64,000 nucleotides of DNA from the NCBI GenBank assembly GCA_038046765.1, contig JBBSVN010000005.1:1-64000 (forward strand). Direction: 5' to 3'. Position numbers and translations under genes: made by a program. The notes beneath the pieces are model-generated. The model saw nothing but the letters and a program-made list of their open reading frames with translations, was not told the origin of the DNA and made no database searches. Positions 1 to 64,000 of this stretch are shown here, piece by piece; within the stretch, counting starts at the first letter, position 1, and every line of letters starts with the position of its first letter. Origin of the DNA: Candidatus Micrarchaeota archaeon. Its GTDB lineage: Archaea > Micrarchaeota > Micrarchaeia > Anstonellales > Bilamarchaeaceae.

Positions 1-303
1 CCCAAGGGGGAAGGGGACATAAAGAAAAATTCTGCCAAGAGAAAGATACGTGATATACTTATTGAAAAAGGAATTGATTTCAAGTTCAAAAAAGATAAGT
101 TTATACTTAAACAGTTTGAAATAGGTTTCCTAACAAGCAAGTTTTCAAGCTCGAAAAAATCAATCATTATATTTGAAAATCAAAATGAAAAAGACCTGTA
201 CTTCAAAAATCTAGATGGCAAAAATCTAGCTAGAGTAAGGATGAAACAATTTAATGGTATCATTGAAACTACGACTCTGGATCGTTTTGAAGAACTGTTA
301 TAA
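1..303 (+). CDS. 3' end of a hypothetical protein (partial, runs off the window)
   Basis: Frame 1 is open from base 1 to TAA at 301-303 (PKGEGDIKKNSAKRK...DRFEELL*). Confidence 0.6.
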   Translation, partial: PKGEGDIKKNSAKRKIRDILIEKGIDFKFKKDKFILKQFEIGFLTSKFSSSKKSIIIFENQNEKDLYFKNLDGKNLARVRMKQFNGIIETTTLDRFEELL

Positions 304-324
304 TACATTGGATCGGTTGTTTGG

Positions 325-1563
325 ATGCGGTTGAGTTTATCTTTTTATATTTCATTTGTCATATTCCTTTTAAGTTTTAACTTTGCTTTTGCGTATGCTA
401 ACCCTCCACACAATGAAGTTTTTACAAATAATTCTATTAATTTTAATTCAATTAGGGCGGGTTATGGTCAAGTTATATGGAATGAAAATCCTACGGTTGA
501 TTCCCCTGTTATTTATTCTACTGTAAAATTATTTGGAATTTATCCACAAGTTGATGATCATATATTTGAAGATGGTAATACGACTATTTTTTGGGATTAC
601 AAGGTCAAATATGTTGATACTATAACTGGTAAAAATAGCATGAGCGATTATCGATGTTCTGATGGGCAAAGTACGCTTAATTACCTTAATTACACTTTTA
701 GTCCAAGTCTTAATTTGACTTATAATAATCAGACTAGTGTCATTTACCCGGATGGTGTTATATCTCCCCTCGTCATGAATTTACAAGGGGGCGATGGGAA
801 CGAGTCGCTTAATTTAAGTATCAATGGTGAATATCGCTTCTACTATGATCGAACTGATTATTATTTAAGATATGTTTGCTTAGGCTATGATTCTGAGGGT
901 ACATGCACTACTACTGGGTGTTTTGGAATTACCGAACGTCGCACTTACGAAGTACTAAAAAAAGTTAGTGATTCTAGTTCTTACATTGTTGAAAAGCCCC
1001 AGTACATTCAGTTCCTCTCTAAACCAGTGCTTGCAGAACAGTGGTACAAAAATAATCTATTTAATAATATCTTATTTTCCCAAAGAAGGTTCTACAAGGC
1101 GCAAATAAAACTTAATGGTGCAAATATTACTAACCTCAGTTTTTATTCATTTGATATAGCTAAAGATCGCTTTGGCATGCTCTACATTAACTCCTCATAT
1201 AATTATAGTGCACAAAACGGCGAGGGAACTTATTATAATTCAAGCATCATGCCATATTATCTGGAGCGCCAAAACAATAGTTTTGCATATATTTATCTGC
1301 TCAACTCCAGCTACAATGGTCAGGGATCAAATGAGCTTACTCTTAATCTATTTGATACTTTTAGCAATAATTTTTCCTTATCTAACAATATTTTAAGCAG
1401 ACGTGTCGCTTATGGTAATATTACGCAAGAGGGTGGGGAAATTAATCGAGAAAATGTGCGTTCGACTATCGAAGTCAGTAAAGAATCAGTAAATATTTAC
1501 CTTGTTTCCTTGACTGTTTTTGTCTTAATTCTTTTGTTGCAGGTAAGAAAGCTAAATAGGTAA
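325..1563 (+). CDS. Secreted/surface protein with signal peptide and C-terminal membrane anchor
   Basis: Hydrophobic N-terminus ending AYA, Asn/Tyr/Ser-rich with many N-x-S/T sequons, C-terminal TM plus basic tail. Confidence 0.7.
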   Translation: MRLSLSFYISFVIFLLSFNFAFAYANPPHNEVFTNNSINFNSIRAGYGQVIWNENPTVDSPVIYSTVKLFGIYPQVDDHIFEDGNTTIFWDYKVKYVDTITGKNSMSDYRCSDGQSTLNYLNYTFSPSLNLTYNNQTSVIYPDGVISPLVMNLQGGDGNESLNLSINGEYRFYYDRTDYYLRYVCLGYDSEGTCTTTGCFGITERRTYEVLKKVSDSSSYIVEKPQYIQFLSKPVLAEQWYKNNLFNNILFSQRRFYKAQIKLNGANITNLSFYSFDIAKDRFGMLYINSSYNYSAQNGEGTYYNSSIMPYYLERQNNSFAYIYLLNSSYNGQGSNELTLNLFDTFSNNFSLSNNILSRRVAYGNITQEGGEINRENVRSTIEVSKESVNIYLVSLTVFVLILLLQVRKLNR

Positions 1564-1569
1564 TAAAAA

Positions 1570-2352
1570 TTAAATCTCCTCATATAATGCCTCAAACTTT
1601 AGACATAATTGCTTAACAAATTCTTTTTGCGCTTTGTTAAATTCGTCCTTTAACAGTACGACCTTTTCTAGTTTACTCACATTTTTTTCAATTGCTTGTT
1701 TAAACATATCTTCATCAAGGCTTTTAAAAAGATATTTTGGAAGTACGTGCCCAATCGCGAATTGGTCGCTATCAAAAATTAATTTATTAAATTTTTGGGG
1801 GTAATGACCTCCGCCAATAGCAAAAATTGTTTTATAATTCTCCTGCCTCTGCACTGCGTTTAATACTGCTTTAGCAACTACTTTCGCAGCTTTTTGATCA
1901 GTCCATTGTTTTTGATGCGTTCCTAATTCGGCATATATTATTGGTACTTTACACGTTGGGCCGTGGTGGTCAACTTCCATAGTGACATTATAATTTAATT
2001 TTGCAAGAGATACCTGTTCTTTCATTGAAACTAATATGTTCTTTAACAAGCTCGCGTGTGCGATGTTCAATGTACTATCAGACCCTCCGAATTTTGCGTC
2101 AGTCCAATTTCCAGGAAAATGCGCAGTTATTTCATTTCGTTCTTCTTTAGACTTGTGCGAACTAAGTACGATTATACAATCCGTATCAAAATCCGTACGC
2201 ACTTCTAAAATCGAATCGCAGTCGCAATCGATAAGTCTTAATCCATCTTTTTGCCATTCCTTTTCTCCTGTTTTCATAAATCCTAGATCTATCATATTTT
2301 TTGCAATGTTGTTACTTGCCTCAACACGCGAACTAAAAACTATTATTACCAT
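1570..2352 (-). CDS. dtdA: Archaeal D-aminoacyl-tRNA deacylase (DTD2/GEK1 family)
   Basis: Motifs SSHKS, TAHFPGNW, EVDHHGP, ELG, GGGHY. Confidence 0.9.
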   Translation of the reverse strand: MVIIVFSSRVEASNNIAKNMIDLGFMKTGEKEWQKDGLRLIDCDCDSILEVRTDFDTDCIIVLSSHKSKEERNEITAHFPGNWTDAKFGGSDSTLNIAHASLLKNILVSMKEQVSLAKLNYNVTMEVDHHGPTCKVPIIYAELGTHQKQWTDQKAAKVVAKAVLNAVQRQENYKTIFAIGGGHYPQKFNKLIFDSDQFAIGHVLPKYLFKSLDEDMFKQAIEKNVSKLEKVVLLKDEFNKAQKEFVKQLCLKFEALYEEI

Positions 2353-2366
2353 AATAAGACCTATGT

Positions 2367-2963
2367 TTACAAAATCGAAAGCATTACTGTAGTTATAAGT
2401 GGTATTGCCAAGTTATCCTCTACACCTATTGCATAAGCTTCAGTTAGTGCTGCAACAGCTGCAATTATGAATATTTTATCTCCAATTAAAACATAAAGGG
2501 GCAGGCAGGATACGAAAAATGCAAGAGTACCTTCAATTGATTTTTTATCATTAAAAGGAAGTTTATGCGTGCCCCTGATCCCAATAAGTGTTGAAAAACC
2601 GTCTCCAACTGCAAGTATGAATATTCCTGCAACTATCTTTCGTGGGTCATTTAGAAAAATTGCAATAAATAAAGCTCCTAATGCATAGAAACTGGGACCC
2701 CACCATGCAAATGGTGCATTCTTTCTCTCGAATTTTTCCTCTAAATAATCCACAATGAATATACTTTCTCTAAATATTCGAAGGTTTATTATCATTGATA
2801 AGGATATAAGTAGTCCAAAGAGTAGCGATACTAAAATTCCTCTTCCAAAGCTAATTAGTATCGCTATTAGTATTAGTCCTGAAATTATATGTATAAGTTG
2901 CCTTCCAACTTCGCCTAAGGCACGTGATGAATCTGGTGTGTCGATCTCAGTCTTTTCTGTCAT
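2367..2963 (-). CDS. Dolichol/phytol kinase-like (SEC59/DGK1) membrane protein
   Basis: RQLIH, GDGFSTLIG, KKSIEG, EDNL motifs; multiple TMs. Confidence 0.8.
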   Translation of the reverse strand: MTEKTEIDTPDSSRALGEVGRQLIHIISGLILIAILISFGRGILVSLLFGLLISLSMIINLRIFRESIFIVDYLEEKFERKNAPFAWWGPSFYALGALFIAIFLNDPRKIVAGIFILAVGDGFSTLIGIRGTHKLPFNDKKSIEGTLAFFVSCLPLYVLIGDKIFIIAAVAALTEAYAIGVEDNLAIPLITTVMLSIL

Positions 2964-3426
2964 TTTTAATCACTAAATTAACTAAATAATATACTATTGC
3001 TGCAATAACTAATCCTCCAATAACATCATAAAATGTGTGTACGGCTAAATAGACTCGGGTAAACGATACAAATAACGCAAATAAAAGATAAAATATGTAT
3101 GCTCGCTTATTTATAAAAGAAAGCGCAAGTATGAAAACAACTGTTGCATGGCTGCTTGGAAATGAATAATCTTTGGGACAAGAAAGAATAAACTGTTTTA
3201 AACAGGGGCGAGGTACTTCGTATGCAAATTTTATTGATTCAGCAATAATTAATCCAGCAATTATTGTTAAAATTATCTTAAGTCGTTTGTCGTTTCTTTT
3301 TTCCCCTAAAAAGACTATTGCAAGGATTAACAAACCAAAAAAAATTTCATTGTTAATGAATATCGCTATGGTATCAAGTATAGGTAAATTCATTCTCACT
3401 ATTGTTTCTGTAATTAAGTCGAACAT
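2947..3426 (-). CDS. PAP2-family (undecaprenyl/dolichyl-diphosphate) phosphatase
   Basis: KxxxxxxRP, SFPSSH, RVYLAVHTFYDV motifs. Confidence 0.9.
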   Translation of the reverse strand: MFDLITETIVRMNLPILDTIAIFINNEIFFGLLILAIVFLGEKRNDKRLKIILTIIAGLIIAESIKFAYEVPRPCLKQFILSCPKDYSFPSSHATVVFILALSFINKRAYIFYLLFALFVSFTRVYLAVHTFYDVIGGLVIAAIVYYLVNLVIKNDRKD

Positions 3427-3454
3427 AGTCTCATCAAGTTTGGCATTAAATTAC

Positions 3455-5053
3455 TTAAAATATACTGATATTATATACAATCAAAGAAATTAAAAACATG
3501 ATAAAAAAGTACACTATGCTTTGGCTGTTCTTTGATTCTGAATCTGCAATATAAATGCTGGATAATAAGGCATATATTGCGAGGTACGGGGCGATTATTG
3601 AGTCAAAGAATGCAAACGAAATGTTTGACTTAGAAAGTATTAGAACTCCCTTTAGCATATTAAGGGATAATTTTATTATGACTGGTATTAAGAATGCACC
3701 AAAAATAAGTGTATACTTCTGCATTGATAATATGTTCTGTCTGTCTCTATTTATCTGTGTGAATTCCATTGCATCCTGCCCTAACTTTGCAAAATAAGCA
3801 AAGGAATTTACACTTATTATCTGCTTTGCTATTTCAAAATAATGTGTTACTATTGTTGAGTCTATTCTGTGGCAAAAATCCCTGATGACTGTTTCATCCT
3901 TTACGTTTGAATTAATTTGTTTTATTGATATTTGGGCTTCTAACGAAAGTGGAGCACAATCTACTGATTTTAATGCAAAGAATATATCTCTTGTTGTTGC
4001 ACTTGGTGAGAGGCTTGAGAGTGCAAAAAGTGCATCAGGGAGGTGAATTTCAGTATCTTCCTTATTCTTTTCTTTTTTGTATCCGGGATAAACGGCTGCA
4101 AAAAATATCAAACTAGAAATAAAAATTGCCGGGTAAATAAACTCTTTTGGTGCATAAGTTACTGCTAAGACATAAAACGCTGCAACCATAATTGTTAATA
4201 ATAAATATTTTTTGTCTGTCTTTTTTGAAAATACTGATTGTGGCGAACTTGCCTTGGATAAAATAAGTATTGCCGATGCAATCGTTGGGAAAATAAGGAG
4301 CATAACTATTGCCAGTGCCGTGTTATCAAGTGTCATTGTTCCGAAAATTGAACTTGTAAAGCTGTATATTAGGAAAAATGTTGGAAATACACATGTTACT
4401 ATAACAAAAACTAGTCCAAATATTGCAGATTTATTCGCATATTCTTTTACCTTGTGCTGCTGGACAAATAGCATGTCTGCAGAAATTCTTTCTAATTCTA
4501 TACCCGTACTGCCAAATTCATAGGCTATAATTATCTGTGAAATTGCCCTTTTGACATATGGTGAGTTGAATCTTGAACTAAAGTTAAGTAGCGCCTTTTT
4601 TAGCGAAACTCCCTGCTCTGCTTCTTTTAGTACAATCCGGATCTGTCTTGAAAATTCCCCCTCTTCTGTTCCTATCTCTTTTAGTGCATTATAAAATGGC
4701 ATTTTAATCTGTAAAAAAAGTGCAAATGTCCTAATTGAAAGTGGAAGTTCGTTTTCAAGTTTAGTTGTTATTTTTTTTATTTGTAAATTTGGTATGTTCA
4801 AAAATAACCCTGCCATCATGCAAAAAAACAAAATCAGGTAAATTAAAGTTTCAAATCCTAAATTGTTTTCTTCTCCAGAAAATATCATAATTGCTCCTAT
4901 CAAAATTGTGAAAAATAGAGAAGAAAAAACGCAAAAGCCGATGTACCTTTTTTCATCAAGATCAGGGTAAAAAAGTTTCGGCCGCTTGAGTGCTGATGAA
5001 TTAAATGGGATTTGCGGAAATTGTGCGGACAATTTTATTATTTTTTCAAACAT
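3455..5053 (-). CDS. Type II/IV secretion system F-domain (TadB/TadC-like) membrane platform protein
   Basis: Two T2SSF-like repeats (ENELP...; EIHLPDAL...), multiple TMs, coupled to the ATPase; probable start MFEK at 5053. Confidence 0.8.
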   Translation of the reverse strand: MFEKIIKLSAQFPQIPFNSSALKRPKLFYPDLDEKRYIGFCVFSSLFFTILIGAIMIFSGEENNLGFETLIYLILFFCMMAGLFLNIPNLQIKKITTKLENELPLSIRTFALFLQIKMPFYNALKEIGTEEGEFSRQIRIVLKEAEQGVSLKKALLNFSSRFNSPYVKRAISQIIIAYEFGSTGIELERISADMLFVQQHKVKEYANKSAIFGLVFVIVTCVFPTFFLIYSFTSSIFGTMTLDNTALAIVMLLIFPTIASAILILSKASSPQSVFSKKTDKKYLLLTIMVAAFYVLAVTYAPKEFIYPAIFISSLIFFAAVYPGYKKEKNKEDTEIHLPDALFALSSLSPSATTRDIFFALKSVDCAPLSLEAQISIKQINSNVKDETVIRDFCHRIDSTIVTHYFEIAKQIISVNSFAYFAKLGQDAMEFTQINRDRQNILSMQKYTLIFGAFLIPVIIKLSLNMLKGVLILSKSNISFAFFDSIIAPYLAIYALLSSIYIADSESKNSQSIVYFFIMFLISLIVYNISIF

Positions 5054-6380
5054 CTTGATTACCGTATAATTGTTTCTGAACATTTTTAAAGAATAAATCA
5101 AACTGATAAGGTGATTTTTTTATGAGTGTTTTCCTAAATTCAATTTCATCTTCAAGTTCCTTCTGGTTTAATCCAAGTTTTTCTGATAATGCTTCAAATA
5201 ACCTTACTGGCTTTTTATAAATATATTTTTCACCATTAAATAGCAGGAAACTCCCATCTAAATCAGATATTTCAACAACTCTTCTTACCTCCATATTCCT
5301 TCTTGCCTTCTTGTCGTATATTAACATTCTTCTTTGAACTACAATCGTATCAATGCTTCTTAAATCAAGTTCATCTATTCCGAAGTTCCTTATTCTTGAA
5401 ATCGTTTCCCTTACACTTTTACCATGCATTGTTCCATAACTTCCTCTTGCTTGTCCAGCTAAAAGAACTTCAAATAGTGCTTCGCATTCCTCTTTATTTC
5501 TTATCTCTCCAACGATCATTCTGTCAGGTCTCATTCTTAAGCTGTCATAAACTAAATCTCTTAGTTGTACTCCCATTTCCTTATTTGAAATCAAGTTTAC
5601 TTTATGCTTATGGGGTATGTTTATTTCGGGAGTTTCCTCTGTTATAATTATTCTTTCTGTAGACGGGACAAAACTAAATAATGCGTTTAATGTGGTTGTT
5701 TTTCCACTCGCTGTATTTCCTGCAATTATGAGCGAACTATCGCTGTGCATTACGCAGGATAATATTGCAAGTGCATCAATAGGAATTGTTTGTTTATCTA
5801 GTAAATCTTTTGGTGAAAATGGTTCGTCCCTGAATTTCCTTATTGTTATTTCCCCTCTGCTTAAGGGCGGAAGGGAAGCGTGCATTCTTGCGCCGTTTGC
5901 AAGCATCGCATCAAGACGGGGATTTTGTAGCGTTATTCTTCTGCCACTATTTTTAGCAAGTTTGTTTATCGTCTCTAACAATTGCTTGTGGGTTGTAAAA
6001 TTAGCGTTTACTTTTTGCCATCCTTTGTTTCTTAAAAAAACGTATACTGGTGAATTTATTCCTATTACGCTTATTTCTTCTATTTCCCTATCTTTTAATA
6101 GGTCATCTAAAATACCAAATCCATAAATGTGGCAATAAGCAATCTTTGGTAAGTACTCCATCTGGTTTAGGTCTAAATCAATACCTTTCTTATATGTAAA
6201 ATCTAATACCAAGGAGCGTATCATTGCAGCACCTTCTTCTGGGTTTGAGACGTCCTTTTCCCTTGTGGTCTCCTTAAATTTATCTTCGATTTCAAGAATT
6301 AGTTTTTCTTCATCTTCGCTAAGCTGGGGTAAGTGTATCTTGTAATCATGGTGTTCCTTAAGTACTTTCCAACCTAACAT
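5046..6380 (-). CDS. Type IV pilus/secretion ATPase (CpaF/VirB11 family)
   Basis: Walker A GNTASGKTT, LRMRPDRMIVGEIR, GTMH. Confidence 0.92.
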   Translation of the reverse strand: MLGWKVLKEHHDYKIHLPQLSEDEEKLILEIEDKFKETTREKDVSNPEEGAAMIRSLVLDFTYKKGIDLDLNQMEYLPKIAYCHIYGFGILDDLLKDREIEEISVIGINSPVYVFLRNKGWQKVNANFTTHKQLLETINKLAKNSGRRITLQNPRLDAMLANGARMHASLPPLSRGEITIRKFRDEPFSPKDLLDKQTIPIDALAILSCVMHSDSSLIIAGNTASGKTTTLNALFSFVPSTERIIITEETPEINIPHKHKVNLISNKEMGVQLRDLVYDSLRMRPDRMIVGEIRNKEECEALFEVLLAGQARGSYGTMHGKSVRETISRIRNFGIDELDLRSIDTIVVQRRMLIYDKKARRNMEVRRVVEISDLDGSFLLFNGEKYIYKKPVRLFEALSEKLGLNQKELEDEIEFRKTLIKKSPYQFDLFFKNVQKQLYGNQDV

Positions 6381-6401
6381 AAGTTCCTCGATTGCACAAT
6401 A

Positions 6402-8240
6402 TTAATTATTAACATTTACCTTATATAATACGCCAAAAAGTTGTCCGTTCTCGTTGTATCCCCAAACTGGAGTTAGAAGCTTATCTATGTCATTTTTCCA
6501 TACTCCCTTGCCATCTGTTGCATAGTTCTGTGGGCTTACTAAAAGCAAATCATATGTTTTTACTCCCACATCGCGCACTGCCGGGTCAACAAAACCGTTT
6601 AATCTTACATATTTTATTCCATTTTGAACTAACTGTTGTTCATTTGATTTAGAATAGAAAACTAGTAATGGGTCGGAATATCCAATTATATCGCCGTTTT
6701 TCGGGTCGTTTATAAATTCCTGCCTCGCCCAAAGCTGGTCGATGTACAAATATCCAATATTATATTTTTTAACCAAGTCTAATTTTTTTTGATAGTTATT
6801 CCCATAAAATATTATAGCAGCATCTACTTGTCTTTGGTCAAAATCTTGTGTAAATACGTCGTTTTGTGCCCTTCTTGAAATAACTAGTTTTCTTCCGCTA
6901 AGTGCATTTATCATATAACTTAGTTCATTGTTGCTTAAAATCACATCATTATAATTTGTATTTGAAAGTAAATACTTCTGAAGGTCAATATAACCTGCAT
7001 ATATGGGGTTTTTTGCATCAGAAAATGACTGTCTTGCTGTCCATGTTGGATAATATGAATAAGTGAAATACGCTAATGATAAAATTATTGCCAAATAAAT
7101 TATGGCAGTGTTATTTTTATTTGTAGAAAATCTTTTTATTACATAGTCTAACCCAAAAATTGCAATAAAGAAACTTAGGGGATATATGTATAAATCAAAC
7201 AAATAACCTGATGCAAAGTGCATCTCTAAAAGTGGCATTGTGATATAAGACGCTAGCGCCAAGAAGAATATAAATCCAAAAAACATTAGGAAGAAAAATT
7301 CATCTTTTGTGCGGTCTTTAAGTCCTTCCTTTAATATGTAATAAAAACCTATAGCAAAGAGGATACTTCTTACAAAATAAAAAACATTTGACGTGTTAAA
7401 AACTAGGTCGATTATATCTGATAAGCCAATATATATCTGGTTAGGTAAAAAACTCCATATCTGGCTCTTAAATGTTGAATTATTTAATTTATATATAAAA
7501 ATAGGCTTAAACCAATAAATTTGTGCAATTATTAAACCAATTACGATGGCACATATCAAAAATTTCTTGGTTAGTGCGTACTCCTTTGTCAGTGCAAAGC
7601 TTCCTTTTTTATAATCATCATAAACAAAGTTCGCTATTAATAATACGCTAAATCCGCTTGCAATTACAAATGCAGTTGAGTGTGTTAGTGCCATTAGGGC
7701 GTATGCTAACGCGTAAATTATCATCGTCTTCTTATTTTGCTCCTTAAAAATCGAAAATGCAGCGTATATAAATATGGGCACTACTATAAATTTTGTAAAT
7801 TCAGTGTACTTTAATATTGGGAAGTTAAAAATCGTTAAAAAAATGCTTGCACCAATTAATGCGTATTTTGAATCGTTAAACACTTTTTTGAATGTGAAAA
7901 ATAGAATGATTAGTGATAATGCAGGTAGTACGTAATTAAATTTAATCATTGCTTGCATTGGGTCTAAGCTAAATAACTTGCCAAATATCGTTGTCAGAGC
8001 ACCATAAATTATAAAATATGCTGGGTTCTGTCCTATTCCATTACTGGTTGTTACCCATTCTTGTACTGGGGCGTTATACATATAATATATCTGGCCAAGC
8101 TGATAATAATAATCGCCTCCAAAAATAGGTGATGGTAACTGTTTAAAAGTTGAAGTAATATTTGAAATTAGTATCGTATAAATTATCGCGAGTGCAATCA
8201 AAACAAAGAAATACTTATCTAAATACTTTTTTATGTCCAT
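6402..8240 (-). CDS. Multi-pass membrane protein, GT-C-like glycosyltransferase
   Basis: GGDYYY after the first TM, about 12 TMs, soluble C-terminal domain; divergent from a GT2 gene. Confidence 0.55.
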   Translation of the reverse strand: MDIKKYLDKYFFVLIALAIIYTILISNITSTFKQLPSPIFGGDYYYQLGQIYYMYNAPVQEWVTTSNGIGQNPAYFIIYGALTTIFGKLFSLDPMQAMIKFNYVLPALSLIILFFTFKKVFNDSKYALIGASIFLTIFNFPILKYTEFTKFIVVPIFIYAAFSIFKEQNKKTMIIYALAYALMALTHSTAFVIASGFSVLLIANFVYDDYKKGSFALTKEYALTKKFLICAIVIGLIIAQIYWFKPIFIYKLNNSTFKSQIWSFLPNQIYIGLSDIIDLVFNTSNVFYFVRSILFAIGFYYILKEGLKDRTKDEFFFLMFFGFIFFLALASYITMPLLEMHFASGYLFDLYIYPLSFFIAIFGLDYVIKRFSTNKNNTAIIYLAIILSLAYFTYSYYPTWTARQSFSDAKNPIYAGYIDLQKYLLSNTNYNDVILSNNELSYMINALSGRKLVISRRAQNDVFTQDFDQRQVDAAIIFYGNNYQKKLDLVKKYNIGYLYIDQLWARQEFINDPKNGDIIGYSDPLLVFYSKSNEQQLVQNGIKYVRLNGFVDPAVRDVGVKTYDLLLVSPQNYATDGKGVWKNDIDKLLTPVWGYNENGQLFGVLYKVNVNN

Positions 8241-8294
8241 AGTACTAAAAGTAAATAGGAAGGTAATTAAAATAAACCTCCTCTAGTATAATGT

Positions 8295-8987
8295 GTGGTT
8301 TCTATGCCAAACAAAAGTGTTGCGATATTATTACCTACTTATAACGAAGAACAGAGTATCGGTAAAAGTATCGATCAAATTCGCGAATTATCTAAAAGTC
8401 AGGCTCAAACATGGAGAATTGTCCTGGTTGATAGTTGCTCTACTGATAAAACTGTTTCTATAGCTAAAGAGAAAATGATTGATCAGATAATCGAACTACC
8501 TATCCGCGGTAAAGGGATTGCTTTAAGAAAAGCGTTTGAAGACTTAAATGATGATTATGTTTTTCAGATTGACTGCGATATGACTTACCCAATTGAAGCG
8601 ATACCCTCTATGGTCGAAAAACTCGATAGTGGGAGTTGCGATCTTGTTATTGGATCTCGTTTTCGAGGAAAAATGGAAACTGGTGCGATGAAAAGCGTTA
8701 ACAAAATTGGTAATACCATGCTTAATATAATTGCATCCACTCTTTATCTGCATCCAATTAGCGATGTCTGTTCTGGTTTATGGGGCTTTAATAAAAAAGC
8801 CTATAAAAGCATTAATGTTACTGCCATTCATTTTGAAGTTGAGTGTGACATGTTCGCTGAAGCAGTTAAGCGCGGATTGAAGATTTGCGAGATTCCGATT
8901 GATTATCGTAAGCGAGAAGGTCAGACTAAGTTAAGTATAAAATACGGGTTTATCGATAGTTGGCATTTACTTAAGAAAAGATTTTAG
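8295..8987 (+). CDS. Glycosyltransferase family 2 (dolichol-phosphate glycosyltransferase-like)
   Basis: PTYNEE, VDSCSTD, GKG, IDCD, GSRF motifs. Confidence 0.9.
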   Translation: MVSMPNKSVAILLPTYNEEQSIGKSIDQIRELSKSQAQTWRIVLVDSCSTDKTVSIAKEKMIDQIIELPIRGKGIALRKAFEDLNDDYVFQIDCDMTYPIEAIPSMVEKLDSGSCDLVIGSRFRGKMETGAMKSVNKIGNTMLNIIASTLYLHPISDVCSGLWGFNKKAYKSINVTAIHFEVECDMFAEAVKRGLKICEIPIDYRKREGQTKLSIKYGFIDSWHLLKKRF

Positions 8988-9677
8988 TTGGTCATCAGTA
9001 GCCAGTTCGCCTATTTTTAGAATGTCTTCTGCGGTTAAGGATTCTACAATAAATCTGTTTTTCATGTAAAACTCGATATTAGATGGACCTAAACCATTTC
9101 TGTCTAGAAGTGAACTCGCAGGTTTTGTTAATATTTCTGCTTGTTCTGGTGTTATCTTTGTTCTTAGGAATATTGAGGTCGCTAGCATTCGACCTAAATA
9201 ATAGCTATCTAATGAATGATCTTTTTCAACTCTTAAATCAGTATCTACAAGTATTGTGCCGACCATGTAAGTATGATATAATCCTTGGACTAAAGCTAGA
9301 TTGGCTCGTGTAAAATTGGCTCCATCCATCATACTCCCTCTAATATTTGCGAGTCTTAAGTCAGCATCTTCGAAATCAGTAAAATGTAATTTTGTTCCAC
9401 CCAAATTACTTAATCTCAATTTGGTTCTTCTTAGGCTCGCACCGCTAAGATTCGAACAACTAAAATTAAATCCTCGTAAGTCTAAATTATCTAAATTTAT
9501 TCCAGTCAAATCCAATTTACTTAGACCAGTACTCCCCTCTAAATTATATGGGTCTTGTTCTAACAATTGCCTAACGCGATCAATAGCTTCTGGGTTAGGT
9601 TTAACTCTTTCTAATACTTGTCTTAATGTTAGAACATGTCTATATTCCAGGACTACTTTTGCGTTTTGGGGGGTCAT
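8967..9677 (-). CDS. Pentapeptide-repeat protein
   Basis: Tandem A(D/N)Lxx-type repeats (LDLTG INLDN LDLRG FNFSC SNLSG ASLRR ... ADLRL ANIRG). Confidence 0.85.
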   Translation of the reverse strand: MTPQNAKVVLEYRHVLTLRQVLERVKPNPEAIDRVRQLLEQDPYNLEGSTGLSKLDLTGINLDNLDLRGFNFSCSNLSGASLRRTKLRLSNLGGTKLHFTDFEDADLRLANIRGSMMDGANFTRANLALVQGLYHTYMVGTILVDTDLRVEKDHSLDSYYLGRMLATSIFLRTKITPEQAEILTKPASSLLDRNGLGPSNIEFYMKNRFIVESLTAEDILKIGELATDDQLKSFLK

Positions 9678-9860
9678 ATTATCATTATTACTTATGCATA
9701 CAAATATTTAAAAAACCATGTTTTACCACTAATATAATAAGTAGTAAAGTTTATTTATATTACAGTTGTATATGTTACTAGCAATTAGCTTGTGGCTAGT
9801 AGCAAGTCGCACATAATATTTAGAAAAATTATCTAATAAGTATATAAAAGAGGGATACAT

Positions 9861-10256
9861 ATGATAACCGGAGGAAGAATTGATGAAGTAGAAGGTAAAA
9901 AAATTGGTGAAACTAATACTATCACAAATCTAAATATCGACATTGCCTTAAACGAGGTAAAAATAAACGGAGTAAGTGTTGAAATTGGTTATACATATAC
10001 TGCACTTTATGGCAAGGACAAGAATTCGACACACTTGATCATAAAAGGTTCAATAACTGCTGAAGAAGACAAAAAGCTTGTAAAAGAAATTGAAGATGAA
10101 TGGAAAAAAGCAAAAAAACTTCCAGAAGCTTATGCAGAAATAGTTATTAACGCAATAAATTACACTGGAATTGCGAATGGAACGCTCTTAGCAAGATTGC
10201 TAAATGTTGCACCACCTTTGATTCCACCAAGGATTCAATTAAAACAAACTAAATAA
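9861..10256 (+). CDS. Conserved archaeal hypothetical protein (possibly arcadin-1/SecB-like fold)
   Basis: Good ORF with SD-like GAGGG; beta-rich N-half plus C-terminal helix and PPLIPP. Family call is tentative. Confidence 0.5.
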   Translation: MITGGRIDEVEGKKIGETNTITNLNIDIALNEVKINGVSVEIGYTYTALYGKDKNSTHLIIKGSITAEEDKKLVKEIEDEWKKAKKLPEAYAEIVINAINYTGIANGTLLARLLNVAPPLIPPRIQLKQTK

Positions 10257-10321
10257 TTTTTATTTTATTTTCTCTATATTTGTTTCTTGTTTTTTATTTA
10301 ATAAATTCTATTCCTTTATCT

Positions 10322-10753
10322 TTAATTTATCTTCTGCATGTTTGTAAATTGAATTTTTCCTCTATTTCTTAATATAACTCTAAGCTCTTCTCGTGTTGGA
10401 AGTTTTGTGATAAAACTAAAATATTTATCTTTTAATGTTTCTTTGTCTTTTACCACGAATTTACCTACACTATCTTTTCCTTTTATCCTTAATGTAACCT
10501 CATTTACTCTCTCATTAAAATCCTTTACTCTATTTGTAAAATTAACTAAATATTTTTCAAGTTTTCCAATTTCAATTTCCTTTTCTCTAGCCGAATTCAT
10601 ATACATAAGTTTTCTAGTTCTATCTGTTAAATGGGCTAATTCATTTTCCAGATTTAATGGAAGCATTTTTTCATTAAGATATGTTAGCCTTTCAAGTAGT
10701 AATGTAAATCTTATTTGTGGGTCTAGTATTCTTATTTCACTTGAATCTGCCAT
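10322..10753 (-). CDS. Hypothetical protein
   Basis: 143-aa ORF preceded by GGTGA SD-like sequence. Confidence 0.55.
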   Translation of the reverse strand: MADSSEIRILDPQIRFTLLLERLTYLNEKMLPLNLENELAHLTDRTRKLMYMNSAREKEIEIGKLEKYLVNFTNRVKDFNERVNEVTLRIKGKDSVGKFVVKDKETLKDKYFSFITKLPTREELRVILRNRGKIQFTNMQKIN

Positions 10754-10847
10754 TATGTTTCACCAATCATTCTAGGAGTTAAATTCTTGTGTTATTATAT
10801 ATGTATAAAAGAGTTTATAAACCTTAACTTAAGTTCAAATTTCAAAC

Positions 10848-11942
10848 TTAAACTATGCCTGCACTTCCTTTCAAAACAAAAAATATCGCAATACTTTCGT
10901 TTAATTCTGCCAAATCGTCCAGTTTGAATTCTAAAGTTTCTCCTGCGATTTCTATTTTTGGCACCTCCTCAATAAACTTCACTTTAAGAGTTTTTTGGCT
11001 CTTAACTAGCACATCTTTCATCGGGTCAAATTTTTCAATATCTGCTAGTTGCACTGTTTTTGCAATAAAACCCGTACTTCCATGAATAGAATTTGGAACC
11101 CGGATAAGTTTACTTAAATCATAGCTTACTGCTGCATCCGCATCTACTGTATATAATGGCAATTTATCTGCTACAACTTTTAGTTTTGCAATTATATCTT
11201 TCACGCTGGATTTACTCCAGTTTCCTTCTTCAATGCCGCGTATGAAATTGTTTTTTTCTTCCTCATTTTTTAAGAATTTACGGTCAATTTCTAAGGGCGC
11301 GTTATTTAATTTTTCAATTACTGCTCTTGCAAACCTCCCTCTATATCCGCTTTGCGTAGGTTTAGGGCCAAGTATTTTCTCTCCTCCTTTTTTCTTTTCC
11401 AAATCCAAGAATTTGGTATAATCTAATCCAGTTCCCTTTACATAATCTAATATCTCGCGTTTCTGTTCGCCTCTTAAATCAAATAAATCCTTGTTTCTAA
11501 CATGGATGTGGTATCCCCTATTTCCTGAAAATACGAACTTTATTTCTTCCCGTTTTATTCCAAAATCAGAAATGACAAAGTCTTCCATTAGCCTTATTGT
11601 ATCCTGTTTTATTCCATCTAATTTTCCATACACTTCGTATTTGCCTTCTGCATGCAAATCTAGGTCAAAAACTAAGTCTCCACCCTGCCAGTTTTTCCTT
11701 TCTATTGGTGTCGCTTCTGGAAAAAGATATTGCGAAACAGAATGCGATACGTAAAATGGCGTGTTCTGGGCCAGATAAGATTTGAATTGCTGATTTGACC
11801 TGAAGCTTAAGTGGCGAATATCTATTTTCTTATTTATCCCGATTCCAAATTCTCGGTTTTCAATGTTGGGTATATCTATTGGTGCTGTTTCATAGTATTT
11901 TGAAAAGAATGATAAAATTAACGATCGCTCTTGTGCATTCAT
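10848..11942 (-). CDS. priS: DNA primase small (catalytic) subunit
   Basis: REFG, DLVFDLD, FSGNRGYHIH, LIRVPNSIHG motifs. Confidence 0.95.
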   Translation of the reverse strand: MNAQERSLILSFFSKYYETAPIDIPNIENREFGIGINKKIDIRHLSFRSNQQFKSYLAQNTPFYVSHSVSQYLFPEATPIERKNWQGGDLVFDLDLHAEGKYEVYGKLDGIKQDTIRLMEDFVISDFGIKREEIKFVFSGNRGYHIHVRNKDLFDLRGEQKREILDYVKGTGLDYTKFLDLEKKKGGEKILGPKPTQSGYRGRFARAVIEKLNNAPLEIDRKFLKNEEEKNNFIRGIEEGNWSKSSVKDIIAKLKVVADKLPLYTVDADAAVSYDLSKLIRVPNSIHGSTGFIAKTVQLADIEKFDPMKDVLVKSQKTLKVKFIEEVPKIEIAGETLEFKLDDLAELNESIAIFFVLKGSAGIV

Positions 11943-12922
11943 TACCGTCCACCGCTTTCTTTTACCTTATCTTTATCTTCTTTTCTTAACTTATGCCAGT
12001 TCATCGGGTTTCCTATTTTACAGTTTGCACAGCAAAGCCCATAACTCATTACGCTTGCACAGCTTGGCGTAACATATTGCTTACTTTTTGCATGTTCAAG
12101 CTGATACCGAGTAATTTTTTCATTGTAATCTGGCAAGTTCGAATAAATACTAACCATCTGTTCCATATTTGTTTTAAGGCTAATTAAATAAACTGCTAAG
12201 TACCATCTAGCCTGGTGACCAAGGTTCTCGTGTTTTTTAACTGATTCTAGTAGCTTTTCAATACATGGCGGGTTATCTAAATCTTCTAATTTTACATTGA
12301 ATTCTGGTTGCACCATTTTTGGCAAACTTTCCTTTATTCTTTCGCTTGCGTTTTTTATCGTATCATTAGAATCTTTTACAAATGGTATTTTTTCTACGTG
12401 TTTTTTTACAGCTTCTTCAATTAATCGGTTAAGTTCGTTCTTTTTGTCTGTTATTTCTACGCTTACAAAACCGTCAAAAACATCTCTGTTAATTAATCGG
12501 TACGGATTATCTGCTTTAGGCGCAAATTTCAAAAAAGTCGCTAGTGGTACCACAATTTTATTTCCTATTTTAGAACTTGCAATCCCAAATTCATTGCCTA
12601 ATTTTTCTACTTCTGCTTCGTTTTCTGATCCAAGGTAAGCGTTTGTTTTTTTAGCCTCAGCAATTGCGTATCTGTTTGTTAAATACGTATTTTTCATAAA
12701 GCCTAAGATCATTCTTGAAGCTGCGTAGCTTGAAATTTCCTCTATTTTTTGAGAAAAATGTATTGCGCTGCTTTTAGGTATCGCGCCTGTTGAAAGGGCA
12801 GTTTTTATTCTGTCTATCGCTAATTCGATTATCTGTTCGCTAATCTCTACGTTGTTTTTTATAAGAAGTTCTTTAGCGATACGTGTAAACGGGTATTTTA
12901 CTGCGAAATCTATTTCTTCCAT
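11942..12922 (-). CDS. priL: DNA primase large subunit
   Basis: KYPF, PPC, HQAR, YQLEH, C-terminal Cys cluster; coupled to priS. Confidence 0.93.
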   Translation of the reverse strand: MEEIDFAVKYPFTRIAKELLIKNNVEISEQIIELAIDRIKTALSTGAIPKSSAIHFSQKIEEISSYAASRMILGFMKNTYLTNRYAIAEAKKTNAYLGSENEAEVEKLGNEFGIASSKIGNKIVVPLATFLKFAPKADNPYRLINRDVFDGFVSVEITDKKNELNRLIEEAVKKHVEKIPFVKDSNDTIKNASERIKESLPKMVQPEFNVKLEDLDNPPCIEKLLESVKKHENLGHQARWYLAVYLISLKTNMEQMVSIYSNLPDYNEKITRYQLEHAKSKQYVTPSCASVMSYGLCCANCKIGNPMNWHKLRKEDKDKVKESGGR

Positions 12923-12940
12923 AGTGATATAATTAGAAAG

Positions 12941-13525
12941 CTAGGTTTTTTCTAGCTTTGTGAACTCAAGAACTTCGATATAATAAACTGGTGGGTTGAT
13001 TGTCCAGTTTTCCATCTTAAAAATGCCCCTTATAAAATACGTGCCTTCTGCAGGTGAACAGTTCGATAAATTATATTTTGTTTCGATAAATTCTCCATTC
13101 ACATATCTGTTGATTTCTCTTGTGCTACAGTTAGGTAGCAAATTATTGTTGCGTAGTTCGATTGTTTGATTTCCTTCTTTAAGTACGGGTATTGCCCCGC
13201 AACCGTTACAAGGAATTTCTCCTGTAAAATTCTGCGGTGCTAAACACGCCATGAGCGTGCAAATAGTTGGTTGATATTTTAATTCGCCTCGAACAAGTAC
13301 TTCTTTGTTTAGAAAAACTAATTTTGAATCTAATAATTCGCTTACATTATACGTTTGGTTTTCAATAATTCGTGGGTTGCCTGCAAGACATTTTTCAGGT
13401 GTTATGCTACAGTTAGGATAAACGTTTTGATTGCCCTGAGTGCATCCGAAAATAAAAACCGTAATTGCTATCGCTAAAACGAAAATTAAGTTCTTTGAAT
13501 TCCTTAGAGTAAACATCTTTGTCAT
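12941..13525 (-). CDS. Cys-rich secreted lipoprotein-like hypothetical protein
   Basis: Signal with IFGC lipobox; CTLMAC...CNGC. Confidence 0.6.
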   Translation of the reverse strand: MTKMFTLRNSKNLIFVLAIAITVFIFGCTQGNQNVYPNCSITPEKCLAGNPRIIENQTYNVSELLDSKLVFLNKEVLVRGELKYQPTICTLMACLAPQNFTGEIPCNGCGAIPVLKEGNQTIELRNNNLLPNCSTREINRYVNGEFIETKYNLSNCSPAEGTYFIRGIFKMENWTINPPVYYIEVLEFTKLEKT

Positions 13526-13689
13526 AACTAAAACTACATTCGAACTTGCTTTAAAAAGAAATGATTTTGTTAGGTCGGAAGCTAAACAGGAGTAATTTTC
13601 TGGAAGATTATTTTTTCATAACCCAACTTAAAACTATGAATTTATACAAAATAGATATATTTATATAACTTTTCGGTATATTTATACTT

Positions 13690-13962
13690 ATGAAAACACA
13701 ACAACAAATCCAGATAATGCATTCTCCAACCCTAAATACAGTAATTATGATCGAAAAAGTTTTGCAGGAAGCAAAGCAAATCGTAAAAGTTGCAGAGATT
13801 AAAAGAAGATTGCCAAAACAGGTAATGCATAACACTCTTTTGCAAGTTCTAGATTATTTGCAAGAAAGTGGAAAAGTTCTAATTACGACTAAAGGTATCC
13901 TTTGGATTTACAGAACATCAACAGAACTTGAGAAGTTAAAAGAAGGGGGACTAGAACTATGA
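13690..13962 (+). CDS. Small winged-helix protein, putative antitoxin
   Basis: PTLNTVIMIEKVL...LDYLQESGK; overlaps the downstream RelE-like gene. Confidence 0.6.
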   Translation: MKTQQQIQIMHSPTLNTVIMIEKVLQEAKQIVKVAEIKRRLPKQVMHNTLLQVLDYLQESGKVLITTKGILWIYRTSTELEKLKEGGLEL

Positions 13963-14324
13963 ACAGCAAAAGATCAGTTCGAGTTATTCTTAAAGATCAA
14001 GCACGTTTAGAGTTTGAAGAACTTAATATAATGGTTGGCGAACAACAAAATAAAGGGGAAACTAATTCAGAAGAGATGCAGCTTCTAAAATCAATACAAC
14101 AGAAAGTTGAAATGCTTAAACTTAATCCAATGTATGGGGATAGCATACCCAAGCAACAAATTCCGCGTGATTTGGATGTCTCAAATCTATTTAGAGTTGG
14201 GCTTACGAATTACTGGAGAATGATTTATTCACTTGAGGGTAATCAAGTTGAAGTTATTGCGTTTATTTTGTATATCATTGATCATCCCACTTATGATAAA
14301 ATGTTTGGATATAAAAAACGCTAA
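13959..14324 (+). CDS. RelE/ParE-like toxin
   Basis: NPMYGDSI...NLFRVGL..YWRMIY...DH..YDK pattern; 4-bp overlap with the upstream gene. Confidence 0.65.
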   Translation: MNSKRSVRVILKDQARLEFEELNIMVGEQQNKGETNSEEMQLLKSIQQKVEMLKLNPMYGDSIPKQQIPRDLDVSNLFRVGLTNYWRMIYSLEGNQVEVIAFILYIIDHPTYDKMFGYKKR

Positions 14325-14352
14325 ATAATTTTTTATAAATTTCAAAACCGTA

Positions 14353-15345
14353 TCAGTCTTTCGTCTTATCAACAAAAGCCTTAGCAACAATTAAAGGGAA
14401 TATTATTGTAGCATCGCCAAAAACTTTAACGTGCTTGGCTTCTGCTGCAATTTTACCCCAGCTAATCGCTTCATCTGGGTTAGCTCCGGAATCACTTCCG
14501 TCAAATTCCTGGGCATTATTTATATAAACTGCGTATTCAGCTCCGTTTCTAAACATATTCGCGTTACAAATATGGTGCTTAACCATACCGCTTCCTAAGA
14601 TTATCATGCCTGTTTTTTTAGAAGTTATTGCAAGGTCGTTTATTTTTTTAATGTCATCAGCAATGTCTACTTTAAATTCAGGGTGTTTATACTTGAAAAA
14701 GTAAATCATGTCTCCCATAGAGCCATCAGTAAATGCAGGACAAAAAACAGGAATGTTGTTTTTATGACACCAGTAATAAATGCTTTCTTTGTTGTTTATC
14801 TTTTCTCCTAGTTTGTTTATTATGTCACTTACGCTGTTGACATTTGATTTTTTATTTATTTCTTCTAAAAATGGTAAAAAAAACTTCTCGAACTCAACAT
14901 ATCTTTCATTAGGAACAAAAATATTTCCTGTTCGGTTAATTCCTCTTTCTCTTAAAGCAGCGCCATCAGCGTTAAAATCTCCTAGCATAAATGGTTCAAT
15001 GCATTTAATTAGGTCTTCTTCGACTCCTCCGGCGGTAGTAACAACTACATCGACCATCTTATTTTCAACTAGATACCTAAAAACATCACGAAGACCGGAA
15101 GTAACCATGTTAGATGTATAACCTAGAAAAATCGTGCACTTCTCCTTTCGCATTTTCTTGATTATTTCAATTGCCTTACCTAAATTCGTTGCCTGAAAGC
15201 CCGTTGTGCTAAAGCTATCTAAAAGTTTATCATAATCTAAGCCTTCACTAAAGTCGTATCCTTTAATCGCGACATAATTCTTAGGGTTATCTGAATCCCG
15301 AAGTATGTTTGCTTTCGCTGTTTTTAGTTTTTCAGATTCTTTCAT
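14353..15345 (-). CDS. dys: Deoxyhypusine synthase
   Basis: GFQATNLG, GYTSN, TTAGGVEED, DGSDSGA.PDEAISWGK. Confidence 0.96.
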   Translation of the reverse strand: MKESEKLKTAKANILRDSDNPKNYVAIKGYDFSEGLDYDKLLDSFSTTGFQATNLGKAIEIIKKMRKEKCTIFLGYTSNMVTSGLRDVFRYLVENKMVDVVVTTAGGVEEDLIKCIEPFMLGDFNADGAALRERGINRTGNIFVPNERYVEFEKFFLPFLEEINKKSNVNSVSDIINKLGEKINNKESIYYWCHKNNIPVFCPAFTDGSMGDMIYFFKYKHPEFKVDIADDIKKINDLAITSKKTGMIILGSGMVKHHICNANMFRNGAEYAVYINNAQEFDGSDSGANPDEAISWGKIAAEAKHVKVFGDATIIFPLIVAKAFVDKTKD

Positions 15346-15357
15346 GAAAATAACACC

Positions 15358-16116
15358 TTATTCCTTCTTTAATTTAAAATACGCTTCTGCAAGTTTGTTC
15401 GCCAAATCGCTAGCGCAAAAATTAAACCCAACTTGTTTCGATAAAAGTTCTCCGGCATAACCAACTACTTGCGCTCCAGCTGAAGCAGATTCAAAACTTG
15501 CATTTTTACACGCAAGTGCTGCGACAAAACCTGCTAGTACATCGCCCGTACCCCCCTTTGTCATGCCTTGATTATGTATGTAGTTAATTCCCATTTCTTT
15601 ACCATCGCTTATGATGTCTCCACTAGGATCTTTTTTAAGAATCGTTAAATCATATTTGGCTGCCATTGCATGCACATTCTCCTGTGTTCCAGGAACGTTA
15701 AATAAATTCCTAAACTCCGCTTCGTGAGGGGTTATGATTGCATTTTTTGGAATTTTACTTCCAAATCTTTTTAGCCCATCGCCATCAATAACGAGCCTTT
15801 CGCATCCTTTAAGTAAATTTATGTCAAATTCGGATTTTCCAAGTCCGATTCCAAATAAAGTACAATCAACTTTTTTTATGATCTCTAAATCAGTTACAAC
15901 AATTACTTCTGGAATGTGCTTAATCGCGCGAACGAGTAATTCATCGCTTTCACCAGGATAAAAATAAAGTAAATCTACAAAACGTCTTGCGGCAAGCAGG
16001 CTAAATATAGGTGCGCCATGGTAATCTTCGCTTCCTCCAATTATTAATAGTTTTCCGTTTTCGCCCTTATGTGAATTTGCAGGTGCAACATATAGCGATT
16101 TAATGATATCTTGCAT
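15358..16116 (-). CDS. nnrD: ADP-dependent NAD(P)H-hydrate dehydratase (YjeF C-terminal)
   Basis: SHKGENG, GGS..YHGAP, VIDGD, ITPH..EF, GGTGDVLAG. Confidence 0.9.
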   Translation of the reverse strand: MQDIIKSLYVAPANSHKGENGKLLIIGGSEDYHGAPIFSLLAARRFVDLLYFYPGESDELLVRAIKHIPEVIVVTDLEIIKKVDCTLFGIGLGKSEFDINLLKGCERLVIDGDGLKRFGSKIPKNAIITPHEAEFRNLFNVPGTQENVHAMAAKYDLTILKKDPSGDIISDGKEMGINYIHNQGMTKGGTGDVLAGFVAALACKNASFESASAGAQVVGYAGELLSKQVGFNFCASDLANKLAEAYFKLKKE

Positions 16117-16992
16117 GGTTATCTATCTATGGCTGGAATTAAAAGTTTTGTGTTACGCAGTTCTTCATCCTTTTTTTATGGTTTATGTTTTACAATCCTA
16201 TTCTTTTTGCTAGGAAATGCCGTTATAACTGCACAAAAGCCTCTTTTACAGGATATTTTTTATAATCAAATTCCAAAAACGTTCTTAGGTAGTGCTGCAG
16301 TTACCAAATTAATTGATAATCAAGTTTCATCTTCATTAAACGATGCGCAGCTTGAAACATTATTATCTTCATTGCCTTTGCTTTGTTCCACAAATAACCC
16401 TCCTGAGGATTTAGTATTACTTTGTCAAGATTATAATAGTGGAAAAATAAACTCTGCCCAGGATATAAAATTATTCTTTAGACGCCTCACACTAAATAAC
16501 TCCGCAGATATGCTAAAAACCCAATTTCGTACAATCTTTAATCAATTTGATTCTATTCTTCAAATCGATTCTAGGTTGCAGTTTGTCCTATTTTTAACTG
16601 CAATCGGGTGTCTTTTATTCGGCTTTATTTTAGGTTTTCTTATTTCAAATAACTTAAATCAAACATCTTACTTGGGGTTTAATACTCTATTTTGGTCTAG
16701 CTTAAGCAACTTATTTTTCTTTTCCATAATTTATCTTTTTGGGGTTAATTTGCTAAATCTATTTTCACCGTTTATCATTAATTTTTTATCCTCTAGTTTA
16801 CCAAGTACCTCAGTCCCAATAATTCAAGAAATTCTTCCTCAAGTATTCTTTTTGTTTCTGCCGTGGTTGCAAACTATATCTCTAAATCTCTTGTACTATT
16901 TTGCGCCAGTAACTATCCTGGGGTTAGCTGGCAAAGTGTACTTCGGAGCTAAAAAAGATGACCCTAGTAAGGCCGAACCAAAAGAAAGTTGA
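16111..16992 (+). CDS. Hypothetical membrane protein
   Basis: About 4 predicted TM segments; no recognised motif. Confidence 0.6.
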   Translation: MHGYLSMAGIKSFVLRSSSSFFYGLCFTILFFLLGNAVITAQKPLLQDIFYNQIPKTFLGSAAVTKLIDNQVSSSLNDAQLETLLSSLPLLCSTNNPPEDLVLLCQDYNSGKINSAQDIKLFFRRLTLNNSADMLKTQFRTIFNQFDSILQIDSRLQFVLFLTAIGCLLFGFILGFLISNNLNQTSYLGFNTLFWSSLSNLFFFSIIYLFGVNLLNLFSPFIINFLSSSLPSTSVPIIQEILPQVFFLFLPWLQTISLNLLYYFAPVTILGLAGKVYFGAKKDDPSKAEPKES

Positions 16993-17033
16993 AAAAAGCA
17001 ACATTTAAATACTGTTTTTAACACAATAAAAAT

Positions 17034-18584
17034 ATGCACTCACTTAAAAAACACTTAATTGGATCAGCATTTGCCATCATTTCACTATGCTCGTCAGTTC
17101 CTTATCTACAAAGAGCAAATCCTTCCACTCCAGAGCGACCAAGAACAATGCTAACTCAAAAGGAATTAATTGAAGATTTAAGGCACAAAAGCTTCGAAGA
17201 AATAGACAAAATTCTATTCGATCAAATGGATGCAAAAGGTAAAATTCTTAGTGTTCTAGGTAGTCTAAGAACCAATGGTAACTATCTTGGAATAACAAAA
17301 CACGGCATGGATAAAAAAGGGCTCTTTAATCTTTATACTTTTAAATCCTGGCAAGGTACACCTCATTTAATAAAAGCTCAGGATCTACAAGTATTTCTAC
17401 CGATTATGGAACAAATAACTGGGACAACAATAAAAAATCCGAATATAATTTTTAAGAGCGAACCATGTGAGGATGACAATCTTGGCTGCAGAACTAATAA
17501 AGATGTCCAGTTAAAATCTGAATTAAGGTATGCAATACCCACGCTCCTAAGTACGTTTGCTCATGAATTTAACCATGAAACCTCTATAAATAGACGTAAC
17601 TATAACTTTGATTATTTTGGCCGTGCGTTATCTCAGGTTGAATCTAACATGGCCGCAGTATTATTTGGTAAAAAAATTGCTTATGATTATGGCGAACCTT
17701 TTCTAGGACAAAAAATCATGGAAGCAGGCGCAGATTTTCTATTTTATTCCCCGCAAGGAGATAAACTTTTTGACTTTGACGTGGTTACAAACTCATTTAG
17801 ATTAATGATGGCAAAGACTCAAGCCCAAGGCGATGACGGTCAAGAAAAAATGATCGATATAATCTTTACTCTACTTCTTCATAAATTTTCTTATGACCTA
17901 GACGCAGCTTATAACTATGTTCGAAATAATTCCGATATGACTATTTATGGCCTTCTTGTCGAAAACTATAACGATGTTGCAAGCATGCACTCTCTTCTTA
18001 TAGATACACAAAGAACTTTCCTAAAAAATTTGGAAGATTCAATTCATTGCGATGCGATATCTCCTCCGATGATTTACTGTCAAGAAGACCTAAATAAATT
18101 TTCTGGGCTTTCTAAGGAACAAATTGGGAAAAAAATGAATAATGAAATCGATCGTATAGTACGGGGGATAGAATGGATCCTAACTAGCTATAGATCAGAA
18201 GAGGAAGGCCAAAAGCATAGCTTTGTTGGTGGAATCTATGCAAGAGGGGATCAGATTGATCTTGATCTTCAAATTCATCCAAAGCTAACCGAAGAAATCA
18301 AAAGACGCATTGATGAAGCGGATCCTAGGGTATCTGTTGCTGGGTGTCATATTAATCCCATAACCGAGACTATAAATTACACTATTAGTTTTAAAATCAA
18401 AATACCAAAAAAAGAATTAACTAAACCAAGAAAATTCTATAAAAAAACCAGATATTTCCTTGATAATGGGGATGAAATTCGATTAGGCGGGGCAATAGCT
18501 TCACTAGACAAATACCTAAATAATTTATGGGGAATTGCAAGAATTTATGGAGCTGCACACAATAAAGCAAAATGGTCTGATTAA
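17034..18584 (+). CDS. Hypothetical exported protein with zincin-like HExxH motif
   Basis: N-terminal hydrophobic segment; FAHEFNH followed by downstream E; TATA-like TTTAAATA upstream. Confidence 0.5.
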   Translation: MHSLKKHLIGSAFAIISLCSSVPYLQRANPSTPERPRTMLTQKELIEDLRHKSFEEIDKILFDQMDAKGKILSVLGSLRTNGNYLGITKHGMDKKGLFNLYTFKSWQGTPHLIKAQDLQVFLPIMEQITGTTIKNPNIIFKSEPCEDDNLGCRTNKDVQLKSELRYAIPTLLSTFAHEFNHETSINRRNYNFDYFGRALSQVESNMAAVLFGKKIAYDYGEPFLGQKIMEAGADFLFYSPQGDKLFDFDVVTNSFRLMMAKTQAQGDDGQEKMIDIIFTLLLHKFSYDLDAAYNYVRNNSDMTIYGLLVENYNDVASMHSLLIDTQRTFLKNLEDSIHCDAISPPMIYCQEDLNKFSGLSKEQIGKKMNNEIDRIVRGIEWILTSYRSEEEGQKHSFVGGIYARGDQIDLDLQIHPKLTEEIKRRIDEADPRVSVAGCHINPITETINYTISFKIKIPKKELTKPRKFYKKTRYFLDNGDEIRLGGAIASLDKYLNNLWGIARIYGAAHNKAKWSD

Positions 18585-19387
18585 AAATATTTCCTAATTT
18601 TTTCATTCAAACTAGTTGCTTCTTCTAATGCGGCTTTTGCTGGTTTTAATCCTGCTCGTTTTTCATAAGCAAATGCAATTGAAGAAGACGCGTTTATTCT
18701 GTGGATTGCAGGGTTAGTTTTTATTGCCTTAAGTGTGGCGTCTAAATCTCCGCCCTGCGAGCCGATTCCCGGAATTAAAAGAGGGGTCTGATTTTTAGTC
18801 ATTTTTGCAATGTCTGCGATTGCGTCGCTTGTTGCTCCAACAACTAATCCTGTTTTCCAAACGATCGATTTTTGTGCTACAAGTTCATATAATTTCTTAC
18901 TGCCTATTTGTTGTTCTTGAAAATCTTTTGCTCCTTCATTGCTTGTCCTGCATAAAACATAAGCTAGTTTATCCTCTCTTACAAATGGGGCGACCGAATC
19001 AGTTCCCATATATGGTGAAACAGTAACTGCATGCGCACCAAAGAAATCGTACGCTTCTTTCGCATAAGCTAAACCTGTTTTTCCAATATCTCCTCTCTTA
19101 GCGTCAAGGATTACAAATGTTTGATTCTTGTACCTGCTAATTACTGATTTTAATGCCATGATCCCTTCAAATCCGTATTGCGCAAAGAAAGCATAGTTTG
19201 GTTTTATTGCAGAAATTTGGCCTTCTTTAATAAGTAAGTCTGTTATTTCAAAATAATAATTTGTAATTCGCTGCCCGATTTCTCCTTCGGTTCCTTTTAG
19301 TTTTTCAAAACTAGGGTCAATTCCAAAGCAAAGGTTCGTTTTAGCTGATTCTGCCAAGTTTTTTAGCATTTGTTTTGATTTTTCCAT
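18581..19387 (-). CDS. pyrF: Orotidine-5'-phosphate decarboxylase
   Basis: GIDP, KPN.AFF, DAKRGDIG.T, RTSN, PGIGSQGG. Confidence 0.95.
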   Translation of the reverse strand: MEKSKQMLKNLAESAKTNLCFGIDPSFEKLKGTEGEIGQRITNYYFEITDLLIKEGQISAIKPNYAFFAQYGFEGIMALKSVISRYKNQTFVILDAKRGDIGKTGLAYAKEAYDFFGAHAVTVSPYMGTDSVAPFVREDKLAYVLCRTSNEGAKDFQEQQIGSKKLYELVAQKSIVWKTGLVVGATSDAIADIAKMTKNQTPLLIPGIGSQGGDLDATLKAIKTNPAIHRINASSSIAFAYEKRAGLKPAKAALEEATSLNEKIRKYF

Positions 19388-19440
19388 AAATTAAACTTAT
19401 TCCAAATTCTTTAATTACCTTTGTATTTACTATTTATAGT

Positions 19441-21822
19441 ATGTCTAATCTTGAAACTTATATTTCTAAAGCAAAAGAAAATCTTTTTTCTATAAACATT
19501 ATTCTGCTGTTGCTTATTTTATTTCTTATAAAAGGCTTTTACTTTGAAGTAGGTGCATTTCTCTTACTGCTTTTACCCTACTTTTTACTTACATATAAGT
19601 GGGATTTAGGCATAATCGAGAGAGCGTTGCTTAGTTTACCATTAGCTGGTTTATCATTTTTACTATTGTACTTACTTTCCGTATGGGGTCTTGCGCTTCC
19701 GCAGTATCTGGTTGTTGGCATTGTTTTTGTACTGCCTCTTATTATTTCATTTATATTCTATAAGAAAAAAATTATTGATGATTTAAGTTCTAAATTTAAT
19801 GGTGGTTTTCCATCTGTTCTTTCAAATCAGACACTTTTTTGCGTACTACTAATTATACTAGTGACTACTCTAGCATATCAGGGATTACTTAATGAAACGT
19901 CAATACCAAGAACCGATGCTATGGAGTATCTAGCTAAGATTTCCTTTGTAGAAAAGTCTTTGCGTTTTGATGATCAAATTTTTTCCTGGTATGACAAACA
20001 GCAATTAGGTTATCCTATCTTTACTTTTGATCCCCTGTTATCTTTTATTTTTTGCGGAGTTTTAGCATTTCTTAGCGGGGCTAGCCTGATTAAAATCTTC
20101 AACATTATCTTCCTGTTTTTTATGATATTTCTTACGCTTGGTGTTTTTCTTTTAGCTCGTTCTATATTCAAAAACGACCTTTTAGCATTGCTTTGTGCAA
20201 TAATATTTATTGCAACTCCTTCAATTACACTTAATGCGCTTTATGTTGGAAACTACAAGTTATTTGCAGCATACGCGGCAATGCCCCTGGCACTGCATTT
20301 TATCTATAAAATTCTTTCAAGAGATGAGCAAGCTAAGCAAATTCTGGGATTACTTTTTGCATATATATTTCTGTCTCACTCCAGCGTATTTATACCATTA
20401 ATTATACTTGCAACTTTGGCTGTTTTTATATACCACTTCTTTAAAGAAGGACTTATTATTTTTATCTCTTTTATAGAAACTCTTCACGCACTAATTAAGC
20501 CTATAGGAATATTCCTTTTATTTACCTTATTTTTCATTCTTCCTATATTCATTTATGGCCCCTACATATCAAAATCATTCCAGCAGCCAGAAGTTCAAAG
20601 CATTCCTGATTTAGCTAAAACAATATACTCTGTCATAATTGCCCCTCTATTTACAGAGCCTCTATTAAACGAACAAAAAGGTTCGCTATCTGTGGGCGTT
20701 TTGTATGGTGTTTTTGTAATCTTATCTTTTATTGTGCTTGCTTTTGACTATAAAAAGAATAATCAAAACATAGTACATGGAATTACAATTGCATTTGTAA
20801 TTTGTTGGATTGTCATATTTTTACTTTCCAATTACGTAAGCATCGTAGCAAAGACACTTGTTGGCTTTGACAGAATGGCTCCGTTTTTCGCACTGTTTTA
20901 TTGCGTACTAATTACATACTTGTTTTATCGGGCTTACAATCTAACAGCAGCTAATCCGATTGCAGGATATGTAATAATTATTTTAGCCATTGCTTTTGTA
21001 AGCAACTACATTATAATTACAAATCAAAAATCTTTTCTTTATGTTAATGAAGATTCATTGTATACACAGGTTTATGAGTACGGGAATTTTACATCTAAAG
21101 TTTTTGGTTCCCTACCTGGAAGACAAACAACCTACGGCCTATTTTCTCCATCTTTACAGCCTATGTTTACTATAGCAAATAATATATCTACAAATGGTTT
21201 AGGTTTTGTCCAGGGTCAGCACACAGACATTTATCTAAGTAGAATGACTGATGTAAAAAATTCATGGGGTGTACCAAATCAGACATCTGCTAAGGAAATT
21301 TTTAAACTGTTCAAACTTACTGATGTTAGAAATATCTATGTTGATACTTGTACTGCTGGAGGTCAAACATTTGTTAAAAAATTCCAAAATTGTGATGAGT
21401 GCAAATTTACCAAAATTGATGATATCTCAGATTGCTATATACTTGCTTTCCTAGATGGTTCTTTCGCAGAAGGTTTCAGTACCATCCCAACAGAAAACAA
21501 TTATGGCACTATTGCTTCAGCGAACGTTGCTACAAACAGGGTAAATCCACAGCAGATAAACATTCTGGCTCCAAGTTCAAAGTACATCTTAGTAAAAGAA
21601 GAATATTTCCCTAATTGGCATGCTTATCAGAATGGTATTGGGGAAGTGAAAATCCAGGAATCGGACATAGGGCTTATGATTGTTGAGAATGTTAATGGGA
21701 AAAATATCCAGATGAAGTATGAACTTGCGCTTTGGGAAAAACTGCTATTTCTGATTAGTATTGGAGGATTAAGCCTTGTGGTGTTTCACCCAAGCTTCAA
21801 TTTTATTAAATCAAGTACGTAG
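19441..21822 (+). CDS. Large GT-C/YfhO-like membrane protein
   Basis: More than 13 TMs, W...QQLGYPIF motif, C-terminal EEYFPNWHAY. Confidence 0.6.
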   Translation: MSNLETYISKAKENLFSINIILLLLILFLIKGFYFEVGAFLLLLLPYFLLTYKWDLGIIERALLSLPLAGLSFLLLYLLSVWGLALPQYLVVGIVFVLPLIISFIFYKKKIIDDLSSKFNGGFPSVLSNQTLFCVLLIILVTTLAYQGLLNETSIPRTDAMEYLAKISFVEKSLRFDDQIFSWYDKQQLGYPIFTFDPLLSFIFCGVLAFLSGASLIKIFNIIFLFFMIFLTLGVFLLARSIFKNDLLALLCAIIFIATPSITLNALYVGNYKLFAAYAAMPLALHFIYKILSRDEQAKQILGLLFAYIFLSHSSVFIPLIILATLAVFIYHFFKEGLIIFISFIETLHALIKPIGIFLLFTLFFILPIFIYGPYISKSFQQPEVQSIPDLAKTIYSVIIAPLFTEPLLNEQKGSLSVGVLYGVFVILSFIVLAFDYKKNNQNIVHGITIAFVICWIVIFLLSNYVSIVAKTLVGFDRMAPFFALFYCVLITYLFYRAYNLTAANPIAGYVIIILAIAFVSNYIIITNQKSFLYVNEDSLYTQVYEYGNFTSKVFGSLPGRQTTYGLFSPSLQPMFTIANNISTNGLGFVQGQHTDIYLSRMTDVKNSWGVPNQTSAKEIFKLFKLTDVRNIYVDTCTAGGQTFVKKFQNCDECKFTKIDDISDCYILAFLDGSFAEGFSTIPTENNYGTIASANVATNRVNPQQINILAPSSKYILVKEEYFPNWHAYQNGIGEVKIQESDIGLMIVENVNGKNIQMKYELALWEKLLFLISIGGLSLVVFHPSFNFIKSST

Positions 21823-22454
21823 TTCATCATTTCTTTTTGGTCTAACTTGGTCTGTCCATAAAGTCTGTCCTGAAAAACATATGGTATTTCTTTAATTTTA
21901 ATTTTAGGGTTTTTTGCAAGTATGTTCATTAGTATTTTGTATCCCTTAACCTTGATTTTAGTGTTTTGAAGTATGCTTTTTTTAATTGCGAAAAATCCGC
22001 TCATCGGGTCGCTTATGTTTGTTCCGATTAGCATATTTGCCATTAACGTAGCTCCAGCAGATACTATTTTCCTATGTATTGGCCAGGTTTCAACTTTACC
22101 ACCCTCGATATTTCTGCTGCCAATCACCAGATCCGATGTTTCTAAAGCTTTTACAAATTCAGGTAATTTTTCTGGTGGGTGTGAAAGATCTGCGTCCATT
22201 ACTATTATGTTTTCTGTTTCTGCTTTTTCTATCCCCGCTATTACTGCGCTAGCTAAACCTAGTTTACCCTCTCGCTTTACCAAAGTTAAATTATAATTTT
22301 TAGATAAATCTAACGCAACTTTTGCCGTACCATCTGGAGAGTTATCGTCAACAATTACAATCTGGTAGTTGTTCTTAAGCGCTGTATCTATTCGTTTTAC
22401 CAGTATCGGCAGGTTATCTTTTTCGTTGTAAGTTGGAATCACTATTGAAATCAT
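21786..22454 (-). CDS. Polyprenol-phosphate mannosyltransferase (DPM1-like GT2)
   Basis: PTYNE, VDDNSPDGT, KLGL, MDADLSHPP, DPMSGF. Confidence 0.92.
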   Translation of the reverse strand: MISIVIPTYNEKDNLPILVKRIDTALKNNYQIVIVDDNSPDGTAKVALDLSKNYNLTLVKREGKLGLASAVIAGIEKAETENIIVMDADLSHPPEKLPEFVKALETSDLVIGSRNIEGGKVETWPIHRKIVSAGATLMANMLIGTNISDPMSGFFAIKKSILQNTKIKVKGYKILMNILAKNPKIKIKEIPYVFQDRLYGQTKLDQKEMMNYVLDLIKLKLG

Positions 22455-22678
22455 TTAAATCGCACATCGAAATCGTTTACTTAAGATTTCTATTATAAAA
22501 ACATTTAATATACATTTGGTGATAGATTAAAATATATCCTTCTTCATTGTATTTCTCTATACCAAAACAACTAAATGACGCACATTAATTGATTAGAGTC
22601 TACATAGAGGTTGTTTTGGTATTTAGCGAACCAACTTAATATGCATGAATTAGTTGGTTCGGTATAGTATAACTTTGG

Positions 22679-24340
22679 TTGATTACTTTGCAAAATCCTA
22701 TAAAATACGCTTTGTTTGCATTATTCATTATATTCATATTCGCTAGTTCTTACTTTTTAGTTTATTATACAGCATTTACAAAAGACATCGGCCTTTTTTC
22801 TCAAGATGGTTTAATTGGCGTAATGCCCAGCATGCAAAACAACAATCCTTTAGATACTGGTATGGGTATGAATCCTAATCCACCTGGCAATTTAGCTTCA
22901 GTTTCAAGAACCCTAGCTGGAACTAATCCAGTTAAGGATTCAAAAGAAGTGAACTTAAGTGATGGGTCTACTTATGCGCTTAGCGCAGATTTAGTTTCTA
23001 AAACAATTAACGGACAACAAATTCGAATGTATTCATATAACGGCGAGTTTCCGGGACCCACACTTCGCGTTAAACAAGGGAGTACTATTAATGTAAATTT
23101 TAAAAATAATTTGGATGTAGCAACTACTGTACATTGGCATGGTATAAGACTTTCAAATAATTATGATGGTGTTCCAGATGTTACGCAAAGCATTGTTAAA
23201 CCTGGGGAAATTTTTACCTATACGCTTAACTTTCCTGATGCAGGCGTTTACTGGTATCACCCTCATGCTGAAGAAGATTTACAGCAAGAACTTGGTCTTT
23301 ATGGTGCGATTATCGTTGATTCGCCAAGCGCTAGCTATTATAATCCTGTAAATTTGGAACAAATTTTATTTTTAGATGATATTCTTATTAATAAAAACGA
23401 TGTCTATCCATTTTACAATAAAGTTACTAATTTTGCGATGATGGGTAGATTCGGGAATACGATTTTAGTTAACGGCCAGGAGCAGTTTACTCTTAACTTG
23501 AAAAAAGGGGATACGGTTAGATTTTTCGCAATTGATTCAGCGAATACGCGTACATTAAATGTTTCAATCGGAAATCTTAGCCTTAAGATGATAGGGAGCG
23601 ACGGAGGCAAATACGAGCAGGAATTCTTTTCAAATTCATTTATAATTTCTCCATCTGAAAGGGCTACATTTGAAGCGAAGTTCGATAACGCGGGTAGTTA
23701 CGATATTGTTAGTACTACTCCGCTTGGAACTACGATTTTAGGTAAAATTCTAGTGCATGGTGTTTCAACAGATAACGATATTTCTGGTTTTAGTTCACTA
23801 CGAGCGAATAACGATGTCATTTCAAGCATTAATCCATACAGGCAATACTTCGATAAACCGAATGACTTTAATTACACTTTAACTTCTAAGGCAATTGGTG
23901 CGATGCAAGGAAATTCTGGGATGCAGATGGGTGGTAATCCATACGATATCGAGTGGCAGGATCCTGATTTTAGCCAAAATAGTATGTCTACTAATATGGG
24001 TATTTCCTGGGTAATAAAAGATAAAAATACTGCTAAAGAAAACCTGGACATCAATCAAGCCGTTGCAAAAAATAAAACAATAAAAATCAAAATCGAAAAC
24101 CCTATTGGCGGGGTCGATTCAATGCAACATCCAATACACATCCATGGTGCTAATTTCTTAGTATTAACTAGAAATGGCGTTAAGAATACTAATCTAGTTT
24201 GGAAGGATACTGTCTTAGTTAAAAAAGGAGAAACTGTTGAAATTCTAACTTATTTCCCTAATTCTGGACAATGGATGATGCACTGCCATATTTCAGAACA
24301 TCTAAGCTCTGGAATGATGAGTATGTTTAATGTTCGTTAA
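22679..24340 (+). CDS. Membrane-anchored multicopper oxidase (laccase/CueO-like)
   Basis: Copper motifs HWHG, WYHPH, HPIHIHG, HCHISEH...M. Confidence 0.95.
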   Translation: MITLQNPIKYALFALFIIFIFASSYFLVYYTAFTKDIGLFSQDGLIGVMPSMQNNNPLDTGMGMNPNPPGNLASVSRTLAGTNPVKDSKEVNLSDGSTYALSADLVSKTINGQQIRMYSYNGEFPGPTLRVKQGSTINVNFKNNLDVATTVHWHGIRLSNNYDGVPDVTQSIVKPGEIFTYTLNFPDAGVYWYHPHAEEDLQQELGLYGAIIVDSPSASYYNPVNLEQILFLDDILINKNDVYPFYNKVTNFAMMGRFGNTILVNGQEQFTLNLKKGDTVRFFAIDSANTRTLNVSIGNLSLKMIGSDGGKYEQEFFSNSFIISPSERATFEAKFDNAGSYDIVSTTPLGTTILGKILVHGVSTDNDISGFSSLRANNDVISSINPYRQYFDKPNDFNYTLTSKAIGAMQGNSGMQMGGNPYDIEWQDPDFSQNSMSTNMGISWVIKDKNTAKENLDINQAVAKNKTIKIKIENPIGGVDSMQHPIHIHGANFLVLTRNGVKNTNLVWKDTVLVKKGETVEILTYFPNSGQWMMHCHISEHLSSGMMSMFNVR

Positions 24341-24511
24341 CTATAGCTTTCCGCATTTGCAGTTTGCTTCTGCTTCGTTGCATCTAGCACACATAAACAT
24401 TGAGTGCTCTGTTCCGCAGCTATGGCTTGGCATATGCCTTTTAGATACTGCATTACAAATGTCGCACTTGTATCCTTTGGTAATTCCGCCACATTTAATA
24501 CAATCGACCAT
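24341..24511 (-). CDS. 56-aa Cys/His-rich metal-binding protein (not in the ORF track)
   Basis: MVDCIKCGGITKGYKCDICNAVSKRHMPSHSCGTEHSMFMCARCNEAEANCKCGKL*, preceded by SD AGGTGA. Confidence 0.7.
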   Translation of the reverse strand: MVDCIKCGGITKGYKCDICNAVSKRHMPSHSCGTEHSMFMCARCNEAEANCKCGKL

Positions 24512-24804
24512 TCGATCACCTTTTTGCGTTTTACGTTCGTGCAGAATAAAACGACAAGGATTATAATTGTTGTTGTAAAAAAGTTTTTTGGTATTTGGGA
24601 ACAGTTGTGAGTTTTCTTAGGTTACTAAGACCCCCTATTAGTAAAATTTGGATTAAGAAAGTCTGGCCCAAAAGTAGTAGTAATATTAGGATAGTTTTCA
24701 TTCGTCAATTTACAACTGCTTGCAGTTGGAGAGACAGAGAAGGCTCTGCTCTTCTCTGGAAACTCGAAACTCAAAACAGGAAACGGGCAACGAGAAAGAG
24801 AAAA

Positions 24805-24933
24805 TGGGCCCACGCGGAATCGGACCGCGAGTCTTCTGCATTTTGAAAAACGTTTTATGTTTTCCGTCAAGCAGACGTCTTACCAATATCGAAACTTTTT
24901 AATAAATTAAAAAATGTATTCGACTATAGGCCC
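24805..24933 (-). tRNA. tRNA-Val(GAC) with two introns (D-arm about 24887-24921; canonical 37/38 about 24841-24864)
   Basis: Acceptor GGGCCTA/TGGGCCC, anticodon stem TCTGC/GCAGA with GAC at 24866-24868, T-stem CGCGG/CCGCG. Confidence 0.88.
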
Positions 24934-25106
24934 ATTGTATATACTTATATAATTCTCGCCAACTTAGAAAAAAGTGGCATCTCTATTTATTGACTTGTAG
25001 GACAACGCACATATATACTTCAAATGGCGTTGTCAGCAAGTGACGACTTAATTGCTTAAATTTTCGTTCAAGCAAAAGTAGTAAAAATATTATATAAAAA
25101 AGAGTT

Positions 25107-26306
25107 TTAAAAGACTCCGACTTTGCCAAAAACAATCTTATTTTGCAATTCAACGATATTTTCAAGGTTTTTATCGATAATATATTGAACTTGGCTTTTT
25201 ATTTTCTCGTGGTTTCCATTCCTCATTAATATCGATGCACCCGCCATTTTTGGCTGGTCGATTGGTTTTCCAATCTGTGAAAGTAAAGTAATCGAAACAT
25301 CTTCAATATCTGGAATTTCCTGTGCTATCTGATTTGCAATATCAAATGATAATACGTTGTAAATTTTACCAACGTGGCTAACTGGATTTTTACCAGCTGC
25401 TGCCTCAATCGACATTCCTCTAAATGGTGTAATTAATCCATTTACTCTGTTTCCTCTGCCTACGCTTCCATCATCGCCCATTTCCGCGCTTGTTCCGGTT
25501 AGGGTGATATAAACAGAACCATTTTTCTCATCATCAGCGGTGTTTACAAATATTTCAATATCTAATGGTGTGGTTCTTTTCGCGACTTCAACTGCATCTT
25601 TTGCAACGCGCTCTTTAAATTTCATGTATTCATCAACAGAATGGACAAATTTAGAAATAAATGCAACTGCAATTGTAACCTTAAGTTTGTTACCATCTCT
25701 TAAGCCCATAACCTTAATATCTTCACCAATTTCTGGGTGCATCGTTTTATAATTTGTAGAATTAAGATGTAATTCTGTTTGCAACACTACTTTTTCTAAA
25801 TCGCTCATTGGCGCATATCCAGTTCCAAAACTAGTGTCGTTTGCTAATGGTATTTTTTGTTCACGCGAAAATAAATCTACTAAGTCAGCTGAACCTGTTG
25901 CTATCCTAGATTCTACTTCCACATCGTTTTCAATGTCTAAATTTCGAACTGCTTTTTTCAAGTATTCCTTTGCTGTTTTAATTGCGATTGTCTGGACAGG
26001 TATCTCCCTATTTTGGTATCTTTCAATTGCTCTTCCACTTAGTAGAATATATATTGGCTTAAGGAATCTGCCTCCTCCGAAAAATACATCTGTCGATCCG
26101 CCAACTATTTGTCCCTTATCAACGTTATGGTGTAAAATTTTTCCAAATTCGTTTATGTAAGCTTTACTTAATTCACGGCTGATTTCTTCCATCATTCCGT
26201 CAATTATTGAATCAGGGTGACCTAATCCTTTTCTTTCAACTAATTCTACTTCTCTTTTTGATGCTGGAATATATTTTGCTTCTTCAACTACTATATTTCT
26301 TGTCAT
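25107..26306 (-). CDS. mat: Archaeal S-adenosylmethionine synthetase
   Basis: [43 protein letters not shown]; start moved to MTRN at 26306 (SD AGGTG). Confidence 0.96.
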
Positions 26307-26433
26307 AAGTACACCTTTAAGTAAACTGATTATTCTTGAAAAATAAGCTATAATTGGTATTTGTACTTTATTCTTTTTAAGGTTAAGTAAATTCATAAAT
26401 TATTCTTATTGGAATAAAATAAAATAATAAAAA

Positions 26434-26736
26434 CTAGTTCATTCCTTTTACAAATATTACCCAAAGAGCGCCAACTTCGATGTCTGGTGTGGTGTTACAA
26501 TTTTCAAAGCATAGCCTTGCCTTTACAACACTGGATAATTCATGTCCGCTCATACTAAGTATTTTTCCTTTTTCAACTTTAGCAAGAATTGTTCCGAATT
26601 TATTCTTTATTTCACTAGATGTAAATCTTAGTATTTCCCCTCCTTTTTCATCGCAGATAATTCCGCGTTCGATACGGCCGACAATTTCTCCATTTTTTTC
26701 TAATATGTTACCATTTAAACTAAATTCAGAAGTCAT
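26434..26736 (-). CDS. Small beta-rich hypothetical protein
   Basis: Repeating G.I....G..(I/L) units; SD AGGTG upstream. Confidence 0.55.
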   Translation of the reverse strand: MTSEFSLNGNILEKNGEIVGRIERGIICDEKGGEILRFTSSEIKNKFGTILAKVEKGKILSMSGHELSSVVKARLCFENCNTTPDIEVGALWVIFVKGMN

Positions 26737-26764
26737 CAAAAAGCACCTTTTTTATTTTATAAAA

Positions 26765-27424
26765 TTAAACGCCATATTTCTTTCTATACTCTAAATATTG
26801 ATCGTATAATTCGTCATTAACATAAATCTTTTCTCCTATTTTTCTATTTTTTAAGTATTCAAAAATTTCTTTTATGTTTGCTATTGCATGAACCGGTATA
26901 CCCGTATCCTCTACAAATTCTTCTAAAGCACTAAATTTTTTCCCCTGCTCTATTCTGTCAACTGAAATCACTATACTAATTACCTTGCTTCCAAGTTTTT
27001 CTATTTTTTCAATTGCTTCTAACTTAGTTTCTCCAGTTGTCATAACATCGTCTAATAAAATAACTTTAGATCCTAAATCAAGTTTTGCACCAACAAAGGA
27101 ACCTGCGTCCCCATGTCTTTTCATTTCCTTTCGATCAAATATCCATTCCCGATTTATTCCAAATTCTTTTTGTAATGCAATTGTTGTCGATACTGCTAGC
27201 GATATTCCCTTATAAGCTGGTCCAAAGACTGCGTGAAAATCCTCACCATGTTTTTCTTTTATTTTTGTTGCAAAATATTTTCCTAGTTCATAAGTTGTGT
27301 ATCCGTTGCAAATCCCTCCGATATTTATAAAATAAGGCGAGTGTCTTCCACTTTTTAGTAAAAAGTCGCCGAAAGTAACTGCTCCGCTTTTAGCTAGAAA
27401 TTCAATAAATTGTTCATTAGCCAT
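26765..27424 (-). CDS. pyrE: Orotate phosphoribosyltransferase
   Basis: FGDFLLKSGR.SPYF, FGPAYKGI, DRKE.K.HG, LLDDVMTTG. Confidence 0.96.
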   Translation of the reverse strand: MANEQFIEFLAKSGAVTFGDFLLKSGRHSPYFINIGGICNGYTTYELGKYFATKIKEKHGEDFHAVFGPAYKGISLAVSTTIALQKEFGINREWIFDRKEMKRHGDAGSFVGAKLDLGSKVILLDDVMTTGETKLEAIEKIEKLGSKVISIVISVDRIEQGKKFSALEEFVEDTGIPVHAIANIKEIFEYLKNRKIGEKIYVNDELYDQYLEYRKKYGV

Positions 27425-27537
27425 GTTAATCGATTATATCTACAGTGATAAGATTGAAAAAGATTATGTTGTTATAATATTCTAGAGTTAAGCAAATAAA
27501 TTAAGAAAAAACTTGTTGAAAACCAGGTATACTTATT

Positions 27538-27789
27538 ATGACTAATCGAATTGAAAGAGCTAGATTGGTTAAACCAGACCTTGCACGTTATTCGCCAGGT
27601 TCATTATTGTTTTACCAGGAACCTCTTAAGCGTCCTACTGCTCAAACTCGGCAATCTTATTTTCCAACAAAATCCGCTCTTATTTACGTAGTAGCTGCTG
27701 TTTTAGCTTATACTGCATTTAATTCCTTTAAAGATAAAAATGAAATATTGGAACCTGCTAAGCTTGCGCAGATAAATGAAAGAAAATAG
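27538..27789 (+). CDS. Small hypothetical single-TM protein
   Basis: 83-aa ORF with one hydrophobic segment. Confidence 0.45.
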   Translation: MTNRIERARLVKPDLARYSPGSLLFYQEPLKRPTAQTRQSYFPTKSALIYVVAAVLAYTAFNSFKDKNEILEPAKLAQINERK

Positions 27790-27901
27790 AGGTGGATTTC
27801 ATCATCCAAAAAGGGTTTTCATTAAGAAAAGGGTCAGACCTATACCAAAATAATCCACTAAATACAACGCTTTTTAAATACTTTCTTGCTAATAACCTAT
27901 T

Positions 27902-29011
27902 ATGGACTTAAAACAGCCTAGAATTAGACGTAGAATCGTATTTGACCGTGAAGAAAATTTCGTTTGCTTAGGTCAAGGAGCTGTTTTATTACCTCAAGAT
28001 CGTCTTCAAAGTTCTGTAGTAGATGGCACACCATCAAGATTTGCTATATCTGCTAGAACTCAAATCGGTAATCGCAAAAAAATTTGTCAGGATAGCGGCT
28101 TAATAATACCAGGGATGGATCATGCTCTTCTTGCTGTTGCTGATGGGAATAATGCTAGTGGTCATGCTATCTCGGGGCTCTTGTTAACATCCCTCTTTGA
28201 ATTTTACGAAAAAGAAAGAGCCCGTTTAAAAGATCCGCCCACATTTCTAGCCGATGCAGTTAAATCTGCAATTAAAGCTGTAGAAAACAGTAAATTTGGC
28301 TATGTTGAGGGTACTACTCTAACAACCGTCTTGCTGTATGAGGACATAAAATACGCGCTAGTTCGAATTGGAGATAGCGACGCTTTTAAAGTAACAGATT
28401 CTGGTTGTGTTTCAAAACTTATAAAAACTCCTGACACCGTTGCAACTCTAAATCATCATAAGGGAGATGATTTTAAAAGTGTCTTGGGTTTTGATGTAGT
28501 GTCTTATATAAAAAATCGAGCACTTCTTGAAGAAAATATTCCAGTATTCATTAAAGATATTGTTGTTCACGAAGGGACTATTTCTGCTAGTGACATAATT
28601 ATGCTCGCAAGTGATGGTCTTAGAAGTAGTTTGAGGGTCGTTGTCGATAACGAAGGAAAAGTTTTAGATGGGGTAGGCATGGAAGATTTTAACGACCTTG
28701 TTTACAAAACTTTACGTAATCATCCTGCGGGATTATCTTTAGATGGATTAACATTGTGTTTAATCGATGACATTCAAAAGAGAAATGAACGTATAATAGG
28801 GGTTATTGCAAGAATAATTAATACCGATCCAGAAATGCTTTTAGATCATTACATATCTATATCTTCAAACTATGCTGATAATCTTCATGCTTTTGAAAAA
28901 CAAAATATCATCGGTCGTTTAAAGATAAAAGATATTCTTTGCCCAAATGGTGATGATCTTACAATTATCGCTGCTGGAATTAAAGAGCCTGATCAAGAAG
29001 ACGATTTTTAA
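27902..29011 (+). CDS. PP2C/PPM-family Ser/Thr protein phosphatase-like protein
   Basis: R..CQD, AVADG, GTT, IGDS, LASDG, DDLT motifs. Confidence 0.85.
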   Translation: MDLKQPRIRRRIVFDREENFVCLGQGAVLLPQDRLQSSVVDGTPSRFAISARTQIGNRKKICQDSGLIIPGMDHALLAVADGNNASGHAISGLLLTSLFEFYEKERARLKDPPTFLADAVKSAIKAVENSKFGYVEGTTLTTVLLYEDIKYALVRIGDSDAFKVTDSGCVSKLIKTPDTVATLNHHKGDDFKSVLGFDVVSYIKNRALLEENIPVFIKDIVVHEGTISASDIIMLASDGLRSSLRVVVDNEGKVLDGVGMEDFNDLVYKTLRNHPAGLSLDGLTLCLIDDIQKRNERIIGVIARIINTDPEMLLDHYISISSNYADNLHAFEKQNIIGRLKIKDILCPNGDDLTIIAAGIKEPDQEDDF

Positions 29012-29057
29012 TTATTTATTTCTTAGTTTGTTCTTTGCTTCAATCTAATTTTTTATA

Positions 29058-29261
29058 TGTTTGCCATATGTTTGCCAAAATAAAAGAACTTGAGGCTTTG
29101 ACTTATTAGATTTAACTTTAAAAAACTAGTAGCTTTTACTTCGTAGAAGTGATAAGAAAAACGCTTCCATCAAAACCCGCTGTCCGGCATCATGTTCTTC
29201 AAAAAAAGACTCTTGTTTGCCACATGTTTGCCAAAATATTAATGGCAAGTGAATGGCAAAC
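29058..29261. repeat. TGTTTGCCA repeat cluster flanking a tRNA-3'-end-like core (att-like site)
   Basis: Direct pairs at 29058/29069 and 29214/29225, inverted copies at 29243/29254; TCAAAACCCGCTGTCCGGCA at 29170-29189. Confidence 0.55.
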
Positions 29262-29351
29262 GAATTGAATGTGTTCTTTTGGTAAGTTAGCTTTTATGTG
29301 GTCTAAACTAGAAAAGCATATATTTAAAAGGACTTTGGAAGTAACTATATT

Positions 29352-30710
29352 ATGTCACATTTAATAACACTTAATAGAGATCAAAGCGGAAAAATAAGGC
29401 CAAGGTATTCTTCCAAAACAGAAATTACTTCCGAACGTGATTTTGGTCGTTTGAATTTAGACCCCTTCTCATGCTGGGATCCGCGTAAAAAAGTTTCCGT
29501 AGTTCCATTATATTTAGATTCTGTTCCTATTAGGGCAAAAGATAAAACTCCCGATTTCGAACTACTCCCCTCTCATTTGAGATCTATTCTAAGTGAAGGC
29601 ATACTCAGAACTTCGGGTTCAAGACGAACAGATTATTCTGTTTTGATGGTGCATAATACGGATCATGATTGTCCAGAAGGTCGAACAGGCGCAATTTTAT
29701 ATAAAGGAGAGCCAACCATAGTTTCAATAGAAAGCAAGGAGTTTGTTGTTGAAGCTAAGGGAGTTGGATCCTATGATGGAAATAATCGAAGGACTAAATC
29801 CATGGTAAGAAGTTGTGGTTCTGAACAATCTGTAGATTTATGCGGTTCAATGCCTCAAGAAGAAGGAAAAACAGAATTTGAAAATCTTGAAATTTTAAGG
29901 CTAGCAAGAATGGGACTTTTTGCTCAAGGAGATATGCCAAGAGCAGTTCAATTGATTACTTATGCTACAGATGTAGAATATGGTTATCACTCAGATCGAA
30001 CTAATCAATCATACTTAGTTAGGTTAAGTCCAGGTACTCAAAGAGCATCCTTTAGGCAGAACGAAGCATTCGAACTAGATGATCCTATAAAAATTGCAGA
30101 ATCCGTAGCAAGAAATTTAGCTCAATTGTTAATGCTACCATCAGTTTTAACACCAGCAATTCATCCTGAAAATTTAGTTCGTCTTAGTGGTGGCAATTAT
30201 GGGATAACCGATCTGGCGGATGCCACTTCATTATATAATTTCGACGATCCTAAGGGATATTATGTTAAACAAGCCGTTCTAACCCGATTTTTTGAAACTC
30301 CTGGCCTCAATCCAGAAGCTAAACTAACTTTTGCAAAAGTACTTGTTGAATCATTAGGTCTTAGATTTGACCCTCAAGAAGATTTGAATTTGAGTTTATA
30401 TAGAAGATATTTCGCTCCAAGATACTATGCTGTAAAAAAAACGTTGTTAGATATTGACGAAGAGATCGATTCTATTTCAGGTATGATAAAGAGAGATCAA
30501 GAATCAAGTTCTCATGCCTTTATCCTTAGACTAGTTAAGGGTTCACTAGAAAAAGAAATCGATTTTCTATCTGATATGAATGATGACGATGCTAGAAAAA
30601 GGGTATTAAAATTAAAAGAAAATTTAGTTAAAATAGATGCGATTCTTCAAAATCCCTCTGCTCTAGCCGAATTTAAAGATGGAGAATTCTGCAGACAATT
30701 CTATCAATAA
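29352..30710 (+). CDS. Hypothetical protein with kinase-like/SelO-like motifs
   Basis: GRTG...VEAKGVG...E..EFE...YLVR...IHPENL...ITDL order resembles SelO/atypical kinases. Confidence 0.4.
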   Translation: MSHLITLNRDQSGKIRPRYSSKTEITSERDFGRLNLDPFSCWDPRKKVSVVPLYLDSVPIRAKDKTPDFELLPSHLRSILSEGILRTSGSRRTDYSVLMVHNTDHDCPEGRTGAILYKGEPTIVSIESKEFVVEAKGVGSYDGNNRRTKSMVRSCGSEQSVDLCGSMPQEEGKTEFENLEILRLARMGLFAQGDMPRAVQLITYATDVEYGYHSDRTNQSYLVRLSPGTQRASFRQNEAFELDDPIKIAESVARNLAQLLMLPSVLTPAIHPENLVRLSGGNYGITDLADATSLYNFDDPKGYYVKQAVLTRFFETPGLNPEAKLTFAKVLVESLGLRFDPQEDLNLSLYRRYFAPRYYAVKKTLLDIDEEIDSISGMIKRDQESSSHAFILRLVKGSLEKEIDFLSDMNDDDARKRVLKLKENLVKIDAILQNPSALAEFKDGEFCRQFYQ

Positions 30711-30722
30711 AAAGGTGAAATT

Positions 30723-31037
30723 ATGAATCTTGGTTTTGTTTATCGATCAGTAGAGAGTCCCCTTCGAGGCACAATTGATGGTGGGCAAACCATAATTAAA
30801 TCCACTGTAGTTGGTAGAAAACACCCCTTTGGAACAAAGTATTCTGTTACTTTAGAAGTTCCTTTTGGAGCTGAAGGCGGGGTTCAAATCCAAGTATTAA
30901 AAAGTAAAAGTGCACAAGAGATTCTGAGTGCTCTAAAAGATTTGGAAGCTCAAGCTCAATCTGACGCTATAAAAACGTTATCTATTTTTGCACAAGATCA
31001 ACTGAAGGAAGTTAGAGTTGGAATAAATGATTGCTAA
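30723..31037 (+). CDS. Hypothetical protein
   Basis: 104-aa ORF with SD AGGTGA, follows the 29352 gene. Confidence 0.6.
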   Translation: MNLGFVYRSVESPLRGTIDGGQTIIKSTVVGRKHPFGTKYSVTLEVPFGAEGGVQIQVLKSKSAQEILSALKDLEAQAQSDAIKTLSIFAQDQLKEVRVGINDC

Positions 31038-31048
31038 AAAGATCTAAT

Positions 31049-32023
31049 CTATTTCCTTCCTTTCGCGCCCTCTCGTACCGCATTAACCATCTGTTTTATC
31101 TTATCAACGCTGCTTCCTTTTTCAAATGCTGTTCCAACTTGTATTGCATCAGCTCCTGCTGCGATTACGTTTCGTGCTTGTTCAGGCGTTTTTATTCCGC
31201 CAGCAACAACATACGGAACGCTAATAAATTTCGAAACTGCAGCTACCATTTCTAATGGGATGTGTCCATCTTTTGGGTTACTTCCAGCATCAGTTATAAT
31301 CATTCTAAATCCCATATACTCTGCTCCCATTGCTAAAGCCGCAGCGAGCATTGGTTTATCTCTTGGGATTTTATTCGCGTCTCCAACATGTCCAACTGTT
31401 CCGCCCGGTTCTACTACGATATAACCTGTTGATAATGGTTCGACTCCATATTGCTTTACCATTGGAGCTGCTAACATTTGTGCGCCAGTTATCCAGTACG
31501 GATTTCTAGAATTAAGTAATGACATAAAGTAAACTGCATCTGCGTATTTTGTTACTGTTCCGATATTTCCTGGAAATAAAATTACTGGCACACTAACTTG
31601 CGATTTAATCTCTTTTGTAACTACATCGAGCATTTCGCCTTGAACGCCTGTACTTCCTCCAATTAATATCGCGTCCGTTCCCGCATCGCTTGCGTTTTTA
31701 GCGTTCGCTACTGCTTCTTTTAAGCTCGGGTAATCCATCGGATCAATTACAGTAAATAATAACCCTCCTTTTTGTTCGATCGATTCGAGAATGTATTTTT
31801 CGATTTTTCCCTGATTTATTCCGATTGGTTTAGTTGCGAGTTTTTTTGTAGAAACAGAAGACGATGCAACGTCTTGCTTTTTCTCGCTACCTGTTTGATC
31901 TAACCCATCTTTAAGCATATCATTAATTAGTTGCGACATGTTTCGCATTGTTCCGTATTTCTCGATGCTTTTATTAGCGAGAAGTTTATAACTTTCGTCT
32001 TCTAGATTGATAGTAGTTCGCAT
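31049..32023 (-). CDS. Geranylgeranylglyceryl-phosphate synthase with N-terminal ribbon-helix-helix domain
   Basis: IDP, IGGSTG, LFPG, FMSLLNSRNPYWI.GAQ, GGGI; N-terminus MRTTINLEDESYKLL is RHH-like. Confidence 0.9.
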   Translation of the reverse strand: MRTTINLEDESYKLLANKSIEKYGTMRNMSQLINDMLKDGLDQTGSEKKQDVASSSVSTKKLATKPIGINQGKIEKYILESIEQKGGLLFTVIDPMDYPSLKEAVANAKNASDAGTDAILIGGSTGVQGEMLDVVTKEIKSQVSVPVILFPGNIGTVTKYADAVYFMSLLNSRNPYWITGAQMLAAPMVKQYGVEPLSTGYIVVEPGGTVGHVGDANKIPRDKPMLAAALAMGAEYMGFRMIITDAGSNPKDGHIPLEMVAAVSKFISVPYVVAGGIKTPEQARNVIAAGADAIQVGTAFEKGSSVDKIKQMVNAVREGAKGRK

Positions 32024-32036
32024 GATTTTTCACCGT

Positions 32037-32078
32037 TGCACAATGCTCAAAACACAAAGCTCACAGCTCAATGCTTAA
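32037..32078. repeat. Six tandem imperfect heptamers (consensus WGCTCAA)
   Basis: tgcacaa tgctcaa aacacaa agctcac agctcaa tgcttaa, directly upstream of the RHH-GGGPS start. Confidence 0.75.
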
Positions 32079-32124
32079 ACGCATATATGTTTAAGTGTTT
32101 ACATGCTAAGATTTAAAAAGATAA

Positions 32125-33165
32125 CTATCCAAACCAATTTCCAAGTTTACTTTGCGCGCCCTTCTCCTTAACGACTTTTTCAATATCGCTTATTAGTTTC
32201 TCAACCCGCTCTAAAGAAAAGTCATGTCGTTCAACTAATATTTTACTTATCTTATCATGATCCATCTTGCCAAATTCGATCTTAACCTCCCTATTATGCG
32301 GGGGGTTAGTAAAAAAATCATAAACTTCATCAATATGTTCTTCAAATTCATAGTTATACTTTTGTTTTACATATTCCTTAAGGCCTGAAAAACTACCTAC
32401 TTCCTTTACTATTTTTAAAGCAGTTTTTGGCCCTACTTTTGGTACTCCTGCATTAAAATCAGTTCCAACAAGTAAACCAACGTAAATAAGTTTTTCCTGG
32501 TCAATTGCAAGTGATTTAAGAGTTTGTTCAAGTCGTATCTCTTCTGGTTCAACTATAATAAATCTGTCCTGGCGCGGAACCTTTCTTTTACCCGTAATAT
32601 TTATGTTGCGAACTAAAAGTGGCGCTCCAAATAAAAGTGAATCATAATCTTGTGAAGCTGATGCATATACTTGGTTATTTTTTGCCATCATTGCAGCCTG
32701 CGCTTCACCTTCGCTTGGAGCCTGAATATACGGAATTCCCATTGCGCTAATTAATTCTTTAGATTCTTCAACCATTTCCTGCGTTAATCTTGATGAAGCC
32801 TGTGCAAATTTTTTAGCTCCGGCCATATCTCCTTCTTCAAGCGCTTTTTTCCATTTCCCTTCTGCTTCTAACCTATTTTTAGCTCGTTCATCACGCGTGC
32901 CTTTTTTAAATTTAGGGGCTACTCCATCAAAAACATAAACCAGTTTTATCCCGTTTTCTATTAATCTGGAGTTTCTAAAAAATAGCCCTGAAAGATGCGA
33001 TGTAATATTTCCTTTAAAATCAGTTAATGGATTTCCATCTTCCTGCCTGATACTTGCTAAAAATTGATAAATCGTATTAAATGCATCAACAGCAAGAACC
33101 TTACCAGATAATGATTGGAGTGTTACTGTATTTTTTACTGCTAAATCGCCTAGATCTACTCCCAT
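32125..33165 (-). CDS. fen: Flap endonuclease 1
   Basis: MGV, DAFN..YQF, VFDG, APSEGEAQ, SQDYD, GTDFN, C-terminal PIP box QSKLGNWF. Confidence 0.97.
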   Translation of the reverse strand: MGVDLGDLAVKNTVTLQSLSGKVLAVDAFNTIYQFLASIRQEDGNPLTDFKGNITSHLSGLFFRNSRLIENGIKLVYVFDGVAPKFKKGTRDERAKNRLEAEGKWKKALEEGDMAGAKKFAQASSRLTQEMVEESKELISAMGIPYIQAPSEGEAQAAMMAKNNQVYASASQDYDSLLFGAPLLVRNINITGKRKVPRQDRFIIVEPEEIRLEQTLKSLAIDQEKLIYVGLLVGTDFNAGVPKVGPKTALKIVKEVGSFSGLKEYVKQKYNYEFEEHIDEVYDFFTNPPHNREVKIEFGKMDHDKISKILVERHDFSLERVEKLISDIEKVVKEKGAQSKLGNWFG

Positions 33166-33194
33166 ATAAAAACCAGATTATTTCCTAAGTTAAT

Positions 33195-33677
33195 CTACTT
33201 CTTCTTTTTATCTGATTTTAATAAGTCTTCAAGTGTTGGTAGTACAAATTCTTTTTTAAGACTTCCTTGTTGCTCGTATCGTGTTCGCTCAACAAGCGTA
33301 ACGTGTAATACTTTTTCCAGTTTTCTTGCAATAGTAAGTGAGGGCGTTAATTGTCCCTTTTCAATTTTTTCTAAATAGTGTGCCTGCTCCCTTAACCTAG
33401 TTGCCAAATCCCCAATACTCATCTGTGCTCTAGTTCTTGCATCTCTTATTATCTTAGGTGCATCTTCTATAATTTCTTCTACAATCTCATTTGAAGTATA
33501 CGCTGGTGTTTGTATAATGTCTCCTTCTTCTTTCCCAAGTTTTCCAATAACGCTTCCAAATCTTGAACAATTTGCGCAAGCAGAAACTTTAGCGCCTTCT
33601 ATTATTGCGAGGTTAAATGCGTCATTTTTTCCGCAAATCTCACAGACAGGTTTTGCTACGTAATTAGTCTTCGTCAT
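33195..33677 (-). CDS. Archaeal multiprotein bridging factor aMBF1 (Zn ribbon plus HTH)
   Basis: CEICG...IEGA...CANC..FG and a Cro/C1 HTH. Confidence 0.9.
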   Translation of the reverse strand: MTKTNYVAKPVCEICGKNDAFNLAIIEGAKVSACANCSRFGSVIGKLGKEEGDIIQTPAYTSNEIVEEIIEDAPKIIRDARTRAQMSIGDLATRLREQAHYLEKIEKGQLTPSLTIARKLEKVLHVTLVERTRYEQQGSLKKEFVLPTLEDLLKSDKKKK

Positions 33678-33757
33678 AAAAATTCGACCTTTATCGTTGT
33701 ATGTCCTATAATATTCTAGAATATTCTAAATATTAATCAGGGCTAGAATTTTTATTT

Positions 33758-35149
33758 ATGCACCTTCCATATAATGCTATGAAATATCTACCTGTATTTA
33801 TATTGCTCTGCGTTTTGATCTTTTTTGCGATCTTACAATCGGACCTATCTGGCCTTTATAAATTTATTATAATTTTTATAGAAATGGCTGCAGTAAGTCA
33901 AATTTTAATTAATAAATATGGTTTTAAGGGCGAAATGGGTCTTGTACTTTTAAAAAGTAAAAAAGGTCTGGGTATTATTGAATCTCTTTCCAAGTACGAA
34001 AAATTCTGGAAAACATTTGCTGATTTGGGGATGGTTCTATCTTACGGGGCTTTAAGCTGGTTTTTCATGAAAAGAAAACTTGACTGGAAAATAATTCTAT
34101 TTGGTTTTATTCTCTTGGCTGCGCTTGCGTTTGTTATTGCTCCACTAGCACTAACTTATATTTCAACAGTAATTAAGGGAGGTTCAATTACTCCAACATC
34201 AAATGCTGCACCTGGTTTAAGTGCTGTTGCGATTGTTTATATTTTGCTACTTTTTGCTGGAGGAATGTTTGCAGTTATGTTAGCTAGTATCCTGCTTTAT
34301 GGTGTTTCAATTTTGCAGGCACTAATAAGTACTTTAATTTATGGTACTGGTGCTATTTATTCTACAAAACCCGGTGCAACGCTTTTATTACCCGGTATAA
34401 ATCTTCCACTTCTTGAAGGAATACTTGCGTTATTTGTAATATTAGTCGTCCACGAAGCGTGTCATGCGATTCTAGCAAGAATTGCAAAGATAAAAGTTCT
34501 TTCATCTGGAATTGTTCTATTTGGTATTATTCCTATCGGTGCATTTGTAGAACCTGATGAACAAGAACTCAAAAAAACCGAAGATATAAAACAAAGTAGA
34601 GTTATTGTAGCCGGTTCAACTGCAAATTTAATTTCGTGTATTTTATTCTTTATCCTTTTCCTTGGATTTTTCTCTGTTACAGGTAATTATCGTGAACAAG
34701 GGTTATGGGTTATATCTGGGTTAGGAGATAAAGATACTGTTATATATCAAATTGATCAGACAAAAATTGATATTGACAAAATTGATATAAAAAACTTAAA
34801 CTTAAATCTACCTAAAAGTTCAGATGTTACGTTGTACACAAATAAAGGAACAATTGTTAAAAAGACTGATGAAAACGGCAAACTGGGCGTTAACCTGATC
34901 TTACTTACAAAAGATTCGCTTTTTGGATTATACAATAATATCTTTTTGCAAGCAATCTACACTTTCTTAGGTCTTTGTTTTGCACTTAATTTTGTGATCG
35001 GTTCAGTAAATATTTTGCCAGTACCGCTTTTTGATGGTTACCGGATAATTGATATAAACATTAAACACAAGGCCATTGTAACTGGATTGATGTACATTAC
35101 GATTGCAGCGTTTTTAACAAATATACTTCCGATATTGTTTGTACGTTAA
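33758..35149 (+). CDS. Site-2 protease (M50) family membrane metalloprotease
   Basis: HEACH, GAFVEPD, AGS.AN, NILPVPLFDG. Confidence 0.92.
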   Translation: MHLPYNAMKYLPVFILLCVLIFFAILQSDLSGLYKFIIIFIEMAAVSQILINKYGFKGEMGLVLLKSKKGLGIIESLSKYEKFWKTFADLGMVLSYGALSWFFMKRKLDWKIILFGFILLAALAFVIAPLALTYISTVIKGGSITPTSNAAPGLSAVAIVYILLLFAGGMFAVMLASILLYGVSILQALISTLIYGTGAIYSTKPGATLLLPGINLPLLEGILALFVILVVHEACHAILARIAKIKVLSSGIVLFGIIPIGAFVEPDEQELKKTEDIKQSRVIVAGSTANLISCILFFILFLGFFSVTGNYREQGLWVISGLGDKDTVIYQIDQTKIDIDKIDIKNLNLNLPKSSDVTLYTNKGTIVKKTDENGKLGVNLILLTKDSLFGLYNNIFLQAIYTFLGLCFALNFVIGSVNILPVPLFDGYRIIDINIKHKAIVTGLMYITIAAFLTNILPILFVR

Positions 35150-35289
35150 TTTTTTTGTTTTTATCAACCGATAAAAAGACAGTGAATAAACTTCTCTGGA
35201 TTTTTTATTCATTCTTATTTTCTAGAATTAGTAATAATAACTAAAACATTCAATTGACCCGATCATAAGTAAATTAGTATATAAAAGTT

Positions 35290-35464
35290 TGCCGAAGGTG
35301 GAATTTGAATCCACGGCCTCTCGATTTCTCCAAGTGCTACAAAATATCATTGACAATATTGTCTCAGCACTCATCTTATTTCATATGAGTCGAGCACTCT
35401 AAAACCAAGTTGCTCTAGCTTCCTCCAATTAAATTTTAGAAGAAGATATCTGAGCTACTTCGGC
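35290..35464 (-). tRNA. tRNA-Met(CAT), elongator type, with two introns (D-loop 35410-35449; canonical 35326-35383)
   Basis: Acceptor GCCGAAG/CTTCGGC, anticodon stem CTCGA/TCGAG with CAT at 35385-35387; BHB central helix GCTC/GAGC for the D-loop intron. Confidence 0.88.
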
Positions 35465-35679
35465 ATAAGTATAAACTTAGTATCTACAGAAGCAGCAGCT
35501 TCTGGAGAGACAGTGAACTTGTTCACTGGATAAACACTCCTTACTAAGAAAAAAGTGCATTTTCTAGTTACAGACCTGTAGGGCAATGTGCATATATTTT
35601 TCTATTCGCATTGCCAGTCGGTTCTATACTCCTATAAAATAGTTCAAAACACAGAACTCAAAACAGAGAATTATAAAAA

Positions 35680-35814
35680 TGCCACAGGCCTGATTTGAAC
35701 AAGCGACCCCACCGTTTCTGCTCATTTTGGGAGTACTTCAGCTTCACAGTTTCTTTTAGTTAAATAAATTTCTAAAAGAAACAGGTGTGCTCTCCCAGGC
35801 TGAGCTACTGTGGC
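35680..35814 (-). tRNA. tRNA-Phe(GAA) with two introns (30/31 at 35743-35783; canonical 35716-35735)
   Basis: Acceptor GCCACAG/CTGTGGC, anticodon stem CACCG/CGGTG, GAA at 35737-35739; perfect BHB (CACA/TGTG, bulges CCT and AAG). Confidence 0.92.
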
Positions 35815-35936
35815 ATTAGTAGAACAAACTATGAAGGAATATTAATAAAAAGCGTTGGGTTGCAAACTTTGGATTTTTTAAGTTAATACAGTATAACCAA
35901 TAACCTTAAATTACCATTCTATCACATTTAGTTACA

Positions 35937-36199
35937 GTGAGGAGTAGGAAACTACGTTGCTGCAAAGCAATGAGGAAGTTCTGCCCACGATGAAGGTTTT
36001 GGCTCTAAGGGCTAGCAAGATTCAACAGAAACGAACCAGACTCTGGATGAAACGGGTTTCTTGTAATCTAATGAACGTGCAAGGTCTCTGGACCGCTTCT
36101 TAAAATCCGCAAGGATTTTCAAGAGCTCTTGAAACGGTAACGTTTCAAGGGATAGTCTAATGTTTTCTTAAAAAACAGAAGGCAGACTATACTTCTCAC
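35937..36199 (+). ncRNA. rnpB: RNase P RNA (compact, about 263 nt)
   Basis: P1 GTGAGGAGT/ACTTCTCAC; conserved regions GAGGAAGTTCTGCC, ACAGAAAC, TGAAAC, GTGCAAG, ACAGAAGGCAGACTA. Confidence 0.9.
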
Positions 36200-36283
36200 A
36201 ACTTTTATTCTATTTGTTTTTTCCACTAATCTTTAATTTAGACAACTATATGCTTTAAAAAGTGTTATATACTATATTATCTT

Positions 36284-37651
36284 ATGGGTAAATTACTTTT
36301 AGAACATATTCTTAATTTAGAACAATTGCCGGATGATGCTAAAGAAAGAATACTATCTAGGGTAGTTGCTACTGGTAGTGTCGATAAGTTAGTTGACGCA
36401 CTCAAAAGAGTTTATGTTACTCTCTCAAACTATGAATTTCAATCTACCAAAAGTTTGGTTGTAGAAGAACAAATTGTATATCTGACCGGAGTCACTTATC
36501 AGATTTTTGATGCATTACATAAAATCGATCCAAAAAATTTCCAAAAAATGGATATTCTTTGCATTGCAAAAGCAATAGTTACTCTATACCCAGTTATAAA
36601 TATGGATTCGGGCGCAAACGAAAAATCATATATTTTGCATGATTCTCTTACTTATCTGTTTGGGTTAGTTGCCAAGTTAGATAATGGGCCAAATGAACCA
36701 AGTAAATGTAAAATTGATCGTTTAAGTGATATTCCTGAAGTTGTTAATTCCCTACAAGAAAGTATTCTGTTTGTAGAAGATGAATACGACAAACTCCTTA
36801 TTCTTCGAGACCTAATACAAAAAATTGCAGATACTGCTCAAAGTGAATTAAAAACAAGGAAAGAAAAATTATCTAAAGAAGAATACTTAATCGAGCTTAA
36901 AATGCTATTCGCCATAAACAGAGCCGTATTAGAATTTAGAGATTTAGTTACAAGTGCAATGGTTTCTATTGAATCTGCACTAAGTGAATATGTTTCGCAA
37001 GGCGATTTTGCGGCTGCATTTAAACTGGCTAAAAAGATGGAAACCAGTTTTGCTAAAGCTGATGGTTCTTATATTCCTGACACTCCCATTAACCCTACAG
37101 ATCATGTTTTAGATTTGATTGTACGACAAAGAAATGCTCTTTTATTTGAATCAGGAATAGTGTACTCTGGAATCAATTCGCTTGTCGAACTATTAGAACA
37201 GCAAGCAATACATGAACACGCCAATCATTCATCAAAAAAATCCCAGCTTGAATTACTAATTCCTATTGGGAGTGGCTTAGATATTCCAACTAAGATTTCA
37301 TTATTAAAAAAATTAGCTGAATCCGCTCATAGCGAAGAAGTACTTCGTGCGTTAGATAAAATTGATCTGACAGCTAGCAGGGATAAGGTATTAGTTAGTT
37401 CAAAATCAGATAATACTCAAACAAGTGCGTTCGAACCGATTGTGTTGAGAGCTGTTATTGATGCAAAAGAACAACTTCTAGGTAACATCCAACTATCAGA
37501 TCAATTATTTGAAATTCCTCAAATCGTTCGCGCGGTTAGAGTTACGCATCAAACTATTACTTCAAGACCGCCTCCAATACCTGGTTCTGAATCAAGACCA
37601 ACTATTCAAGCACCTAATGGCGAAAGAAAACCAAAAGTTTTGCGTGCTTAG
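36284..37651 (+). CDS. Hypothetical alpha-helical protein
   Basis: 455-aa ORF with TATA-like element upstream; Pro-rich C-tail. Confidence 0.65.
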   Translation: MGKLLLEHILNLEQLPDDAKERILSRVVATGSVDKLVDALKRVYVTLSNYEFQSTKSLVVEEQIVYLTGVTYQIFDALHKIDPKNFQKMDILCIAKAIVTLYPVINMDSGANEKSYILHDSLTYLFGLVAKLDNGPNEPSKCKIDRLSDIPEVVNSLQESILFVEDEYDKLLILRDLIQKIADTAQSELKTRKEKLSKEEYLIELKMLFAINRAVLEFRDLVTSAMVSIESALSEYVSQGDFAAAFKLAKKMETSFAKADGSYIPDTPINPTDHVLDLIVRQRNALLFESGIVYSGINSLVELLEQQAIHEHANHSSKKSQLELLIPIGSGLDIPTKISLLKKLAESAHSEEVLRALDKIDLTASRDKVLVSSKSDNTQTSAFEPIVLRAVIDAKEQLLGNIQLSDQLFEIPQIVRAVRVTHQTITSRPPPIPGSESRPTIQAPNGERKPKVLRA

Positions 37652-37655
37652 TATG

Positions 37656-37879
37656 TTAAAGCTTGAATCGTTTTCTTTTACATTCCGGGCAAATCCCTGT
37701 TTTCCTGGTTCTTCTTAGGTACACAACAATTTCTTCAGGCATGTCATGCATGCCAGCAAAAGCATAACTTTTAAATTGAAAACTACCCATTAGAAACTGT
37801 CTAGGTTTGATAAAGTTCATATTTGGTTTACACCGAATATGATTTTATCATTTTTCTATCCCAAACTGGGAGAAGCGCC
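37656..37879 (-). mobile_element. Truncated ISL3-like insertion sequence remnant (left end plus 44-aa transposase N-terminus, 37656-37790)
   Basis: Minus strand starts GGCGCTTCTCCCAG (ISL3-like end); ORF MGSFQFKSYAFAGM...IVVYLRRTRKTGICPECKRKRFKL* resembles the ISL3 Zn-finger start. Confidence 0.5.
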
Positions 37880-37905
37880 GGAATTTATTATGTTGGTTGA
37901 ATTAA

Positions 37906-38427
37906 ATGAAACCCGCTTCGATATTCAAATCCGAAAGAAATAATTTTTCTTTAATCAAATCTCTTGGCTGGTTGTTTATTCTACTTTTCGCCATTTCAAT
38001 AATTAGTGCGCTAACTGCTATCGATTATAATATGTTTATTAATCCAATATTTATGTTGTCGATTATTTTTTTACTATATTTCATATATCCCCTGTTAAAA
38101 ATATTAAATTCTGACACGGTCTGTTTTGAATTGTTTGAAGATAAAATAAACTTCTATAAAGAGTCAGGTAGATACGAAATATTTAGTATGAATCAACTTG
38201 AATCTGTAAATCTTTTGGATCCCAGTATATTTCGAGTCAAATCTGTACATACTGGAAGACTATTAGATTTCAACTTAAAAAATAAAATAAATACATTTAT
38301 CTTTAATGACAACCCTGAAACTTTTATAACTACGCTAAAAAATCTGGGATTTGAAGAAAAGAAAGGAAATTTTCTGGAAAATATTTTGTATCGAAAAAGG
38401 TTTTTTAAGAAATCCAGAATAAACTGA
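37906..38427 (+). CDS. Hypothetical membrane protein (2 TM plus possible PH-like domain)
   Basis: Two N-terminal TMs followed by a soluble beta-rich region. Confidence 0.55.
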   Translation: MKPASIFKSERNNFSLIKSLGWLFILLFAISIISALTAIDYNMFINPIFMLSIIFLLYFIYPLLKILNSDTVCFELFEDKINFYKESGRYEIFSMNQLESVNLLDPSIFRVKSVHTGRLLDFNLKNKINTFIFNDNPETFITTLKNLGFEEKKGNFLENILYRKRFFKKSRIN

Positions 38428-38524
38428 TTGGTAACTTCTCCAAGACAATTTAATGCAATTGGGGAAATGGACGAATATCTAGCTTCTAAATAATTCGTTT
38501 CGTATTCTAATTAACTTTCAATAC

Positions 38525-39847
38525 CTAATTCATCTTCAATCCAGCCATATTTCCGCCTTTCATCATCTTCTCAATTTGTGATCGGAATCCTCGATTCTTT
38601 CTAAACATGTTCATCATCTTTTCAATCTTTTCAAACTGTGCTAGGAATTCTCGTACGTCTTTTTCGCCCGTCCCGCTTCCCTTAGCAATTCTCGCAACAC
38701 GAGTTGGCTGTTTCTTTAAAAGTGCGGCATCTTTCTTCTCCTTTTTAGTCATAGAATTAATCATTGCTTCGTATTTTTTCATTTTTCCTTCGCTTTGTTG
38801 AACTACGTCTTTTGGCAAATCGCTAACTCCGAGCATTCCCATTACATTTCCTAATGGTCCTAGTTTCTTAGCTGCCTTTAGTTGTTGATAAAAAGTTTCG
38901 ATCGTAAGTTCTTCGGATTCGATATTCTTTAGGTTTTCTTCTTTTGCGATTTTTTGTATTTTTTCCATTAAGGCCCCGATATCCGGAACTCCTAATAATT
39001 TTCCAACAAATTTTTCAGAATTATAAATTTCAAAATCTTCAACTTTTTCTCCAGTTCCAATGAATGCGACTTTCGCTTCGGTTGCGCCAACTGCGCTTAA
39101 AGCTCCACCTCCTTTTCCGCTTCCATCCATCTTAGTAACGATTACTCCGCTTAGTTTTGCGATTTTGTTAAATTCCTCTGCCTGTTTACTTGCAATTTGT
39201 CCAATGTCACCACTAATAACAAGGTAGACTTCTTCTGGCTCAAGTACATCGTTAATTTTTTGTAGTTCGCTAGCTAAATCGTTATCAAACGCACTTCGAC
39301 CTGCGCTATCAACAATTATTACATCGCTTTTAAGAGTTTTGATTCCGCGTTCAACAATTTTTGAAGCATTTTTCTCATCCTTGATAGTGAAGAATTCAAC
39401 ATTAGATTTCTTTGCTAACTGTTCCAATTGTTCTTGCGCAGCAGGTCTATCAACGTCGGCAGCAATAACTCCCGCACTTAGGCCTCGACCTTTATAGAAA
39501 TTAGCTAGTTTGTTAACGCTCGTAGTTTTACCAGAACCAAACAAACCGCAAATAAGTACTTTGTGTTTATCCATTCTTGGGGTGTAACTCGTTCCCATTA
39601 GGTTTACAAGTTCTTCGTACACAACTTTTAGTACGTGTTCCTTCAAACTAAGCGCCTGCATTTTATCTGTTTTTAGGCTTCTCTCTTCAATTCGTTTTGA
39701 TAAAGCTAAAACTAGTTTTACGTTTACATCGCTTGAAATTAATACGCGTTGTAAGTCTTTAATCAAAGCTCGCACTGCTTCTTCATCAACGTAAGCTTTG
39801 CCGCTTAATTTGGCAAGCGTTTCGCGTAATCCTTTACCTAGATCCAT
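38525..39847 (-). CDS. srp54: Signal recognition particle 54 kDa protein
   Basis: GLFGSGKTT, DVDRPAA, DSAGR, TKMDG, M-domain RIAKGSG. Confidence 0.97.
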   Translation of the reverse strand: MDLGKGLRETLAKLSGKAYVDEEAVRALIKDLQRVLISSDVNVKLVLALSKRIEERSLKTDKMQALSLKEHVLKVVYEELVNLMGTSYTPRMDKHKVLICGLFGSGKTTSVNKLANFYKGRGLSAGVIAADVDRPAAQEQLEQLAKKSNVEFFTIKDEKNASKIVERGIKTLKSDVIIVDSAGRSAFDNDLASELQKINDVLEPEEVYLVISGDIGQIASKQAEEFNKIAKLSGVIVTKMDGSGKGGGALSAVGATEAKVAFIGTGEKVEDFEIYNSEKFVGKLLGVPDIGALMEKIQKIAKEENLKNIESEELTIETFYQQLKAAKKLGPLGNVMGMLGVSDLPKDVVQQSEGKMKKYEAMINSMTKKEKKDAALLKKQPTRVARIAKGSGTGEKDVREFLAQFEKIEKMMNMFRKNRGFRSQIEKMMKGGNMAGLKMN

Positions 39848-40080
39848 TATTATCTACTCGTTACATATAACTTTTCTTATATCTTCTCGCGCGTCATTTT
39901 AAGTATCAATCGCAATTCGACCATGCACATTTGAATTTTTTATTGCATGGTCAGTCGAACATTAATATTTGTTTGTAAAATGTATAAACTTACTTAACTT
40001 TCTAATTATTTTCGACGTTTATGAAGAATATTAATATGTAAAACTAGTTTAAAATCTAAGCTTTGCACCAAAAGTGTGGA

Positions 40081-41415
40081 TTACTTTAACCGTTTTCCCA
40101 TATCTTCAATGTCAAATAACAAGACGTCTTCTCCAATACCTTCTTTATTCTTAAAAGACCTAGCAAATATCGCGAATTTCTCCTTTCTTACTTTGTTATT
40201 CCATTCAAAGTGTTTGGTTTTTTCTTTCAATAATTCTAAAATTGATTGTGCATTAACATCATCTTCCCATTTACATTCTATGAATAATGCCTCTTTTTCT
40301 TCTTCGTTTATTGCAATTAAATCTATTTCAACATCTTTGTGCCACCAGTTTCCTATCTTATCATAAGTAAATTGGTTTTCTTTTATCATCTTTACTAATA
40401 ATTGCTTGCATATCTTTTCAAAAACAAAACCCATGTATTGAGGATACTGTTTTTCAATATTTTTAGATGAAAAAATTCCCTCTTCAATAGAACTTAGATT
40501 CGGCTGGATAAATTTAAACCAGAAAGCAATAAACTGGTCTTTAATAAAATATCTTCCAAGTTTTGACTTTTCTCTTTCGGTTAATGGCACTCTTCTTTCA
40601 ATAAATTCTGTTTCCAGAAGTTTTGATAAATAAAAACTTACATCTGTTCTCTGAAGTTTAGCAAAATCCTTTATTTCACCTGTCGTTGCCTTGCCGTTTG
40701 CTATTGCTTCTAAAATTAACTTATAAGTTCCGACTTCTTCAAATTCGTATTTAATCATAAAATTCAGTTCATCTTTGACAAAAGTTGGGAACTTAAGTTC
40801 TTTATCAAGCCACTGCCAGAAGGGAGTTTTTATTTTTTCTAAATAATATGGCATTCCATCAGCAAAACCATAAATACAAGCTAGTTCAATAAAATCTGAT
40901 TTTGGGAAAAATTCTGATAAATGGAAAAATTCTAGTGGAATTATTTTGGACGAAAAAGTTTTTCTTCCGTATAAAGGACTAGGTTCGCTTAGAACATAAG
41001 ATGAAATAAGCGAGATTGAGGAACCAAGTACAAAGAACTTTAAATTACTATTTTTAAGCGAAGTATCAACTATTCGCTGGAATATTGATAAGAGATTTTT
41101 ATCTTCCTTAGCTAGATTTTGAAATTCATCTATTACAAGTATGTCTATTTTATCTTTTAAAAAATCAATGATTACTTCCCAGTCTTCTTTGAAATTTTTA
41201 ACTTCAGGAAAAGTTTGTGAAACCTTTGATACAAAATAACGGATATTATCTTTTTCAACTGCAAGGTAGTATATATGTTTTTTCTCCCTTATGCATTCTA
41301 GTATTAATCTTGTTTTGCCTACTCTTCTTCTGCCATAGAAAACGGCAAATTCAAAGCCTTTCTTAGTAATAAGGTTGTTTATCTGTGCCTTCTCTTTTTC
41401 TCTGTTTATGAACAT
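40081..41415 (-). CDS. Archaeal ATPase with C-terminal DUF234/PD-(D/E)xK-like domain
   Basis: FINREKE, YGRRRVGKT, IDEFQ, SPLYGR, EIDLIA...IECKW. Confidence 0.92.
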   Translation of the reverse strand: MFINREKEKAQINNLITKKGFEFAVFYGRRRVGKTRLILECIREKKHIYYLAVEKDNIRYFVSKVSQTFPEVKNFKEDWEVIIDFLKDKIDILVIDEFQNLAKEDKNLLSIFQRIVDTSLKNSNLKFFVLGSSISLISSYVLSEPSPLYGRKTFSSKIIPLEFFHLSEFFPKSDFIELACIYGFADGMPYYLEKIKTPFWQWLDKELKFPTFVKDELNFMIKYEFEEVGTYKLILEAIANGKATTGEIKDFAKLQRTDVSFYLSKLLETEFIERRVPLTEREKSKLGRYFIKDQFIAFWFKFIQPNLSSIEEGIFSSKNIEKQYPQYMGFVFEKICKQLLVKMIKENQFTYDKIGNWWHKDVEIDLIAINEEEKEALFIECKWEDDVNAQSILELLKEKTKHFEWNNKVRKEKFAIFARSFKNKEGIGEDVLLFDIEDMGKRLK

Positions 41416-41592
41416 AAGACCTACCTTTATATGTATATTTTAGAATATACATATTTATAAATCTATTCATAGACTACTTCTTTTTAATCAGTCTCTTTTT
41501 GTATAGTTCGAACTTGTATAGTTTAAAATATACATAATTAAACCACCCCCATAAAACATACATTTTTAAACACTTATAAGCAGAATTTAGAT

Positions 41593-43233
41593 ATGACAGA
41601 TCGACTTAAAACTAAAGATCGCATCAAAGACCGAGTGGACAAAATACTTCAAGATGCAAAAAGATCGGCTACTCCTGCTCGAGGCGTAACTGCAATGGTT
41701 CCATTTGGTACTAGAGATCAGTCTTTATCTTCACCTGTTTCTGGTCTAGAAATCGAAGTAACGCATGTTGCAGATATGGTAAGAGAACCCGAAGGGTGTT
41801 CTTTAGGTAAGGTTACAATTGGAATAGAAGGGGGACAAAGAACTTATAATTTACTAAAAATATTAACAAGTTCTGCAAGTCTAAGAGAAACCCCAGATAA
41901 ACCAATAACTTATTTAGCAGAATGCTTAGAGACTGGAGAAAAGGTCGTAGTAAAAAAAGCTCCAATGACTTTTCAGAATCTTAAATTAGAGGAAAGAGGT
42001 TATAAAGTTTTAAAGGAAATTGATAATCCTCATGTTGTAAAAGTATTGATTGATGATGCAAAAGAAGGTTTTTATTATCAAGTTATGCAACTAGTTAGCG
42101 GAAATAATTTAAGACAATTCTTAGAAACTGATCAGCTTACGTTAAATCAGGTAATTGGTTTAGCAAAGCAGATTTCAAAGGGGCTTACTGCAGTCCATGA
42201 TGTAGGCGCAGTACATAGAGATATTCACCCTGGCAATGTAATGATTTATCTAGAAGATGGAAAACTACACGTTGTAATTGTGGATTTTGGTCTTTCATAT
42301 AAGACAAATGGAAGCACACATCATAGCACTGTTATGCGTGCTCCTTTTACACCAAATTATACCGCACCTGAATTGCTTGAGATGGGAGAAGCGACAGTGA
42401 GAAGCGATGTTTATTCTTTTGGAGCAGTACTTTCTTGGATATTTACTGGAATTGAAGGTAGTTTAATAAAAAAGAAAATTGCAGATAAAGAAGAAATTAA
42501 TTTTAGAGTAAATTGTACTTATGCGCAAAAAGAAAGAATTTTATTAATAATACAGAAAGCACTTCATAGCGATGCAAGTAGAAGGTATGAAAGTTCAGAA
42601 GAAATATTGCTGGATTTAAATAACTTAAAACCTTCTGTTACTAATTCAAGCGAAGTTCCAATTATAAAAACAAAAAGAAGATCATTTTTTTCAGAAGTTG
42701 TAAGAGGAACCGCAGCGCTTTTACTAGTCTTCGCGGGGGTAAATTTTTTAGATAAAGTTACCCCACCAGATTTTATAAGAAGAACTGGTGAAGTGGTTGC
42801 TTCAAAAATTGATAATTTAGCTAATACGGAAGAAAATAAGAAAATGACAGATGATGAAAGACAAGAAATTTTACTTGAAGCAATAGTTGCTGGAGACATA
42901 AAAAAATTACGCCAAAATCTTGCTTTTATCCAAGATATTAATCAGCCGCTGTTACACGCGGATTATGGCTCCAAATTAATGATTCCAATTTCTTTATTTG
43001 ATTATGCTCTAACTGGGGCACCTATTGAAAAGAGATTAGAAATACTAGAAATTCTTCTAGCTCATGGAGCAAATCCAGATTTAAAGGACTCATTTCACAC
43101 AAATATTCTAACTTTATTCCGCAAACAAATTGAAGTTTTAAGGTCTCAAGAAGGCAATCTCAAAACTTCGCAAGAAATAAAATACATAAAAGCTATAATC
43201 GTCTTCCTTAAAAAATACGGGGCTAAAGAATAA
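41593..43233 (+). CDS. Hanks-type Ser/Thr protein kinase with TM and C-terminal ankyrin-like region
   Basis: VVVK, HRDIHPGN, DFG, YTAPE, SDVYSFG; TM; LLAHGANPD and LKKYGAK. Confidence 0.9.
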   Translation: MTDRLKTKDRIKDRVDKILQDAKRSATPARGVTAMVPFGTRDQSLSSPVSGLEIEVTHVADMVREPEGCSLGKVTIGIEGGQRTYNLLKILTSSASLRETPDKPITYLAECLETGEKVVVKKAPMTFQNLKLEERGYKVLKEIDNPHVVKVLIDDAKEGFYYQVMQLVSGNNLRQFLETDQLTLNQVIGLAKQISKGLTAVHDVGAVHRDIHPGNVMIYLEDGKLHVVIVDFGLSYKTNGSTHHSTVMRAPFTPNYTAPELLEMGEATVRSDVYSFGAVLSWIFTGIEGSLIKKKIADKEEINFRVNCTYAQKERILLIIQKALHSDASRRYESSEEILLDLNNLKPSVTNSSEVPIIKTKRRSFFSEVVRGTAALLLVFAGVNFLDKVTPPDFIRRTGEVVASKIDNLANTEENKKMTDDERQEILLEAIVAGDIKKLRQNLAFIQDINQPLLHADYGSKLMIPISLFDYALTGAPIEKRLEILEILLAHGANPDLKDSFHTNILTLFRKQIEVLRSQEGNLKTSQEIKYIKAIIVFLKKYGAKE

Positions 43234-43251
43234 AAAATTAAAATAAAAAAT

Positions 43252-45129
43252 TTAATTAAATATCGGCCTTCTACTTAATTCCGTTTCAAGCGAAAGTTTT
43301 TCAAATGGCTTTCCAGTTGTGTGCTTGTGAATTTCACTAACTAGTTCTTCAACAGCGTATTCTTTCTTTTCGCCAGTTGCCCTGACAGTTACAGCCAATT
43401 TACCTGATTCGATTTCCTTATCTCCAATAACTGCAATGTACGGGCTCCATTCCTTTTCTGCATCACGAATCTTTTTACCTAAAGTTTCGCTTCGGTCATC
43501 GCAATCAACACGAACACGTTGCAACTTTAAATCATTGGTTAGTTTCATCGCGTAATCCTTATGTTTATCGCTAACAGGAATAATTCTAAGTTGCGTTGGA
43601 GACAACCAAAGAGGGAACATTGCTTTTCTTCCCTGTTTCATTTCCATTGCCTGTTTTTCTAAAAGTGCATAAACAACTCTTTCAACAGCACCAGGAATTG
43701 AAGTGTGCAATATTGGACCTCTTTTCTTTTCTCCCTTTTCATCAATGTAATTCACATCAAATCGTTCGCAGTTTTCAACATCGATTTGTACTGTGCTCAT
43801 ACCGCTAGCTTTACCAGCGTTATCGATAAAGTTCATTTCAAATTTAGTTATGAAATATGCATATCTTTCTTGATAAAGTTCGATTAACATTGGCCGGTTT
43901 CTTTTTTTGAGCATTGCCATGTACCAATCCTTATTTTCATTAAAGAAATCAGTTTGTGCCCTGAATGCTAGTTCGTAATCAAGTCCAAGATCCTCATTCC
44001 ATGCTCTACATAATTCGTATTGATTAGAAAATTCTAATTTTGCCTGGTCTAAATCAGCGCAAAGTGTGTGCATATCTGGCATGCTAAATGCTCGCAATCT
44101 TTTAAGTCCAGCGAGTTCGCCACCTTGTTCGCGTCTAAATGAATAGTGGGTTAATTCATAAATCCTAAAAGGTAGATTTTTGTAGGTAATTACTGCGTCA
44201 TGTGCGCAGAGGAACTGACCGAAACAGGCACTAAATCTCAAGAAAAACTGCTTGTTATCGCTCTTTAAAGTATATTGACGTGCTGGGAATCGGTTCAAAT
44301 AACTCTTTAGCGCAGGGTGTTCAAAGTCATACATTATAGGGGTTTCAACTTGATGCGCTCCGTAATCAACTGAAATATCAGTTACGTGCTTTTCGATTAG
44401 TCTTTTTATTAAAAGTCCTTTTGGAAGCCATCTGAAATTACCCGAATCGCTTGCTGGTTCATAATTAACTAATGAATGTTCTTTCATTAATTTGATGTGT
44501 GGGGGTTCCTCCGAATATGCCCGGACTTTTTTTACTTCATAATCAACAAATTTCTTTAGGTTTGGATACTTTGCGTAATTGAATTTTTCCGGCTCAATCA
44601 AAGACCCGTCAACATCTAAGACATAAACATTGGTTTTCATTTCTGATTCTTGCTTTAAGCTGCTTGAAACTACTTCAGTTTCTTCTTTTATTTTTCCAAC
44701 ATCTCCGTTAGCGCTTAATTCTCTAGAGAGTTCGCTTAATGGGTGTCCTTTAGTTTTTATTGAATAAGCTTTGTACCAGCCAAAAGGTGCATGATCGCAA
44801 GTATATCCTTCTTTTTTTATTTTTTCTTCTGCTTTTTGCAATACCTTTAGTGCTACTCGTGGGGCAGATGGCTTAGAAGTTAAATGAACAAAAGGATAAA
44901 GTAAAATATTCTTTGTTTTTATTTGGTTTGCAACTGCTATGCTTTCTTTAGTTAGTAAATCTGAAACCGCTTCGACATCCTCATCTCCTTTTTCAATCGA
45001 AGTAAAAATTACCAGTACTTCTTCAGCACGCATTTTCTTTTTAGATTCATCAATTACTTCTGCGTCTTCAATTGCTTTAGTTCTTGCTTCAATTTCAATA
45101 TAATCCGAATGTATTGCTAAAATTCTCAT
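43252..45129 (-). CDS. thrS: Archaeal-type threonyl-tRNA synthetase
   Basis: MRIL.IHSD editing domain, APFGWYK, KGHPLSELSR, RFSACFGQF, P.WLSPTQ. Confidence 0.97.
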   Translation of the reverse strand: MRILAIHSDYIEIEARTKAIEDAEVIDESKKKMRAEEVLVIFTSIEKGDEDVEAVSDLLTKESIAVANQIKTKNILLYPFVHLTSKPSAPRVALKVLQKAEEKIKKEGYTCDHAPFGWYKAYSIKTKGHPLSELSRELSANGDVGKIKEETEVVSSSLKQESEMKTNVYVLDVDGSLIEPEKFNYAKYPNLKKFVDYEVKKVRAYSEEPPHIKLMKEHSLVNYEPASDSGNFRWLPKGLLIKRLIEKHVTDISVDYGAHQVETPIMYDFEHPALKSYLNRFPARQYTLKSDNKQFFLRFSACFGQFLCAHDAVITYKNLPFRIYELTHYSFRREQGGELAGLKRLRAFSMPDMHTLCADLDQAKLEFSNQYELCRAWNEDLGLDYELAFRAQTDFFNENKDWYMAMLKKRNRPMLIELYQERYAYFITKFEMNFIDNAGKASGMSTVQIDVENCERFDVNYIDEKGEKKRGPILHTSIPGAVERVVYALLEKQAMEMKQGRKAMFPLWLSPTQLRIIPVSDKHKDYAMKLTNDLKLQRVRVDCDDRSETLGKKIRDAEKEWSPYIAVIGDKEIESGKLAVTVRATGEKKEYAVEELVSEIHKHTTGKPFEKLSLETELSRRPIFN

Positions 45130-45148
45130 AGTATTGACACCCTATAAA

Positions 45149-45300
45149 CTAGCTCACTTATACAAAAGCGGCCCTTCTTACTACATACTGGTAGGACGCA
45201 GCACAAATGATTCCTTATCTCGTGATCAGGATTGCCGATCACGATCTGTCCAAAACATTCTGTTTTGTACATGGCTGCGTCAGTAATAAACGTTAGCTAC
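45149..45300 (-). ncRNA. Candidate structured RNA in the thrS leader (strand inferred)
   Basis: Nested stems TAGCT/AGCTA, GACGCAGC/GCTGCGTC, TCGTGATC/GATCACGA, CAAAACA/TGTTTTG, CTAC/GTAG. Confidence 0.55.
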
Positions 45301-45314
45301 TAATGGTATTAATA

Positions 45315-45531
45315 TTATATCAAAATATCTAAAAACTGCTCTTTTTGTAGATTTCTCCAGACTGTCATTCTTGAAACGTTTAAGATTTGTGCAATGTTTC
45401 TGATTGTCTTTCTTTCTTTGTAGTACAAGTCGCTAACAAATTTACTTTGTTCATCGTTTAGTACGCTTTTTCTCCCTACTCTATTTAGTTTAAGGTTGTG
45501 TTTCTAAACACCCTGCAGATTGTTTTTCCAT
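45315..45531 (-). pseudogene. Interrupted small Hin/resolvase-type HTH gene
   Basis: SD GAGGTGA plus ATG; frame stops after 13 aa. The +1 frame gives RVGRKSVLNDEQ...IRNIAQILNVSRMTVWRNL. Confidence 0.65.
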
Positions 45532-45742
45532 AACTTTCACCTCAAGGTTTTCATTCTAGCTAAAGCTAAATCCTTAAGGAAAAGAAATTTTGAAAAAAAG
45601 TTATTTATTTTCTTATTAAGGATTTAGTCAAAACTAGGTAATTAGCATGTAGTTGTTTCTGTAACTAAATCCATTCTTATCATTTGTATCAATTTCATTT
45701 GGTTTTAATTTATTTATAAAGGTTTGTCACGAATTAAATCTT

Positions 45743-46777
45743 CTATTGGAGCAAATTCGACCATTCACTTTGATTGATGAAAAGTAAATCGTGCATTTCT
45801 TTGAATTTTCCCTGTTCAAAAGCACACTGCGCAGCTTCTGCAGCTATTTGGGCATTTGGGTCGATATTTGTTAATGGAAAATCCCTATAAATTATTTGCA
45901 CTTGTCCTGTGTCAACATAATTCGAGACTATCATTCTATAGGCTCCTGTATAAAATCTGCTACAAAAAGGAGACTGGAAATCGCAGAATTCTATAATTAA
46001 TATGGGTGCGTTGTAGCTTCCGATATATGGGTCATCATCAACAAATGAACTTGTTTTGATATTAGAATTTACCTTGTTATTTGCCAATTCAGCTTCAATT
46101 GCAGCTTGGAATGCAGAATATGGTTGGGCACCGACTAATGTTTGTGGAGTCCCATCTCTTCTTCCTATCATAAATGAAGGTACACCTTGTATACCTAATG
46201 CTAAACCATCTGAAAAGTCTTTTTGTATTTCATTACTGTATTTTGAAGTATCTAAACAAATATTGAATTTTTGTGTGTCTAAACCGATGCTGGAAGCGTA
46301 TTGTTTTAGTTTGGATTTTACGATATTTGCTGGTGGGGTATTTGGGATTATAGTTGGTGTATTTGGAGCTACAGTTACGTTAGTTTGATTTGCAATTTTT
46401 ATCTCTTCTTTTTGTTTTTCAGTTTTGTTTGGTATCTTATTCTTGACAACTGTACACAACACTTTTTCAGAACTTTCATCAATTAATGTTAAAGCATCTA
46501 CATCTTTGGAAATCATTGTAATCTTATAATAAGCTTTTATTTCAAATGCTCTGCCACAATCTTTCTTGAAATTCTCAATTTCATTACTAAAAGATGTTTC
46601 ATCCAGATATGTTACTGTTATGGTCGAATTTGGATAATTTTCTAAGAATTGTTTTATTTGGGGTTGATTCTTTGCTATTTCTTGATATGCTGCTGCTTTG
46701 TTTGACCCAACGCATCCTCCAATTAAAATAAAAATTCCGATTATAAGAATAAATAAATTTTTCATAGTGTAGACCAT
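45743..46777 (-). CDS. Lipoprotein with circularly permuted DsbA/thioredoxin-like domain
   Basis: GGC lipobox; GIQGVPSF...GAQPY half precedes the DDP.IG...EFCDFQSPFC half. Confidence 0.8.
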   Translation of the reverse strand: MVYTMKNLFILIIGIFILIGGCVGSNKAAAYQEIAKNQPQIKQFLENYPNSTITVTYLDETSFSNEIENFKKDCGRAFEIKAYYKITMISKDVDALTLIDESSEKVLCTVVKNKIPNKTEKQKEEIKIANQTNVTVAPNTPTIIPNTPPANIVKSKLKQYASSIGLDTQKFNICLDTSKYSNEIQKDFSDGLALGIQGVPSFMIGRRDGTPQTLVGAQPYSAFQAAIEAELANNKVNSNIKTSSFVDDDPYIGSYNAPILIIEFCDFQSPFCSRFYTGAYRMIVSNYVDTGQVQIIYRDFPLTNIDPNAQIAAEAAQCAFEQGKFKEMHDLLFINQSEWSNLLQ

Positions 46778-46835
46778 TAATACTTAGTTTCCTAAGTATA
46801 TACTATTAATACTAAAATTTAAATTATAATCGTTC

Positions 46836-47030
46836 ATGGAAACAAAAAGAGAAGTTTTGACTATGAATGTCAAAAAAATTGTACCTTGGGCAACAGGCCT
46901 TGCCTTATTTGTTACTAAAGAAGCAAAAGCACTAAGCTGGACAGATAAGGATCAAGTCATAATAACTGCATTTAGGGATGAAACTGGGGAAGGAATAGAA
47001 ATTAGACGAGCACCAATAAAAAGGAAATAA
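46836..47030 (+). CDS. Small AbrB/MazE-like DNA-binding protein
   Basis: 64 aa, VKKIVPWATGLALFVTKEAKALSWTDKDQV fits a swapped-hairpin pattern. Confidence 0.5.
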   Translation: METKREVLTMNVKKIVPWATGLALFVTKEAKALSWTDKDQVIITAFRDETGEGIEIRRAPIKRK

Positions 47031-47104
47031 TTTGTATTTTTGCAATTTTCTATAAAAATGTTCAAAAAGGATACTTTTATAAATTTATGAATTTATATTA
47101 TATT

Positions 47105-47170
47105 TGTGGTTGTAAGTCCTCTGAAAGCTATGAGGCCTCCGTGAGTGAGGGTGGGAGCAAGTAAGTTGGG
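47105..47170 (-). ncRNA. Candidate DUF3800-associated 3' RNA element
   Basis: GC-rich island starting right after the stop; two CCTC..GAGG hairpins bracketed by ACTTAC direct repeats. Confidence 0.5.
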
Positions 47171-47794
47171 TTACCACATTTTATTAATTATTTTTATCTT
47201 ATTCTTGATTAAATCGTAATACTGCGTATTTTTATGTTCTAACTTATGAAAAAGTGCACCGCAGAAAAAATCAACTGCCTGAAGACTGCATTCTTCATCT
47301 GATTTTTTATGGTCAATGCAAAGATTTTCTTTTAGTTTAAGAGGAGTACGAAACTGCATGATATAATCATCAAAAGAGTTTCTTGCTGATTTGTAAAGTG
47401 ATCTATCAAGAACTATATGCACTTTAGTTGTGTGATTTGTTCCCTCTGTTAATAATACGTGCTCAATTAATCTACCGACAATAAAATTGTAAAGTATTGG
47501 CGGTGTTTCTTTTAGATTACTGTTTTTGGTATTCTGTTTGTCTATAAAATAAGCATAAAATGAAACTTCTGTTCTTGCTAATTGTTCCAATATGAAAGTT
47601 CGCATATCTTCGTCAGTTTTAGAAAACTTGAATTCTGGAATATCACTAAGTTTTTTCTTTAGTTTGTTTCTTGCTTTTTTAAATATTTTTTGCATTTCTT
47701 TTGGTTCATTTAAAGTTAACGCACCGACTATAAAATGTTTTGTCGAGTTTTGTGAAAAACCGAGGTCTCCTGACTCATCTATGAATATAAACAT
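47171..47794 (-). CDS. DUF3800-family protein
   Basis: FIDESGDLG, FIVG, EFKFS, VLDR, S....LQAVDF signature. Confidence 0.85.
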   Translation of the reverse strand: MFIFIDESGDLGFSQNSTKHFIVGALTLNEPKEMQKIFKKARNKLKKKLSDIPEFKFSKTDEDMRTFILEQLARTEVSFYAYFIDKQNTKNSNLKETPPILYNFIVGRLIEHVLLTEGTNHTTKVHIVLDRSLYKSARNSFDDYIMQFRTPLKLKENLCIDHKKSDEECSLQAVDFFCGALFHKLEHKNTQYYDLIKNKIKIINKMW

Positions 47795-47835
47795 CGTACT
47801 CGTGCGCTCTTATTTTAGTATTTCTATTATCATCT

Positions 47836-48834
47836 CTAGAACAATAAAATTACAATAACCCCAAACACAACTTCCAAACTAATAAAGAACATCGAAAGGT
47901 CTTTCTCGCTAATCCCGTTAAATGTTTTCATAACTAGCTGTGCAAATCCCCGAACTTTTCCGCCATATGGGTAAAGCTTGCCGTTTTTATATTCGCCCCA
48001 CCATTCACGACTTGGAAACTTGTTCATTGCTTTAATTAAGAAATCTACTGCATAAGGGATCATGAGTATTACTCCTGCCGTTTCAAAGTTTCCTATAATT
48101 ACTCCAGCTGCTAAAACTGCACCGATTGTTAAATTTCCAACATCTCCCGGGAATACTTTTGAGGGATATTTACTATATATAAAGAATCCAATTAGTGCGC
48201 CTAGCATAGATAAAAACAAAACAAGCATTTCGCTTGAACCCTTTTTAAGTGCTAAAATTGACATCGTTGCAAAAATAATTATTCCCATACCCGCTTCCAT
48301 TCCGTTAAAACCAGCTAGCATGTTTGTTAAATTTGACGCTACAGCCATTCCGATAGGGACTAAAAGAAAAAGGTAAATCATCCCTAAATCAATCGAACCT
48401 AAAAACGGAATAGTTACTGCGGTGCTTCCTGCTGCAACTGCTATTAATGGAACTGCGGCAAAAAGAGGTAAAAATGCCTTAAGCCATTGCGGGACATCTA
48501 ATAAATCATCAACCATTCCGATAAACGCGATACTGTGGATTGTAATAAGCGCGGCTAAAACTTCGATCAAATTAAGTTTAAACCCTAAAAATGAATTAAG
48601 AAAAACAGCTAATAAAACTCCTCCTGTAAATCCTGCGACTATTGCGATTCCGCCCATTTCTGCTACTTCTGGCATGTCTGGTTTGTTTATATCTTTGCCA
48701 GTCATCTTAAATCGCTTTAACCTTGGAATTAACAAATAAGTAAATACGTAAGTAACCAGAAATGAAATTACTATAATTCCAAGCGAGCCTAATCCAACCA
48801 TAAACTTAACCTTTGATCTCATTTTTTCTTGCAT
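47836..48834 (-). CDS. UDP-GlcNAc:dolichol-phosphate GlcNAc-1-P transferase (MraY/AglH family)
   Basis: GKDINK...EMGG, GMVDD, NMLAGFNG, FPGDVG; probable start at 48801. Confidence 0.9.
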   Translation of the reverse strand: MQEKMRSKVKFMVGLGSLGIIVISFLVTYVFTYLLIPRLKRFKMTGKDINKPDMPEVAEMGGIAIVAGFTGGVLLAVFLNSFLGFKLNLIEVLAALITIHSIAFIGMVDDLLDVPQWLKAFLPLFAAVPLIAVAAGSTAVTIPFLGSIDLGMIYLFLLVPIGMAVASNLTNMLAGFNGMEAGMGIIIFATMSILALKKGSSEMLVLFLSMLGALIGFFIYSKYPSKVFPGDVGNLTIGAVLAAGVIIGNFETAGVILMIPYAVDFLIKAMNKFPSREWWGEYKNGKLYPYGGKVRGFAQLVMKTFNGISEKDLSMFFISLEVVFGVIVILLF

Positions 48835-49963
48835 GTAACTTCATATGCCCTTCTTGTATTCCTGTTGTTGATAGGGCGTACATTGCAGCAAAATTATTTG
48901 CTAATCCAGCGCAAGCAATTGCCATAGCTAAATCCTGTGATGATTTTGCACCAAGAATTTTTAATGCTAGTTTAGCAGTTGGTAACGTATTTATTGCTCC
49001 ACCAACTGTTGCAATTGCTAATGGCAATTCGATCGAACCAACTAAATCTCCATACTCATCTTTTTCATAGTGCGTTAGCGATGTGTATCCTTTTCTTTGT
49101 TCTTTAGTTGCGGCATAAGCATGCGCTCCGGCTTCAACTGCGCGCCAGTCATTTCCTGTAGCTAGTACAACTGCATCAATCCCGTTCATTATTCCTTTGT
49201 TATGCGTTGCGCATCGATAAACATCATTTAATGCAAATTCGTAAGCATCTAAGAATTTTTCTATCGTTTCTTCTCCAATAATTTCCTTTTTCCAAACTGC
49301 TTTTGCCCGAACCATTCTTTTTGTTGCTAAGTTACTTAGTATTCTAAGGCGAACTTCGCTTTGGGTGTACTCTGCAATTGTTGGTGAGATTTTTTCTAAA
49401 AATGTATTAATTGTATTTGCACCCATTGCATCTGCAACATTAACATAAAAATAAACAATTATCATTTCTCCCCTGTTCGTTTCTATTAGTTTCATTTTAA
49501 AGTTCTGTACTCCGCCTCCGTACTTAGTTAAAGACTCGGTAAGTTTTTTTGCAAGAACTAATATCTCATCTCGCTTTGCGTTTAGTGTTTCAATCGCTTT
49601 TTTCGGGTTTTTAACATTGACCAGTTGAATCTGGCCGATCATAATCGATGGATCTGCTGATGCAGTAAATCCATCTGGTAAACATAATTTAGCTGCTTTA
49701 CTAGCTCCTGCAATTACGCTTGGTTCCTCAATAGCCATCGGGATGATTTTTTCAGTTCCATTAATCTTAAAGTTCATCGCTAATCCTAGCGGCAAGTGAA
49801 TCGCACCAATTGTATTTTCGATCATGGTGTTCGCAGATTCAAGAGAAAGTGAACCGCTGTTTTTAAGTAAAATTAGTTCGTCATCGCTTAAGCTAAGTTC
49901 TTTCTTTAAAATCGCTAGCCTTTGTTCTAAGGATAGTTTATAGAAACCAGAGAAATTTGACAT
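48806..49963 (-). CDS. mvaA: HMG-CoA reductase, class II
   Basis: FYKLS, MIEN.IG, EEPSV, DAMGAN, THNKGIMNG, GNDWRA, GIQEGHMKLH. Confidence 0.93.
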   Translation of the reverse strand: MSNFSGFYKLSLEQRLAILKKELSLSDDELILLKNSGSLSLESANTMIENTIGAIHLPLGLAMNFKINGTEKIIPMAIEEPSVIAGASKAAKLCLPDGFTASADPSIMIGQIQLVNVKNPKKAIETLNAKRDEILVLAKKLTESLTKYGGGVQNFKMKLIETNRGEMIIVYFYVNVADAMGANTINTFLEKISPTIAEYTQSEVRLRILSNLATKRMVRAKAVWKKEIIGEETIEKFLDAYEFALNDVYRCATHNKGIMNGIDAVVLATGNDWRAVEAGAHAYAATKEQRKGYTSLTHYEKDEYGDLVGSIELPLAIATVGGAINTLPTAKLALKILGAKSSQDLAMAIACAGLANNFAAMYALSTTGIQEGHMKLHARKNEIKG

Positions 49964-49995
49964 AAATGATATTTGGATGGATAGTTTTAAAGGAG

Positions 49996-50475
49996 CTACT
50001 TATACCCATCTTCAACCCTGGAAATGGCTTCTTCTATATCCTTAAAAGCAGTAGTTACTTTAGAAATGTAAAATTCCTTTAATATTTCTGAAATTTTGCG
50101 CTCATCCCCGTTACCAAAAAATATCTTTCCTTTTTTACGGTCTATTAAACCCATTTCTTTAAGCTTCAAAATATGGTAATAAACTGCCTTCGGGTAAACT
50201 TTATCTTCTTCAGTTTTTCCTTCATCAAGCTTTGCAATTATTTGTTCGGTTGTTGGCTGTTCCTTTTTAGCGTGAAAATAAAAGAGCGCATCTAGTATTT
50301 CAAGAAGTAATTGCCTTGTTTCATTTGGATAAATTAAACCTAATGATAATGCAATCCATCTAATTAGTGATTTACGTGCTAGTTTTACATCTTCTGGAAG
50401 CGACATTTCCCGAATAATTAATTCGTTTCTAATAAGTTTTGCTTCTGGAATCATTTTTATCAAACTTCTTATCAA
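49996..50475 (-). CDS. Winged-helix hypothetical protein
   Basis: RWIALSLGLI; KAVYYHILKLKEMGLI HTH. Confidence 0.65.
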   Translation of the reverse strand: MIRSLIKMIPEAKLIRNELIIREMSLPEDVKLARKSLIRWIALSLGLIYPNETRQLLLEILDALFYFHAKKEQPTTEQIIAKLDEGKTEEDKVYPKAVYYHILKLKEMGLIDRKKGKIFFGNGDERKISEILKEFYISKVTTAFKDIEEAISRVEDGYK

Positions 50476-50592
50476 AGGTAAATTATAAAAAATAACTTGG
50501 TAAACTATCTTTCGATACGATGTTTTTTTTGTTTATTAATCTTTCTATCAATATCGAAAGATATTTAAATAAGAAATGCTATTAATAGAATC

Positions 50593-51177
50593 ATGTTATC
50601 TAAGAAAGAAATTATTTATCGTTATCTGCTTGATCAGTACTTTGAGAAAAAACAGTTTAAGTTTACTCAAAGTGAACTAGCTAAATTTTTTCATATTTCC
50701 TTAAGCACAGTAAATAATGCACTTAAGCCATTACGTGCTATGGGAGCAGTAGAAGTTAAATCAAGAAGTTTCAACATGTTGGACTCTAAGAAATTGATTT
50801 TGTACTCTGCAACAATAAGAAAATTTGAAAAAGACATAATCTATTCAACAAGGTATGAAAATTCAGTTTCAGAAATGGAAAAGCTAATGCCTTCTGGTGC
50901 TGTTTTTACTGCTTATAGTGCTTATAGATTCGCATACAAAGATGCTCCTTCGGATTACAGTGAAATTTATGTCTATCTTTCCAAAGAAGAATTAATAGAA
51001 ATAAAAGAACGTTTTCCACCTAAAACTGGGTCTCCAAATTTATTTGTTTTAGAAAAAGATTCTTTTATTAGGAAAAACAAAGTTTCATCTTCCCAAATTT
51101 TCGTAGATTTGTGGAACATTAGAACCTGGTATGCTAAAGAGTATTTAGATGCAGTTGAAAAAAGGTTATTTTTATGA
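50593..51177 (+). CDS. wHTH protein, AbiEi-like putative antitoxin
   Basis: FTQSELAK...SLSTVN HTH; TAYSAY, YVY, QIFVDLW; overlaps a nucleotidyltransferase. Confidence 0.6.
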   Translation: MLSKKEIIYRYLLDQYFEKKQFKFTQSELAKFFHISLSTVNNALKPLRAMGAVEVKSRSFNMLDSKKLILYSATIRKFEKDIIYSTRYENSVSEMEKLMPSGAVFTAYSAYRFAYKDAPSDYSEIYVYLSKEELIEIKERFPPKTGSPNLFVLEKDSFIRKNKVSSSQIFVDLWNIRTWYAKEYLDAVEKRLFL

Positions 51178-51803
51178 TCGAGAGAAAAATTAAGGAATTT
51201 TGGAGTGAAGAAGTTACAAGTGCAAGCTGGATAAGGCTGCTTGAGTTATCTAAAAAATACGATTTTATTCTTATTGGTGGATGGTCTGCTTATATGTGGA
51301 CAAAAACTCATAAGTCCAAAGATATTGATATCGTAGTTAATTATCTGAGCCTGGAAGTGTTAAAAGCAGACTTTTCATTAATAAAAAATGAACGGTTGGC
51401 AAAATACGAGATCAAACAAGATAATTTTGACATTGATGTTTATGTTTCTCATTATTCTAAACTTGCATTACCTGTTGAAATCTTAGAAAAACATACTGCA
51501 AAAGTGGAAGGTATAACTACCGTTACACCAGAAATTCTGGTTATCTTAAAGCAGGGTGCAGAGATTGATCGAAGGGGAAGTATAAAAGGAAAGAAGGATC
51601 AAATCGATTTGCTTACTTTGCTTATTTACTCGCCCTTTGATTTTAAAAAATACCTAAATCTAATTGGGGAGTTTAAGATGCAAAACTACAAAGATGAGCT
51701 TGTAAGAGTAGTTAAAGAATTTAACGAAAAAGATATTTCTTACCTTAGTTTTGATCATCAGGAATTTATAAAGTGGAAAAAAGAGTTTTCTAAAAAACTC
51801 TAA
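51174..51803 (+). CDS. Nucleotidyltransferase (AbiEii-like), putative toxin
   Basis: LIGGWS...SKDIDI, IDVY, LK...R...K..KD..D motifs. Confidence 0.65.
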   Translation: MIERKIKEFWSEEVTSASWIRLLELSKKYDFILIGGWSAYMWTKTHKSKDIDIVVNYLSLEVLKADFSLIKNERLAKYEIKQDNFDIDVYVSHYSKLALPVEILEKHTAKVEGITTVTPEILVILKQGAEIDRRGSIKGKKDQIDLLTLLIYSPFDFKKYLNLIGEFKMQNYKDELVRVVKEFNEKDISYLSFDHQEFIKWKKEFSKKL

Positions 51804-51804
51804 T

Positions 51805-52491
51805 TTATCCCATCAATTCATTTAATATTTCATAAGCTATCTTTGTATCTGCCTGCTTTATTACAAAATTCGTATCTGTATAGCATGAAACAAATTCAAC
51901 AACGTTTATTCCTTCGCTAGCTAATGATTGGAGAATATGTGCAATAACGCCTGGTGTTTCTTCAAGTTCGACTGGGCTGTGCACTGAAACCAGATTTAAA
52001 TTTATTTCGCTGGTTACGATGTTTCGTTTTGAATTTCTATCTATCTTTTCAAATTCTTTCTCATCTATAATGTACGTGATTGTTCCTTTACTCTCCGCGT
52101 AAGAATAATACTTTAGTTTTTCTATTTCTTTAGTTGAAATTACAACTGCAACTTTGCTTCTTATTGTTAAAGAACTTCTTTTTAGTACGTTTAATATTTT
52201 ACCTTCCAAATCTTCTTCTTTTTCTGCATTTTTTTGCGTTAAACGTACAAGTGCCATTTTTATTGCATTCACAAATTGTAAGTTTGATTTCTCATTTTGT
52301 GAAGTTTTGACCGAACCACGGTCAAACTGATTTTCCTTTTTGTTCATTCCAAGTTCAATTGATATTTTTCTAGCTAGGGATGAATAGTTTACTATCCCTT
52401 CACGTATGAGTTCTTTTAGGAACGGTCTTCGTTTAATGTAAAGTCGAACTAGTTCGCTTATTTTTTCGCTAGATTTTGCAGGTTCTTTCAT
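51805..52491 (-). CDS. ACT-domain regulator-like protein
   Basis: GIVNYSSLAR N-domain; TPGVIA...LASEGINVVEFVSCYTD ACT domain. Confidence 0.8.
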   Translation of the reverse strand: MKEPAKSSEKISELVRLYIKRRPFLKELIREGIVNYSSLARKISIELGMNKKENQFDRGSVKTSQNEKSNLQFVNAIKMALVRLTQKNAEKEEDLEGKILNVLKRSSLTIRSKVAVVISTKEIEKLKYYSYAESKGTITYIIDEKEFEKIDRNSKRNIVTSEINLNLVSVHSPVELEETPGVIAHILQSLASEGINVVEFVSCYTDTNFVIKQADTKIAYEILNELMG

Positions 52492-52573
52492 GTTACAAAT
52501 AGAACAGTAGTGTATTAAAATATAACAGTTGTTACGAAAAGTTTAAATGTGCGTTTTTGTGCATTAGTAGCTG

Positions 52574-53827
52574 GTGATATTTGTGTCAGTAGTAAATTTA
52601 GCAATGGAATTAGGAAAGTTAAAAATGGTAAGTAGCAAGGATCCAAAAGAACAGTTTGCAAAAAAAGCAACTTTTGCTGCGGGATTTCTAATGCTGGAGC
52701 AGTTATTTAAGTCAGCTGGTGCAGATGTTTTTTACATTGATGGGAAAGGGGATAAACACAAGCAAGTCGAAAGCGTGGAAACTCCATATAAAACAATTGT
52801 AGCAGCTAAGGGAAACCCAGAAAAGATATTTACTGGACATATTGATGTAGTTCCAGGCAATGAATCACAGTTTGAGCCAAAGCAAGAAGAGGATAAATTA
52901 ATCATGCGTGGAGCATGCGATATGCTAGCCCCTGTTGCTGCAATGGCGCATGCTTTTGAGGAAACTAAAGCTGATAATGTTTGGTTTGCACTAAGTGATA
53001 GCGAGGAAATCGGAGAAATGCCTGGCGGAATTATTACTTTCGTAAAACTTTACGAACATCTGCTAAAGCAACATGCAGAATTTGTATGCGACCCGGATGG
53101 TGGAAACGGTGAAATTGTTTTAGGACAAAAAGCAGTTAAATTAATCAAGTTAATTGCAACTGGCAAAAATGCACATGCTTCAAAACCATCTCAAGGATCT
53201 AATGCAATTCTTCTATTAGCTCAACAAATTATTTATCTAAATCAGTTTTTGAACGGTTCACCTGCTGGATTTATTGGAGTTCGTGAAGGGAGTACTAATT
53301 CTCACGATGTGGATGATGTCACCTCAACGGTTGTAACTTTTAACGGAGGAAAACAAAAAAATCAAGTTCCAGCTTATGCTCAAGCCGAAGTAGACCTTCG
53401 TTTCTGGCCCGAGCAGGAGAAAAAAATATTAGCTATCTTGTCTAATACGCATTTTGGTTCAGACATACTATCCATATTTTCTGGAATAAATGTCGAAGAA
53501 ATATTCTCAATTCCGGGTTGGATTGCCAAAGACACTAAACAAATAGAATATCTAGCTACGCTTATGCATAAATTTGGGATGCCAGTTACACAATCGTTGA
53601 GTACAGGAAATTCAGATGCTTCGCTCTTTGCAGATATTGCGCCAATATTAATGGTTCGTCCAATATCTGCCAATCAGCATGGGCCAGAGGAATGGGTGGA
53701 TACTCTTTCACTTATTGCCTTTAATCGATTAATGGGTGCGTTAATGACTGATGCTATTGCTAACAATACTTTTGTTAATACTGGGATGTATATTGTCGAT
53801 TCGTACGGTCATCATTACGGAAGATAA
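52574..53827 (+). CDS. M20 family metallopeptidase/deacylase (ArgE/DapE-like)
   Basis: GHIDVV, RGACDM, EEIG, GKNAHAS.P..G.NA, HGPEE. Confidence 0.88.
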   Translation: MIFVSVVNLAMELGKLKMVSSKDPKEQFAKKATFAAGFLMLEQLFKSAGADVFYIDGKGDKHKQVESVETPYKTIVAAKGNPEKIFTGHIDVVPGNESQFEPKQEEDKLIMRGACDMLAPVAAMAHAFEETKADNVWFALSDSEEIGEMPGGIITFVKLYEHLLKQHAEFVCDPDGGNGEIVLGQKAVKLIKLIATGKNAHASKPSQGSNAILLLAQQIIYLNQFLNGSPAGFIGVREGSTNSHDVDDVTSTVVTFNGGKQKNQVPAYAQAEVDLRFWPEQEKKILAILSNTHFGSDILSIFSGINVEEIFSIPGWIAKDTKQIEYLATLMHKFGMPVTQSLSTGNSDASLFADIAPILMVRPISANQHGPEEWVDTLSLIAFNRLMGALMTDAIANNTFVNTGMYIVDSYGHHYGR

Positions 53828-53884
53828 CTTGCAATTTGGGAGTTTGTAATAAATCTTGCTGAACTCTTAATCTAAAAAGGGGTA

Positions 53885-54529
53885 TTATTCATCCCAAACT
53901 CTAGGAATGCATCTTTCTGCTAGTATAATCAGTTGTCCTCTAGTTTCTAAGTCATCCCTTAATTCTTGCATTTCTAAATGTGAATTGTGCATTTTTACAT
54001 CTGCAATTTTAAAAAGTAACTGTGCTAATCTAAATCCTAGTTCAATATTTTCTATTAAGAAAAGCCCTAGTGCTGTGCTTAAATCATCTGGTAGATAGGG
54101 GATTGTGAGCGGAACTGAATAACCTGCAAATCTCTTTTGTCCCCTAAAATCATGATATTCAAGTTCAAATTGTGATAATTCAAAGTGATCGTTAAAAATT
54201 CGGTTTAGCGTTTCAACTATATTATCTTTACTATTACGCGCATTTATTAAAAAACTTAGTTTGGCCTTAAAGTTGAAATCTTTTTTATCTTCCATCTGAG
54301 TTAAAGATATTCCAAAAGCTCCTGCATCAATTTCACTATATGGCAATGGCCTGTTTCCGCGTTCTTCTGGCAGCACTTGAGCCATTGTTGTGTGTGCTGT
54401 AATTAATCCACCTATCATACCTGATTGTGCAAATCCAAGTCTATCTAAAACAGTTCGAAGTTCTTCATGTTTTTCGTTTGGTACTTTTAATACTCTTGAT
54501 CTAGGTAATAGAATACTTGCCTGTGACAT
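53885..54529 (-). CDS. Hypothetical protein
   Basis: 214-aa ORF with SD AGGTGA. Confidence 0.6.
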   Translation of the reverse strand: MSQASILLPRSRVLKVPNEKHEELRTVLDRLGFAQSGMIGGLITAHTTMAQVLPEERGNRPLPYSEIDAGAFGISLTQMEDKKDFNFKAKLSFLINARNSKDNIVETLNRIFNDHFELSQFELEYHDFRGQKRFAGYSVPLTIPYLPDDLSTALGLFLIENIELGFRLAQLLFKIADVKMHNSHLEMQELRDDLETRGQLIILAERCIPRVWDE

Positions 54530-54642
54530 TTAGTTTTCACCTAGTTATAAATATTATAAGAATAAGTTTATTAATGTTGTGAAAAAAGTTAAAAAAAGAA
54601 AGCTACCTGCCCAGTGCTCAATAGCCCAAGGCTCAAAGCCAA

Positions 54643-56022
54643 TCACACATTCCAGTATCTTTCCATTTCCCATGCGCTTATGCTTTTTTGGCTGTCCTTG
54701 AACTCTTGCAATTTCGAGTCTAAATAATCTCCAAGAAGTTCAGTTGGAATAACTCCCTTAATAAATTTAGGATCAGTTTCCAGTGCTTCGACTGCTTCGT
54801 ATAACGTGTTTGGCAACTTATTCCATTTCCTTTTCTTTGCCTCTTCTTCATTTTCGCTTAATGGGTCACCTGGATCTATTTTATTCTTAATTCCATCAAT
54901 TCCGGCAGCGATTATTGCTGAATAAGCCAAGTATGGATTTACTGAAGGATCGGCATTGTTAAACACAACTCGCTTTACTTCCTTTGCATTTTTCTTTGTA
55001 AATGGTGCGAGTACTAATGCCTTTCTGTTATCTTTGCTCCAGCCAACAACTTTTTTATCCATTGTCATTCTTTTATAGGAATTTGTTGTCGGGTTGGTAA
55101 ATAAACAAAGTGCTGCTGCGTGTTCTAAAATTCCGCCAATATAATATCTTCCAGCTTGGCTTAGTTGGGAATACTCATCAGTTCCATCATAAAACATGTT
55201 ACTATCTGCTGTTTTCCATAAGCTCTGGTGAATTGCAAGAGAACTTCCTTTTTCTCCTTTAACTGGGTATGGCATAAATGTTGCGCCCGCGTTAACTGCG
55301 TTAGCGAGGTTTCTTACAACAAATTTTAATGTCGAGATCGCATCCGAAGCTGTTTTCATAGTATACTCTTGTATATCTATATTTTGTTGCCCTGTTGGTG
55401 ATCTACCATGCCTGTGTCCATCAACAAAAAATCCAAATGCATCTTCCATTGTTTCAGCAATCTGGTTTCGTGCAGCGTATAAACTATCATAAGGTTGCGA
55501 TACAAATGCGCCATTTCTTACTCCAGATAATGGCGATGGGTTCCAAGAAGCTTCCCTAGTATCTACTATTGTTCCAGCTCCTCTTTCTGAGGTTGTTCTA
55601 TCTGTAGTTACTGTTTCAAAAATATAAAACTCTAAACTTGCACCTATCTTCGCGCTTTTTATTCCGATTGCGCTTAAGTTTGTCTCGACTCGTTCGCTAA
55701 CATATCTACAATCCTTGGGGTATCTCTCTGTATTGGGGTTCGTTACAACATCACATAATAATCTTATTGAACTAGGCTCCCATGGCAATCTTGCAACTGT
55801 GTTTGCATCGGGTAAAAGTGCCAGTTCCCCCTGTTCGCTTCTTCCAAAAACGTCGTACAAATCTGCGGCTGCAATTCCTTTACTAAACATTTGTTCATCA
55901 ACATCCCGGTTCGAGATTGTTGTTTTGTGCATTAATCCGTTAACATCAAAAAACTGTAAGTCGACCCATCGTATTTCGTTTGTTGCTATATACTTTAATA
56001 CTTCATCAACAGAGGTCATCAT
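54643..56022 (-). CDS. Glutamine synthetase-like protein with degenerate active site
   Basis: GSI fold motifs (VDLQF.D..G, L.PD, ATFMP.P, YYIGGILEH, NSYKR, NPYLA) but most metal ligands replaced; start moved to 56022 (SD AGGTGA). Confidence 0.85.
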   Translation of the reverse strand: MMTSVDEVLKYIATNEIRWVDLQFFDVNGLMHKTTISNRDVDEQMFSKGIAAADLYDVFGRSEQGELALLPDANTVARLPWEPSSIRLLCDVVTNPNTERYPKDCRYVSERVETNLSAIGIKSAKIGASLEFYIFETVTTDRTTSERGAGTIVDTREASWNPSPLSGVRNGAFVSQPYDSLYAARNQIAETMEDAFGFFVDGHRHGRSPTGQQNIDIQEYTMKTASDAISTLKFVVRNLANAVNAGATFMPYPVKGEKGSSLAIHQSLWKTADSNMFYDGTDEYSQLSQAGRYYIGGILEHAAALCLFTNPTTNSYKRMTMDKKVVGWSKDNRKALVLAPFTKKNAKEVKRVVFNNADPSVNPYLAYSAIIAAGIDGIKNKIDPGDPLSENEEEAKKRKWNKLPNTLYEAVEALETDPKFIKGVIPTELLGDYLDSKLQEFKDSQKSISAWEMERYWNV

Positions 56023-56083
56023 TATCACCTGATTAGTAGTGAGTGTTAGACGATTACATTGTTTAAATATGTTTGTGTCACAA

Positions 56084-56816
56084 TTATTTCCCAAACCTTC
56101 TCATTCTGTTTGCGTATTCTTTTAATGCATCATCAAAATCTGCCTTTGTAAAATCCGGCCAGAGCTTTTTAGAAAAATATAATTCACTGTAACTAGTTTG
56201 CCAAGACATTAAACCGCTTAATCTTTCTTCGCCCGAAGTTCGGATAACTAAATCTGGATGTGGCAAGCTTGCTGTGTATAAATTCTCCTCAATTATTTTT
56301 TCATCTACTTTTTTTATTCCCTTAGAAATGATCTGATTTACTGCATCAACTATCTCCTGTCGTCCACCGTAAGCTAGTAAAAGATTTAGCTGATATTCAG
56401 TATTTTGTTTGCTTAATTCTTCAGCTTTTTTTATCATTTCTTGTATCTTGACTGGAAACAAACCAAGTCTTCCAAAGAATCGCACGCGAACATTATATTT
56501 ACCCTTTTCATCGCTCATTATCGCTTTTTTAAGATTATCAGTAAATAGTTCAAAAAGAGTTGAAACTTCATTTTCATCGCGATCAAAGTTTTCTGTACTA
56601 AAGCCCCACATTGTAAGCATTTTAACTTCTGATTCTTTGCACCATTTTAAAACTTCCCCAATGTGCCCGATGCCTGTTGCGTATCCTTCTTTTATGCTTT
56701 TTTTATTTTCTTTAGCCCATCTCCGGTTTATGGCTATATAGTTTTTTATTCTATAAAGAACTAATTTTTCCATCCGGGATAATGGCTATATGTTTTGGTA
56801 CTTCTTTTTCATCCAT
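56084..56816 (-). CDS. uppS: cis-prenyltransferase (UppS family), two exons: 56816-56768 joined to 56727-56084 (230 aa)
   Basis: Exon 1 MDEKEVPKHIAIIPDG plus exon 2 NRRWAK...FSTEN..R...YGGR.EI...PDL.IRTSGE.RLS...LWPDF. Confidence 0.9.
56728..56767 (-). other. 40-nt BHB-type intron in uppS mRNA
   Basis: CCGG-ATGG-AA^A ... CCAT-AA^A-CCGG geometry; removal restores frame and the DGNRRW motif. Confidence 0.85.
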
Positions 56817-57765
56817 GTTTCTTTAACCCCCTATCTATTAATTTTAATGAATTAAAATTATCAATAAATTTGAGTATGTCTGCCTGATTTTGTATCACTA
56901 ATATACTGGCTGTTGTAATTTTTCCATTTCTTATTCCATTATCCTTGTAAATATGCGGTCTTTCAATTCCCATTTTTATTAATATTTCTAAACATTCCTC
57001 TAATATTCTTTTGTTGTGTTGCTTTATGGATATTCTTCTTACTTTGTTTTTAACTATGCTTACACTACCATCTGCATCAAAAAACCCAGCTAAAAAGTAT
57101 TTTTGTAATTCTAAGTTATTTAATATCTTCGGGACATTTGTTTTTTCCTTTTTATTTCCTGTTGGAATTTGGCAAATTTTAGTTAGAAAAAGGTGGATTA
57201 CTTTTGATCGTCCGATCAATCTGTAAAAATTATGCTCCTTAAATAAGGGCGGTTTGTAAGCAAATAACTTGATAAATATCTCTTGTAGATATTCTAAATG
57301 ATGTTTATCAATTGTTGTAATTCGAATCTCTGCGTTATACTTTGATCCATTTCCTATCGTATCATTGGGGTTAGCTAAATGTCCATCACCCATAATATAT
57401 CCTAACAAATAAGCAAGTGACGAATCAATTTGTTTAGGTAAAATGTATTTTTTTGTATTCGTTCCACCTAAATATGTTATTTTTTTGTATAATTCTAGTT
57501 CAGTAATCTGGAGTATTTCTGCTAATTTCAATAATTCCGAAATTGGTATTCCTACATCTCTTTTCGCATCCCCTAACCAGTTTATTATATTCTTGTATTT
57601 GTTGTTACTCATTTTAGCTATTTCTTTGTAAGTATTTTTTCCGAACTTAGTTTTTAAATAATTTTTTATGCTATAAGCTCGTACTTCGTCGTTTCCCTTT
57701 TCCTTAGTTATTTTAAGGTCTTGAATATAACTTCCAAGCTCTATAACTGGGTTCTTGTCCACCAT
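56809..57765 (-). CDS. Free-standing double-motif LAGLIDADG endonuclease-like protein with N-terminal HTH
   Basis: LAYLLGYIMGDG and FLAGFFDADG motifs; no intein splicing motifs seen at either end. Confidence 0.85.
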   Translation of the reverse strand: MVDKNPVIELGSYIQDLKITKEKGNDEVRAYSIKNYLKTKFGKNTYKEIAKMSNNKYKNIINWLGDAKRDVGIPISELLKLAEILQITELELYKKITYLGGTNTKKYILPKQIDSSLAYLLGYIMGDGHLANPNDTIGNGSKYNAEIRITTIDKHHLEYLQEIFIKLFAYKPPLFKEHNFYRLIGRSKVIHLFLTKICQIPTGNKKEKTNVPKILNNLELQKYFLAGFFDADGSVSIVKNKVRRISIKQHNKRILEECLEILIKMGIERPHIYKDNGIRNGKITTASILVIQNQADILKFIDNFNSLKLIDRGLKKHG

Positions 57766-57793
57766 ATCAATCAAATAGAATTAGAAACTACGT

Positions 57794-58834
57794 TTAATAA
57801 ATAATTTTGCTAAGCATGTCCTTCTCTTTCGCAAGTTTTAATTCCATTGCCATTCTTTTACCCATACTCATTGGTTCATTATAATAATAAGTTGAATATG
57901 GTGAACCATCAACATAAACATTTGTTCCAGCTACTATTCTAGCTGATACTTCAAATGCATAAATGTCCAAGTCCTCGGTAATCATTGTTTCAATACAATA
58001 CGGGCCATATAATCCGTTAAATAAATCAAAGGAAGAATCGCTTATTCTTTTTCCCATTTCCATATAATCGCTAAGAAGGGATTCTCTTAAAACTAATGGC
58101 TCGTTTCCAATTACTGTAAATGCCATGTCGCTTTTTACTCCTGCGCTTACTGCACGAGCGATTTCATCAGCACTACTTTCAACTCGTCTATCTACACCTA
58201 AAATTTCTATCCTCCCGTTTTTTGTTTTATATCCGTAATTAGAAAATGGTGAAAAGAAATAATGCGGGTAAGCGCGTACTCCAACTAAAAATTCTTGGAT
58301 CATACATTCTTTATCTCCTACGCGTTTTTCAAATTCTTTGTAAGAATTTACTATGATGTATCCGCGTCCGCCTTTAGCTCCAGGGAATTTTACAAAAGCA
58401 GGTCCGTCTATTTCCTCCGGCTTATATACTTTTGGAGTTTTTAGTTTTGCTTTTTTTAGCCATTCGAACATTTTGTCCCGTGAACTTTCCCACTCGATAC
58501 TTTTCCGGTTTCCGTAAATCGGAACTTTTATATCTGAAAATTTTCCCTGTGTGTATTCAATCAGGCTTCCATGTGGTATTAATATTGCTTCATTTGCAAC
58601 TAGTTCGTCTTCGGGGATATTTGCGTAATCATCACAAACTATAAATTCGTCCGGTCGTCCTAGGGGAAATGATTCGTAAAGCTCTTTCTTATCTTTTTTT
58701 ACAATTCCAATTGTCTTTATTCCTAAGGCTCGCGCCCCTTTAAATATCTGAAGTGAAGAATGAGAACAAATTGTCGCTATTTTAAAATTCTTATACTCAG
58801 AAAGTATTTTATCAATTTCTCTTTTTGTTACCAT
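57794..58834 (-). CDS. purP: Formate-dependent FAICAR synthetase (PurP family ATP-grasp)
   Basis: SHSSLQI, IPHGS, GAKGGRGY, FEVSARIVAGTN, MSMGKR.A.E. Confidence 0.93.
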   Translation of the reverse strand: MVTKREIDKILSEYKNFKIATICSHSSLQIFKGARALGIKTIGIVKKDKKELYESFPLGRPDEFIVCDDYANIPEDELVANEAILIPHGSLIEYTQGKFSDIKVPIYGNRKSIEWESSRDKMFEWLKKAKLKTPKVYKPEEIDGPAFVKFPGAKGGRGYIIVNSYKEFEKRVGDKECMIQEFLVGVRAYPHYFFSPFSNYGYKTKNGRIEILGVDRRVESSADEIARAVSAGVKSDMAFTVIGNEPLVLRESLLSDYMEMGKRISDSSFDLFNGLYGPYCIETMITEDLDIYAFEVSARIVAGTNVYVDGSPYSTYYYNEPMSMGKRMAMELKLAKEKDMLSKIIY

Positions 58835-58969
58835 ATATTATATCATCTTTATCTGTTTAAAAAGGTTGTTATTGTAAATATTTTATCTCTATTCTATTAG
58901 TTTTTGCTAAATTTTACTCTTTTAAACAAAAGTGATAAGTATTTAAAATATATGGAGGTAAATAACTTT

Positions 58970-59863
58970 ATGACTAGAAACCGAACCCTATGTAATACTC
59001 CAGTTCATGCTACTTCTAGGTCTTATGTTAATTTAAGGTCTAGCGACAAAATTGAGCTATTACGAAAAGGTCTTGGAAAAAAATTACTTGTTGACGTTAA
59101 TCTTGCTAATTTAGTTCGTGATTTATCAGCTACGCCAGAAGGAAAACGAGAACTTCTAAAGGCGTATTACGATCATGTTTCTGGTAATTTAGATCAAGTT
59201 TTTGGTGTTGAAACTGCACATTACGTTGCACTTTATCAAGCCATATCTGGTTCTAGATATTTTTTCGAAGGAAATATCCGAATTTTAGATCCTAGTTGTG
59301 GTACTGGCGAGCTCGCATCTATTTTACTAGGTAAAGTTTGGCGTGATGTAAATGATTCATCTATTAATGGTCCTTTTATTACACCAGCTAATCCGCCCGA
59401 ATTAGTTTTATCTGATCTTTCAGGAAGAATGGTCGTCAGAACAAAACAAAAAATTAGGGGGTTACTTAATCGCAGAAAGGAAATGCGAAGACGAATACAT
59501 ATGGAACAAAAAGATCTTTATACTTATAATCCTCAAGAAGATGGTAAGTTTGATATTGTTATGATGTCTCAATCCTTACCTTTCTTAACTGACCAGGAAC
59601 ATGCACTTAAGATTGTTTTTGATATTTTAAAACAAGGAGGGAGATTTTTTTTAATCGAAGAAGATCATTTTGTTATTAGTTCAGGTACTTCTATTAGTCC
59701 ATATAAATTTATTTATGACATTATTAGTCCACCCTCTAATCGAAACCCTCCAGATGTTATTCGTCATATGGCCGAACAAGTCGGTTTTATTTCCCGCAAT
59801 CGCGTGACTGCGCAAATAGATTCGGATCATAGTTTTTGTGCGCATTCTTTTTTAAGACCTTAA
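58970..59863 (+). CDS. Class I SAM-dependent methyltransferase
   Basis: ILDPSCGTG, SDLS..M, FDIV, LKQGG; start at 58970 after SD GGAGGT. Confidence 0.8.
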   Translation: MTRNRTLCNTPVHATSRSYVNLRSSDKIELLRKGLGKKLLVDVNLANLVRDLSATPEGKRELLKAYYDHVSGNLDQVFGVETAHYVALYQAISGSRYFFEGNIRILDPSCGTGELASILLGKVWRDVNDSSINGPFITPANPPELVLSDLSGRMVVRTKQKIRGLLNRRKEMRRRIHMEQKDLYTYNPQEDGKFDIVMMSQSLPFLTDQEHALKIVFDILKQGGRFFLIEEDHFVISSGTSISPYKFIYDIISPPSNRNPPDVIRHMAEQVGFISRNRVTAQIDSDHSFCAHSFLRP

Positions 59864-59864
59864 T

Positions 59865-60353
59865 TTAACCTAGCGGGTTGTAGTCATAAGGTTGCTTATA
59901 TGTAAATAATATTATTGAAGTGTTTGTCCTGATTATATCTGAATTTTCAATTATTTTTCTTTGAACCTGACTCATCTCATCTCTGTCCTTGACTCTAAAT
60001 AATGCCGCAACGTCATAATTTCCAGTTATTGCGTATAATGCCTGTATTTGTGGTATTTTTGTTATGCTTTCAAGTTGTTTTAAATCTCCGGTTCTTCCTT
60101 TTTTTACCTTCATGAGTACAAGTGCATGAGTATCCCAACCCAATTTTCTAAAATCAATATCTATTGAATATTTTTTTATTACTTTTTGTTCCTCCAGTTT
60201 CTTGATTCTTTGTATTAATGTGTTCGGGTGAGACCCCACTTTCTGAGCTAGTTTTCTTATTGATTGTTTGCTATCTTGCCTAAGTTCTCTTAATATTGCT
60301 AAATCTATCGCATCTGCAACAAACTCTATATTACTTTTTGTCATGTTAATCAC
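59865..60353 (-). CDS. Lrp/AsnC family transcriptional regulator
   Basis: IDLAILREL..DS...LA...RIKKLE...I; ITGNYD. Confidence 0.92.
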   Translation of the reverse strand: MINMTKSNIEFVADAIDLAILRELRQDSKQSIRKLAQKVGSHPNTLIQRIKKLEEQKVIKKYSIDIDFRKLGWDTHALVLMKVKKGRTGDLKQLESITKIPQIQALYAITGNYDVAALFRVKDRDEMSQVQRKIIENSDIIRTNTSIILFTYKQPYDYNPLG

Positions 60354-60481
60354 TCTTATATAAATAGTCCTAATAATATGTTTTTGTATGTTCTTTTTTT
60401 AAATACATTGTTATTTTTTCACAGTATTTTATACAAAATATATAAATATTCCACTTTTCTAAAGCGTTTTAGGTGTAAACT

Positions 60482-60901
60482 ATGAGGAGTGTAACTATCT
60501 TAGCGCCGGACCGAGAGGGTCTTCTAGCAGATATATCTTATGTTCTTGGTAAATCAAACATTAATATCGAATCATTGAATGTTGATGTTCTTGGGAACAG
60601 AGCAATTATCTCTATACTGGTTAAGGATCAGAAAAGGGCAACTACTGTTCTGCAACAAAATGGTTTTGAAACTGCAGAAAATTCACCTTTAGTAATTAAG
60701 GTTCCAAACAATCCGGAAGCACTGCCTCAAATTGTTGCGCGTTTAGATCAGCAAAAAGTACATGTTGAAGAGCTGCTTATGCTTGGCAATGATTCATCTA
60801 TAGGTATATTTGCAATAAATGTAGATAAACCAAGAAAAGCCGTAAAAATCCTTAACGATGTTTTAATTAATCCTAATATTGCGACATTACAATTTCAATA
60901 A
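60482..60901 (+). CDS. Tandem ACT-domain protein
   Basis: DREGLLADISYVLGKSNINIES and a second PNNPEAL repeat. Confidence 0.85.
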   Translation: MRSVTILAPDREGLLADISYVLGKSNINIESLNVDVLGNRAIISILVKDQKRATTVLQQNGFETAENSPLVIKVPNNPEALPQIVARLDQQKVHVEELLMLGNDSSIGIFAINVDKPRKAVKILNDVLINPNIATLQFQ

Positions 60902-60911
60902 ACTGATTTTG

Positions 60912-62015
60912 CTAAGTTGTAATTTTATCTAGCTGCTTACTTTTTATTCCCTGTTTTATTTCCATCGCAATTCTTCTGCCATAGCTTAAACTGTCTCCGA
61001 AAAGGTAGCCAGAATATGGCGTATAAGCAGTTCCGGGTGATCCAGGAATTCTAAATGAGATATCAAAACAGAAAAACTCTTCCTTACCGCCACTGTTTGT
61101 TATCGCTCCTTGCAATGCAAATGGTCCGATAATTCCTGGAGAAAATTCTTTCTTACAAATATCCACTAATTTTTGTGCACTTTCGAATATATTCTCAAGT
61201 AAACTTTCTCTAAGCGTGCATGCGATATGTCCAACTTCTATGTTATTTACTGATAAATTCTTAATCGAAAGTTGTTCTCGAGCTGGCAATCTTAATACTC
61301 CATCTAAATTCGTCTGCCTTCTTGTGTCTATTCCAAGTAATTCTAATTCTTTTTCTATTGGTGAATAAAAGAAATTAAAATTAAATTGCGCACCGACTAC
61401 AAATTCCTCAATTGTAGCTATCTTCAAATCTTCTCTTTTTATTTTTCCTTCTTTTATGAGTACCTCACTTTTCTCCACATACTCATCATAACTGCCCGCA
61501 AGGAAAAATGCTCTTTCATAGCTGCGTGCTGCTTCTTTTGCCTTTACAATAACTAACCTGTCGATTTTTTGAGGTGAACTTATTTTTTCGGGTTGTTTTA
61601 TCCCACCTTTAGTCATAAGATAATGTTGGTTCTTACTTTCCTCCCGCTCTTCAGCCCGAAGCAGATTCCGATTCCCAAAAACAGGTATATCAAATTTCTT
61701 TTCGATATTTTCATATCCCAAATAAACTGCAAAACTTCTGTTTGGTACAAATATCGCATTCTCATCCTGGAGTATTTTGATATTTTTAGGTTCAACTATA
61801 TCTACGAATTTTGAAACTAGCATATTCTTGTCTACACAGCCGATTTCAGTTTCTCCTCGTGGTCTGGTTTTATAGTGCTGTGTATATGTTTTATCTCTGC
61901 CTTTTTGTGCAACGACTATTGTCCTAAAGCCCTCTTTTTTAGCTCCCTGACAAACGTCAAGAGCAGAATGTGAGCCTATTGTTGCTATAGTATAATCCTT
62001 CATAAAATCATCCAT
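60912..62015 (-). CDS. Second PurP-family ATP-grasp protein (PurP-like)
   Basis: GSHSALDV, VPNRSF, YERAFF, D.RRQTN.DG, GIIGPFALQ, RIPGSPG. Confidence 0.9.
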   Translation of the reverse strand: MDDFMKDYTIATIGSHSALDVCQGAKKEGFRTIVVAQKGRDKTYTQHYKTRPRGETEIGCVDKNMLVSKFVDIVEPKNIKILQDENAIFVPNRSFAVYLGYENIEKKFDIPVFGNRNLLRAEEREESKNQHYLMTKGGIKQPEKISSPQKIDRLVIVKAKEAARSYERAFFLAGSYDEYVEKSEVLIKEGKIKREDLKIATIEEFVVGAQFNFNFFYSPIEKELELLGIDTRRQTNLDGVLRLPAREQLSIKNLSVNNIEVGHIACTLRESLLENIFESAQKLVDICKKEFSPGIIGPFALQGAITNSGGKEEFFCFDISFRIPGSPGTAYTPYSGYLFGDSLSYGRRIAMEIKQGIKSKQLDKITT

Positions 62016-62030
62016 GTTCTATTCATATCA

Positions 62031-62798
62031 TTACTTTGCTTTTATTAGTTTAAGTATGTTTTCCCTACCCTTCTTTATCCTTTTTATTAAACCAAGAACT
62101 TCCATTTCAGATATAATTAAACTCATTTTCGTTTCTGAAAAGTTTAAGATTTGACGTAGTTCTCTTTGAAGAATTCTGCCTTCGTTATCCTGCATTATTT
62201 TTACTATTCTACTAATTTCCTCATCTGGTTTTTCTTTTATTATACCTTGCTCTTCAATATTCTCATCATTGTCATTTTTATTTTCGAGAGTTTTGTTGTT
62301 ACTCGTTTCAATTGCCTGCGTTTTTCCTAATTTTTTTACTAATATATAAATTGCGATTGCTAATCCAATTAATCCTATAATTAAGAATCTATAATCTTCC
62401 AAATTTCCCTTAATTATTTCATTTTCATTAGGTAAGTCCTGATAATTATCCAATATATCATCTATTTGGTCGGGAGCTAAAAGGACAATGTCAAAATTCG
62501 TTTCATTTCCCATTACATTTATGGGATCTTTTGAATACAATAAGAGTTTTCCGGATTCGAAATAAGATGCACTTATATTATAGTTCCCTTCACTTAATTG
62601 TACTAAGTAATTTTGGTTCGCGATAAATTGGGTTGTCCCAACTCCTTCTATCTTTATGATTGTATTATTTATAAGTTCAAAATTCTCTCCATTGATTATG
62701 TCTCCATAAATAGTGGTGGCATTTAGTAAAGTAAGAAATAACAGAAAAGAAGCCAAGATCACAATGTTCTTATTCGTGGATTTTGTTTTTATCTTCAT
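62031..62798 (-). CDS. Membrane-anchored protein with extracellular beta domain and C-terminal wHTH
   Basis: Signal, TM, then GRILQRELRQ.LNFSETKMS...E..GLI.RIKKGREN. Confidence 0.75.
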   Translation of the reverse strand: MKIKTKSTNKNIVILASFLLFLTLLNATTIYGDIINGENFELINNTIIKIEGVGTTQFIANQNYLVQLSEGNYNISASYFESGKLLLYSKDPINVMGNETNFDIVLLAPDQIDDILDNYQDLPNENEIIKGNLEDYRFLIIGLIGLAIAIYILVKKLGKTQAIETSNNKTLENKNDNDENIEEQGIIKEKPDEEISRIVKIMQDNEGRILQRELRQILNFSETKMSLIISEMEVLGLIKRIKKGRENILKLIKAK

Positions 62799-62864
62799 TA
62801 TAAATACCTTCTTAAATTGTCTTTGAAAGTATGTATTTAAATACTATAATCAAAGAACTTTACT

Positions 62865-63338
62865 ATGACTAATACAATCTTAAAATCATTTTTGTTATTT
62901 TTGTTCTTATCAATAATAACTTCTAGTTATGCTTTTAGTGTGCCTGTAACTAAATCCACTCTTCTAAAAAACTATTATGATCAATTTGAGTGTAACCTTG
63001 ATTTCTACATTTCGGTTTCAGAAGGGACGGCAGCGTATGATTCCAAAGCAGCTCCCATATTATCCAAACTAAATACTGAAAAATCTAACCTTAAGTCCTT
63101 TGCTCTAAAGAACGATGCTAAACGATTTAAGAGCTCATTAATCTCCTTTAGGGATCAGGTAAAATCTGTTGCTAAAAATTATAATCTCGTTCAAAAATCT
63201 CTAAGCATCAAACAACCAATTAAACGAAAGGAAATGGCTGCTTTATTGAATAAATTAATCAATGCTAAAAAGTCTTGTCTAGCGCAACAAAAATTAAAAA
63301 GTTCCACGCAAAATTCTATTTACACTCCGTTCGATTAA
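62865..63338 (+). CDS. Hypothetical secreted helical protein
   Basis: Signal peptide ending SYA; TATA-like TTTAAATA upstream. Confidence 0.6.
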   Translation: MTNTILKSFLLFLFLSIITSSYAFSVPVTKSTLLKNYYDQFECNLDFYISVSEGTAAYDSKAAPILSKLNTEKSNLKSFALKNDAKRFKSSLISFRDQVKSVAKNYNLVQKSLSIKQPIKRKEMAALLNKLINAKKSCLAQQKLKSSTQNSIYTPFD

Positions 63339-63379
63339 TTGTTCGATTTGTTTAGTGAACTAAATATAAAACCAAAAAT

Positions 63380-64000
63380 CTAGTTCTTCCTGATTTCAAT
63401 TATTTTTTTATCTAAGTTTTTAAAATTCTTTATTCTGTCTAGTTGCGGGAGAAATAACCTTAATGCAATTTCTATGTTTCTTATTTTTCTTTTTACTTCT
63501 GCCTTTATTCTCCCTGCTTCTATAAACATCCTTGACTTAGCATGTGCTTTTTTAAAATCCCGAAGATGCTCTTTCCTCTTTATTTCTGGTCCGATCATTA
63601 TTCTAAATTTGCTCAATTCTTTTTCTTTTAATCTTAAAATTATCCTTATCTTATTTTCGTTGACATCTATTAAACTTTGGAGAGTTTTAAATCCATTTTG
63701 TCTAAGATAATTATTTAATAATTTTTCGCTTCTTTTTATTTGACCCCACAATATGTCCTCGTTTAAATCTGGTTTTAAGATTTCTAATTCGTATATGTGC
63801 TCATATTTGGCCTTCATCTTAGCAAGCTTTTGCTCAAAAGTCTGGGGGTCATCAAAAAACCTTTTTGTTGGATTTTTCAGGAATTTTTTTGTAAGTTTTT
63901 TAAATATTTTAAAGTTATTTAATGAAAATGCAGCAGCTACATTTCTATTCCTGTCTGTGGGGTCTATGAAAATTAATGGAGCGTTAAATTTTTTTCTAAT
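63380..64000 (-). CDS. cca: Archaeal CCA-adding enzyme, C-terminal part (partial)
   Basis: Frame open to the window edge: APLIFIDPTDRNRNVAAA...DILWGQ...GF...GP. Confidence 0.88.
   Translation of the reverse strand: MRKKFNAPLIFIDPTDRNRNVAAAFSLNNFKIFKKLTKKFLKNPTKRFFDDPQTFEQKLAKMKAKYEHIYELEILKPDLNEDILWGQIKRSEKLLNNYLRQNGFKTLQSLIDVNENKIRIILRLKEKELSKFRIMIGPEIKRKEHLRDFKKAHAKSRMFIEAGRIKAEVKRKIRNIEIALRLFLPQLDRIKNFKNLDKKIIEIRKN

Follow-up and report, generated by a model that had tools for sequence, protein, structure and literature searches.

How an archaeon of the Micrarchaeota family Bilamarchaeaceae obtains a functional cis-prenyltransferase from a gene whose catalytic motif is divided between two reading frames is the question raised by the uppS locus in the window, by which we mean the whole 64,000-nucleotide stretch of DNA analyzed here. 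The reading of uppS (a family label only, which says nothing on the chain length of the product) begins at 56816 on the minus strand and runs for 16 codons, the last two of which specify the P-loop Asp-Gly, before it ends at a TAG six codons beyond the Gly. The original prediction had placed such a HIAIIxDG start at 56816-56768, in a different frame from the ORF-track protein and followed soon after by a TAG, and both coordinates and sequence are borne out. A 40-nt insert shifts the frame by +1 and supplies the TAG in the exon-1 frame (Table 1). Exon 1 encodes beta-strand 1 and the P-loop Asp-Gly, a motif also found in intact relatives and in solved cis-prenyltransferases, and exon 2 is uninterrupted; the roles of the P-loop Asp and of the RXG motif in this enzyme family are described in bioRxiv 10.1101/2020.06.03.132209.

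Table 1. Features of the uppS locus, with positions in the window, and the intron of rnhB, with positions on contig C4 of the same genome.
Feature	Position	Strand	Remarks
Free-standing two-motif LAGLIDADG homing-endonuclease-like gene	56809..57774	-	~321 aa; Pfam LAGLIDADG_3
uppS exon 1	56768..56816	-	49 nt; 16 codons and first base of Asn codon
Exon-exon (outer) helix, 5' arm	56774..56788	-	core CCGG 56777-56774
Central helix, 5' strand ATGG	56770..56773	-	4 bp; includes the ATG at which the ORF-track protein wrongly starts
5' splice site AA^A	56767..56769	-	in 6x5 internal loop; cut placed by the BHB rule
Putative BHB-type (relaxed hBH/BHL) intron	56728..56767	-	40 nt; based on fold and same-site inserts in relatives
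Inner stem-loop of intron	56739..56763	-	TAGTT/AACTA and TTTAT/ATAAA
Central helix, 3' strand CCAT	56730..56733	-	covaries with 5' strand across 30 introns
3' splice site AA^A	56727..56729	-	3-nt bulge; AAA in 28/30 introns
Exon-exon helix, 3' arm	56713..56726	-	core CCGG 56726-56723
uppS exon 2	56084..56727	-	cis-prenyltransferase; PF01255 positions 5-219, E 2.4e-72
rnhB intron	C4:132971-133007 (locus L212)	+	37-nt BHB insert; follows directly on the RNase HII motif DETGR

When deletions of 1 to 79 nt near the site were tried in turn, a deletion of 40 nt was the only one to give a single open frame with an intact motif, which confirms the earlier claim that removal of 40 nt yields a 230-aa protein with the motif restored. 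The deletion can be placed in four equivalent registers (offsets 47-50) on account of the runs of A; the rule for cleavage of bulge-helix-bulge (BHB) motifs selects offset 49, and the cut would then fall inside the Asn codon, 4 nt past the Asp codon. The predicted spliced product is a full PF01255 domain that includes both the P-loop Asp and the C-terminal RxG, and the closest named relatives of the protein come from Micrarchaeota assemblies, the best of them labeled Ca. Bilamarchaeaceae. A profile search of the genome, which is 1.5 Mb in size, returned this one PF01255 match; as the genome is 89.7% complete, a second intact copy of uppS is conceivable.

The insert is not an assembly error, since contigs of two studies hold it unchanged. 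A contig from another sample, possibly of the same study as the source, spans the insert site with no differences, while one from a separate study covers exon 1, the entire insert and only three letters of exon 2; this settles the question of an artefact that had been attached to the original prediction. Among assembled contigs covering the site, which drop rare variants, none has a joint that skips the 40 nt. An apparent 1370-nt skip in one contig was set aside, as it was based on matches of 21-27 nt and probably comes from another organism. The insert has one feature that might suggest removal at the level of DNA, for example as an excising mini mobile element: its 3' end (56730-56739, minus strand) is an exact 10-nt repeat of an exon-1 stretch (56782-56791, minus strand), which may be a relic of template switching or simply chance. 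No comparable repeat of exon 1 is present in the other 29 introns of the family, so that the repeat occurs in one of 30, and 29 other family genomes carry inserts at the same site. Excision of DNA, like misassembly, is thus very improbable.

We propose instead that the insert is removed from RNA. The predicted fold of the junction has an energy of -23.3 kcal/mol (z = -4.96) and none of 200 shuffled sequences was as stable, with pair probabilities of 0.95-1.0 for the eight core pairs, and two helices that are each Watson-Crick in four of four pairs at the spacing seen in uppS were encountered at just 6 of 400,000 random positions of the genome. A 4-bp central helix (AUGG/CCAU) lies between the splice sites, the 3-nt bulge at the 3' site is closed by the exon-exon helix, and cleavage following the second bulge base would regenerate the mature sequence in a register common to all 30 introns of the family. 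The strict 3-nt bulge of the canonical hBHBh' motif is absent from the 5' site, which lies in a 6x5 internal loop, and the motif is therefore of the relaxed hBH (BHL) form. The original prediction anticipated most of this fold, namely the helices CCGG/CCGG and ATGG/CCAT, the AAA bulge and the inner stems; its relaxed bulge or internal loop at the 5' site is now refined by folding, and the part that must be revised is the outer helix, which is longer than had been stated, at about 13 bp with two small loops.

Comparison with relatives gives this fold an evolutionary dimension. A match to PF01255 is present in 94 of the 99 genomes of the family, 30 of these matches being without the first two to four positions of the profile. 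Once a 24-residue fragment is left out, 93 uppS loci can be read. Every one of the 30 genes with a shortened match, and no other, is interrupted within the Asn codon by an insert whose position is identical to the nucleotide; the 63 intact genes comprise 62 that were parsed and one (G017) that was judged from its translation. The inserts range from 15 to 114 nt, have unrelated interiors and occur in 10 of the 23 genera, six of which are mixed. Eighteen of them shift the frame, and all 12 with a length that is a multiple of three contain an in-frame stop. The outer helix is Watson-Crick in four of four pairs in every insert-bearing gene (30/30) versus 5/62 intact genes, and one of its pairs is G-C in 15 introns and T-A in the other 15. 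In the central helix, four of four pairs form in 18 introns, three in 11 and two in one; the second pair is T-A in nine and C-G in 21, such that the base in the intron tracks the synonymous Asp codon. The lowest-energy fold contains both helices in 28 of the 30, and the first two pairs of the inner helix are present in just 16. As far as sequences can tell, this is the pattern expected when selection preserves an EndA substrate and nothing else.

These comparisons also bear on the view that uppS is a pseudogene or the casualty of a chance insertion, or that the genuine protein is that of the short ORF beginning at 56773. The frame in the genome is indeed broken, an in-frame ATG at 56773 opens an ORF of 229 aa, and the genome is incomplete. 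However, this is the only PF01255 gene that was found, exon 2 has no other lesion, and an identical site with covarying helices in 30 genomes is not what decay or accident would leave. The P-loop Asp is missing from the short ORF, and 21 of the 30 intron-bearing relatives have ACG in place of its ATG. We give almost no credence to either version. Ribosomal bypassing, of which T4 gene 60 is the model, is just as hard to credit. According to this scheme the insert is not removed from the mRNA, and translation crosses it by a frameshift or a hop of the ribosome; the uppS of this genome does have a GGA codon followed by a stop codon within a stem-loop. Inserts are found, however, in all three frames and at lengths of 15 to 114 nt, a matching landing codon is absent here, and what is conserved is the combination of exon-exon and exon-intron pairing with 3-nt bulges, which is the signature of EndA. 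Pseudogene, bypass and DNA excision all fit the data poorly.

The enzymes that would be needed for splicing are encoded by the same genome. Its EndA (407 aa; C4:18277-19500) matches the epsilon2 enzyme of ARMAN-2 (4fz2/9w2k; E 2.4e-129), has the ASL, and has preserved the residues corresponding to Y160, K161, Y236, H251 and K282, on which the activity of the ARMAN-2 enzyme relies (PMC12397907). As the epsilon2 type of EndA cleaves both strict and relaxed hBH/BHL motifs in vitro (PMC3239211), the relaxed 5' site of uppS is no obstacle. The ligase RtcB is encoded intact in one uninterrupted frame, so that an endonuclease predicted to accept relaxed motifs and a ligase are both at hand. A second protein with a tRNA_int_endo domain (175 aa; C10, locus L032, 1456-1983, minus strand) is 22% identical to the epsilon2 EndA.

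Taken together, the anatomy, conservation and covariation of the insert, the need for its removal and the presence of the enzymes, all read from sequence, lead us to infer cleavage and ligation, and the 40-nt insert is very probably an mRNA intron spliced by EndA. The initial interpretation as a BHB intron gains from the 30 same-site inserts in relatives, their covariation, the forced stops, the single gene copy and the suitable enzymes. In the proposed mechanism, the pre-mRNA would fold so that the outer helix brings the ends of the two exons together and the central helix joins the 3' end of exon 1 to that of the intron, leaving both splice sites in AAA bulges or loops; the epsilon2 EndA would cut each site behind its second A, and ligation of the exons by RtcB would yield a cis-prenyltransferase of 230 aa whose Mg-binding P-loop is whole again. 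With cutting by EndA and ligation by RtcB, the synthesis of UppS would therefore need splicing. It has to be asked whether the host retains the intron by selection, as a regulatory switch tying the synthesis of the lipid carrier to the activity of EndA and RtcB, an idea that is compatible with splicing and a rival to a neutral passenger. The unspliced mRNA always stops or shifts frame, and splicing could therefore gate expression; yet the intron is absent from two thirds of the relatives, close sister species included, and its inner sequence is not conserved, and we regard such a switch as unlikely.

The intron is unevenly distributed. On a tree of UppS (a quick single-gene tree of 92 proteins, based on exon 2 minus its first six residues), it requires at least 21 gains or losses, which the tree cannot separate, versus a mean of 25.6 after shuffling, and eight of the changes are forced by strongly supported branches; the uppS intron has therefore been repeatedly gained or lost. 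Five intact genes (those of G007, G036, G424, G187 and G161) retain a perfect exon-exon helix, which could be the footprint of precise intron loss or a ready-made landing site, both being possible. The site is also occupied outside the family. The own-phylum pattern search gave matches in 48 of 401 genomes, and of three extra-family matches that were fetched, two are uppS introns from two further Micrarchaeota families (G253, 14 nt; G149, 36 nt) and the third (G289) is not; ten more matches compared with uppS included no introns, and the last 16 were assessed on the matched sequence alone. Among the matches listed in a pattern scan of metagenomes, 4 of 120 loci are uppS (L268, L294, L300 and L364) and the others are mostly bacterial chance matches; two of the four are distant loci with same-site inserts (L268, 14 nt, 30% identity; L294, 18 nt, 37%). 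In the second DPANN phylum, that of a locus labeled Woesearchaeota, six of 201 genomes match the 14-44-nt pattern, none of them at uppS.

A candidate for the agent of spread lies directly 5' of uppS, in a gene that the original prediction did not mention. Situated between purP and uppS, the start of which it overlaps by 8 nt, it has a GC content of 29% compared with 35-39% in its neighbors, and its product has the two LAGLIDADG motifs with their acidic residues and, in a structural model (pLDDT 68.8), the corresponding fold, with Foldseek matches to the TliVMA intein endonuclease (E 1.6e-8) and to I-DmoI (E 1.9e-6); a search of PDB sequences with the same protein gave one weak match only. In most relatives purP, a gap or another gene directly abuts uppS. 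Orthologs of the endonuclease are present in four of the 99 family genomes, three being full length, with both acidic motifs kept, and one broken; those in the three genomes other than this one (48-56% identity) comprise two full-length copies and one that is frameshifted. All four lie immediately 5' of a uppS gene that has the intron, and no ortholog stands before any of the 63 intact genes (4/30 versus 0/63; Fisher p = 0.009, a value that is overstated as kin are treated as independent). Beyond the family, at the distant metagenome locus L268, the uppS with the 14-nt insert also has a LAGLIDADG ORF in front of it. Weak LAGLIDADG matches 3' of uppS (G032, G304 and L069) belong to another family and were excluded from the orthologs. 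Genes of this other family (L010, 2827-3580, minus strand; L069, 2649-3288, minus strand) adjoin an intron-interrupted tRNA gene, and that of L010 also adjoins the RNase P RNA gene.

We suggest that the adjacent LAGLIDADG gene probably explains the presence of the uppS intron, and we favor, with some reserve, its spread by collaborative homing. The LAGLIDADG enzyme would cleave a uppS allele that lacks the intron, at the exon junction or close to it; repair would copy the endonuclease gene and the intron together, and the intron, by splitting the cut site, would make the donor allele immune. The endonuclease gene would later decay, as in G367, or disappear, as in 26 of 30 cases, and the uppS intron would remain, because only its exact removal is tolerated. 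At locus L254 (G367:C4) a decayed endonuclease gene, with an internal deletion and frameshifts, lies between purP and an intron-bearing uppS. The similarity of flanking sequences as a clue to the target of the endonuclease is confounded by the pairing constraint. The ORF of G422 is in frame with exon 1, and removal of the intron from its mRNA would create a reading frame for a 557-aa fusion of endonuclease and UppS; splicing would therefore switch the product from a free endonuclease to the fusion.

The alternative with a serious claim is that the intron is spliced as proposed but has spread independently of the endonuclease: it might be old and repeatedly lost, or have moved by reverse splicing at the level of RNA, with the LAGLIDADG gene hitchhiking or targeting purP or the intergenic gap. 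Such a history would account for the 26 of 30 introns that have no adjoining endonuclease ortholog and for the intron-type exon helix in five intact genes, which is expected after precise loss, and counts of changes cannot tell gain from loss. What it leaves to coincidence is that four of four uppS-type orthologs, and six of six of a second, rnhB type, stand before an intron-bearing gene, and that in two genomes (L255, G151:C49; L243, G422:C169) the stop of the endonuclease ORF falls inside the uppS intron. We hold this alternative, which concerns the homing part only, to be the less probable account; part of the patchiness could come from an old intron that was precisely lost many times.

The rnhB type came to light in a scan of the genome that was not tuned to uppS and looked for BHB-like pairs joining two open frames. 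It gave 87,659 structural candidates, which were tested against ORFs from 800 kb (about three quarters) of the genome of one relative, and 37,217 comparisons left 29 joins, with rnhB (37 nt) ranked first and uppS second; since only 800 kb of one relative were used, the test covered genes with a homolog there. The 27 lower-scoring joins, taken as a group, looked antisense, intergenic or like overlapping alternatives, and a first tblastn screen for split genes, swamped by antisense matches, was replaced by this structure-plus-homology test. Directly before rnhB is a different LAGLIDADG-like gene of 354 aa. Its five orthologs, one of them broken, all precede an rnhB with a BHB insert of 20-73 nt, and the pairing of six in six is a count over genomes that have the endonuclease. 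The original prediction had raised the prospect of a wider unannotated class of mRNA introns. The genome-wide scan supports a class, in that a second intron is found in rnhB both here and in relatives, and, as only two mRNA introns were found in the testable part of the genome, it is not an abundant one there.

Other observations in this genome concern tRNA genes and further LAGLIDADG proteins. A third free-standing LAGLIDADG gene (208 aa; C1:48438-49062, plus strand) converges on a tRNA-Met(CAT) gene (about 49125-49280, minus strand) that ARAGORN missed and that was called as tRNA-Met after in silico removal of BHB-like inserts of 49 and 35 nt; judged from its sequence, this tRNA gene appears to carry two introns. 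ARAGORN found only 12 tRNA genes in the 89.7% complete genome, which suggests that many tRNAs have several or non-canonical introns, and relaxed settings of the program returned noise only. LAGLIDADG domains also occur in five long ORFs (900-1700 aa) on C4, C5, C7, C10 and C12, which are probably inteins.

Our analysis leads to a more general proposal, to which we lean slightly: that Micrarchaeota harbor two-part mobile elements, each consisting of a free-standing LAGLIDADG gene and a host-spliced BHB intron of 15-114 nt that breaks the target of the enzyme within a conserved catalytic motif, with homing seeding EndA-dependent introns in the housekeeping mRNAs of uppS and rnhB and in tRNAs, and orphan introns persisting once the endonuclease gene has decayed. 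If this is true, such elements would be a general route for the origin and spread of archaeal introns, and mRNA splicing would be a routine and unannotated need in these archaea. A second housekeeping gene, split in a third of a DPANN family, indicates that annotations understate how often mRNA is spliced by the tRNA machinery, and gene callers miss the catalytic N-terminus of uppS genes that bear the insert. The pairing with endonucleases makes the origin and spread of archaeal BHB introns experimentally approachable.

According to Schwarz 2020 (PMC7714728), the known archaeal BHB introns in mRNA are that of cbf5 and one in a Haloferax 5' UTR. In our search of the literature, which included few subscription papers and no supplements, we found no uppS intron, no mRNA intron of Micrarchaeota and no free-standing endonuclease partner in archaea, and among BHB introns in coding sequences the searchable literature has those of crenarchaeal cbf5 only. 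Further accounts of the cbf5 intron are reportedly those of Watanabe (2002) and Yoshinari (2006).

The intron in the crenarchaeal cbf5 pre-mRNA, 16-44 nt in length, was shown by cDNA to be spliced (Yokobori 2009; PMC2738675). As described there, it resembles the uppS intron in being short, in its position at a catalytic motif close to the 5' end, in its relaxed BHB, in the cut after the second bulge base, in its variable interior and in its gain and loss among relatives. Judged by its sequence, the uppS intron is one that works like that of cbf5, agreeing with the relaxed BHB form in each respect that can be tested and departing from the strict hBHBh' form. It differs in the gene, in the phylum (Micrarchaeota), in the type of EndA (epsilon2 versus (alpha-beta)2), in a length of up to 114 nt and in a far patchier distribution within one family, and it is known here from DNA alone. 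It also has a free-standing LAGLIDADG partner, whereas PMC2738675 notes only that the introns of cbf5 lack the length to encode such an enzyme. The BHB intron of HVO_1309 in Haloferax volcanii (PMC7714728) is likewise an mRNA substrate of the tRNA splicing endonuclease; unlike that of uppS, it is located in the 5' UTR, where no reading frame depends on it. The relaxed hBH/BHL introns of ARMAN-2 tRNAs, as presented in PMC3239211 and PMC12397907, share motif form, enzyme type and phylum with the uppS intron, but there the substrate is a tRNA precursor and not an mRNA.

For the proposed mobility the closest parallels are in phages, where F-CphI and psbA are a case of collaborative homing. Collaborative and trans homing in phages have been reviewed (PMC2988022), and the arrangement treated there, a free-standing endonuclease beside a conserved gene with an endonuclease-less intron, is like that of the uppS locus; the phage intron, however, is a self-splicing group I intron, while that of uppS is a putative BHB mini-intron, spliced by a host enzyme, on an archaeal chromosome, with mobility proposed from sequence. 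Within the archaea, some BHB introns of rRNA genes carry the gene of a LAGLIDADG endonuclease, I-DmoI and I-Tsp061I being examples (PMC2738675), and they share with the uppS locus the combination of a BHB intron and a LAGLIDADG enzyme of similar predicted fold; in the rRNA introns the gene of the enzyme lies inside the intron, whereas at uppS it lies outside, upstream of exon 1.
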